Assembly: GCA_035292965.1 (NCBI GenBank)
Contig: DATDPC010000111.1
Coordinates: 1 to 40,644 of the forward strand
Source: Dehalococcoidia bacterium
Lineage (GTDB): Bacteria > Chloroflexota > Dehalococcoidia > DSTF01 > WHTK01
Direction: 5' to 3'
Length of the DNA stretch: 40,644 bases
Shown here: piece after piece, positions 1 to 40,644 of the stretch
How positions within the stretch are numbered: position 1 is the stretch's first letter
Layout of the letters: every line of letters starts with the position of its first letter
Position numbers and translations under genes: made by a program
The notes under the pieces: generated by a model
Told to the model about the DNA's origin: nothing
The model's input: only the letters and a program-made list of their open reading frames with translations
The model's database searches: none

Positions 1-1782
<1,782 letters not shown>

Positions 1783-1787
1783 ATCTC

Positions 1788-2258
1788 TTACCAGCGGTAG
1801 TGGACGAAGGCTCGGTTGGCCTCTGCCATGCGGTGCGTGTCTTCGCGACGCTTTACGGTAGCGCCCTGACCGTTCGCAGCATCCATGAGCTCGCCCGCCA
1901 GCTTCTCCGCCATAGAGCGGCCGCGGCGTGCGCGCGCCGAGCGTACGAGCCAGCGCATCGCCAGGGACACGCGGCGCTCAGCCCGGATATCGACCGGCAC
2001 CTGGTACGTGGCGCCGCCGACGCGCCGGGGCTTCACCTCGACAGCCGGCGTCGCGTTGCGCAGCGCCTGATCGAAGACGTCGATCGCGGGACGGTTCGCC
2101 TGCTCCTCGAGCCTGTCGAGGGCGGCGTAGACGGCGCGTTCCGCCGTGCTCTTCTTGCCGTCGATCATGACCTTGTTGATGAACATCTGCAGCGACTTGC
2201 TGTGATGCTTGCCGTCCGGCGGGATCTCGCGTTTTTCTGCTTTTCCGCGTCGTGCCAT
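1788..2258 (-). CDS. rpsG: 30S ribosomal protein S7
   Basis: 156 aa, [40 protein letters not shown]...HYRW, typical S7. Only 5 nt upstream of fusA. Confidence 0.95.
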
Positions 2259-2260
2259 GA

Positions 2261-2677
2261 CTAGGCGCCGGCCTTTCGCGTGCCGTACTTGCTGCGACCG
2301 CGCTTGCGGTTGGCGACACCGGACGCGTCCAGCGCGCCACGGACGATGTGGTAGCGCACGCCGGCAAGGTCCTTGACGCGACCGCCGCGGATCAGGACGA
2401 CGGAGTGCTCCTGCAGGCTGTGGCCCTCGCCCGGGATGTAGGCCGTGACCTCCATGCCGTTCGTCAAACGAACGCGCGCCACCTTGCGCAGCGCCGAGTT
2501 CGGCTTACGGGGCGTGACCGTCTTCACCTGGACACAGACGCCGCGCTTCTGCGGCGATCCCTTTGTCCAGACGACGGTGTTGTGCAGTGCGTTTGAGCGC
2601 CAGCGCAGCGCCGGCGCCTTCGTCTTGCGAGAAGGAGCCTTTCGCGGGCTGCGCACGAGCTGATTGATCGTTGGCAC
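2261..2677 (-). CDS. rpsL: 30S ribosomal protein S12 (with N-terminal insertion, GTG start)
   Basis: 138 aa, MPTINQLVR...PQKRGVC...[20 protein letters not shown]...[20 protein letters not shown]. Stop is 2 nt from the rpsG start. Confidence 0.95.
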
Positions 2678-2869
2678 TAGTCGATTCCCTTACCTATCTA
2701 TACGAAGAACGCCACGGCTTTGGTCACAATCAGAGGCCGAAAGCCTTATTCCTGAGCCAGCCGGCCTCTCCAAATCGGAGCCTCCTACGGGGTAGGAAGA
2801 CGGCCTGCCGTGGTCACTTTCAGGTGCTTTCGACCCCGAGACCTGCGGTCTAGGGCGTACCAAACGTAA

Positions 2870-2898
2870 AGGCTACTAGCGCCGCGTATCTGTGTCAA
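2870..2898 (-). promoter_or_regulatory. Candidate sigma-70 promoter of the str operon
   Basis: Minus strand TTGACA (2898-2893), 17-nt spacer, TAGCCT (2875-2870). Predicts a ~185-nt structured leader before the rpsL GTG. Confidence 0.35.
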
Positions 2899-3051
2899 CT
2901 CGGCGAGGACGCCAGTGTGGCCTATGCGCAGGCCTCGCGAGGCGCCGGCCAACTACGCAGTTAGCGCCGCCCGTACCGTCTTCTTCCATACAAGAATAGC
3001 ACCATCCGCGGACGACATGCCGCCTGCGCGCGTCCCTCTTCACAGAGCGGC

Positions 3052-3057
3052 TAAACT
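3052..3057 (+). promoter_or_regulatory. Candidate -10 hexamer TAAACT for a leaderless yyaL-like mRNA
   Basis: TAAACT ends 6 nt before the ATG at 3064. No SD in between. Confidence 0.4.
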
Positions 3058-3063
3058 GCCTTC

Positions 3064-5106
3064 ATGGCCAACCGCCTCGCGAACGAGACCAGCCCCTATC
3101 TCCTGCAGCACGCAGACAACCCGGTCGATTGGTACGCCTGGGGCGAAGAGGCGTTTGCGGCGGCGCGAGCGGCGAACAAGCCGATCTTGCTCTCGGTCGG
3201 CTACTCTGCCTGCCACTGGTGCCATGTCATGGCGCACGAGAGCTTCGAGAACGAGACGATCGCCCGGCAGATGAACGAATCGTTCATCAACATCAAGGTC
3301 GACCGCGAAGAGCGCCCCGACGTCGACGCGATCTACATGCAGGCGGTGCAGGCGCTGACCGGCCGCGGCGGCTGGCCGATGACCGTCTTCCTCAAGCCGG
3401 ACGGTGTGCCCTTCTTCGGCGGCACCTACTTCCCGCCCGAGGACCGCGGCGGCATGCGCGGCTTCCCCTTCGTCCTCAGCGCCGTCCTCGAGGCCTACCG
3501 CGAACGCCCCGGCGATATCGACCGCGCCGGCGAGGCGCTGCTGCTGCAGCTCGACGCGCCGGCACGCGTCCGCCCCGGCGACCGCCTGCTCACGACCGAG
3601 GTGCTGGACGCCGCCGCCGAAGCGCTGCTCGCCGCGCACGACCCGATACACGGCGGCTTCGGCGGCGCACCGAAGTTCCCGCAGGCGATGGTCCTCGCCT
3701 TCCTGATGCGCCACTACCACCGCACCAACCGCCCCAGCGTCCTCGAAGCCGTGCGCCGCAGCCTCGATTCGATGGCGCGCGGCGGCATGTACGACCAGGT
3801 CGGCGGCGGCTTCCACCGCTACTCGACCGACGCCGTCTGGCTCGTCCCCCACTTCGAGAAGATGCTCTACGACAACGCCCTGCTCGCCTCCTGCTACCTC
3901 GATGCTTACAAGCTCACCGGCGACGCGTTCTACAAGGGCATCGTCACGCAGACGCTCGATTACGTCCTGCGCGAGATGACCGACCCGGCCGGCGGCTTTT
4001 ACTCGAGCCAGGACGCAGACTCCGAGGGCGAGGAGGGTCGCTTTTTCGTCTGGACGCCGGCCGAGCTCGAAGCCACCCTCGGCGCCGACGCCGAAGCCGT
4101 CGCGCGCTACTACGGCGTCACCCAGGGCGGCAACTTCGAGGGCGCGAACATCCTCAACGTCCCGAAGCCGGAGAACGAACCGCCCGGCCTCGACGCGGCG
4201 CGCGCGAAGCTGTACGAGACGCGAGAACGCCGCGTCCATCCGGCCCGCGACGACAAGGTGCTGACGGCCTGGAACGGCCTCATGCTCCGCGCCTTCGCCG
4301 AAGCGGCCCTCGCCCTCGACGAGCCGCGCTACCGCGAGGCGGCGATTCGCAACGCAGACTTCCTCCTCGGCGCCATGCGACCCGAGGGCCGCTTGCTGAG
4401 GACGTGGAAGGGTGGTACGGCGCACCTGATCGCCTACCTCGAGGACTACGCCTGCCTCGCCGACGGCCTCCTCGCGCTCTACGAAGCAACGTTTGAGGCG
4501 CGCTACCTGACTACCGCCGCGCAGCTCGCCGAGGAGATGATCGACCTCTTCTGGGACGACGAGGCGCAGGGCTTCTTCGACACCGGCCGCGACCACGAAG
4601 CGCTGATCATCCGCCCGCGCGACTTCTGGGACAACGCCACGCCCTCCGGCAACTCTGTCGCCGCCGACGTGCTGCTGCACCTCGCCGCCCTCCTCGACAA
4701 GCCTGACTACGAGACGCGCGCCACGACCTACCTGCGCGCCCTCGCCCCTGTCGTCGAGCAAGCCGCGACCGGCTTCGGCCGCTTCCTCTGCGCCCTCGAC
4801 TTCCACCTCGACCGCGACCACGAGCTCGCCATCGTCTGGCCATCCGGTTCCCCTCTCCCCGCGGGAGAGGGTCAGGGTGAGGGGAGCGCCGCACCGCTTC
4901 TAGACACGGTCCGATCCCGCTACACCCCAAACCTCCTGCTCTTCGGCGGCCCATCGGACGACCCAGCACCGCCGACGCCGCTGCTCGCCGACAAGACGGC
5001 CCTCAACGGCAACGCGGCCGCCTACCTCTGCGAACGCCACGTCTGCCAGGCGCCGACCACCGACCCGTCAGAGCTAACCCGCCAGCTGGACGAAGCCGGC
5101 GTCTGA
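3064..5106 (+). CDS. Thioredoxin-domain protein, DUF255/YyaL family (thioredoxin-like N-domain plus six-hairpin glycosidase-like domain)
   Basis: 680 aa, N-terminus [22 protein letters not shown]...[23 protein letters not shown]...[14 protein letters not shown] is the DUF255 signature. Confidence 0.9.
4848..4886. repeat. Family-A palindromic element (CCCTCTCC-loop-GGAGAGGG followed by CAGGGTGAGG) lying in frame inside the CDS
   Basis: ttcccctctccccgcgggagagggtcagggtgagggg, translated as [12 protein letters not shown]. Same motif recurs at 21138-21179 (reverse) and 21222-21265. Confidence 0.7.
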
Positions 5107-5117
5107 GAGCCTCGAAA

Positions 5118-5201
5118 CGTGGCGCCCTTCGACTAGCTCAGGGAGAGGAAATGAAGCGTCTCTCCCATCTCCCTGAGCCTGTCGAAGGGCGTTACGCCAC
5201 G
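5118..5201. repeat. Family-B hairpin element (MITE/REP-like), copy 1
   Basis: Arms cgtggcgcccttcgactagctcagggag / ctccctgagcctgtcgaagggcgttacgccacg around a ~23-nt loop. Arms and loop resemble 33028-33105 in inverted orientation. Confidence 0.75.
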
Positions 5202-5337
5202 GCGTCTGATGCGCTTCGTGTGTTAGACACGCGACCACCACGAACGCTCGGAGTAAGATCGAACCATACAGAAAGCGCGCCGCCGGTTGGTCAATCCAAG
5301 CACCCCAACGTCAACGGCCAGCCGCGCGAGGACAACA

Positions 5338-5724
5338 ATGCCGGAACAGTACGTTGCCACCGATAAGCGCACCGGCCTCGAGGTCGCCGTCACGGGTTCG
5401 TTCCCGGACCATCCTCAGGACCGCATCCGCATCGCCCGCACGACCAACCTCTTCGCCCGCCTCGCCTCGACGATCCTCTCGATGGACAGCGAGTCGGACC
5501 GCCGCGACGCCTTCATCGCCGTCGAGACGCAGATGGAGCTCGCCGACGCGCTGATCAAGCGCGACCACGAAGAAGTGCAGCGCCTGCTGCAGGAGACGCT
5601 CGCGAAGATGGGCATCTCGCCGGAGCAGATGCGCGAGATCGAAGAGGAGATTCGCCGCCGCATGGGCGGCAGCGAGGGCCCGGGCGAGATCGACGGGCCG
5701 CCCGGCGACGAGCCTCAGACCTAG
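5338..5724 (+). CDS. Hypothetical acidic protein
   Basis: ATG at 5338 preceded by GAGGA (5-nt spacing). The 5287 start in the ORF track lacks an RBS. Its stop TAG directly abuts the ATG of the MFS gene. Confidence 0.55.
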   Translation: MPEQYVATDKRTGLEVAVTGSFPDHPQDRIRIARTTNLFARLASTILSMDSESDRRDAFIAVETQMELADALIKRDHEEVQRLLQETLAKMGISPEQMREIEEEIRRRMGGSEGPGEIDGPPGDEPQT

Positions 5725-7032
5725 ATGGCGCGAACGACCGTCGAGGCGGCCCAGACGGTCGCAGCGCTCGCCGGCGAAGTCATCGACGCGCCGCAACGCA
5801 GCTGGGCCCAGACAACCTTCGACGCGTTCCAGTTCCCTGTCTATCGCACGCTCTGGCTCGGCAGCTTCTTCGCCTTCCTCAGCTTCAACATGGCCGGCAC
5901 GGCGCAGGCCGTCGTCGCCTTCGACCTGACGGGCAGCAACCGCGCCGTCGGCACCGTGATGTTCGGTCAGGGCATCTCGATGCTGCTGCTCAACCCCTTC
6001 GGCGGCGCAATCGCGGATCGATTCTCGAAGCGCTGGCTGATCCTCGTCGCTCAGCTCGTGATCGGCGGCGTCATGCTCGCCTTCGCGATCCTGATCACGA
6101 CAGGCCACATCCGCATCCTCTTCCTCGCGGCCGGCACCTTCATCACCGGGACGATGTTCTCGTTCCTCGGCCCGACGCGTACAGCACTCCTCGGCGATAC
6201 GGTCTCGCCCAACCGGATCGGCAACGCGATGGCGCTGATGCAGGTCGCGAACAACTTCGGGCGCATCGCCGGGCCGTTTTGCGCAGGGCCGGCGCTGGCG
6301 CTGATCGGCTCCGCCGGCACCTACTACCTGATCGCCTCGATCTTCATCCTCGTGCTGATAACGCTCTCGAAGCTGCCGGACCCGCCGCGCGTCACTAGAG
6401 CAGGCGCCAGCGTCCTCGAAGACGTGCGCGGCGCAATCCGCTACGTGGTGAGCCGCAAGCGACTGCTTCACGCCGTGCTGAGCTTCCACCTCGTCATGGT
6501 GATCGGCTTCTCGAACATCGTCGTCATGCCGGGGTTCGCGAAGGACGTGCTGCACTCCGGCAACACCGGCCTCGGCCTGCTGCTCGGCGTTTCGGCGGCG
6601 GGCGGCTTCGTCATGAGCGTGATCGTCGCGTCGCTCGCCGATTCGCGACGGGCGCCGCTGTACCTGACGATCTGCAGCTTCAGCGCCGGCGTGGCGCTCA
6701 TCGTCGTCGGCTTCGCGCCGACGCTGGCGCTGGCGGCGCTGACGATGATCTTCGTCAGCGGCGGGATCAGCGGCTTCCAGACGCTGAACAACGCCTTCGC
6801 CCTGCGCCTGACCGAGATTAGCTACTACGGCCGTGTTGTCGGGCTGATCTTCATGGCCTGGGGGATGATCAACCTGATGAGCCTGCCCGTAGGCTTCTTC
6901 GCCGACGCGTACGGCGAGCGAACCGTCCTCACCGGCTCCGGCATCTTGCTCTGCATCACGGTGCTGCTGCTGGCGCTGACCCGCCCGCCGGCTGAAGACG
7001 ACTTGCCGAACGTGGTTCAGTCGACCGCGTAG
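5725..7032 (+). CDS. MFS transporter (MFS_3 / enterobactin-exporter-like)
   Basis: 435 aa, about 12 hydrophobic segments. Motif GGAIADRFSKRW after TM2 is typical of MFS loop 2-3. Confidence 0.8.
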   Translation: MARTTVEAAQTVAALAGEVIDAPQRSWAQTTFDAFQFPVYRTLWLGSFFAFLSFNMAGTAQAVVAFDLTGSNRAVGTVMFGQGISMLLLNPFGGAIADRFSKRWLILVAQLVIGGVMLAFAILITTGHIRILFLAAGTFITGTMFSFLGPTRTALLGDTVSPNRIGNAMALMQVANNFGRIAGPFCAGPALALIGSAGTYYLIASIFILVLITLSKLPDPPRVTRAGASVLEDVRGAIRYVVSRKRLLHAVLSFHLVMVIGFSNIVVMPGFAKDVLHSGNTGLGLLLGVSAAGGFVMSVIVASLADSRRAPLYLTICSFSAGVALIVVGFAPTLALAALTMIFVSGGISGFQTLNNAFALRLTEISYYGRVVGLIFMAWGMINLMSLPVGFFADAYGERTVLTGSGILLCITVLLLALTRPPAEDDLPNVVQSTA

Positions 7033-7601
7033 GCCGTGCTCGCCGCCGCTTCACGTCGAAACGCGCTCGCGAACTCCCAGAGGCCGAAGAACACCGACGT
7101 GTAGAAGAGATCGCCCAGCAGCGTCCCTCTAAAGAACGGTAACCCCGCGACGTAGCTCTCCCAGAGGCCGTTGATCCCGCGGTCGTACGCGCCGGCCGCC
7201 CAGACGCCGGCGTTGGTGATCAGGAAGAACTGCAGCGAACAAAACACGGTCGCGACGCCGATCACGCCCGGCGATCGGCGCCCCTTGAGGAACCAACCGG
7301 CGAGCGCCGAGAGCGCGAACGAGCCGTAGACGTACGGCAGCGTTGTGTGCCACAGCGCCCACGGCTCGTAGACGTGGTTCAGGTGCAGGCCGCTGTACGG
7401 GCTGACGTAGAGCAGCAGGTAGTCGCTGATCAGCAGCGTCACGCCGAGCGCCGCGAACGAGACGCGACGGTTCATGTAAGCGCCGCAGAACAACGCCGAC
7501 GCCGTCACCGGCGCGAAGTTCGGCAGGTGCGGCAGCAGACGCCCGGCAACGCCAATCGCGACGAGAGCAAGGACGACGAACAGGGTCTCATACTTAGTCA
7601 T
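7017..7601 (-). CDS. Small polytopic membrane protein with LPNFAPV motif (resembles DUF6580 family; recalled from memory)
   Basis: 194 aa, 5-6 predicted TM segments. N-terminus GRLLPHLPNFAPVTASALFCGAY, later ITNAGVW...YVAGLPFF. RBS GAGG upstream. Last gene of the nrdAB transcription unit. Confidence 0.6.
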   Translation of the reverse strand: MTKYETLFVVLALVAIGVAGRLLPHLPNFAPVTASALFCGAYMNRRVSFAALGVTLLISDYLLLYVSPYSGLHLNHVYEPWALWHTTLPYVYGSFALSALAGWFLKGRRSPGVIGVATVFCSLQFFLITNAGVWAAGAYDRGINGLWESYVAGLPFFRGTLLGDLFYTSVFFGLWEFASAFRREAAASTAYAVD

Positions 7602-7633
7602 GGCTTACCTCGGCAGCATAGCGAAAATCGGCG

Positions 7634-7671
7634 GCGCCGCCATCCCCGCGATCAGGCATCGATGGCGGCGC
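7634..7671 (-). terminator. Hairpin between the DUF4430 and membrane-protein genes; possible partial terminator/attenuator
   Basis: Perfect 11-bp stem gcgccgccatc/gatggcggcgc with 16-nt loop. On the minus-strand RNA it is followed by CGCCGAUUUUCGC (short, displaced U tract). Confidence 0.3.
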
Positions 7672-7681
7672 GCCGAGCGCC

Positions 7682-8119
7682 TCAGAACGAGGAGTACTTG
7701 AACGACAGCACATCGCCGTCCTTGACGACGTAGTTGCCCGCGCCGACGTCGGACGACTTGCCGTTGACGCTGAACTCCCAGAAGTGGTTGCCCTCCGCGA
7801 TAACGCCGAAGAAGCCGGTGATGAAGACGCCGAGGTCGCCGCCGAAGTCCTTCGTCGAGACGTTGGCGGAGCCGAGCGCCTGCTGAATCGCCAGCAGCGC
7901 CTTGCCGTCGCTAGCGATCGCGAACGGCGCCTCGACTTTCGCCTTTTGCGTCGGCGCGCCCGTGAAGTCGATGACGACGGTGCCCTTGACCTGCGCCTGC
8001 GACGCGATCGTCGCCGTCGCGTTGGGCGATGAGCCGTTGTCGTTGTCGGAGCAGGCGGCGCCGAGCCAGATGATCGGGAGCAGGGCAACGAGCAGGAATA
8101 GACGTAGCTTCGAGCTCAA
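7682..8119 (-). CDS. Secreted/lipoprotein with DUF4430 (transcobalamin-like C-terminal) domain
   Basis: 145 aa, TTG start with GAGAGGAA RBS. Signal peptide plus LGAAC lipobox-like site. C-terminal half GVFITGFFGV...HFWEFSVNGKSSDVGAGNYVVKDGDVLSFKY matches the DUF4430 pattern (G-F-V-x-x-I-x-G...W-x-y-x-v-N-G...GD-x-i-x-f-x-Y). Confidence 0.75.
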   Translation of the reverse strand: MSSKLRLFLLVALLPIIWLGAACSDNDNGSSPNATATIASQAQVKGTVVIDFTGAPTQKAKVEAPFAIASDGKALLAIQQALGSANVSTKDFGGDLGVFITGFFGVIAEGNHFWEFSVNGKSSDVGAGNYVVKDGDVLSFKYSSF

Positions 8120-8136
8120 GAAACGGTTCCTCTCTT

Positions 8137-9171
8137 CTAAAACGGCGCGTCCAGCACAACCTCGCCGACGACACCGACCTGGTAGGCGGAGACGCGACGT
8201 TCGAAGAAGTTCGCCAGCTCCTGCACGTCCTGCAGGTCCATGAACGAGAACGGGTTGCGCGCGCCGTAGCGCCGCTCGAGGCCCAGGCGCGCGAGGCGCT
8301 GGTCGGCGCAGAACTCAAGGTACTGCCGCATATCGCGCGTCGACAGTCCCGCAACGCCGAGGCCGAGCAGGTCTTCGGCGAACTGCATCTCGCAGTCGAC
8401 GGCGTCCTCGACCATCTTGTACACGGCGGCCGCCAGGCCGTCGTCGAATAGCGCCGGCTCCTCGCGCCGCACCGTATCGACTACCTCAAACGCGAAGGCC
8501 ATGTGAGCGCTCTCGTCGCGGAACACCCAGTTCGTGCCGGCGGCGAGGCCGTGCAGCAGCCCGCGCGAGCGCAGGAAGTAGACGTAGGCAAAAGCCCCGA
8601 AGAAGAACAGCCCCTCGATGCAGGCAGCGAAGCAGATCAGGTTGAGCAAGAAGCGCCGCCGCTCCTCGATCGTCTCGAGGCGGTCGAGGTCGTCGATCGA
8701 GTCAAGCCAGCGCAGGCAGAAGTCGCCCTTGCGCCGAATTGAGGGGATGTTCTCCAGGGCCGCGAAGGCGCGGAAGCGCTCCTCCGGCTCCTGCATGTAG
8801 GTATCGAGCAAGGTCAGGTAGAAGTCAACGTGCTGCGCCTCCTCAAACAGCTGGCGTGAGAGGTACATGCGTGCCTCCGGTGCGTTGACGTGCTTGTACA
8901 GGTTGAGCACAAGGTTGTTCGAGACGATCGAGTCCCCTGTAGCGAAGAAGGCTACGAGGCGCTGAATCAGGTGACGTTCCGGATCCGTCATCTTGCGCTG
9001 CAGGTCGCTCACGTCGGTCGAGAAGTCGACCTCTTCGACCGTCCAGGTGTTCTTGATAGCCGCCTTGTACATCTCGTAGAAGGCCGGGTAGTACATCGGA
9101 CGCAGCGTCAGGCAGAGGCCGGGATCGAGCAGGTGCTCGGGGCGGGTGACGGACGACGATTGTGTGGTCAC
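8137..9171 (-). CDS. nrdB: Ribonucleotide reductase class I beta subunit
   Basis: 344 aa. Metal ligands FFATGDS, EEAQHVDFY (Tyr at His+4), CIEGLFFF, RDESAHM. 4-nt overlap with nrdA. Confidence 0.9.
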   Translation of the reverse strand: MTTQSSSVTRPEHLLDPGLCLTLRPMYYPAFYEMYKAAIKNTWTVEEVDFSTDVSDLQRKMTDPERHLIQRLVAFFATGDSIVSNNLVLNLYKHVNAPEARMYLSRQLFEEAQHVDFYLTLLDTYMQEPEERFRAFAALENIPSIRRKGDFCLRWLDSIDDLDRLETIEERRRFLLNLICFAACIEGLFFFGAFAYVYFLRSRGLLHGLAAGTNWVFRDESAHMAFAFEVVDTVRREEPALFDDGLAAAVYKMVEDAVDCEMQFAEDLLGLGVAGLSTRDMRQYLEFCADQRLARLGLERRYGARNPFSFMDLQDVQELANFFERRVSAYQVGVVGEVVLDAPF

Positions 9172-11624
9172 TGGCAGGCCTCGCAGGTCTCCGGGTTCTC
9201 GAGCGAGCAGGCGATCGCATCCGCATCACTCATCTCGACGACGGCTAACGGCACGGAAGCAACGGCAGGCGGCAATGCGATCACGGGCGCCACAGTCTCG
9301 ACCGTCGCCTTGGCGATGCGTGTCGCCGGGCGTGAGCGCAGGTAGTAGGTCGTCTTCAGGCCCTTCTTCCAGGCGTAGAAGTACATCGACGAGAGCTGGC
9401 CGATGTTCGGGCTCTCGGCGAAGAGGTTGAGCGACTGGCTCTGATCGATGAAAGCGCCGCGGTCCGCCGCCATGTCAATCAGGCCGCTCATCGGCAGCTC
9501 CCAGGCTGTGCGGTAGACGGCGCGCAGATCCGCCGGCAGCTCCTCAAAGTCCTGGACGGAGCCCTCGGCGAGCTTGAGGCGGTTGCGCGTCTCCGCCGTC
9601 CAGACGCCGAGCGACTTCAGCTCTTCGATCAGGTAGCGGTTGACCTGAAGAAAGTCGCCGGAGAGCGTCTCTCGTTTGAACAGGTTCGATACCTGCGGCT
9701 CGATGCACTCGGAGCAGCCGGCGATCGACGCGATCGTCGCCGTCGGCGCGATCGCGACCAGCAGCGAGTTGCGCAGGCCGCTGCGCTCGATCCGCTCTCG
9801 CAGCCCGTCCCAGCGCTCGCGATCCGTGGGCACGACGTCCCAGGCGTCGAACTGCAGCTCGCCGCGGGCGGCTCGCGTCTCGGCGAAGGCGGCGTGGACG
9901 CCCTTCTCTTCCGCCAAGTCGGCCGAGGCGAAGAGGGCGTGGTAGTAGATCTCCTCCGAGATCTGACGCGACAGCTCGCGGGCCTGGGGCGCGTCGAAAG
10001 GCAGGCGCATCTGGAAGAAGACGTCCTGTAGCCCCATCAGCCCGAGGCCGACGGGACGCCAGCGGTTGTTCGAGGCGCGGGCGGTGTCGATCGGGTAGAA
10101 GTTGAGGTCGATCACGTTGTCGAGCTGCCGCACGGCGATGCGCACGCTGCGAGCCAGCTTGTCGAAGTCGAAGTGAACCGCGCCGTCCTCATCGAGGAAG
10201 GTGTGGCGCGCCAGGTTGATCGAGCCGAGGTTGCAGACCGCGGTCTCGCCCTCGTTCGTCACCTCGATGATCTCGGTGCAGAGGTTGGAGCTGTGGACGA
10301 CGCTGCCAGGCAGCGCCGTCTGGTTGGCGGCGGCGTTGCACTTGTCCTTGAAGGTCATCCAGCCGTTGCCGGTCTGCGCCAGCGTCCGCATCATCCGGGC
10401 GTAGAGGTCGCGGGCGCGCAGCGTCTTCAGCGCCAGGCCGGCCGCTTCTGCCTCCTCGTAGGCCTTGTCGAACGCTTCGCCGTAGAGGTCGGTCAGGTTC
10501 GGCGCCACCTTCGGGTCAAACAGCGACCAGTCTCCGTCCACTTCGACGCGGCTCATGAACAGGTCCGGCACCCAGTTCGCGAGGTTGAGGTTGTGCGTCC
10601 GCCGCGCCTCGTCGCCGGTGTTGTCGCGCAGCTCGAGGAACTCCTCGAAGTCGCCGTGCCACGGTTCGAGGTAGACGCAGGCCGCGCCCTGGCGCTTGCC
10701 TCCCTGGTTCACCGCCGCTACGGACGCGTCCAGCGTCTTCAGCCACGGCACGATGCCGTTCGAGTGGCCGTTCGTCCCCGCGATCAGCGAGCCGCGCGAC
10801 CGCACGCGGTGAAACGCCACGCCGATGCCGCCGGAGAACTTCGAGAGCATGGCGATGTCTGTATAGCGCTCGTAGATCGCGCGCAGGTCGTCCGCCGGCG
10901 AGTCGAGCAGGAAGCAGCTCGAAAGCTGCTCGTGACTCGTGCCGGCGTTGAACAGCGTCGGTGAGCTTGGGATGTATTCGAGGTTCGAGAACAGGTCGTA
11001 GAGGCTGAGCACGCCGGCCACCGTCTCGCCGAGGGCACAAGCGATGCGCAGGAAGAACTGCTGCGGCGTCTCGATCACAAGGCGCGTCTCCGGGTGCTTC
11101 AGCAGATAACGGTCGTAGAGCGTGCGCAGACCGAAGTACTCAAACTCGCGGTCGCGCTCCGGGACGATCGCGTCGTTGAGCTTCCGCGCGTTCTCGGCGA
11201 CGAAGCAGGCGACGCGATCGTTGATGATGCCGAGGCGGTGGCCGGTAGTGATCGATTGGGAGAAGGCGTGTATTTCCTGGTTGCGCACCTCCTTGTCGAT
11301 GTAGGTCGCGAGCAGGCGCGCCGCCAACCGTGAGTAATGCGGCTCCTCGACGATGAGTGCCGCCGCCGTCTGGATCGAGAGGCGGTCGAGCTCGCGTGTC
11401 GTGGCGCCGTCGTAGAGGCCGCTGATCGTCTTGGTGGCGATGCGCATCGCATCGACGTCGTCAAGGCCGACGCAGCAGCGGCTGACGGCGCGGACGATCT
11501 TGTTGACATCGACCGGCTCGCTGCCGCCGTTGCGCTTCGTGACGCGCATCGTCGTCTGCACGTCGACCTCGTGCGGCGGCTTTTCGGGACTCAGGGGCAT
11601 AGCAGGCGGGGTTTGGCTGACCAT
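9168..11624 (-). CDS. nrdA: Ribonucleotide reductase class I alpha subunit with N-terminal ATP-cone
   Basis: 818 aa. VTKRNGGSEPVDVNKI (ATP-cone), NLCTEI active-site region, C-terminal CEAC redox tail. RBS GAGGAAGGAAG. Confidence 0.92.
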   Translation of the reverse strand: MVSQTPPAMPLSPEKPPHEVDVQTTMRVTKRNGGSEPVDVNKIVRAVSRCCVGLDDVDAMRIATKTISGLYDGATTRELDRLSIQTAAALIVEEPHYSRLAARLLATYIDKEVRNQEIHAFSQSITTGHRLGIINDRVACFVAENARKLNDAIVPERDREFEYFGLRTLYDRYLLKHPETRLVIETPQQFFLRIACALGETVAGVLSLYDLFSNLEYIPSSPTLFNAGTSHEQLSSCFLLDSPADDLRAIYERYTDIAMLSKFSGGIGVAFHRVRSRGSLIAGTNGHSNGIVPWLKTLDASVAAVNQGGKRQGAACVYLEPWHGDFEEFLELRDNTGDEARRTHNLNLANWVPDLFMSRVEVDGDWSLFDPKVAPNLTDLYGEAFDKAYEEAEAAGLALKTLRARDLYARMMRTLAQTGNGWMTFKDKCNAAANQTALPGSVVHSSNLCTEIIEVTNEGETAVCNLGSINLARHTFLDEDGAVHFDFDKLARSVRIAVRQLDNVIDLNFYPIDTARASNNRWRPVGLGLMGLQDVFFQMRLPFDAPQARELSRQISEEIYYHALFASADLAEEKGVHAAFAETRAARGELQFDAWDVVPTDRERWDGLRERIERSGLRNSLLVAIAPTATIASIAGCSECIEPQVSNLFKRETLSGDFLQVNRYLIEELKSLGVWTAETRNRLKLAEGSVQDFEELPADLRAVYRTAWELPMSGLIDMAADRGAFIDQSQSLNLFAESPNIGQLSSMYFYAWKKGLKTTYYLRSRPATRIAKATVETVAPVIALPPAVASVPLAVVEMSDADAIACSLENPETCEACQ

Positions 11625-11629
11625 CGCTT

Positions 11630-11663
11630 CCTTCCTCGTTCAGCGTCGTGGCGTCGAAGAAGG
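11630..11663 (-). promoter_or_regulatory. Candidate SD-sequestering helix of the riboswitch expression platform
   Basis: Minus-strand CCUUCUUCG (11663-11655) can pair (8 WC + 1 GU) with CGAGGAAGG (11638-11630), which contains the nrdA Shine-Dalgarno. Confidence 0.45.
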
Positions 11664-11775
11664 TTGGTCGGAGATCGAAAAGCGACCCGGCAACCGAATT
11701 GCCACGCCGCTCGTATCCGCCGGCTGGCCCTCCCTCGAGGCCTCCAGGATCGAGCTGCCGCCGGTTTTCTCTCCG

Positions 11776-11962
11776 GTGGCAGATGCTGGCAGGTCTTCGG
11801 GCTTACAGGCGCTTCTCGCTCAGCGAGGCTCCCTACTCTCCACGACTTCCCGGCCGTCCGACGGTCAGTGTCTTTGTGTGGATTCGTTCCTGTTTACCGC
11901 TGCGGGGCAGCCCTGGAATCTCACCGGGTTCCCTTTTCGCCCGATACGCGGGCAACCAGCAC
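11776..11962 (-). promoter_or_regulatory. Cobalamin (B12) riboswitch aptamer
   Basis: Minus strand reads GGUUGCC...AAAAGGGAACCCGGUGAGAUUCCAGGGCUGCCCCGCAGCGGUAA...CACUG...CGGGAAGUCG...GCCCGAAGACCUGCCAGC. These are the conserved core and B12 box of the cobalamin riboswitch family. Confidence 0.85.
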
Positions 11963-11967
11963 GGCAC

Positions 11968-11996
11968 ACACTAGACCCAAGATATAGTGCTGTCAA
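11968..11996 (-). promoter_or_regulatory. Candidate nrd operon promoter
   Basis: Minus strand TTGACA (11996-11991), 17 nt, TAGTGT (11973-11968). Confidence 0.5.
11975..11990 (-). promoter_or_regulatory. NrdR box (proximal)
   Basis: GCACTATATCTTGGGT matches about 12/16 of the acaCwAtATaTwGtgt consensus. It occupies the -35/-10 spacer. Confidence 0.6.
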
Positions 11997-12006
11997 GAGC
12001 CTCCGG

Positions 12007-12022
12007 CGCTATATGTTGTGTC
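12007..12022 (-). promoter_or_regulatory. NrdR box (distal)
   Basis: ACACAACATATAGCGC matches about 13/16 of the consensus. It is 32 bp centre to centre from the proximal box (about 3 helical turns). Confidence 0.6.
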
Positions 12023-12066
12023 TTCACAATGAAGGCTTCGTCCGGAGCGTCGAGAATTCGCGAGCT

Positions 12067-12714
12067 TCAGGCGTTCGCGTAGACCCGGAACCCGTAGTCG
12101 TTATAACGGTACGTTGGGTCGAGGCTTGATCGCGCGGCGAGGCGGTTGAACTTGATCATGTGGCGCCAGCTGCCGCCGCGGCTCGCCCGCCGGCGGCCCG
12201 TCTCCGGGCCGGTCGGTGCGTTCTGCGGCGACGAAGCGTAGTAGTCCGGCGCGTACCAGTCGCTGCACCATTCGTGCAGGTTGTCGACCATGCAGCGCAG
12301 GCCGTAGGCGTTGGCGCACTCCGGCCCCGGGACGTGCGGTTGCCCCAGCGAGACGATGGCCCGCAGCTCCGGCCTCGACTGCGGTGCATCGTTGCCCCAG
12401 GGCCAGGCGCTGCCTTCGATGCCGCCGCGCGCCGCGTACTCGCGCTCTGCCTCCGTCGGCAACCGGAACGCGACGCCGCTGACGGACGACAGCCACTCAC
12501 AGTAGGCGACGGCGTCGAACCAGCTGACGCCGGCCACCGGCCGCTCGTCGCCGGCGAAGCGCGGGTCGTCTCGAAACGGCGAAGCCTCGTGCCCCGTCGC
12601 GGCGACGAAGGCGTCGTACTCGGCGTTGCTTACCGGACGCACCGCCGCCCGAAACGCGGCGACGCCGACGCGGTGCGCCGGCCGCTCGTCCGCCCTGCCG
12701 GCGTCGTCCCCCAT
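12067..12714 (-). CDS. Formylglycine-generating-enzyme-like (FGE-sulfatase/SUMF1 domain) protein; start uncertain
   Basis: 215 aa from ATG. Contains ERPAHRV...VSNAEYDAFV...PVAGVSWFDAVAYCEWL...RLPTEAEREYAARGG...RGGSW...YGFRV. The conserved first strand (LAGGAFVMG) lies partly upstream of this ATG. Confidence 0.8.
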   Translation of the reverse strand: MGDDAGRADERPAHRVGVAAFRAAVRPVSNAEYDAFVAATGHEASPFRDDPRFAGDERPVAGVSWFDAVAYCEWLSSVSGVAFRLPTEAEREYAARGGIEGSAWPWGNDAPQSRPELRAIVSLGQPHVPGPECANAYGLRCMVDNLHEWCSDWYAPDYYASSPQNAPTGPETGRRRASRGGSWRHMIKFNRLAARSSLDPTYRYNDYGFRVYANA

Positions 12715-12778
12715 GACGAAGGCGCCGCCGGCGAGCGCGACGAGCTCTGGCAGCGTGACGGCGCGCGTGGACGTGAGG

Positions 12779-13171
12779 CTAGACTCCCGGCGTCTGGATC
12801 TTCTCGACCGGCTCCAGGACTTCGTTCTGGCCCGCGAGGTTGATCGCGATGTGGGCCATGCCGGTCAGGTTAGTGGCGCCGTGCCAGTGCTTCTCGCCGA
12901 GGCCGAAGACGACGACGTCGCCGGGCGTGACGACGCGCTCGCCGTCCTTCTCGCTCGCGACGATGCCCTTGCCCTCGAGGATGACGAGGCCCTGCTCGAA
13001 GCTGTGCGTGTGCCACTTCGTGCGCGCGCCGGGGCTGAACTTGACCACCATCATGCGCATGTTCTCGGTCATCGTGTCGTCGATCAGGCCGGCGCCGTTG
13101 ACTTCGCCGGTGAAGATCGGCGCGCCTGTGCGCGGCTGGAAGTTGAGGTTATTCGTGTTCGCAAGGTGCAT
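12779..13171 (-). CDS. Cupin domain protein
   Basis: ATG at 13171 preceded by GGGAGGAAG. Cupin motifs KWHTHSFEQGLVILEG and PGDVVVF...GEKHWHGA. The longer 13237 start lacks an RBS. Confidence 0.8.
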   Translation of the reverse strand: MHLANTNNLNFQPRTGAPIFTGEVNGAGLIDDTMTENMRMMVVKFSPGARTKWHTHSFEQGLVILEGKGIVASEKDGERVVTPGDVVVFGLGEKHWHGATNLTGMAHIAINLAGQNEVLEPVEKIQTPGV

Positions 13172-13273
13172 CGCTTCCTCCCTGGGTTCATGGGCGTTCA
13201 AACGCAAGCAAGGATAGCAGCAGGCGCATTCGTACACGATGCGGCAGTAGCGACTCTCCGCTGGCTGCTCCGG

Positions 13274-13846
13274 CTAGGCAGCAGCGCTGCGAGTCTTTTG
13301 ACCACCGCGCTCGATGAGAGCGTTGGACGGCTCAGAGGCTGGGTGCATTACTTTGCGAGCCGCTTCCGCGCCCGTGACGGGAAGACCGGTCGCATCGAGC
13401 AGTCCAACTTGAGCCAGGACGGATGCCTGGTCCCAGTAGATGCGCTCACCGGCGATCTTATCGCCCTCGAACTCGACCACGGCAACAAGGGCGACTTCAA
13501 CCTTCTTGCCGGTAGGCGGCACGCCGGGCAGGATCCATGGCATTTCTATGTCGTGAGTGAAGCTGTGGATGAGCTCCTCGACGATCCGCTGGGAGCCCAC
13601 GGTACGTGCGACCGGCAGGGAGACCGTGTCGTCTGGATGACCGGGCAGAAAGAAGCGGCGATAGAAGCTGCGTACGTTGTCGAAGCCAACCCCACCTGTC
13701 ATCACGGGGACGTGGTTGACGAAGGGATTCGCTGTCATGGTTGGCATAGTGGCATCCACGTCCTTCTCGGCAAACTCGGCGGTGATGTGTCGCTCCCAGG
13801 CGGCGACCATAGCTTGCTGCAGGGGCGTGAGCTCAATCTCGTTCAT
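13274..13846 (-). CDS. SnoaL-like / NTF2-superfamily protein
   Basis: ATG at 13846 preceded by GAGAGGA. Sequence of about 190 aa resembles SnoaL-like cyclase/ester-cyclase family members (IYWDQASVLAQVGLL). Confidence 0.6.
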   Translation of the reverse strand: MNEIELTPLQQAMVAAWERHITAEFAEKDVDATMPTMTANPFVNHVPVMTGGVGFDNVRSFYRRFFLPGHPDDTVSLPVARTVGSQRIVEELIHSFTHDIEMPWILPGVPPTGKKVEVALVAVVEFEGDKIAGERIYWDQASVLAQVGLLDATGLPVTGAEAARKVMHPASEPSNALIERGGQKTRSAAA

Positions 13847-13971
13847 ATCGCATCCTCTCAAACACTGCATTGCCGCTGGCCTTGCCGAGTGCGACAACCA
13901 GACGGAGTAGGCTTAACTTTGCTCCCTTATGATCTTCGGCTTGGTTGGGCCACGCCGTACCTAAAGGTCGG

Positions 13972-14001
13972 TTGACGGCCCTCGATCGGCGGCGCTAACA
14001 T
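13972..14001 (+). promoter_or_regulatory. Candidate promoter of the zinc-ribbon peptide gene
   Basis: TTGACG (13972-13977), 18 nt, TAACAT (13996-14001). Confidence 0.45.
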
Positions 14002-14029
14002 CGTCGCGATTACGTCTGGAGGTGGCGCC

Positions 14030-14263
14030 GTGCCCCTGTACGAGTACTACTGTCGGCCTTGCGGCACCGAGTTCGAGGTACTACGACCGGTCAGCCAGAT
14101 GGACCACCCGGCCGTCTGCCCGGAGGGTCACACGACGAACAACCGCGTGCTCTCAATGTTCAGCACGCTGCGCCACTCCAGCTCGGACGTCGCGACGGCG
14201 CTGATCGACCAGCCATCCTCATCAAACGACTCGTGCTGCGGCGGCAGCTGCAACTGCTGCTAG
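14030..14263 (+). CDS. FmdB-family zinc-ribbon protein (CxxC_CxxC_SSSS) with Cys-rich C-terminal tail
   Basis: GTG start after GGAGGTG. MPLYEYYCRPCGTEFEVLRPVSQMDHPAVCPEGH has the family-typical N-terminus but only one intact CxxC (CRPC): the second site reads CPEGH, so one Cys is replaced by His. Tail SSSNDSCCGGSCNCC. Confidence 0.8.
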   Translation: MPLYEYYCRPCGTEFEVLRPVSQMDHPAVCPEGHTTNNRVLSMFSTLRHSSSDVATALIDQPSSSNDSCCGGSCNCC

Positions 14264-14339
14264 GCGGTTGGCACCGCGCGCATAGGGCTCCGCCAGTTAT
14301 ACGTAGCTAGTCTTTCGTCCCGGGTTCTGATCCAGATTT

Positions 14340-14366
14340 CGCCGCCTTGTTGGCGGCGTTTTCGTT
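14340..14366 (+). terminator. Intrinsic terminator
   Basis: cgccgcc-ttgtt-ggcggcg followed by ttttcgtt. Confidence 0.6.
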
Positions 14367-15087
14367 ACGCCGCGTAGGTGGGCTCGAAGCGGCTCTGCGA
14401 TGTGTGGTGGCTGGTCGCGCCGAGGTAGATGCCGGCCGCAATCATGATCAGCGCCGCCTCCGCCGCGCTCAGCACGCCGATGAAGAAGACGATGCTCTCC
14501 CAGAAGTCCGGCGGGAACATCTGGATCAGGTGGTCTGTCGCCGGGTTCAGGCGCCAGAAGTCGTTCGAGAAGATCAGCTCGTGGAAGCTCGTCCAGGCGC
14601 TGTCGAAGCCGGCGAAGCTAACGCCCGCGGCGACGCCCAGGGTCGCCATCGCGATGCCGCACCCTCCGAGCACGTATCCCGCCAGCTGACGTGTCGTTAC
14701 CTCCCCCGCCCACAGGACGACGACGGCCATATACGCGATCAGGTAGACGACGCTGAGCTCCTGGACCCGGTTGACGAGCCGGAAGCGGCTCTTCACGTCC
14801 TTCATGTGCTGCGTCTCTTGCGGGTTGAACAGGCTGGTCTCTTTGCCGTTCTGGCTGACGCGGATGTTCAGCGTCTGCTCGCCGTTGTTGAAGTAATCGC
14901 GGATCTCACCGCCGGCGCGCAGCAGCTCGTTGCGCGAAATGCCCGTCGCGGCGACGCCGCCGAAGTCATCGACCGCGTAGCGATAAACGCGCGGCTCATT
15001 CGCGACGAAGCGGATGTTCGTCGTGATCAGCGCAACCGGGATCATCAGGAGAAAGAGGACGGTGGCGAGACCGCGAGCGACGCCCAA
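14365..15087 (-). CDS. TIGR01906/DUF1461 integral membrane protein (Lit-like lipoprotein intramolecular transacylase family)
   Basis: 240 aa, TTG start after GGAGG. N-terminal TM, then FHELIFSNDFWRLNPATDHLIQMFPPDFW, typical of DUF1461. Confidence 0.7.
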   Translation of the reverse strand: MGVARGLATVLFLLMIPVALITTNIRFVANEPRVYRYAVDDFGGVAATGISRNELLRAGGEIRDYFNNGEQTLNIRVSQNGKETSLFNPQETQHMKDVKSRFRLVNRVQELSVVYLIAYMAVVVLWAGEVTTRQLAGYVLGGCGIAMATLGVAAGVSFAGFDSAWTSFHELIFSNDFWRLNPATDHLIQMFPPDFWESIVFFIGVLSAAEAALIMIAAGIYLGATSHHTSQSRFEPTYAA

Positions 15088-15139
15088 CTACAAGCCTCCG
15101 AGGCCTGAGGCGCCCCGCCACGTCTCGGTGTTAGCTGGT

Positions 15140-15168
15140 ATCGTAGGTTCGCCGCGGGAAGCTGTCAA
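15140..15168 (-). promoter_or_regulatory. Candidate promoter of the Lit-like gene
   Basis: Minus strand TTGACA (15168-15163), 17 nt, TACGAT (15145-15140). Confidence 0.35.
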
Positions 15169-15219
15169 CGTAACGTAACGATCTTAACCCGCATCGACCG
15201 CCGATAACGAGGGTGCGCC

Positions 15220-15999
15220 ATGCTCACAGACGTGGAGAGACAGACATACGAAGAGCTGCGGGGCATCGTCGCCCGCCTGCGCGCGCCCGACGGCTGCCCC
15301 TGGGACCGGGAGCAGACGCACGCGAGCCTGCGACCTCATCTGCTGCAAGAGGCCTACGAAGCTCTCGCCGTGCTCGATTCCGGCGAAGTCGCTAGGCTGC
15401 CGGAGGAGCTCGGCGACGTCTTGTTCCAGATCCTCCTCCACACCCAGCTCGCCGAAGAAGCCGGCGAGTTCACGATGACCGACGTCATCGGCGGCCTCGC
15501 GGCCAAGCTGGTGCGGCGCCACCCCCACGTCTTCGGCGACGCGAAGGTCGAGACGTCAGACCAGGTTTGGGAGCAGTGGGACGAGCTCAAGCGCAAAGAG
15601 CGCGGCGTTGACACTTCCGCCCTCGCGGGCGTCCCGGCGGCGATGCCGGCGCTCGCCTACGCGAACGAGCTGCTGAGCCGCGCCGAGCGCGCCGGCTTCG
15701 CCTGGCCCGACAAACGAGACGTCATCGAGAAGTTGGACGAAGAGCTGGGCGAGCTCGAGAACGCAACCTCGAAGCAAGAGCAGGCCGCCGAGCTCGGCGA
15801 CATCCTGCTCAACGTCGCCAACTACGCCCGCTACCTCGGCATCGACGCCGAAGAGGCGCTGCGCGAGGCCGGCCACAAGTTCCGCCGCCGCTTCGAGGGC
15901 GTCGAGACGCGCGCCCGCGATCGCAACGCCGACATGCGCGCCATGTCCCGCGAGGCGCTGATCGCGCTCTGGAACGAAGCCAAGGCCGCGACCGGCTGA
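15220..15999 (+). CDS. mazG: Nucleoside triphosphate pyrophosphohydrolase MazG
   Basis: 259 aa. LRAPDGCPWDREQTHASLRPHLLQEAYE, EELGDVLFQI and second-domain EELGDILLNV motifs. SD GAGGG. Confidence 0.9.
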   Translation: MLTDVERQTYEELRGIVARLRAPDGCPWDREQTHASLRPHLLQEAYEALAVLDSGEVARLPEELGDVLFQILLHTQLAEEAGEFTMTDVIGGLAAKLVRRHPHVFGDAKVETSDQVWEQWDELKRKERGVDTSALAGVPAAMPALAYANELLSRAERAGFAWPDKRDVIEKLDEELGELENATSKQEQAAELGDILLNVANYARYLGIDAEEALREAGHKFRRRFEGVETRARDRNADMRAMSREALIALWNEAKAATG

Positions 16000-16061
16000 C
16001 AACGCAGGACGGACGCTCGCGTCGGCTCGGCAGCAGCCGAGTCGAACGGGCTTCAGCGGGG

Positions 16062-16118
16062 TCTGGGGTGTCCCCAGACTTTTCGAAGCAGCTCCCGGGC
16101 TCCGGGGGTGTCCCCCGG
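16062..16118. repeat. Family-C palindromes (CYGGGGTGTCCCCRG) x2
   Basis: tctggggtgtccccaga (16062-16078) and ccgggggtgtcccccgg (16102-16118), each followed by c(t)tt(c/a)gaagca. Related copies at 23687-23704 and 23819-23837. Confidence 0.7.
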
Positions 16119-16146
16119 CCTTAGAAGCAAGCCCAGGGGCACTGTA

Positions 16147-16155
16147 TGATATACT
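16147..16155 (+). promoter_or_regulatory. Extended -10 element TGaTATACT
   Basis: TGnTATACT lies 57 nt upstream of the ATG at 16212, which has its own SD GAGGAG. Confidence 0.45.
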
Positions 16156-16211
16156 GCGCCTCGTCCAAACCCCACGCGAAACATTGTTTAGTTGTTAATG
16201 AGGAGAATCCA

Positions 16212-16814
16212 ATGGCCGCTCAGAAGGAAAGCGTCGTAACGCCCGATCGGCTGCAGCAGGGCATCAGCTACGAGCAGTGGATGGAGCAGATCGACCGGAA
16301 CGAAGACAAGTTTGTCGACAACTACGAGGCGACAAAGCCCAACCAGGCTGACGTCGACGCGATCAAGGCGGCGATGGCGAAGGCCGGCGGCGTCACCTGC
16401 CTCGCTCTCGGCGAAGCGTGGTGCCCGGACGTGTTCCGCGGCATGCCCGTGATCGCCAAGCTCGCGGAGGCGACAGGTATGGACCTGAAGATCTTCTTCC
16501 GCGACCAGAACCTCGACATCATGAACGAGTACCTCAACAAGGGTGAGTTCCAGTCGATCCCGACGCTGGTGTTCTACGACAAGGACATGCACCTGCTCGG
16601 CAGCTGGCACGAGCGCGCCCAGAAAGCTAACGAAGAAATCCCGGTGAAGATGTCGCCGATTACGGCGCGGATGCGCAACCAGGACCTCTCAGAGGAGGAG
16701 CGAGCCAAGGCGATGGAAGAGTACGCCGCCTTCCAGAAGGGCCCTGTCTGGGCCGGCTGGCGCGACGCGCAGATCAGCGAGATCCGCGACCTCATCGAGA
16801 AGAACGTCCACTAG
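16212..16814 (+). CDS. Thioredoxin-like fold protein (monothiol WCPDV site)
   Basis: ATG 16212 after GAGGAGAATCCA. LALGEAWCPDVFRGMP...IPTLVFYD has the thioredoxin-fold layout with a single Cys. Confidence 0.7.
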   Translation: MAAQKESVVTPDRLQQGISYEQWMEQIDRNEDKFVDNYEATKPNQADVDAIKAAMAKAGGVTCLALGEAWCPDVFRGMPVIAKLAEATGMDLKIFFRDQNLDIMNEYLNKGEFQSIPTLVFYDKDMHLLGSWHERAQKANEEIPVKMSPITARMRNQDLSEEERAKAMEEYAAFQKGPVWAGWRDAQISEIRDLIEKNVH

Positions 16815-16833
16815 TCCCAACTACGACTCGACG

Positions 16834-16866
16834 AAAGAGGGCCTGCGGGCCCTCTTTCTATTTGCG
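16834..16866. terminator. Bidirectional intrinsic terminator between convergent genes
   Basis: aaagagggcc-tgcg-ggccctcttt, flanked by T-rich sequence on both strands. Confidence 0.7.
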
Positions 16867-18303
16867 CAGCGTCAACGGCCAACGTTTCGCGAGCGCGTAA
16901 GCGCCGCCGCCCGCGATTACGAAGAGCGCGACCGCCGCAAAGTAGACGTACGTCGCCGACCAATCGCCGTCGCCGATGCGCGCCGTTGGCGGCGATTCGG
17001 CGGCGTCCGCGGCCTGCGCTTCGGTTGCGCCGCCCGCGCCGGAGCCAAGCACCTGCGAGCGCGCCACGCCGGAGCCGGTGATCGCCGTCGGAGCGTTGTT
17101 GGCTGCGGATGCTTCGGCTTCGTCACTACCGGACGCCTGGGCAGAGGTTCGTGCCGGTGCATCGGCCGGCGCCGGCGCGAAGGCGAAGTCGTCGAGGTAG
17201 AGCGTCACCGTGGCCGCGCTAACGGGGTCGAGCATCGCGCGGAGGCGGGCGCTGCGCGCGCCCTCGGGCGCCTGCACCGCGCCCGTCGTTAGCGCGACGA
17301 AGCCGCCGCTCGCGCCTGAAACACTCGATGTCGAATCGACCTGGGCGATGGCGCTGCCGCCGCCATCGCTCGATGCGTACCAGGAGACGCGCAGGTAGGC
17401 GCTCTCGACGCCTGCATCGGTGCTTACGTGCCCGGAGAAGACGTAGGCCGCGCCCGCTTCGACGGTGACGACCTGATAGGCCCACTTCGTTGAGGCGGTG
17501 GTGCTGACGAACGCGGCAGCGCTCGTACCGCCGTGGTGCGGTTCGGCGACGGAGCGCAGCTCGCCGCCGAACTTCTGCCAGCCCGGCAGCCCGTCCTCGA
17601 AGCCGCCGTTGACCAGGCCCGCGCCGGCCTCTGCCGCGGAGGGCTTCGTCGTGCTCGCCGCCTTCGCGGTCGGGCTCGGCGAGGGCGTGGTGGTCGCGGG
17701 CTTTGTCGCCGTCGGCGATGGCGTCGCGGTCGCCTGTGGCGTCAGCGTCGCCGTGGGCGTCGGCGTGCTCGCCTGCTCTGCCGGCCCTTCGAGCGTCACA
17801 TCGTCGATGCAGACGCTGCCGGGACTCTGGGCTGGCAGGCCGAGCGTTAGCCTGACGCGGGCCGAGCCCTGCGGCGGGCCGAGGATGTCAGAAACTGTCG
17901 TGGTTATATAAGACCCGGTTCCGGGCGTTGGGTACATCGTCGCAACGCGCAGTTCGTGGCCATCGGCGGCGTACCAGGTCAGCTGGGCATTGAACTTGCC
18001 GGAGCCGCTCAACCGCAGGACCGAGACGGTGAGCCGGTAGTCGCCCTCCGGCCGATCACCCTCGAACTGGATGGCGATCTGTCCCGGCGCCCCTCCGGTG
18101 GAGGTCAGCTCCATGGCGTGGGCGCCCGAGTGCGCGGCGCAGCCATCGAGGCCGTAGTTCTGGCCGAACCAGCCGGAAGTATTCCCCTCGAAGCCTTCGA
18201 TGAGGATGTCTTCGGCAGAGACACCCGCGGGCAAGGCGGCGAGCAGGATCAAGAGGACGCCGATCGCAAAGGCGAGCCGAGGGCGAATACTGGCGGCGGC
18301 CAC
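16858..18303 (-). CDS. Membrane-anchored surface protein with two CBM_4_9-like carbohydrate-binding modules and a Pro/Thr linker
   Basis: 481 aa. Signal peptide, two GFE..W...IDDV/LDDF jelly-roll modules, TPTPTATLTPQATATPSPT linker, C-terminal TM plus basic tail. No catalytic domain. Confidence 0.75.
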   Translation of the reverse strand: MAAASIRPRLAFAIGVLLILLAALPAGVSAEDILIEGFEGNTSGWFGQNYGLDGCAAHSGAHAMELTSTGGAPGQIAIQFEGDRPEGDYRLTVSVLRLSGSGKFNAQLTWYAADGHELRVATMYPTPGTGSYITTTVSDILGPPQGSARVRLTLGLPAQSPGSVCIDDVTLEGPAEQASTPTPTATLTPQATATPSPTATKPATTTPSPSPTAKAASTTKPSAAEAGAGLVNGGFEDGLPGWQKFGGELRSVAEPHHGGTSAAAFVSTTASTKWAYQVVTVEAGAAYVFSGHVSTDAGVESAYLRVSWYASSDGGGSAIAQVDSTSSVSGASGGFVALTTGAVQAPEGARSARLRAMLDPVSAATVTLYLDDFAFAPAPADAPARTSAQASGSDEAEASAANNAPTAITGSGVARSQVLGSGAGGATEAQAADAAESPPTARIGDGDWSATYVYFAAVALFVIAGGGAYALAKRWPLTLRK

Positions 18304-18359
18304 AGCCTTCCTCCCGCCTGTGAGGCGATCCGACGTTCAGCGCGGGGAGGTTCGGTTCG

Positions 18360-18728
18360 CTAGCGGCGGAGTTGGATCTTGCGAACGTAGAGAACTTCGT
18401 CGACCGTCATCGTCTTCGGCAGCTCTTCGGACCGGGCGACGGCGCGGTCGCTACCGCCGATCAGGGCGCGACCGGCAGTGCGGGCGGCGGCGCGCGTCAT
18501 CGAGCCGGCGAAGCGGCGCGTGAGCCACTCGATGCCGGTGCCGACGGCGAGCACGGCAACGCTACCGATCAGCGACGGCGGGATCGAGACCTGTCGCGAC
18601 GGCGGGGCGGGAGCCGAAACGCTGCTGACGACGGGCAGGTTGACGGTGAGCTGGTGGCCGCACTGGCGGCAGAAGTTGTCCGTCGTTTCGCGGGTTACAC
18701 CGCAGCGGCCACAGCTCAGGGAGTTCAC
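18360..18728 (-). CDS. Zinc-ribbon membrane protein
   Basis: 122 aa. CGRCG...CRQCG zinc ribbon followed by one TM segment. Lies 56 nt upstream of the CBM gene on the same strand. Confidence 0.6.
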   Translation of the reverse strand: MNSLSCGRCGVTRETTDNFCRQCGHQLTVNLPVVSSVSAPAPPSRQVSIPPSLIGSVAVLAVGTGIEWLTRRFAGSMTRAAARTAGRALIGGSDRAVARSEELPKTMTVDEVLYVRKIQLRR

Positions 18729-18770
18729 GGCGCGGATTATACATCGCGTGTGTTACGAGTAATAGCGTCC

Positions 18771-18800
18771 TTGTTCGTCGCCGCGTGCGACTCATATAAT
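18771..18800 (+). promoter_or_regulatory. Candidate cmk promoter
   Basis: TTGTTC (18771-18776), 18 nt, TATAAT (18795-18800). The only canonical in-frame start (TTG 18809) is 8 nt downstream. Confidence 0.4.
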
Positions 18801-18808
18801 CGAGTCAG

Positions 18809-19534
18809 TTGAGTCCAGATGCGTCCCTCCACCAGCCTTCGCAACCTCACATAGCGAGTGGACGCACGCCTGCTTCCGTAGTCGCCATCGACGGGCCCGT
18901 CGCCTCTGGTAAGACGGCTGTTGGCCTACGCATCGCGCGCGAGCTGGGCTATCGTCTCGTCGATACCGGGATGATGTATCGCGCGCTCACCTGGCTAGCG
19001 CTGCAGCGTCGCGTCAGCGTCACGGACGAAGAAGCTCTGACGAAGCTCGCCGACGAGGCCGAGATCGAGCTCGGCCAGCCGACGCAGGATGGCCGCATGC
19101 GCATCCGCATCGACAGCTCCGACGTCACGTCTGAGCTGCGATCGCCCGGGGTCGATCGGAACGTCTCTTACGTCTCGATGCTGCCCGGCGTGCGCGAGGC
19201 GATGGTGCGGCGCCAGCGCGAGCTCGCCGCCGAAGGCAACCTCGTGATGCTCGGCCGCGACATCGGCAGCGTCGTTCTGCCGGACGCACCGGTGAAGATC
19301 TACCTCGACGCGTCGGCGCTGGAGCGCGCGAAGCGGCGGCATCGCGAGATGGAGGAAGGCGGCCTCGAGCGGCCGCTGGCGGACGTGCTGCGCGAGCTAG
19401 AGCAGCGCGACCAGATGGACCGCGAGCGCCACGCATCGCCGCTGAAGCCGGCAGAAGACGCCATCGTCATCGATACGGACGACCTGACGCTGGAGGAAGT
19501 GACGCAGCGCGTGCTCGCTGCGGCCGGCGCCTGA
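18809..19534 (+). CDS. cmk: Cytidylate kinase
   Basis: VVAIDGPVASGKTAVGLRIARELGYRLVDTGMMYRALT is the Cmk P-loop region. Start codon uncertain (TTG). Confidence 0.88.
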   Translation: MSPDASLHQPSQPHIASGRTPASVVAIDGPVASGKTAVGLRIARELGYRLVDTGMMYRALTWLALQRRVSVTDEEALTKLADEAEIELGQPTQDGRMRIRIDSSDVTSELRSPGVDRNVSYVSMLPGVREAMVRRQRELAAEGNLVMLGRDIGSVVLPDAPVKIYLDASALERAKRRHREMEEGGLERPLADVLRELEQRDQMDRERHASPLKPAEDAIVIDTDDLTLEEVTQRVLAAAGA

Positions 19535-19541
19535 GGCGACG

Positions 19542-20207
19542 ATGAATCTTGCCGTCTACTGGGGCGCCACCTGGTTCTCCAAGTTCGTTCTGCTCCCTCC
19601 CTACTGCAGCATCCGCGTCACGGGGCTCGAGAACGTGCCGCGCGAAGGGGCGATCGTCATCGCCTCCAATCATCTCAACGACGCCGACCCGGGCGTGATC
19701 TGCACGCGCTTCCCGCGCCACGTCGTCTACATGGCGAAGGATGAGCTGTTTCGCGTGCCGCTGCTGGGCTGGTTCCTCCGATCGATCGGCTCGTTCCCGG
19801 TGCGCCGCAACGAGGCTGACCTGACGGCCCTGCGCAAAGCGAACGAGGCGCTGGCGCAGGGCCTGGCCGTCTGCATCTTCCCGGAAGGGACGCGCTCCGC
19901 CGGAGGCGCAGCCCTGCTCGAGGGCTGGCCCGGCGCCGCGTTGATCGCGCTGCGCAACGACACACCCGTCCTGCCGATCGCGATCACGGGCAGCCAGCGC
20001 CTCTCGCTGCCGTTGATGTTCCTAAGACCCTACCGACGCGACAAGGTGACGTTGACGATCGGCAAGCCGTTTCATCTGCCGAAGCCGGCGCGCGTAAACG
20101 CGGAGTCGGCGAAGGAAGGGACGCGCATCATCATGGAGCACATCGCCGCGCTGTTGCCGGAGTCTTACCGCGGCTATTATGGATACATGGAACCGAGTAA
20201 CCAGTGA
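19542..20207 (+). CDS. plsC: 1-acyl-sn-glycerol-3-phosphate acyltransferase
   Basis: NHLNDAD (HX4D) and FPEGTRS motifs. Starts 7 nt after cmk. Confidence 0.85.
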   Translation: MNLAVYWGATWFSKFVLLPPYCSIRVTGLENVPREGAIVIASNHLNDADPGVICTRFPRHVVYMAKDELFRVPLLGWFLRSIGSFPVRRNEADLTALRKANEALAQGLAVCIFPEGTRSAGGAALLEGWPGAALIALRNDTPVLPIAITGSQRLSLPLMFLRPYRRDKVTLTIGKPFHLPKPARVNAESAKEGTRIIMEHIAALLPESYRGYYGYMEPSNQ

Positions 20208-20217
20208 TGATGCCGAC

Positions 20218-20257
20218 TTTGCCCGTTTGCCAGTTTGCCAGTTTGCCCGTTCGCGGT
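20218..20257. repeat. Tandem octamer array (TTTGCCMG)x4 plus one degenerate unit
   Basis: tttgcccg tttgccag tttgccag tttgcccg ttcgcggt, within the 62-nt plsC-ispH spacer. Confidence 0.85.
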
Positions 20258-20269
20258 GGGGGGGCGTAA

Positions 20270-21124
20270 GTGCAAATCATTCGCGCTTCCGAGATGGGCT
20301 TCTGCTTCGGCGTCCGGCGCGCCGTTGAGATGATGGAAGAGGCCGTGCGCGAGCGCGGATCGATGGTCAGCCTCGGCTCCGTCGTGCACAACCCGCAGGT
20401 CGTCGAGCGGCTGCGCAGCGAGGGCCTCGACGTGATCACGGACGTCTCGCGCGCCGGCGACAAGCCGGTTGCGATTTCAGCCCACGGCGTCGGCCCCGAT
20501 GTGATCGAGAGCCTCGAAGCGTCGGGCGTCGAGATCGTCGATACGACCTGCCCGATCGTGACGCGCTCGCAGCAGTGGGCGAAGCGTCTGTCAGAAGAAG
20601 GCTTCGCCGTGATCATCTTCGGCGACCCGAACCACAAAGAGGTCCGCGGCGTCCAGGGCTGGGCCAAGGGCCACATCCTCACCGTCCACCCGGAAGACGC
20701 AGTGCCGGGGCTGCCGGACGGCTTCCCCTCCCGCGTCGGCGTGCTCTCTCAGACGACCGAGACGGAGTCGCGCTTCGCCGATTTCGTGAAGCGGCTGCTC
20801 GAGGTCAACTTCGACCGCATCTCCGAGCTGCGCGTGCTCAACACGCTCTGCCACGCCACGACGGCGCAGCAGGCGGCGACGATGCACCTCGCCGGCGAGG
20901 TCGACCTGATGGTCGTCGTCGGCGGGCGCGAGAGCGCGAACACGCGCCACCTCGCTGTCGTAGCGCGCGAGTGCGGCGTCGAGACGCACCACGTCGAGAC
21001 GGCGGACGAGATCGAGAAGGCCTGGCTCACCGGCCACGAGAAGGTCGGCGTCACCGCCGGCGCCTCCACACCAGACTTCGTCATCGACGAGGTCGTCGCG
21101 CGATTAGAAGCGCTGTCTAACTGA
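20270..21124 (+). CDS. ispH: 4-hydroxy-3-methylbut-2-enyl diphosphate reductase
   Basis: GTG start. MGFCFGVRRAV, TTCPIVT, NTLCHAT (three Fe-S cysteines), GGRESANT. Confidence 0.92.
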   Translation: MQIIRASEMGFCFGVRRAVEMMEEAVRERGSMVSLGSVVHNPQVVERLRSEGLDVITDVSRAGDKPVAISAHGVGPDVIESLEASGVEIVDTTCPIVTRSQQWAKRLSEEGFAVIIFGDPNHKEVRGVQGWAKGHILTVHPEDAVPGLPDGFPSRVGVLSQTTETESRFADFVKRLLEVNFDRISELRVLNTLCHATTAQQAATMHLAGEVDLMVVVGGRESANTRHLAVVARECGVETHHVETADEIEKAWLTGHEKVGVTAGASTPDFVIDEVVARLEALSN

Positions 21125-21137
21125 CGCGGGCGTAGAA

Positions 21138-21265
21138 CCTCACCCCCTCAATCCCCCTCTCCGCACGCAGAGAGGGGGAAGCTCAAACGCCGCTATCTCA
21201 TCAAGCACGGAGCAGCGTAGATCCCTCTCCGTGGACGGAGAGGGATGGCGGCAGCCAGGGTGAGG
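21138..21265. repeat. Inverted pair of family-A elements
   Basis: cctcaccccctcaatccccctctccgcacgcagagaggggga (reverse copy) and tccctctccgtggacggagagggatggcggcagccagggtgagg (forward copy). Confidence 0.7.
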
Positions 21266-21304
21266 TCGCACGCCCGCCTTGATCATGACGCGCCACCCTG
21301 CCGG

Positions 21305-21313
21305 TGCTACACT
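21305..21313 (+). promoter_or_regulatory. Extended -10 element TGcTACACT upstream of the glmS ribozyme
   Basis: TGnTAnnnT lies about 50 nt upstream of the predicted ribozyme cleavage site. Confidence 0.4.
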
Positions 21314-21365
21314 GGCGCCGTATTTCAGTACGCGGAGGCGAATCGAACCAGGGCTGTCCCACGCA

Positions 21366-21512
21366 AGCGCCAGGTCCTTCACCGGCGAGGTGGAGGATGA
21401 CGAGGCAGAGGCTGTTCGAAATACTCGGCGGGGAGCCTCTCGGCTGCACGGTCGTTACGGACGGACAAAACGGCGGGCGCAAGCCCCCGACAAATCCGCC
21501 ACCGGTGTGCAA
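21366..21512 (+). ncRNA. glmS leader: glmS glucosamine-6-phosphate-activated ribozyme
   Basis: A/GCGCCAGG...CCGGCGAGGUGGAGGAUGACGAGGCAGAGGCUGUUCGAAAUACUCGGCGGGGAGCCUCUCGGCUGCACGG... matches the conserved glmS ribozyme core (AGCGCC, GACGAGG, GUUCGAAA, CUCGGCGG, CGGCUG). It lies directly 5' of glmS. Confidence 0.85.
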
Positions 21513-21627
21513 CGCCCCGATGTATCGGGGCGCTAACTCCTGACCAGCCCTCCCTTCATTCGCGAACCGCTTTGACCCGCGGCCGGTTCGGCGTGCCTGA
21601 CGCTGCGCCCGCCGGGTGGAGGCGCCC

Positions 21628-23469
<1,842 letters not shown>

Positions 23470-23686
23470 CGCGCCGAGTCCGCGTATACGCTCTCGCGAT
23501 ATGCCTGCAACATCGCGGCGAGATCGGCTGATACGCCGCCTTTATCTCCGGAGGCGCAGGCTGTAGCTGACGCGGCCAGGTCTCGTCAGCCCAGGCCCGG
23601 GCGGCCGAGAACCTCTCGGTTCTCGCTTCACCAAGCTCCTCCGCCTAGTCGCGCCACCCTGCGGCTGCCCGGGTCCTATATTTAAG

Positions 23687-23837
23687 CCGGGGGAGCTCCC
23701 CCGGGCCCCCTCGCTTCGCGGGGGGCGCTTCCGCTCCGGTCTGTGTTCCGAATCGGCAGCGTCTTTTTCGCGGGATGAAGACGTCGCGGAGCGGACGCGC
23801 CGCTCTTTAGCGGGGGTTCCGGGGGTCTCCCCCCCGG
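23687..23837. repeat. Family-C palindromes and other GC-rich hairpins
   Basis: ccgggggagctcccccgg (23687-23704) and ccgggggtctcccccccgg (23819-23837), the latter followed by ctttcaag as in the 16102 copy. Confidence 0.65.
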
Positions 23838-23852
23838 CTTTCAAGTCTTTGG

Positions 23853-24009
23853 CAGCTGTGGCGGACCTGTGCGAAACGTTGGGGAGGAGAACCATGGCCG
23901 CACAAGCCGGTCAGGACTGCGAAAAACAGCTAGATGTGGAGCCGGCGGGGCAATGATTGACTCCAATCTGCTGCCTGACCGAACGGCGACACTTCGGCCC
24001 GCCACAGCT
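23853..24009. other. 157-nt element with nested helices (candidate structured RNA or MITE); strand unknown
   Basis: Perfect 11-bp closing stem agctgtggcgg (23854-23864) / ccgccacagct (23999-24009). Internal helices tgtgcg/cgcaca, ggtcagg/cctgacc, and cagc.agat.tggag/ctccaatctgctg. Confidence 0.35.
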
Positions 24010-24062
24010 AGGCGCATCCTATCACATCTAGTCAAGCGTGTAACCGGTTTAGCGAAAAAAGC

Positions 24063-24120
24063 TTTTCAGCTTTTCAGCCGTCAGCCGTCAGCCTTCAGCC
24101 GTCAGCCTTCAGCCTTCAGC
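24063..24120. repeat. Tandem heptamer/octamer array of YKTCAGC units (8 units)
   Basis: ttttcagc ttttcagc cgtcagc cgtcagc cttcagc cgtcagc cttcagc cttcagc. Confidence 0.85.
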
Positions 24121-24130
24121 GCCCGACCAT

Positions 24131-24153
24131 GTCATTCCGACGAAGGAGGAATC
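24131..24153. repeat. Short hairpin motif gtcattccgacgaaggaggaatc
   Basis: ATTCC/GGAAT stem. Sits between the two TCAGC/GCTGA arms. Confidence 0.5.
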
Positions 24154-24227
24154 TAGCTGAATACTCAGGCGCGGCACCTGCAAGACGCTGCTGCAGAACC
24201 GGCCCGTCCGCGACGTGACCGCTGCGT

Positions 24228-24264
24228 CCTGATGGCTGATAGCTGACGACTGAAGGCTGATCGC
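24228..24264. repeat. Inverted-orientation GCTGA repeat arm
   Basis: cctgatggctgatagctgacgactgaaggctgatcgc is the reverse-complement type of the 24063-24120 array. Confidence 0.7.
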
Positions 24265-24279
24265 TCCCTCGCCTCGTCC

Positions 24280-24285
24280 TATACT
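24280..24285 (+). promoter_or_regulatory. Candidate -10 hexamer TATACT for xseA (very short leader)
   Basis: TATACT ends 10 nt before the ATG at 24296. No SD. Confidence 0.35.
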
Positions 24286-24295
24286 TCGATCACCG

Positions 24296-25567
24296 ATGCA
24301 GATCCTCACCGTCTCCCAGGCAATGACCTACCTCCGGGAGCTGATCGAGACCGACTCTCTCCTCGGCGACGTCTGGGTGTCCGGCGAGGTGTCGGGCCCG
24401 CGCACGCAGCCCTCCGGCCACACCTACTTCACGCTGAAGGACGAGGCGGGGCAGCTGCGCAGCGTCCTGTTTCGCTCCGCCATGCTCCGGCAGCGTGGGA
24501 TGGTCGACTACCTGGCGCAGGGCTCGCAGGTCATCGTCCACGGCCGGCTGACCGTCTACGAGGCGCGCGGCGAGCTCCAGATCGTCGTCGATTTCGTGCA
24601 GCCGGAGGGCGTTGGCCTGCACCACGCCCAGTTCGAGCGCCTGCGCGCCCAGCTCGAGGAGGAAGGCCTCTTCGACCCGGCGCGCAAGCGGCCGCTGCCG
24701 CGCTTCCCGCGTCGCATCGGCGTCGTCACGTCGCCGGCGGGCGCCGTGTTTCACGACATCTGCAACGTGCTGCGGCGCCGCTGGCCGCTCGCCGAGGTCT
24801 ATCTCGCGCCGACGCCGGTGCAGGGCCCCGAGGCGCCGCTGGGCGTCTGTGCCGCGATCGACCAGCTCAACGCCCGTGGCGACATCGACGTGATCATCGT
24901 GGCGCGCGGCGGCGGCTCCGTCGAAGAGCTGTGGACGTTCAACGAAGAGGCGGTGGCGCGCGGCGTCTTCCGTAGCGTCGTCCCCACCGTCAGCGCCGTC
25001 GGCCACGAAACTGACGTGACGCTCTGCGACTACGTCGCCGACCTGCGCGCGCCGACGCCATCGGCCGCAGCCGAGCTCGTCGCGCCGGACATGCAGCAGA
25101 TCAAAGCCGACGTCGCGGGTTATGTCTCGTGGGCGTTCACGGCGCTGCAGCAGGTCCTCGCCCGCGACCGCGCCGACGTGACGGCGCTCGCGGCCGGCGC
25201 CGAGCGCACCGCCGTCAACCTCACGCGCCTGCGCCAGCAGCTCGACGACATCGATCGCCGTGGCCTCGCCGCGTTCATGAGTGCGGACCATCAGCGCCGG
25301 GAGCAGATCAGCCGCTGCCGGGTGCAGCTCGCCGCGCTCGACCCCCAGGCGACGCTGAACCGCGGCTACGCCGTCGTGCACAAGGGCGGCAGTGTCGTCA
25401 GCAGCATCGCTGGCGTGACGACGGGAGACGAGCTCGTGATCAAGGTCGCGGACGGCGGCTTCGCGACGCGCGTCTCGTCCGGCGGCAAGCGCCGCGTCGC
25501 GAAGCCGAAGCGCGCGAACGGCAGCGCGCCGTCAGAGCCGGGCCTGCAGCCGCTTCTGTTTACGTAG
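24296..25567 (+). CDS. xseA: Exodeoxyribonuclease VII large subunit
   Basis: 423 aa. LTVSQAMTYLRELIE...VWVSGEVSG...GHTYFTLKDE (OB-fold N-terminus) and RGGGSVEELW. Confidence 0.92.
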   Translation: MQILTVSQAMTYLRELIETDSLLGDVWVSGEVSGPRTQPSGHTYFTLKDEAGQLRSVLFRSAMLRQRGMVDYLAQGSQVIVHGRLTVYEARGELQIVVDFVQPEGVGLHHAQFERLRAQLEEEGLFDPARKRPLPRFPRRIGVVTSPAGAVFHDICNVLRRRWPLAEVYLAPTPVQGPEAPLGVCAAIDQLNARGDIDVIIVARGGGSVEELWTFNEEAVARGVFRSVVPTVSAVGHETDVTLCDYVADLRAPTPSAAAELVAPDMQQIKADVAGYVSWAFTALQQVLARDRADVTALAAGAERTAVNLTRLRQQLDDIDRRGLAAFMSADHQRREQISRCRVQLAALDPQATLNRGYAVVHKGGSVVSSIAGVTTGDELVIKVADGGFATRVSSGGKRRVAKPKRANGSAPSEPGLQPLLFT

Positions 25568-25571
25568 GGTC

Positions 25572-27059
25572 TTAGGCCGCCGAAATCGCCGCCGAGGGTG
25601 CGTTCTGCTCGATGTCGTCGAGGAGGACGCGGAACCAGTCGCGTAGGTCGCGCGAGCGGACGACGGCGCGCAGGCGCTTCGCACGCTCGTGGCGCTCCTC
25701 GATCGGCATCATCAGCGCCTCATAGAGCGCGTTCGCGGTTCCCTTAACGTCCTTCGGGTCGATGCCGATCGCGGCGCAGCCGAGCTCGGCGTAGGCGCCG
25801 GCCGCCTTCGAGAGCACGAGCACGCCGTCGTGCATATTCACCATCGGCGCCTCTTTGGCGACGAGGTTCATGCCATCCGCTAGCGGGTTGACGAGCAGCA
25901 CGTCGGCCAGCGACATGGCGGCGAGGCCCTGGATCCGGTTGTGCTCGAAGAAGACGCGGATCGGCTTCCAGTGCAGGTTGCCAAAGCGGCGGTTGATCTC
26001 GCTGGCGAGCGAGTGCGTCTCGTACTGATAGCGCTGGTAGATCTCGATGTCAGACTTGGACGGCACCAGCTGGGCGATGAAGCTGACCTTGTCGCGCAGC
26101 TCCGGGTGTTTCTCGAGCAGCAGCGCGTACGCCTCGAAGCCGCGGACGACGTTCTTCGTCGGGTCGAGGCGGTCGACACGGACGATCGTCTTCTGGCCGC
26201 GCTCCGGTCGCAGCAGGTATCGGTAGCGCGAAAACTCAGGCGAAGCGGACGCCTCCTCGAGCTCCTCCGGGTCGACGGAGATGCCGTTCGCCCAGACGCG
26301 CGTCGTGTGGCCCTGGAACTCGACCGTGCCGGCCTCGATGTCGGTCACGGCGCCCGGGAGGAACCGCTCGCAGGTGGCGATGAAGTTGTGCGCCGAGCCG
26401 GGCGTCTGAAAGACGAGGCTGTCGTTCGCGGCAAGGCCGCCGCAAATCTCCGCCATCGTGTAGTTGCGCAGACGGGCCCACTCCTTCGGCTCCGGCCAGG
26501 GGATGTGGATGAAGTGCTGCAGGTAGACCTCGGGGCGCTGCTGTCGTACGAGCCTCGGCACGAGGTAGAAGTGATAATCGTGGATCACGATGGCGCGAAA
26601 CTCGCCCGTGTCCCACTCGTCGACGATCGCCTTGGCGAACGCCTTGTTCACCGGGATGTAGCCCTCGATGCGGCCGCGACGGCGTCGCTCCAGGGTGAGG
26701 TCTTTCGGCCAGGGCATACCGTGCTGGAGGAACCAGAGGACCTCGTTCGCGAAGGTGCCGTAGAACAGCTCGTACTGCTCCGGGTCCGTGAGGACGAAGT
26801 GCGCCGATCCGTTGTTCTCCGGCGGCGGCGCGATCTCTTTCGCGGCGATTGCGCGGTCGATGTCGGTGAGCGGGCTCGAGAGCCAGACGGCGGGGTGGAG
26901 CTGGGCGGCGACGCGCAGGGCGTTCGAAAGGCCGCCCGTACCGGCTTCGGCGACGATTTCGCCCGCGGCGTCACGGTGAAACTCAAAGGGGCCTCGGTTG
27001 CTGACGGTGAGGATCTTGCCGGCGGCGGCACGCTTGCGCCTCGTCATCGCCTGGGTCAC
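25572..27059 (-). CDS. otsA: Alpha,alpha-trehalose-phosphate synthase (GT20)
   Basis: 495 aa. VSNRGPFEF...GGLSNAL, IHDYHF, LVNPLADGMNLVAKE. Confidence 0.9.
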   Translation of the reverse strand: MTQAMTRRKRAAAGKILTVSNRGPFEFHRDAAGEIVAEAGTGGLSNALRVAAQLHPAVWLSSPLTDIDRAIAAKEIAPPPENNGSAHFVLTDPEQYELFYGTFANEVLWFLQHGMPWPKDLTLERRRRGRIEGYIPVNKAFAKAIVDEWDTGEFRAIVIHDYHFYLVPRLVRQQRPEVYLQHFIHIPWPEPKEWARLRNYTMAEICGGLAANDSLVFQTPGSAHNFIATCERFLPGAVTDIEAGTVEFQGHTTRVWANGISVDPEELEEASASPEFSRYRYLLRPERGQKTIVRVDRLDPTKNVVRGFEAYALLLEKHPELRDKVSFIAQLVPSKSDIEIYQRYQYETHSLASEINRRFGNLHWKPIRVFFEHNRIQGLAAMSLADVLLVNPLADGMNLVAKEAPMVNMHDGVLVLSKAAGAYAELGCAAIGIDPKDVKGTANALYEALMMPIEERHERAKRLRAVVRSRDLRDWFRVLLDDIEQNAPSAAISAA

Positions 27060-27865
27060 GCCGTTCCCTCCTCCAGCTGCGCGGCGAGCGAGGCGAGGAT
27101 CGCCTCCACGCCTTCGACACCGGCGACGGTTGTGTCCGCCGCCTCGTAGACCATCGCGTCTGTCTCTGCGTCTGTTACGGCGACAGCGAGGCCCGGCAGG
27201 CCGTCTTCGCTGCGCCGTCGCGCTATCGCCCTGAACACGGCCGCGTCCGAAAGGTCATCGCCGATGAAGACGACACCGCGTATGCCGTGGTCGCGCAGCA
27301 GCCGCGCAACGGCGACGCTCTTGTCCGGCAGGCCGGCCGGCACCAACTCCAGCACCTGCTTGCCCTGTACGACACGCGCCCCCTCCGACTGCGCCAGCGG
27401 CGCCACGACCGTCAGAAGACGCTCGCCGACGGTTGCGTCATCGCAGTTGCGGTAGTGGAGCGAGAACGACACGCCCTTTGGTTCTATTTCGACGCAGGGG
27501 AAGTCGGCCAGCAAGGGCCGTACGGCCTCTTCCGCGGCGACGGCGTCGAAGCCGCCGGTCTCGTGCTGCGTCTCGTCGTCGATCGCGTACTGACCGACGT
27601 AGGTGACGTCGTCAAGGCCGACCATGCGCCTCGCCACGTCGCGCTCCCGTCCGGTGACGATGGCGACGAGGTCGATCTTGCGCGCGAGGCGTCGCAGGCT
27701 CTCGCGCGCCGAATCGCTGACGACGGCGTCTTCTGGGCGCGCGACGATGCGGCTGATCGTCCCGTCGATGTCGGTGATCAGGGCAGAGGGACGCTCCGAC
27801 AGCACGTCCGCGACGAGGCCAACCGTGTTCTCAACGGCGTTCATGTTTTGTCCGGGTAGGAGCAT
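27056..27865 (-). CDS. otsB: Trehalose-6-phosphate phosphatase (HAD-IIB)
   Basis: ALITDIDGTIS (DxDGT) and VFIGDDLSD motifs. 4-nt overlap with otsA. Alternative start at 27844. Confidence 0.85.
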   Translation of the reverse strand: MLLPGQNMNAVENTVGLVADVLSERPSALITDIDGTISRIVARPEDAVVSDSARESLRRLARKIDLVAIVTGRERDVARRMVGLDDVTYVGQYAIDDETQHETGGFDAVAAEEAVRPLLADFPCVEIEPKGVSFSLHYRNCDDATVGERLLTVVAPLAQSEGARVVQGKQVLELVPAGLPDKSVAVARLLRDHGIRGVVFIGDDLSDAAVFRAIARRRSEDGLPGLAVAVTDAETDAMVYEAADTTVAGVEGVEAILASLAAQLEEGTA

Positions 27866-28157
27866 CGCTTGTAAGGATGATCGGCAGATACGCCGCCGCA
27901 GGCAACGGACATTGCATTTTCCTTTCAGGGGCTTACGAGGTTAGCTGTCGGGTTAGGGTCTGAAAGTACCCCGGGCCGCCATTGCGACCCCACACCCCGT
28001 CCGTTGGTTCCCCCGTTCCCCCTTCTTTCGAAGAAGAGGGATTCGGCCACGTTGCCGTGGAGGCAACGTCTTACTTTACACCGCGCATAGCCCGCTTGAT
28101 AGGACGCATAGGTTGCATTGATGTTAATAAGCGGATAAAGCGCCTAACGGGCCGCCT

Positions 28158-28166
28158 TGATATAGT
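28158..28166 (+). promoter_or_regulatory. Extended -10 TGaTATAGT driving a leaderless mRNA
   Basis: The hexamer ends 6 nt before the ATG at 28173. No SD. Confidence 0.5.
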
Positions 28167-28172
28167 GCCGTC

Positions 28173-29066
28173 ATGCCGACGCTCCAGATCGTCTCCGCGC
28201 GACCTTTGTCCGGTAAGACCACCGTCGCCGTCTCGCTGGCGCAGGGCATCGCCGAGCGAGGCGGCCGTGTGCGACTCGTGCGCGCCGGTACAGGAAACGC
28301 TGCCAACGAAGACGCCGTGACCTTCCTCGACTGCATGTTTGCGACGTCCCTCGGCGAGCCCGTGACGACGCCCGCGCCCGCTGCCGCCGGCGAGACCGTC
28401 ATCCTCGAAGTAGACGCCGGCGGCGCCCTCGACGGCCTGCCGGCGATCGTCGTCGTCCGCGGCGCCTCGACCGCGGAGGACGTGACGCTCGCGAAGTCGC
28501 TGGGCGAACGCCTCGTCGGCACGATCGCCGTCGCCGTCGCGGCGCGCTCCGTCGAAGATGTCGGCCGCGACCTGACGAACACCGGCATGCACCCGCTCGC
28601 CGTGACGACCGAGGACCGCACGCTCGCAGCGCCGAGCGTCGACGAGATTCGCGACGCGCTCGGCGCGCGCGTCCTCTACGCCGGCGAGAATGAGCGTGAG
28701 GTCGTCGAAGACGTGCTGATCGCGCCGATCTACGCCGACCCGGCCCAGCCCCACTTCCGCCGCTTCGCCTCGAAGGCGGTGCTGGCGCCGTTCAACAAGA
28801 CCGACCTTCACCTCGCGGCAATCGAGACGCAGGCTGCCTGCCTCGTGATCACGGGTGGCCGCGACCCCAGCCCCTACGTCATCGACCGCGCCCAGGGCGA
28901 GGCGACGACGATCCTGCTGGCGCCGCAGCGCACGGCCGAGACGGTGGCAGCGCTGAGCGAGGTGTGGCTAACGTCGCGCTTCCGCGGCGATCGCAAGACC
29001 GCCGCCGCGGCACGCATCCGCGACCAGATCGACTTTCAGAGCCTGACGAAGAAGATCGAAGCCTAG
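28173..29066 (+). CDS. Stand-alone Pta-N-terminal-like protein (BioD-like P-loop domain + DRTGG domain)
   Basis: 297 aa. P-loop-like SARPLSGKTTVAVSLA at the N-terminus and LVITGGRD (DRTGG-type motif) in the C-terminal half. No PTA_PTB catalytic domain. Confidence 0.65.
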   Translation: MPTLQIVSARPLSGKTTVAVSLAQGIAERGGRVRLVRAGTGNAANEDAVTFLDCMFATSLGEPVTTPAPAAAGETVILEVDAGGALDGLPAIVVVRGASTAEDVTLAKSLGERLVGTIAVAVAARSVEDVGRDLTNTGMHPLAVTTEDRTLAAPSVDEIRDALGARVLYAGENEREVVEDVLIAPIYADPAQPHFRRFASKAVLAPFNKTDLHLAAIETQAACLVITGGRDPSPYVIDRAQGEATTILLAPQRTAETVAALSEVWLTSRFRGDRKTAAAARIRDQIDFQSLTKKIEA

Positions 29067-29072
29067 CGCGGT

Positions 29073-29837
29073 TCAGTTCGCCAGTGCCGGGTGCACGTTA
29101 TAGGACGTGTATGGCCGAGGTCGGACGAACCCGAGCTTCGTCGCGAGTTTCACAGATGGCTCGTTGTGCGCGTCCCAGCACGGCTCGATTTCGTGTTCGA
29201 CGCAGAAGTCGATGAACGCTGCCGCAGCAGCTAGAGCAAAGCCGCGACGGCGAAACTCCGGCTGCGTCTGAATATCGATCTCGGCTTTGCCGCCACCGAC
29301 CGCGAAGGCTGAGCAGCCCGAGACGTAGCGATCACCGTGTTTAACTCCGAAGCCGACGCCGCGCGACAGATAGTCGTCCAGCGAGTCGTAGTTGTAGACC
29401 AGAGAAGGCGCCAGGCGCCGATACGCCTCAACGTCGTTCGCTGTGACACGCTTCAACTCATAGCCCTGTTCAAGCTGCATGAAGCGTCGCAGGCTGTCCC
29501 GGTCCCATTCGCCGCTCTCGAAGTCGACGCGACGATGCGGCGTCAGGTTGGCTGCGCATTTCGCCCGCAGCGGCGCATGCCAGTCATCCGGAACAACCAG
29601 CCAGCCGGTTGCCGGCAGGCTGGCAACGAGGTCAGTGACCGCATCCGGGGTCGGACGCCCGCCAAACAAATGGAAGTCCAGGTGGAGCACGGCATATTGC
29701 GGCCTATCGATGTCGTTCGCGAGGGCATGCCCCATGCTGCCGGACAGGACGGCGCTGACCAGGCCATGCAGGCCAGGAGCGTCCTCGAAGAGTGGCGCCA
29801 GCACCTGCCTGGCTTCAGCCGGCACTTCGACAAGCAT
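29073..29837 (-). CDS. GNAT-family N-acetyltransferase (GNAT_acetyltran type)
   Basis: Start taken at MLVEVPAEAR (ATG 29837), because the longer ORF overlaps the upstream gene. C-terminal IQTQPEFRRRGFALAAAAAFIDFC...AHNEPSVKLATKLGF is the acetyl-CoA binding fold. Confidence 0.7.
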   Translation of the reverse strand: MLVEVPAEARQVLAPLFEDAPGLHGLVSAVLSGSMGHALANDIDRPQYAVLHLDFHLFGGRPTPDAVTDLVASLPATGWLVVPDDWHAPLRAKCAANLTPHRRVDFESGEWDRDSLRRFMQLEQGYELKRVTANDVEAYRRLAPSLVYNYDSLDDYLSRGVGFGVKHGDRYVSGCSAFAVGGGKAEIDIQTQPEFRRRGFALAAAAAFIDFCVEHEIEPCWDAHNEPSVKLATKLGFVRPRPYTSYNVHPALAN

Positions 29838-29854
29838 GGAAGAGCGAAGGCTAG

Positions 29855-30445
29855 CTAGCGGCCGACGGGCGGCTGCGTCGGTTGCTGCGGCCGCGTCGAG
29901 GTTGTCGTGCGGCGCGGCGGCGTCAGCGGCGCTGTTGTCTGCGCGCCGGCGGACGGCGGCGCGCTCTGCGCCTGGACGGCCGGTCGCGGCTGGGCGCGCT
30001 CCGTGGCGCAGTAGGGGCAGAGCAGCCAACTCGTGCGGACGAGGCGGGCGCAGGCGCGGCAGGGCTCGCGCAGCACCGTGCGGCAGTAGGGGCAGACGTT
30101 GAAGTCGTCGTCGATCGGGCGGCGGCAGACCTGGCAGGAGTTCGCCACCATCTGCAGCTCGTGAAGGATTGCCTCGGCCTCGAGGGACTGGTCGTAGGCG
30201 TCAGCGAGCGTCGCCTGCGGCCGGATCACGAGATAGACGATCAGCCCGGGGACGTTGAAGACGCCGACGAGGAGTATGGCGAAGAGCTGCGACGACTGGT
30301 CGTTGGTGCGATTGCGGATGTCGCGGTAGACCCAGATCAGGGCGCTCAGCCAGAGGACGAGCGCGTAAGCGACGAGCAGCAAGCCGAAGAGCTTGAGGGC
30401 CGATTCGAGGCTACCGCCAGGCCAACCGATCAGGATCGAGGTCAT
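29855..30445 (-). CDS. Membrane protein with PLDc_N-like N-terminal TM pair and double zinc ribbon
   Basis: LWLSALIWVYRDIRNR...LVIRP followed by CQVCRR...CPYCR...CRAC...CPYC. Pro/Thr/Gln-rich tail. Confidence 0.6.
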   Translation of the reverse strand: MTSILIGWPGGSLESALKLFGLLLVAYALVLWLSALIWVYRDIRNRTNDQSSQLFAILLVGVFNVPGLIVYLVIRPQATLADAYDQSLEAEAILHELQMVANSCQVCRRPIDDDFNVCPYCRTVLREPCRACARLVRTSWLLCPYCATERAQPRPAVQAQSAPPSAGAQTTAPLTPPRRTTTSTRPQQPTQPPVGR

Positions 30446-30564
30446 AGGTTCCTTTCGGTCAAAAGAGCGCTAACCGCGCAATTGTAGCATGCGGTTACGT
30501 CTAGCCAGAGCCGCATTCGTGTTACAAAACGGCTAGAAATACCGAAGGGTTCGAGACTGCCAAC

Positions 30565-30573
30565 TGGTAGAAT
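30565..30573 (+). promoter_or_regulatory. Extended -10 TGgTAGAAT upstream of pcrA
   Basis: Ends 12 nt before the ATG at 30586. No SD in the short leader. Confidence 0.45.
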
Positions 30574-30585
30574 TCATGCGAACGC

Positions 30586-32925
30586 ATGTACAGCCCCGAC
30601 GAAGACGCCATCGAAGTCCTCACCGAGAGTCCAATCCTCGAAGGCCTCAACCCCGCCCAGCACGACGCCGTCACCCACGCTGAGGGACCGCTACTGATCC
30701 TCGCCGGGCCCGGCTCCGGCAAGACGCGCGTCATCGCCCACCGCATCGCTCATCTGATCAGCGAGGCCGGCGTGCGCCCGGGCGCGATCATGGCGGTGAC
30801 GTTCACGAACAAGGCGGCGCGGGAGCTTCGCGACCGCGTCGAGGCGCTGCTCGGCAGCATCAGCGGCGGTTTGACGCTCGGGACGTTCCACTCCGTCTGC
30901 GCCCGCATCCTCCGCATCGACGGCGAGGCGATCGGCGTCCACCGAACCTTCGCGATCTACGACGACTCCGACCAGATCGCCCTGATGAAGCGCATCGCCG
31001 CCGAGTACAACCTGGAGCCACGCCAATACCCGCCGCGGGCGATCCTCTCGGTCATCTCGAAGGCGAAGAGCGAGCTACTTGGCCCGGAGGCGTTCGCGAC
31101 GAAGGTGAACACCTACTTCGAAGAGATCGTCGCCCGCTGCTACCAGCGCTACCAGGCGATGCTCGCGGAGAACAACGCCCTCGATTTCGACGACATCCTG
31201 ATGAAGGTCGTCGAGCTGTTCCGCGAGCACGACGACGTCCTCCAGCGCTATCGAGAGCGCTACGAGCACGTCCTCGTCGATGAGTTTCAGGACACGAACG
31301 TGGCGCAATACGTGCTCGCGCGCCTGCTGGCTCCGCCGCCCGACTCGAACATCTGCGTCGTCGGTGACCCGGACCAGTCGATCTACTCCTGGCGCAGCGC
31401 CGACATCCGCAACATCCTCAACTTCGAGCGCGACTACCCGAAGGCGACGGTCGTGCGCCTGGAACAGAACTACCGCAGCACCCAGACGATCCTCGACGGC
31501 GCCCAGAAGATCATCGCCGCGAACAAGCAGCGCAAGCAGAAGGACCTCTGGACGGAGAAAGGCCGCGGCGACCCTATCGTCCTCTACGAGGCCTACAACG
31601 AAGAGGAAGAGGCGGCGTTCGTCGCGGCGGAGGCGCGCCGTCTGACGAAGCAGGCCGGGCTGCGTCTCGGCGACGTGGCCGTCATGTACCGCACCAACGC
31701 CCAGTCCCGCGCGATCGAGGAGCGCATGGTCGCGGAGCACATACCGTACCGGCTCGTCGGCGGCACGCGCTTCTACGAGCGCCGCGAGATCAAAGACCTG
31801 CTCGCCTACCTGCGCCTCGTCCTCAACCCGTTCGATTCGGTCAGCCTCGACCGCGTGCTGAACGTGCCGCCGCGCCGCATCGGCGACCGCACGCAACACG
31901 AGCTGCGTTCGTGGGCGTCATCGATGGAGGTGCCGGCGTACACGGCGCTGCAGATGCTCGGCGGCGTCGAGGGCGACGGCGCCTACACCTCGTTCGAGCA
32001 GTTCCGCGCCAACGGCGCCCTCGAGAGCCCGTTCTCGGCAGCAGCGAAGACAGCACTGCTTGGCTTCCTCCAGCTGCTGAACGACCTGATCGCCGAGGCG
32101 CCGGTGCGCACTGTCTCGCAGCTGCTGACCGTCGTCGTCGAAAAGACGCAGTACCGCGAGTACCTCCTCGACGCCTTCCCCGCCGACGGCGAGGAGCGCT
32201 GGGAGAACGTCCAGGAGCTGCGCAACGTCGCCGGCCAGTTCGACGAGCTGGAGCCGGAGCACGCCCTGATGCGCTTCCTCGAAGACGTAGCGCTCATGTC
32301 AGACACGGACGAGTACGACGAGCAGATCGACGCGCTGACGCTGATTACACTGCACGCCGCAAAGGGCCTCGAGTTCCCAGTCGTATTCATCACCGGGATG
32401 GAAGAGGGGCTCTTGCCCCACATCCGCTCGTATGACGACCCGGACCAGATGGAAGAAGAGCGGCGCCTCGCCTACGTCGGCGTGACCCGCGCGAAGGACC
32501 GCCTCTATCTGGTGCGCTCATTCCGGCGCTCGATGATGGGTTCTTCCGGGCACAACCCACCGTCGCGGTTCCTCAAGGACCTGCCGGAGGAGTTGGTGCA
32601 CCAGGCGCACTCATACAGCGGCCACCGCGAGAGTGACCAGCAGCGACCCCAGATGCGTCCTCGCCAGCCGGCGTGGTCGACGATGTCGAGCTTCGGCACG
32701 CCAAACAGCGGCCGCGCCGACCGCCCGGACGACGCGCCGTTGCGCGCCAGCGCCACGTTCAGCGCCGGCGACCACGTGCGCCACGCGAAGTTCGGCGAAG
32801 GCGTCGTCGTCATGGCGGCGCTGACCGCCAACGGCGCCGACCAGGAGGTAACGGTGGCGTTCAAGGGCGAAGGCGGCGTGAAGAAGCTGCTCCTCTCGTT
32901 CGCGCCCCTGGAGAAGCTGGCGTAA
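30586..32925 (+). CDS. pcrA: ATP-dependent DNA helicase PcrA/UvrD
   Basis: 779 aa. LNPAQHDAV, AGPGSGKTRV, VDEFQDTN, TLHAAKGLEF, YVGVTRAK. Confidence 0.93.
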   Translation: MYSPDEDAIEVLTESPILEGLNPAQHDAVTHAEGPLLILAGPGSGKTRVIAHRIAHLISEAGVRPGAIMAVTFTNKAARELRDRVEALLGSISGGLTLGTFHSVCARILRIDGEAIGVHRTFAIYDDSDQIALMKRIAAEYNLEPRQYPPRAILSVISKAKSELLGPEAFATKVNTYFEEIVARCYQRYQAMLAENNALDFDDILMKVVELFREHDDVLQRYRERYEHVLVDEFQDTNVAQYVLARLLAPPPDSNICVVGDPDQSIYSWRSADIRNILNFERDYPKATVVRLEQNYRSTQTILDGAQKIIAANKQRKQKDLWTEKGRGDPIVLYEAYNEEEEAAFVAAEARRLTKQAGLRLGDVAVMYRTNAQSRAIEERMVAEHIPYRLVGGTRFYERREIKDLLAYLRLVLNPFDSVSLDRVLNVPPRRIGDRTQHELRSWASSMEVPAYTALQMLGGVEGDGAYTSFEQFRANGALESPFSAAAKTALLGFLQLLNDLIAEAPVRTVSQLLTVVVEKTQYREYLLDAFPADGEERWENVQELRNVAGQFDELEPEHALMRFLEDVALMSDTDEYDEQIDALTLITLHAAKGLEFPVVFITGMEEGLLPHIRSYDDPDQMEEERRLAYVGVTRAKDRLYLVRSFRRSMMGSSGHNPPSRFLKDLPEELVHQAHSYSGHRESDQQRPQMRPRQPAWSTMSSFGTPNSGRADRPDDAPLRASATFSAGDHVRHAKFGEGVVVMAALTANGADQEVTVAFKGEGGVKKLLLSFAPLEKLA

Positions 32926-32941
32926 CCACCTTGGACAACGT

Positions 32942-32963
32942 AGGCGAGCCTTTCCAGGCTCGC
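32942..32963 (+). terminator. Hairpin after pcrA (no clear U tract)
   Basis: ggcgagcc-tttcca-ggctcgcc. Confidence 0.3.
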
Positions 32964-33027
32964 CGCCAAGGCTGGAGAGCCTCGGTTACGGTCGAAGACG
33001 ATACGGCTCGTTTGATAGACACCGGGG

Positions 33028-33105
33028 CGTAGCGTCCTTCGACAAGCTCAGGAAGATGGGAGAGGCGTCTGGTTCTTCTTCCTGAGCTTGTCGAAGGACG
33101 CTACG
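33028..33105. repeat. Family-B hairpin element, copy 2
   Basis: Perfect 28-bp arms cgtagcgtccttcgacaagctcaggaag / cttcctgagcttgtcgaaggacgctacg with a 22-nt loop. Confidence 0.85.
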
Positions 33106-33113
33106 TTGCTTCT

Positions 33114-33153
33114 GTATAAGACGACCCATCTAAAGGAACGGGTCGTCTTATAC
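33114..33153. repeat. Perfect 14-bp stem hairpin upstream of the glsB-like gene
   Basis: gtataagacgaccc - atctaaaggaac - gggtcgtcttatac. Confidence 0.8.
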
Positions 33154-33198
33154 TCCGGCTAAGCACCGTGACGCTGCAGCACGAGAAGGAGTAGCGCC

Positions 33199-33453
33199 AT
33201 CTTCGACGACACGTCGATCGAGATACCGGGGATCATCGCCTGGGTCCTCGTGGGCCTTGCCGCCGGCTGGCTTGCGAGCCAGATCATGGGCGCGAAAGGC
33301 GGCCTGCTGAAGAACACGCTGCTCGGCCTCGTCGGCGCGATTGTCGGCGGCGTCTTGTTCTCGCTGATCGGCCTCGGTGGCGCGTCGAACATCATCGGCA
33401 GCATCGTTATCGCCACGGTTGGCGCCGTGATCGTCCTCGCGATCGTTAAGTAG
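33199..33453 (+). CDS. GlsB/YeaQ/YmgE-family (transglycosylase-associated) membrane protein; probable non-canonical ATC start
   Basis: The ORF track starts at GTG 33250, inside the first TM helix. The in-frame upstream sequence IEIPGIIAWVLVGLAAGWLA aligns with the family N-terminus. GAAGGAG (33185-33191) lies 7 nt before ATC 33199. There is no ATG/GTG/TTG between the upstream stop (33169) and 33250. Confidence 0.55.
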   Translation: MFDDTSIEIPGIIAWVLVGLAAGWLASQIMGAKGGLLKNTLLGLVGAIVGGVLFSLIGLGGASNIIGSIVIATVGAVIVLAIVK

Positions 33454-33459
33454 CGCCCC

Positions 33460-34056
33460 TCAGCTCGAAGCCATGCCTAGACGCGCCGCCATCAGCCTGA
33501 CAGCCTCGGGATAAGCCTCGCACTCAGCCGCGAAGACACGGTCGGCGAGCGTGTCCGGCGTGTCGTTCGGCAGGACGGGGACGCGCTTCTGCACCAGAAC
33601 CGGCCCGGTGTCGTAGTCGAGGTCGGCGAGGTGGACGCTGCAGCCCGACTCCGTCTCCCCGGCGGCGATCACGGCCTCGTGGACGCGGTGGCCGTACATG
33701 CCTTTGCCGCCGAACCTCGGTAGCAGCGCCGGGTGGATGTTGAGGACGCGGCCCGTGAAGCGCTCCGGGAACAGGTACCGGCGCATGAACCCGGCGAGCA
33801 GCACGAGATCGATCTCGTAGCCGTCGAGCACCGACGTTATCGCCTCGCTGAACGCCTCGTCGCTGCCCCAGCCGCGCCGGTCGACGATCTGGCAGGCGAT
33901 GCCCGCCCGCTTCGCCCGCTCGATGCCGCCGGCAAGCGGGTTCGTCGCGATGACGACCTCGATGCTCGCGTCCAGCTTGCCCGCGGCGATCAGGTCGATG
34001 AAGTTTTGCAGCGTCCGTCCGCCACCCGAGAGCAGCACAGCGAGTCGAACCGTCAC
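33460..34056 (-). CDS. purN: Phosphoribosylglycinamide formyltransferase
   Basis: LAVLLSGGGRTLQ, VLNIHPALLP, GCSVHLAD motifs. GTG start overlaps the PHP gene stop (GTGA). Confidence 0.9.
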   Translation of the reverse strand: MTVRLAVLLSGGGRTLQNFIDLIAAGKLDASIEVVIATNPLAGGIERAKRAGIACQIVDRRGWGSDEAFSEAITSVLDGYEIDLVLLAGFMRRYLFPERFTGRVLNIHPALLPRFGGKGMYGHRVHEAVIAAGETESGCSVHLADLDYDTGPVLVQKRVPVLPNDTPDTLADRVFAAECEAYPEAVRLMAARLGMASS

Positions 34057-34760
34057 GGCCGGCTGACCAGCGCGCGCGGTGGCGAGGCGTAGGTGGGCTT
34101 GAGGCCGAGACGCCAGCGGATCTTCGCGTAGGTGCTGATCCAGTGCACCATCGGCAGCGAGCGCCGGCCGACGACGCGGCCTCCCTTCAGCGACTCGAGC
34201 AGCTCCTGCGGCGTCTCGAAGGCGTCGAGCTCGAGCAGCGCGCCGCCCAGCTCCCAGGGCGAGTGCGAGTCCGTGCCGAGGGTCGTCGGCTTGCCGGTGT
34301 CGAGGGCGAGGGCTCTCGCCTTCGCGTCGTGGCGGGCGAGGATGTTGCGGCTGTTGAAGCCTTCGATCGCGTCGACGTCGTGCTTGATCCGCTCGAGGGC
34401 ATCGGCGGTGATCACGGAGCGGCGGAAGACGTCGAAGGGGTGCGGCACCACGGCGAGGCCGCCCTGCTCGTGGATCGCGCGCACGGTGTCTTCGGGGCTG
34501 AGGCCGCGCGGCACCAGCTCCTTGAGAAAGAGGCCGATGACCTCGCCCTCAGCCGTCTTCACCTCTTCGCCGACGATCACCATCAGCTCCGGCGGCGCCA
34601 GCTTCTCGATTACGAAGGCGCCCTCGATCTCGTTGTGGTCGGTCACGGCGATGACGTCGACACCCTTGCGCACGCAGATGTCGACCAAGGCGCGGGGGTT
34701 GATCACCGAATCGCGGGAGTAGTGGCTGTGGCTGTGGAAGTCGGCGCGGAGCTTAGGCAA
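34053..34760 (-). CDS. PHP-domain metal-dependent phosphoesterase
   Basis: DFHSHSHYSRDS...VIAVTDHNEIEG. TTG at 34760 overlaps the xseB stop by 8 nt. The ORF-track start 34802 would overlap xseB by 50 nt. Confidence 0.75.
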   Translation of the reverse strand: MPKLRADFHSHSHYSRDSVINPRALVDICVRKGVDVIAVTDHNEIEGAFVIEKLAPPELMVIVGEEVKTAEGEVIGLFLKELVPRGLSPEDTVRAIHEQGGLAVVPHPFDVFRRSVITADALERIKHDVDAIEGFNSRNILARHDAKARALALDTGKPTTLGTDSHSPWELGGALLELDAFETPQELLESLKGGRVVGRRSLPMVHWISTYAKIRWRLGLKPTYASPPRALVSRP

Positions 34761-35016
34761 GCGGTTCCTCGTCCGCCTCGTCCAGCGGCGCTTCGATTGC
34801 ATAGGCGTCGCTGGAGACGACGGTCTGCTTGAGCTTGGTTATGCGCAGCTCCGCCTCGTCGAGCAGCTGCTGGCAGCGCCGCGCCAACTCGACGGCGGCC
34901 TCGTAGGCCGAGAGCGAGTCGTCGAGGCTGAGGCCGCCCTGCTCGAGCAGCGAGACCTTCGCTTCGAGCTGCGTGTAGAGCTCCTCAAACGGCTGCTTTG
35001 ACTTAGCGGGCGCCAC
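34753..35016 (-). CDS. xseB: Exodeoxyribonuclease VII small subunit
   Basis: 87 aa. FEELYTQLEAKVSLLEQGGLSLDDSLSAYEAAVELARRCQQLLDEAELRI is typical of XseB. Confidence 0.88.
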   Translation of the reverse strand: MAPAKSKQPFEELYTQLEAKVSLLEQGGLSLDDSLSAYEAAVELARRCQQLLDEAELRITKLKQTVVSSDAYAIEAPLDEADEEPLA

Positions 35017-35058
35017 GTCTTCAGTCTATCGCGCGTGAGGGGGCAGTCGCCACGTGCT

Positions 35059-35067
35059 TGCTATCAT
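35059..35067 (+). promoter_or_regulatory. Extended -10 TGcTATCAT upstream of ccdA
   Basis: Ends 8 nt before the GTG at 35076. No SD. Confidence 0.4.
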
Positions 35068-35075
35068 GATTCCGC

Positions 35076-35876
35076 GTGTTCACCGAGGGCTGGGCGGACG
35101 ATCTGACGGGGCCTTTCGGCGTGGGGTTTGCCTTCGCCGCCGGCGTCGTCTCGTTTCTCTCGCCCTGCGTGCTGCCGCTGGTGCCCGCTTACGTCGCGCA
35201 CCTGACCGGCGTCACGACGGCTCCCGAAACGCCAAACGGCCGCCGCGAGACGCTGAGCCACGCGTTCGCCTTCGTCAGCGGCTTCGGCCTCGTCTTCACG
35301 GCGATCGGCGCGTCCGCCGGCCTCGTCGGCGGGCTGGTGAACGACGAGATGCCGACGCTGGAGAAGATCGCCGGCGTCTTTCTGATCGTTCTCGGGCTCA
35401 ACCTGATGGGCGTGATCAAGATCCCGTGGCTGTACCGCACCTATCAGTTCGGACCGACGACGCCGGCGGGAGAGACGCTGGCCTTCGCCGCCGGACCTTC
35501 GGGCGGCCGGGTGCAATCGACGCCGCTTAGCTACGCTCGTTCCGCCGGCTTCGGCGCGGCGTTCGCGATCGCCTGGACGCCGTGCATCGGCCCCGTGCTG
35601 GGGGCGATCCTGACGCTCGCCGCCGCGTCGTCGACGGTGTACCAGGGCGCTTACCTGCTGCTGGCGTACTCGGCCGGGCTGGCGGTGCCGTTCATGATCG
35701 CGGCCTTCGCCGTCGGCAGCGTCACGGGCACGCTGCGGCGCTTTCATCGCTTCTTGCCGGCGCTCGAGGTTTCGATGGGGGCCGTCGTCCTGCTGGTCGG
35801 CGTGCTGATCTTCCTCAACGAGTTCACGTCGCTGAATCAGTACTTCAACTTCCTGCCCGAACTCAACTCGGTCTAG
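35076..35876 (+). CDS. ccdA: Cytochrome c biogenesis / thiol-disulfide electron transporter CcdA (DsbD family)
   Basis: FAAGVVSFLSPCVLPLVPAY and AWTPCIGPVLGAIL (the two conserved Cys-containing TM segments). Confidence 0.88.
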   Translation: MFTEGWADDLTGPFGVGFAFAAGVVSFLSPCVLPLVPAYVAHLTGVTTAPETPNGRRETLSHAFAFVSGFGLVFTAIGASAGLVGGLVNDEMPTLEKIAGVFLIVLGLNLMGVIKIPWLYRTYQFGPTTPAGETLAFAAGPSGGRVQSTPLSYARSAGFGAAFAIAWTPCIGPVLGAILTLAAASSTVYQGAYLLLAYSAGLAVPFMIAAFAVGSVTGTLRRFHRFLPALEVSMGAVVLLVGVLIFLNEFTSLNQYFNFLPELNSV

Positions 35877-35891
35877 CTAGGAGATGTCGAG

Positions 35892-36104
35892 ATGACAAGC
35901 ATGCGAAGCGTTAACCAGACGATGCACGACCCCGTCTGCCACATGGACATCGAGATCAAGGACGCCGCCGGCCGCAGCGATTACGGCGGCCAGGCCTACT
36001 ACTTCTGCGGCGAGGGCTGCAAGCGCGACTTCGACGCCGACCCCGCCGCCGTCCTCAAGGCCGAAGCCGCGTACGACCACACGTCCGGCCATTCGATGCG
36101 CTAA
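35892..36104 (+). CDS. YHS-domain (TRASH-type metal-binding) protein
   Basis: DPVCHMDIE...YGGQAYYFCGEGCKRDFDADP. SD AGGAG. Confidence 0.8.
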   Translation: MTSMRSVNQTMHDPVCHMDIEIKDAAGRSDYGGQAYYFCGEGCKRDFDADPAAVLKAEAAYDHTSGHSMR

Positions 36105-36203
36105 CGCCCCGTTAGGGAAAGACGAAGAGGGCCCCGCAGGGCGGTCACAGCCAACGCAGCGCCGGAATAAGCAGCCCGCGCGGGATGCCGCCACGCCAGT
36201 GGC

Positions 36204-36479
36204 TCAGTGGGACCACCAGACGGAGGCCCAGTACTCCTCAAGCGTGCGCTCGTCGATCTTTGATAGGCCTTGCGCCAGGCGCAGCGCGATCGCCGCCTTC
36301 GCCGGCTCGCCGTCCATGTCCCACGAGAGCGACTGCGCCAGGTAGCCGAGCCGCGTCTCCAGCTCCCGCAGCGTTTGCGACGTGCCGCGCTCCTCGACAC
36401 GCCCGCGGGCGCCGCGCAGCGTCTCCAGCGCGTCGTCCACCACCTTGGCGATGTCGGCCTGCCGCGTCTGCTCGTTCAT
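36204..36479 (-). CDS. Hypothetical protein (91 aa, helical)
   Basis: ORF with normal composition. TATAAT (minus, 36492-36487) ends 7 nt before its ATG. Confidence 0.5.
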   Translation of the reverse strand: MNEQTRQADIAKVVDDALETLRGARGRVEERGTSQTLRELETRLGYLAQSLSWDMDGEPAKAAIALRLAQGLSKIDERTLEEYWASVWWSH

Positions 36480-36486
36480 CGCTTCG

Positions 36487-36492
36487 ATTATA
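36487..36492 (-). promoter_or_regulatory. Candidate -10 TATAAT for a leaderless mRNA of the 36479 gene
   Basis: Minus strand reads TATAATcgaagcgATG. Confidence 0.4.
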
Positions 36493-36529
36493 GGACGCCA
36501 GCCCGCCTCAACCTTAGTGTCTTCCCACC

Positions 36530-36535
36530 TACAAT
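36530..36535 (+). promoter_or_regulatory. Candidate -10 TACAAT for a leaderless MBL-hydrolase mRNA
   Basis: Reads TACAATacgttcATG. No SD. Confidence 0.4.
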
Positions 36536-36541
36536 ACGTTC

Positions 36542-37516
36542 ATGCAGGTCTCTCCCAGCGTCCGCGCCGTCCAGGTGCCCGAGACAAACCCGATGCACCC
36601 GATGTTCACGACGATCTACCTCGTCGGGCGCGACCAGGTGCTGACGATCGACACCGGCGACGATGCCGACCGCTACCGCTGGATGCTGCGAGGCTACCTC
36701 GCGGCGATGGAGCACGCCGAGGTAGCTCAGAGCGCCGTCACGCACTACCACACCGACCACAGCGCCAACCTGCGCTGGCTCCAGGACGAGCTCGGCGTCG
36801 AGGCGCTGGTGCACCGGCCGACGGCGCCGCTGCTCGGCGCGCGCCTGCCGGACCACGGCGTGCGGCTCTTCGACGCCGGCGACGAGCTGTCGCCGGGCTC
36901 GGACGTCCGAGTCCAGACGATCGCCACGCCGGGGCACAGCGCCGACTCGGTCTGCTTCTACATCGAGGAGGAGGGCGTGCTGTTCACGGGCGACACGATT
37001 CTCGGCGGCTCGACAACGCTGGTGACCGACCTCGCCGCCTACCTCGATTCGCTGAATACGCTGCGGGTGCTGCCGAACCTGCGCGTCATCTGCCCCGGCC
37101 ACGGCCCGTTAATCGACGAGCCGATCGCGGCGATCGATTCGTACATCGCCCATCGCGAGGAGCGCGAGCGCCAGGTGCTCGCGGCGCTGGCGACGGGCGA
37201 GGCGAAGACGTCCTGGCAGATCATGGAAGCGCTCTACGACAACCTCGACCCGCGCCTGCGACGCATGGCCGACGCCAACGTGCGTGCCCACCTCGAGAAG
37301 CTGGTCAAAGAAGGCCGCGTCACGCTGCATCCCGGCACGCGCCGCGAAGCGGACGCGGCGGAGAAGGCGCGCGAAGACGCCGAAGAGGCGGCGCGCCAGG
37401 GCGTGATCAAGCAGGCAGACCAGTATCGCGAAGAGGCGCGCCGTCGCGCCCTCATGCGCCAGGAGAGCCCGCCTACGGAGCTATGGTCGGAGCCGCCCCG
37501 CTACGAGCTTTCGTGA
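36542..37516 (+). CDS. MBL-fold metallo-hydrolase with C-terminal winged-helix-like extension
   Basis: THYHTDHSAN (HxHxDH), TPGHSADS, GDTILG, CPGHGP. Confidence 0.85.
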   Translation: MQVSPSVRAVQVPETNPMHPMFTTIYLVGRDQVLTIDTGDDADRYRWMLRGYLAAMEHAEVAQSAVTHYHTDHSANLRWLQDELGVEALVHRPTAPLLGARLPDHGVRLFDAGDELSPGSDVRVQTIATPGHSADSVCFYIEEEGVLFTGDTILGGSTTLVTDLAAYLDSLNTLRVLPNLRVICPGHGPLIDEPIAAIDSYIAHREERERQVLAALATGEAKTSWQIMEALYDNLDPRLRRMADANVRAHLEKLVKEGRVTLHPGTRREADAAEKAREDAEEAARQGVIKQADQYREEARRRALMRQESPPTELWSEPPRYELS

Positions 37517-37569
37517 TCGCCCGCGGTGGCTAGCACCGGGGTGAGCGGCCGAAGCGGCGACCAGGTCTC

Positions 37570-37881
37570 TTAGTACTTCGAGACGATGGAGCCGAGCAGC
37601 GGGCCGGCCTTGTCGAACTCGTTGACGTTCATCGCCGGGTACACCTCTACGTCGCACTCCAACCCCAGCCACAGCGGCTCGGCGATGCGGACCATCTCAT
37701 ACCCTTCTGCGATATCGACGATGAGGAAGAGCGTGCGCTGGCCATCCGCGACGCTGAAGTAAGCCGCATCCGGCTTGACATCGCCCAGGACCTTCTGAAT
37801 CAGCTCCTGCATCTTCGGGCCGCTGCGGAGCATGTCGTTGCCGGCGTCGTTTGGGATCGTTGCTTTGACGATGAAGTGCAT
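37570..37881 (-). CDS. Hypothetical small alpha+beta protein
   Basis: 103-aa ORF with plausible composition. No family confidently recognised. Confidence 0.5.
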   Translation of the reverse strand: MHFIVKATIPNDAGNDMLRSGPKMQELIQKVLGDVKPDAAYFSVADGQRTLFLIVDIAEGYEMVRIAEPLWLGLECDVEVYPAMNVNEFDKAGPLLGSIVSKY

Positions 37882-37954
37882 CTGCTTCCTCCTGCTGAAC
37901 GTTTCGACAGGCGCAATCTATGCGATCACGATCGTAAGGCCAACATGAACAGCG

Positions 37955-37983
37955 TTGACAACCACCTGCCACCGGCCCATATT
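37955..37983 (+). promoter_or_regulatory. Candidate promoter of the DUF4389 gene
   Basis: TTGACA (37955-37960), 17 nt, CATATT (37978-37983). SD AAGGGAG before the ATG at 38024. Confidence 0.45.
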
Positions 37984-38023
37984 CGCCGCAGCGACAGCAC
38001 GCTAGCGACAAGGGAGCGAGACG

Positions 38024-38650
38024 ATGACTGCGGCAGTGATTGAAGAGACGCCGGAGTACCCAATCCGGCTCGACATAGCCCGACCACCGACTCAGTCTCG
38101 CCTCCTCAACTTCCCTCTATACCTCGGAACGATCATTAGGCTGGTCTTGATCATTCCGAGTCTTCTCGTCGCGTATTACGTTTTGTATGCATCCTTCTTA
38201 GCAGCGTATGTCTCCATGTGGGGGATCTTATTCACGGGACGTTATCCGAGAGGGCTTTTCAAACTGGTTGTGGGGAGCCTTCGTTGGTGGACGAACATCA
38301 ATTCCTACATTGCTAGTCTCTTTGACGAATACCCCCCGATGGATCTAGACCAACGACCTGATGTCCCACTCAACTTTGAAGTGGACTATTCAGCGCGACC
38401 AAGCCGGTGGCTCAACTTACCGTTCTTCCCCATCAAGCTCATACTCATCATTCCGCATCTTGTTATTCTTTTCTTCGTTTCAATCGTTGCCGGGATCGTG
38501 GGGTTCATAGCCGCGTTCGCGATTTTGTTCACTGGCTCATACCCGGCAGGATTGCATGCATTTGTCGTGGGCTACCAGCGATGGTGTGTCAGAGTTATTG
38601 GCTACCTCGTTGCGCTGACCGACAAGTACCCACCCTTCAGCCTCAGCTGA
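38024..38650 (+). CDS. Membrane protein with two DUF4389 repeats
   Basis: Two copies of the pattern (I/L)PH/S L(L/V)...FTG(R/S)YP.G(L)...(W/R)W...(Y/N)...L.D.YPP(F/M). GC is clearly lower than in the flanks. Confidence 0.75.
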   Translation: MTAAVIEETPEYPIRLDIARPPTQSRLLNFPLYLGTIIRLVLIIPSLLVAYYVLYASFLAAYVSMWGILFTGRYPRGLFKLVVGSLRWWTNINSYIASLFDEYPPMDLDQRPDVPLNFEVDYSARPSRWLNLPFFPIKLILIIPHLVILFFVSIVAGIVGFIAAFAILFTGSYPAGLHAFVVGYQRWCVRVIGYLVALTDKYPPFSLS

Positions 38651-38679
38651 GCTTCGCCGGCGGATGCTAAGCTGATCGC

Positions 38680-38877
38680 GTGGAGATCCTGCGACAGCGC
38701 GGCTTTCGACTCGCGATCGGCGGTTGCGCGCTTTGCATCGTCAGCGTCATCGCCGAGTTCTTGTTTCTACCGAAGGGGCCGGGGATCGCCGGAATGCTTA
38801 TCGGCGGCACCGGCGTCTGGACCGGCTTCGCCTGGACCCTGGTCGACTACTACCGCTCGCCGCGCAACCGCGCCTAA
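38680..38877 (+). CDS. Hypothetical small membrane protein (2 TM)
   Basis: 65-aa ORF with GTG start and two hydrophobic segments. 4-nt convergent overlap with the next gene. Confidence 0.4.
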   Translation: MEILRQRGFRLAIGGCALCIVSVIAEFLFLPKGPGIAGMLIGGTGVWTGFAWTLVDYYRSPRNRA

Positions 38878-39866
38878 CGAGTCCAGTTAAACGTATCGAC
38901 GAGGCCGTTCGTCTCGGCGATGAGGTTTTGATACTCGGTCGCCTTGCTGGAGCGCTGACTGAGCGCCATGTTGTAGGGCTCCACCATGCCGTTGTACTTC
39001 GTCGTCAGCGTATTCACCTGCGTCACCAGCGGGTCGTAGCGCTCCGTGCGAACCGATAGCGGGATGCCATCCGGAAAGTCCTTCTCGATCTGAGCGATGT
39101 CGGCCTTGACCTGGTCGATCTGGGCTTGCAGCGCGTCCAGCTGGCCCCGAAGCTCGGCGATCGTCCGGTCAAGCGTCTCGACCTGGCCCGACAGCGACGT
39201 GATCTTGGTGCGGTTAGCGTCGATCTGGGCCTGCAGCGGCGCGCGTGCCGTGTTGAGGCGGGCGTCTTCCTGGGCGTGGAAGGCATCCTGCTCGCCGTTG
39301 ATCGTCGATTGCTCTGAGTCCCAGGTGCCGGTTACGGCCTTCTCCAGCTCGTCGCAGGTCGGCTTCGGGCCGATCGCCTCCATCTCGCCCTTGAGGCGCT
39401 CGGCGCCGGACACGTAGATATCGACGTGGGTCTGCTCGTGCTTGGTGACGCCGTCAACGAAGCGCTTCCAGTTGGTCGCGGTCGGCGCGCTCAGCGAGTT
39501 TTGCTCCTCGTGGCGCGGCAGCAGGACGACGAGGTCGATCGTTATCCGCATCGAGGCGACGGAGCAGCTGCTGCGGCTGCTGGTGCGCTGCCACTCGTAG
39601 CTCCACTCGACGGAAGTGAGTCCGTTGCCGCGACGGCCCATCGCGTCGGTCGGGCCGTGGTCGCGGATGTACGAGAAGATCGCCTCCGTCGCGTCGCCGT
39701 AGACGCTGTAGTAGCGGGTGACGCTGCTCTTTTCGAGGACGACATGGTCGCCGCCGCTGGGGGTGTCGTCGCCGTCGTCAGCCTGGGAGCCGCCGCCACA
39801 CGCTGAGACAAGGAGAACCAGGAGCCAGAGGCCCGCGACCGGCGAGGTTCGTCGCGTGTAGGACAC
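38874..39866 (-). CDS. Lipoprotein: DUF922-like predicted Zn-peptidase domain fused to a C-terminal coiled coil
   Basis: Lipobox LVSAC and a TKHEQTH (HExxH) motif. The C-terminal ~150 aa is heptad-rich (LQAQIDANRTKITSLSGQVETLDRTIAELRGQLDALQAQIDQVKADIAQIEKD). Confidence 0.6.
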   Translation of the reverse strand: MSYTRRTSPVAGLWLLVLLVSACGGGSQADDGDDTPSGGDHVVLEKSSVTRYYSVYGDATEAIFSYIRDHGPTDAMGRRGNGLTSVEWSYEWQRTSSRSSCSVASMRITIDLVVLLPRHEEQNSLSAPTATNWKRFVDGVTKHEQTHVDIYVSGAERLKGEMEAIGPKPTCDELEKAVTGTWDSEQSTINGEQDAFHAQEDARLNTARAPLQAQIDANRTKITSLSGQVETLDRTIAELRGQLDALQAQIDQVKADIAQIEKDFPDGIPLSVRTERYDPLVTQVNTLTTKYNGMVEPYNMALSQRSSKATEYQNLIAETNGLVDTFNWTR

Positions 39867-39875
39867 CGGACTATG

Positions 39876-40644
39876 TTAAGCGGAGCCGCGGGGGATTGCG
39901 ACCGTTTCCGCCAGCGTAAGCGCCACCCGCCAGTCCCTGCGCTCACCGATGCCCATCACCTGATACGGGTGCGTCGAGACGTCCGCCTCGATAACGCAGT
40001 CGGTAGGGGCGCCATCCTTGAGCACCCTGAGGTAAAGACGGTGGTTGTTGCCCGTCGCCACGTCGTCTTCGAGCTCGACGTCGAGCGTCGTGTCGAGCTC
40101 GTTGGCGTGCGGGCGGTCGCGGCGCAGGACGATGACGTGCTCGGGCCGGATGCACAGCGCCGCGGCGTCGCCGGGCTGCAGCGCCTCGTTCGGCCGGGCG
40201 CGGGCGCGCAGGTGCGGCGTCTCGATCTCGACGTACGCCTCGGTGCGCGACACAACGGCGCCCTCGAAGACGTTGCGCGCGTCCAGCAACTGAGCGACAC
40301 GCACCGAGGCGGGCTGCCGGAAGACGTCGTCGCGCGGGCCGTACTGCAGCACGGCGCCCTCGTCGTAGACGGCGATGCGGTCGGCGAGCGAGTACGCCTC
40401 CTGCAGGTCGTGGGTGACGAACAGCGCCAGCAGGCCGAGGCGGCGTCGCAGGTTCGCGACCTCGCGGCGCAGGGCGTTGCGGATCGGCGCGTCGAGCGCG
40501 TTGAACGGCTCGTCTAGCAGCAGGACTCGCGGCCGGGCTGCCAGCGCCCGTCCCAGGGCCACGCGCTGCTGCTGCCCGCCGGAAATCGAGCCGGGCAATC
40601 GCGATTCGAGGCCGCCGAGGCCCAGCAGCGCGACCAGCTCGGCG
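39876..40644 (-). CDS. ABC transporter ATP-binding protein (importer type with C-terminal TOBE-like domain), N-terminus outside window
   Basis: Reverse translation continues to the window edge. LSGGQQQRVALGRALA signature, LLLDEP Walker B, THD H-loop, then a ~110-aa beta-rich tail. Confidence 0.85.
   Translation of the reverse strand, partial: AELVALLGLGGLESRLPGSISGGQQQRVALGRALAARPRVLLLDEPFNALDAPIRNALRREVANLRRRLGLLALFVTHDLQEAYSLADRIAVYDEGAVLQYGPRDDVFRQPASVRVAQLLDARNVFEGAVVSRTEAYVEIETPHLRARARPNEALQPGDAAALCIRPEHVIVLRRDRPHANELDTTLDVELEDDVATGNNHRLYLRVLKDGAPTDCVIEADVSTHPYQVMGIGERRDWRVALTLAETVAIPRGSA

Follow-up and report, generated by a model that had tools for sequence, protein, structure and literature searches.

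A DUF4430 lipoprotein and a DUF6580 membrane protein as a putative corrinoid uptake module in a riboswitch-controlled ribonucleotide reductase operon of a Dehalococcoidia bacterium

A four-gene unit behind a cobalamin riboswitch

In the window, by which we mean the whole stretch of 40,644 nucleotides of a Dehalococcoidia genome that was analyzed, one minus-strand unit consists of a cobalamin riboswitch followed by nrdA, nrdB, a gene for a DUF4430 lipoprotein and a gene for a DUF6580 membrane protein (Table 1). The aptamer lies on the same strand as the genes that it would regulate, 147 nt upstream of nrdA. The Rfam score and the Pfam domains thus bear out the preliminary description of this DNA, which had placed four genes on one strand behind a single cobalamin riboswitch.

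Table 1. Features of the riboswitch-controlled unit, in the direction of transcription (positions are those of the window)
Feature	Position	Strand	Details
Promoter-like element, directly upstream of the riboswitch	11968..11996	(-)	TTGACA, 17 nt spacer, TAGTGT; predicted from the sequence
Cobalamin riboswitch aptamer, long classical form	11771..11975	(-)	RF00174, 99.9 bits (gathering 31.5), E 5.6e-24, model positions 1-189 of 189
Terminator-like hairpin and T-rich tail	11678..11704	(-)	7-pair stem TGGCAATTCGGTTGCCG, then GGTCGCTTTT; between aptamer end (11771) and nrdA ATG (11624)
nrdA, class I ribonucleotide reductase alpha subunit, B12-independent	9168..11624	(-)	ATP-cone, Ribonuc_red_lgN, Ribonuc_red_lgC
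nrdB, class I ribonucleotide reductase beta subunit	8137..9171	(-)	PF00268 Ribonuc_red_sm, E 7.4e-79; 4-nt overlap with nrdA stop
Lipoprotein, DUF4430, transcobalamin beta-domain fold	7682..8119	(-)	145 aa; start 17 nt after nrdB stop; Pfam and AF2/Foldseek
Small GC hairpin and ATTTTCG in the 80-nt spacer between the lipoprotein and DUF6580 genes	7629..7642	(-)	Weak consensus match
DUF6580 six-helix membrane protein, S-component/BtuM-like fold	7017..7601	(-)	194 aa; start 80 nt beyond the lipoprotein gene; Pfam and AF2/Foldseek

The ribonucleotide reductase (RNR) belongs to class I, having an alpha subunit with an RNR barrel (NrdA) and a separate ferritin-like beta subunit (NrdB). The nrdA product scored 711 bits against TIGR02506 (NrdE_NrdA; cutoff 341), and its score of 354.9 against NrdJ_Z is under the cutoff of 399.95. 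Class I RNR genes controlled by a B12 riboswitch are known from Streptomyces (nrdABS), an organism that also uses a B12-dependent RNR. As in Streptomyces, a cobalamin riboswitch precedes nrdA-nrdB in the window, so that the B12-independent enzyme would be made when B12 is lacking; unlike the Streptomyces transcript, however, that of the window carries two appended candidates for B12 uptake.

The terminator-like hairpin between the aptamer and nrdA is a candidate for the expression platform, through which all four genes would be attenuated. The promoter-like element was skipped by our consensus scan because its -10 hexamer agrees with the consensus at only three of six positions. The hairpin in the spacer between the last two genes may partially attenuate transcription or set the product ratio of both genes; the scan gave six terminator-like sites compared with 3.0 +/- 2.1 for shuffled sequences, and the spacer hairpin alone is not significant. 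B12 control of the lipoprotein and the membrane protein in the window would follow from co-transcription with nrdAB, which the 17-nt gap after nrdB suggests. Genes for an ABC ATPase, EcfT, BtuCD or a TonB receptor were found neither in the unit nor among the approximately 25 other open reading frames scanned in the 40-kb window.

Family membership and predicted folds of the two proteins

The C-terminal half of the lipoprotein (residues 75-143) matches PF14478 (DUF4430; E 4.4e-11, 43.5 bits, cutoff 23.8), and its N-terminus, MSSKLRLFLLVALLPIIWLGAAC-S, reads as a signal peptide with a lipobox (...WLGAAC) in which the cysteine, Cys23, is shared by at least 90% of 35 homologues. The core of the AF2 model has a pLDDT of 94-98. 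Its best Foldseek match was the transcobalamin beta domain (5no0/5np4; E 8.6e-7, target TM 0.80 over the 105-residue domain, prob 1.00), and the top 19 matches were exclusively transcobalamin, haptocorrin, intrinsic factor or the bacterial DUF4430 protein 3u7z. A sequence profile run against the PDB matched TCN1 (E 5.7e-4) and TCN2 as well; RecA fusion chains, which were the top phmmer matches of the lipoprotein in the PDB, were judged spurious.

Thus, the lipoprotein has in common with transcobalamin, intrinsic factor and haptocorrin (5no0/5np4, 2bb5, 2pmv, 4kki) the beta-domain fold and similar C-terminal motifs (FWE/FWQ and Y-x-V/P-KDGD/E-x-L/I-x-F/L), although sequence identity is only 14-18%. 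Moreover, the bacterial protein is a 145-aa lipoprotein consisting of the beta domain alone, whereas this genome lacks the alpha6-alpha6 barrel half of the transcobalamin family; 28 of the other loci described below carry a separate SQHop_cyclase_C-like gene, and in one locus (L006) it is fused with DUF4430. According to the title of entry 5np4, the isolated human beta domain was crystallized with cyanocobalamin bound. On the strength of the predicted fold, we propose that the DUF4430 lipoprotein is an extracellular B12 capture protein. The idea that BtuH, the Bacteroides B12 binder, contains DUF4430 was dropped, since the BtuH paper names no DUF, Pfam or transcobalamin relation.

The membrane protein matches PF20221 (DUF6580) over profile positions 6-156 of 162 (E 8e-42, 143.7 bits, cutoff 27), its only Pfam match and none to an S-component family, and it is named 'DUF6580 family putative transport protein' by NCBI. 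The N-terminal motif R21-x2-P24-H25-x-P-N28-F-A-P31 is invariant or almost invariant throughout the family, which comprises 5,535 clusters (50% identity, E up to 0.001), with 592 matches in species-representative genomes; no additional Pfam domains were found in the longer DUF6580 proteins. HMM and fold comparisons therefore uphold both of the earlier assignments, that of a secreted protein with a DUF4430 C-terminal half closely following nrdB and that of a DUF6580 membrane protein, including its N-terminal motif, a short distance beyond.

The AF2 model of the DUF6580 protein (pLDDT 91.5, pTM 0.83) is a six-helix bundle for which the top Foldseek match was BtuM with hydroxycobalamin (8ovv; prob 1.00, TM 0.59/0.64, E 0.05), followed by the ECF S-components FolT, PanT, RibU and ThiT. 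CbrT was absent both from the 50 best fold matches and from the sequence matches. No match with an E-value up to 10 was obtained by phmmer or by a 30-sequence profile against all PDB sequences, including BtuM. An apparent sequence link to the ECF S-component Pfam families was rejected: it is sub-threshold and confined to two of 84 relatives (ECF_trnsprt and ECF-ribofla_trS; E 0.0017 and 0.003), no better than matches to unrelated membrane families.

BtuM of Thiobacillus denitrificans, like DUF6580, is a small six-helix membrane protein of about 190-200 residues with both termini in the cytoplasm (PMC6072759; 8ovv), an orientation that the positive loops of DUF6580 suggest for this protein as well. 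Both are encoded in operons without an ATPase, and BtuM was found through its co-localization with btuB, while DUF6580 relatives likewise occur beside BtuB-like receptors. Although BtuM is the best structural match, sequence similarity between the two is undetectable, and the cobalt-ligating Cys80, a cysteine that is invariant in BtuM (PMC6072759), has no counterpart: no invariant or 90%-conserved cysteine was found in 30 or in 84 DUF6580 sequences, which have instead a near-invariant His25 and an invariant D60 and N130. Furthermore, BtuM is found mostly in Proteobacteria and no lipoprotein has been reported as its partner, whereas DUF6580 is spread over Chloroflexota, Patescibacteria, Bacteroidota and Omnitrophota and in most cases accompanies DUF4430. 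The preliminary description had stated that BtuFCD, ECF-CbrT, BtuB and BtuM-type genes are lacking in the unit; by sequence this is correct, but for BtuM it is misleading, because DUF6580 is itself BtuM-like in its predicted fold. Judging from the model and from the gene context described below, we propose that DUF6580 is a B12 carrier across the cytoplasmic membrane.

Gene neighborhoods of DUF6580 in other genomes

Gene context was analyzed in about 14 kb around each of the 80 best tblastn matches of the 592 DUF6580 relatives; these 80 loci come from as many other genomes, of Chloroflexota, Patescibacteria, Bacteroidota and Omnitrophota. Because Patescibacteria MAGs dominate the best matches, percentages from these 80 best-match loci do not represent a random sample of the family. 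DUF4430 is encoded just upstream of DUF6580 in 53 of the 80 best-match loci, directly in 32 and with an alpha-barrel (SQHop-like) gene as the sole separator in 21. As determined with iterated nhmmer profiles, which can drift, a B12 riboswitch with solely same-strand genes between it and DUF6580 lies upstream in 51 of the 80, and 66 of the 67 riboswitch matches in this set are on the DUF6580 strand.

Of 30 loci that were spot-checked with Rfam, 24 reached the gathering score at the position expected (L001-L005, L057, L074 and L080; L043, L026 and L040; L064; and a further set, 12 of 12 loci), five more had a match there below this score, and L006 alone had no match. The families at these relatives' loci are Cobalamin, AdoCbl and AdoCbl-II. 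A strict B12-box regular expression, which matched the riboswitch of the window only, proved too strict for the differing variants of Chloroflexota and Patescibacteria, and it was replaced by the nhmmer profiles and Rfam.

The surroundings of the pair differ among lineages. In five Chloroflexota loci (L001-L005) the pair lies behind its own short riboswitch without nrdAB, while many Patescibacteria loci have the order nrdR-nrdJ-DUF4430-DUF6580-pduO, with NrdJ, NrdR and PduO as the only identified neighbors and no cobamide assembly gene. Among the 80 best-match loci, the B12-dependent class II NrdJ is encoded near the pair in 29 (TIGR02504, 560-584 bits, cutoff 400) and the PduO adenosyltransferase in 22; in one locus (L077) a B12-binding radical SAM gene is next downstream. 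Gram-negative loci encode TonB receptors with TonB-B12 as best match, together with DUF5074 propellers. The links to NrdJ, PduO and BtuB-like receptors had not been anticipated by the preliminary description, and they strengthen the case for B12. None of 68 downstream neighbors of DUF6580 has an ABC ATPase or EcfT/CbiQ domain, and no ATPase or EcfT gene adjoins DUF6580 at any of the 80 best-match loci.

In Bacteroides, the inner-membrane step of B12 uptake is usually assigned to BtuFCD, whereas in the Bacteroidota loci this position is occupied by DUF6580. In four of these loci (L057, L073, L074 and L080), a riboswitch-controlled TonB receptor and a DUF5074 beta-propeller adjoin DUF6580, an arrangement that resembles the BtuB-BtuG system of outer-membrane B12 capture in Bacteroides (PMC10404256), without implying that DUF5074 is equivalent to BtuG.

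The gene order in Patescibacteria matches the logic of the nrdJ-cbrS-cbrT-pduO cluster of Lactobacillus delbrueckii, in which an RNR gene is combined with a small extra gene (cbrS), an S-component-type carrier, the proven B12 S-component CbrT, and PduO (PMC5997447). The cbrS product is probably a DUF4430 protein, since in L. rhamnosus a DUF4430 gene adjoins rtpR (PMC9963975). The Lactobacillus cluster differs in that CbrT requires the EcfAA'T module and ATP, whereas the RNR of the window is a B12-independent class I enzyme and its operon is riboswitch-controlled. The closest precedents of the pair are BtuM and this Lactobacillus cluster. With precedents in both lactobacilli, the arrangement is less novel than the earlier statement, that the pair has not been characterized as a B12 transporter, would suggest. 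We found no mention of DUF6580 or PF20221, nor of PF14478, in the searchable literature, and the titles and opening lines of abstracts on BtuM and cobalamin contain no apparent description of the DUF6580 family.

Proposed function and alternative explanations

Taken together, domain matches, folds and gene context support the core of the preliminary description, a B12-responsive binder and a membrane carrier that would be co-expressed with a B12-independent RNR. A role in B12 uptake is strongly supported by computation, and the DUF4430 and DUF6580 genes probably form a corrinoid (vitamin B12) uptake module. For B12 binding, hand-over, the direction of transport and energy coupling, we infer the following course. 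The lipoprotein, tethered on the outer face of the cytoplasmic membrane, would catch B12 by means of a domain that is a homologue of the transcobalamin/intrinsic factor/haptocorrin beta domain, and would pass it to DUF6580, a predicted six-helix protein with N-in/C-in topology and the fold of ECF S-components and solitary BtuM. Conserved extracellular loops of DUF6580 (R21-P24-H25-N28-P31, D60, N130-W134-Y139) may form the B12 pocket, and translocation of B12 would probably follow the toppling mechanism that has been put forward for S-components. The Dehalococcoidia bacterium studied here appears to transcribe the pair together with the class I nrdAB genes, under a single cobalamin riboswitch whose platform resembles a terminator; a shortage of B12 would therefore induce the B12-independent enzyme as well as B12 scavenging, and high B12 would shut off both nrdAB and the pair.

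The same substrate might instead be imported by DUF6580 acting as a conventional ECF S-component on a shared EcfA/A'/T module encoded elsewhere, driven by ATP like CbrT; we regard this as possible, if rather unlikely. The S-component type of fold, with FolT, PanT, RibU and ThiT ranking after BtuM, agrees with it, as do the weak matches of two relatives to ECF_trnsprt and ECF-ribofla_trS, but the AxxxA motif of helix 1 (A15-x3-A19 in the window protein), by which S-components dock on EcfT, is not conserved in the DUF6580 family alignment. Although neither EcfT nor an ABC ATPase adjoins DUF6580 at the 80 best-match loci or occurs in the window, Group II S-components are as a rule encoded apart from their module, and CbrT itself lies in a cluster of this nrdJ-...-pduO type that does not include its ATPases (PMC5997447). 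In Bacteroidota and Omnitrophota, however, DUF6580 also follows BtuB-like receptors, and it was in such a setting that the solitary BtuM was discovered (PMC6072759). The term ATPase-less, applied to the module in the preliminary description, is unproven, because DUF6580 has the predicted fold of an ECF S-component, a class of proteins of which many, like CbrT, depend on a shared ECF module encoded elsewhere.

We consider it improbable that the pair handles a different molecule or step, such as cobinamide or another corrinoid precursor, a lower ligand, or processing on the periplasmic side (decyanation or B12 retention). The transcobalamin beta domain contacts the nucleotide side of complete cobalamin, and the shared fold would recognize the same side. 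Riboswitch control, on the other hand, is blind to which corrinoid is taken up, cobinamide is also accepted by BtuM (PMC6072759) and by ECF-CbrT (PMC5997447), and BtuM chemically modifies its own substrate (PMC6072759). A precursor would nevertheless be of little use in Patescibacteria, where no cobamide assembly gene was identified around the pair.

That the pair stands outside B12 traffic and has a B12-sparing function like nrdAB or metE, for example in the uptake of deoxynucleosides or a metal, would fit its sharing an operon with a B12-independent RNR and the fact that some riboswitch-repressed genes encode B12-independent isozymes, but it is very improbable given that both folds point to cobalamin binders and that, among the 80 best-match loci, the pair accompanies the B12-dependent NrdJ, PduO and, in Gram-negatives, BtuB-like receptors, not B12-independent enzymes.

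The uptake module that we favor may have a wider significance. According to the work on BtuM, no more than about half of the B12-auxotrophic bacteria have a predicted BtuCDF, and most membrane proteins for B12 uptake are still to be identified (PMC6072759). DUF6580 is concentrated in hard-to-culture, cofactor-dependent lineages: Patescibacteria/CPR, Dehalococcoidia and other Chloroflexota, and environmental Bacteroidota. Speculatively, and we think this broad reading doubtful, DUF6580 could represent a new, very widespread class of ATP-independent B12 carrier that works with a bacterial "split transcobalamin" (the DUF4430 beta-domain lipoprotein and, in many Patescibacteria, a separate alpha-barrel protein), these proteins together providing the principal route by which B12 enters Patescibacteria/CPR and many Chloroflexota and representing a prokaryotic forerunner of the eukaryotic transcobalamin/intrinsic factor system. 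If the proposed role in B12 uptake holds true, DUF6580 would fill much of the gap in B12 transporters and allow B12 uptake in microbial communities to be better predicted, and the bacterial DUF4430 and alpha-barrel proteins would gain a function related to that of human transcobalamin.

Layout and putative control of the window operon

The nrdAB genes of the window (G+C content 66%) follow a promoter-like sequence, a full-length cobalamin riboswitch and a terminator-like hairpin, and are themselves followed on the same strand by the genes for a DUF4430 lipoprotein and a DUF6580 membrane protein (see table), hereafter referred to as the pair. The preliminary description had reported this operon order, both Pfam families and the riboswitch, and every detail was confirmed. 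As the gap behind nrdB is so short, the pair lacks its own riboswitch and sits behind the long nrdAB riboswitch; at its 3' end the operon is closed, since the convergent MFS gene overlaps it there. The simplest reading is that the nrdAB transcript has recruited the pair, which would be co-transcribed with it. Presumably repressed by B12, the operon would constitute a single B12-off regulon for low B12, combining B12-free deoxynucleotide synthesis with B12 scavenging. Among about 25 other window ORFs scanned, no ABC ATPase, EcfT, BtuCD or TonB receptor gene was found.

Elsewhere in the window, a c-di-AMP riboswitch lies directly upstream of two trehalose genes, which suggests c-di-AMP control of the synthesis of trehalose, an osmoprotectant, and a glmS ribozyme lies upstream of an ORF having the length expected for GlmS.

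Features of the window and of related loci (L-numbers denote DUF6580 loci from other genomes)
Feature	Position	Strand	Remark
Promoter-like TTGACA, 17-nt spacer, TAGTGT	11996..11968	-	read from sequence
Cobalamin riboswitch, full-length	11975..11771	-	Rfam, 99.9 bits
Terminator-like hairpin, T-rich tail	11704..11678	-	
nrdA	11624..9168	-	class I B12-independent RNR subunit
nrdB	9171..8137	-	class I B12-independent RNR subunit
DUF4430 lipoprotein ORF	8119..7682	-	145 aa; 17 nt after nrdB
DUF6580 ORF	7601..7017	-	194 aa; 80 nt after 145-aa ORF
MFS gene, convergent	5725..7032	+	16-nt overlap with operon 3' end
Lit homologue	14365-15087	-	6 kb off
glmS ribozyme	21355-21510	+	60.9 bits
Candidate GlmS ORF	21616-23469	+	617 aa
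GT20 trehalose-6-phosphate-synthase-like gene	25572-27059	-	
Trehalose-phosphatase gene	27056-27865	-	
c-di-AMP riboswitch	27915-28058	-	68 bits
Alpha-barrel gene (example)	L009:5721-6977		
Alpha barrel fused to DUF4430 domain	L006:4934-6964		676 aa
Peripla_BP_2 protein (example)	L009:7567-8496		
Radical SAM enzyme	L077:1152-2576		
Group I intron	L046:13357-13548		90 bits
Pfam-less ORFs	L064:7591-8964, L067:7675-8928, L069:7678-8931, L052:5990-7288, L038:3598-4944, L062:4778-6124, L070:8209-9612, L045:5453-6967, L014:2525-4126		
Rfam Cobalamin	L001-L005, L057, L074, L080		at or above gathering score
Rfam Cobalamin	L043		80 bits
Rfam Cobalamin	L064		51 bits
Rfam AdoCbl-II	L026		55 bits
Rfam AdoCbl	L040		51 bits
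Rfam AdoCbl-II	12 of 12 high-nhmmer-score loci		at or above gathering score
Rfam AdoCbl-II, AdoCbl or Cobalamin	L009, L044, L070, L014, L062		below gathering score, expected place

Sequence and predicted fold of the two proteins

The C-terminal half of the lipoprotein matches DUF4430 (PF14478, E = 4.4e-11), and its lipobox cysteine, Cys23, is kept in at least 90% of homologues. In the AlphaFold2 model, a linker that is disordered to about residue 40 precedes a confident core (pLDDT 94–98). When this model was compared with the PDB using Foldseek, the best 19 matches were transcobalamin-type proteins or the bacterial DUF4430 structure 3u7z; they include the beta domain of human transcobalamin in apo and cyanocobalamin-bound form (5no0, 5np4; E = 8.6e-7, TM-score 0.80 on the target), as well as full transcobalamin, haptocorrin and intrinsic factor. 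At the sequence level, a profile built from 35 homologues recovers haptocorrin (E = 5.7e-4) as well as transcobalamin, and shared C-terminal motifs are visible in the alignment. These structural and profile matches justify calling the protein transcobalamin-like, as had been proposed, for the beta half and not beyond it. The window also encodes a homologue of Lit, the lipoprotein intramolecular transacylase, so that, judging from sequence, the lipoproteins of this organism, the DUF4430 protein included, may be in the lyso form.

The membrane protein, which carries only the NCBI name "putative transport protein", is a full-length member of DUF6580 (PF20221, E = 8e-42), and its model consists of six long helices (pLDDT 91.5, pTM 0.83). 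From the positions of its positively charged loops (MNRR at 43–46, KGRRS at 106–110) and its C-terminal FRRE, the positive-inside rule would place both termini in the cytoplasm. With this topology, the residues conserved across the family (R21, P24, H25, N28, P31, D60, Y92, N130, W134, Y139, G145 and L146) fall in three outward-facing loops and at helix ends, a region that, by analogy with BtuM, would be where S-components bind their substrate.

The best Foldseek match of the DUF6580 model is BtuM with hydroxycobalamin (8ovv; probability 1.00, TM-scores 0.59/0.64, 18% identity), followed by the ECF S-components FolT, PanT, RibU and ThiT. The preliminary description had stated that the unit contains no BtuM-type gene, which requires correction insofar as the membrane protein is itself BtuM- or S-component-like in fold. 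Searches of PDB sequences with a single sequence or a profile returned zero matches, S-component Pfam families gave weak, sub-threshold matches in only 2 of 84 diverse DUF6580 members, and the family does not demonstrably belong to an S-component sequence family. Cobalt is ligated in BtuM by an invariant cysteine (PMC6072759), of which the DUF6580 family alignments contain no conserved counterpart; given the absence of both this residue and sequence homology, DUF6580 lies outside the BtuM family. We speculate that the near-invariant H25, the obvious candidate, might serve as cobalt ligand.

Conserved pairing, riboswitches and neighbouring genes

DUF6580 comprises 5,535 clusters at 50% identity (E up to 0.001), with 592 confirmed matches in species-representative genomes. 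Our context census covered the best 80 of these 592 loci, mostly from Patescibacteria/CPR, with some from Chloroflexota and Bacteroidota and one from Omnitrophota. A DUF4430 gene lies directly upstream of DUF6580 on the same strand in 32 of the 80 loci, and in 21 more the two are parted only by one alpha-barrel gene (SQHop_cyclase_C repeats); five further loci stop at a contig end.

The alpha-barrel gene, present in 28 loci in all, encodes a 410–450-aa protein with squalene-hopene-cyclase-type repeats, and in many Patescibacteria loci it stands between DUF4430 and DUF6580; one locus has the alpha barrel and the DUF4430 domain fused. On sequence grounds, the alpha barrel and the DUF4430 beta domain would be separately encoded halves of a transcobalamin-like protein, of which the window genome has the beta half only.

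Using nhmmer profiles, we detected 67 B12-riboswitch-like elements in 943 kb, 66 of them on the DUF6580 strand. Such an element lies upstream of DUF6580 with only same-strand genes between in 51 of the 80 loci, and about a dozen of the others end near DUF6580. The 12 AdoCbl-II loci in the table were picked for high nhmmer scores, and thus their Rfam result is a confirmation and not an independent sample. Within the closest Chloroflexota (L001–L005, 55–65% identity), DUF4430-DUF6580 comes right after a short riboswitch (about 140 nt), without nrdAB; in L001, L003 and L005 DUF6580 is followed by a convergent 430–440-aa ORF, resembling the window MFS arrangement by position and orientation.

Some loci carry, beside the DUF6580 operon, riboswitch-preceded proteins of 417–533 aa that match no Pfam family and lack an obvious signal peptide. 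Each has its own riboswitch-like element (Rfam Cobalamin at L064, sub-gathering or nhmmer only at the others). Not all are alike, L064, L067, L069 and L062 forming one group and L070, L063 and L045 a second; their function might be that of an unknown enzyme independent of B12 or of a protein that handles it.

The typical Patescibacteria gene order is nrdR-nrdJ-DUF4430-DUF6580-pduO or nrdR-nrdJ-pduO-DUF4430-DUF6580, where the RNRs exceed the NrdJ_Z equivalog cutoff (560–584 bits vs 400) and PduO exceeds its own. At Gram-negative loci, DUF6580 follows or adjoins a TonB receptor gene that is under riboswitch control and has the B12 receptor as its best match; a DUF5074 beta-propeller is usually present too. 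Four loci (L009, L010, L058 and L061) have a BtuF/IsdE-like Peripla_BP_2 protein directly after DUF6580, with no cognate ABC permease or ATPase identified among its neighbours; this protein might give the carrier another means of capture. In a Saccharibacteria locus, a radical SAM enzyme with a B12-binding domain, another B12 user tied to the pair, directly follows DUF4430-DUF6580. None of the 68 unlabelled downstream neighbours of DUF6580 has ABC ATPase or CbiQ/EcfT domains.

A contig labelled Synechococcus sp. UW140 (L074), with riboswitch-DUF6580 and riboswitch-TonB receptor-DUF5074, closely matches a Chitinophagaceae locus (L080) in order and riboswitches and is possibly mis-binned; Patescibacteria-like operons also occur in several records named "uncultured Gammaproteobacteria" (e.g., L009, L010 and L026), which may be mislabelled. 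A group I intron was found near tRNA genes in a Levyibacteriota locus.

A probable role in B12 uptake

Comparative genomics provides the decisive evidence on the role of the pair, which we consider quite probably to be uptake of B12 or a corrinoid. The earlier interpretation as an ATPase-less binder and permease is largely right, with strong comparative evidence, its "ATPase-less" part being unproven. B12 would be captured by the tethered beta-domain protein, passed to the outward-facing pocket of DUF6580, translocated through an S-component-type movement and trapped inside by adenosylation (PduO in relatives) or enzyme binding.

In its proposed membrane step the pair resembles both BtuM and ECF-CbrT, and in its proposed capture step the transcobalamin beta domain. 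Given an uptake role, we regard stand-alone and ECF-dependent operation as roughly equally likely. The Gram-negative BtuB contexts, and the lack of any ATPase gene adjoining DUF6580, argue for a solitary carrier like BtuM; the S-component fold of the model and the nrdJ-cbrS-cbrT-pduO precedent (PMC5997447) argue for dependence on a shared ECF module, as in the case of CbrT. That precedent, cbrS-cbrT, is a named but uncharacterised pairing of a small extracytoplasmic protein with an S-component-type carrier within an RNR/PduO cluster. CbrS is likely, by analogy, a DUF4430 protein, since a Lactobacillus DUF4430 gene adjoins rtpR (PMC9963975).

The searchable literature (open-access and bioRxiv, an earlier description elsewhere being possible) contains neither DUF6580 nor the two Pfam accessions; there, papers citing BtuM have nothing on the family, and the listed ones joining cobalamin, ribonucleotide reductase and riboswitch have nothing on it and do not mention Patescibacteria. 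DUF6580 is best classed as a new sequence family of putative S-component-type carriers for B12, partnered by a transcobalamin-like protein. Its members are many, uncharacterised and concentrated in uncultured lineages, and they are open to an existing assay.
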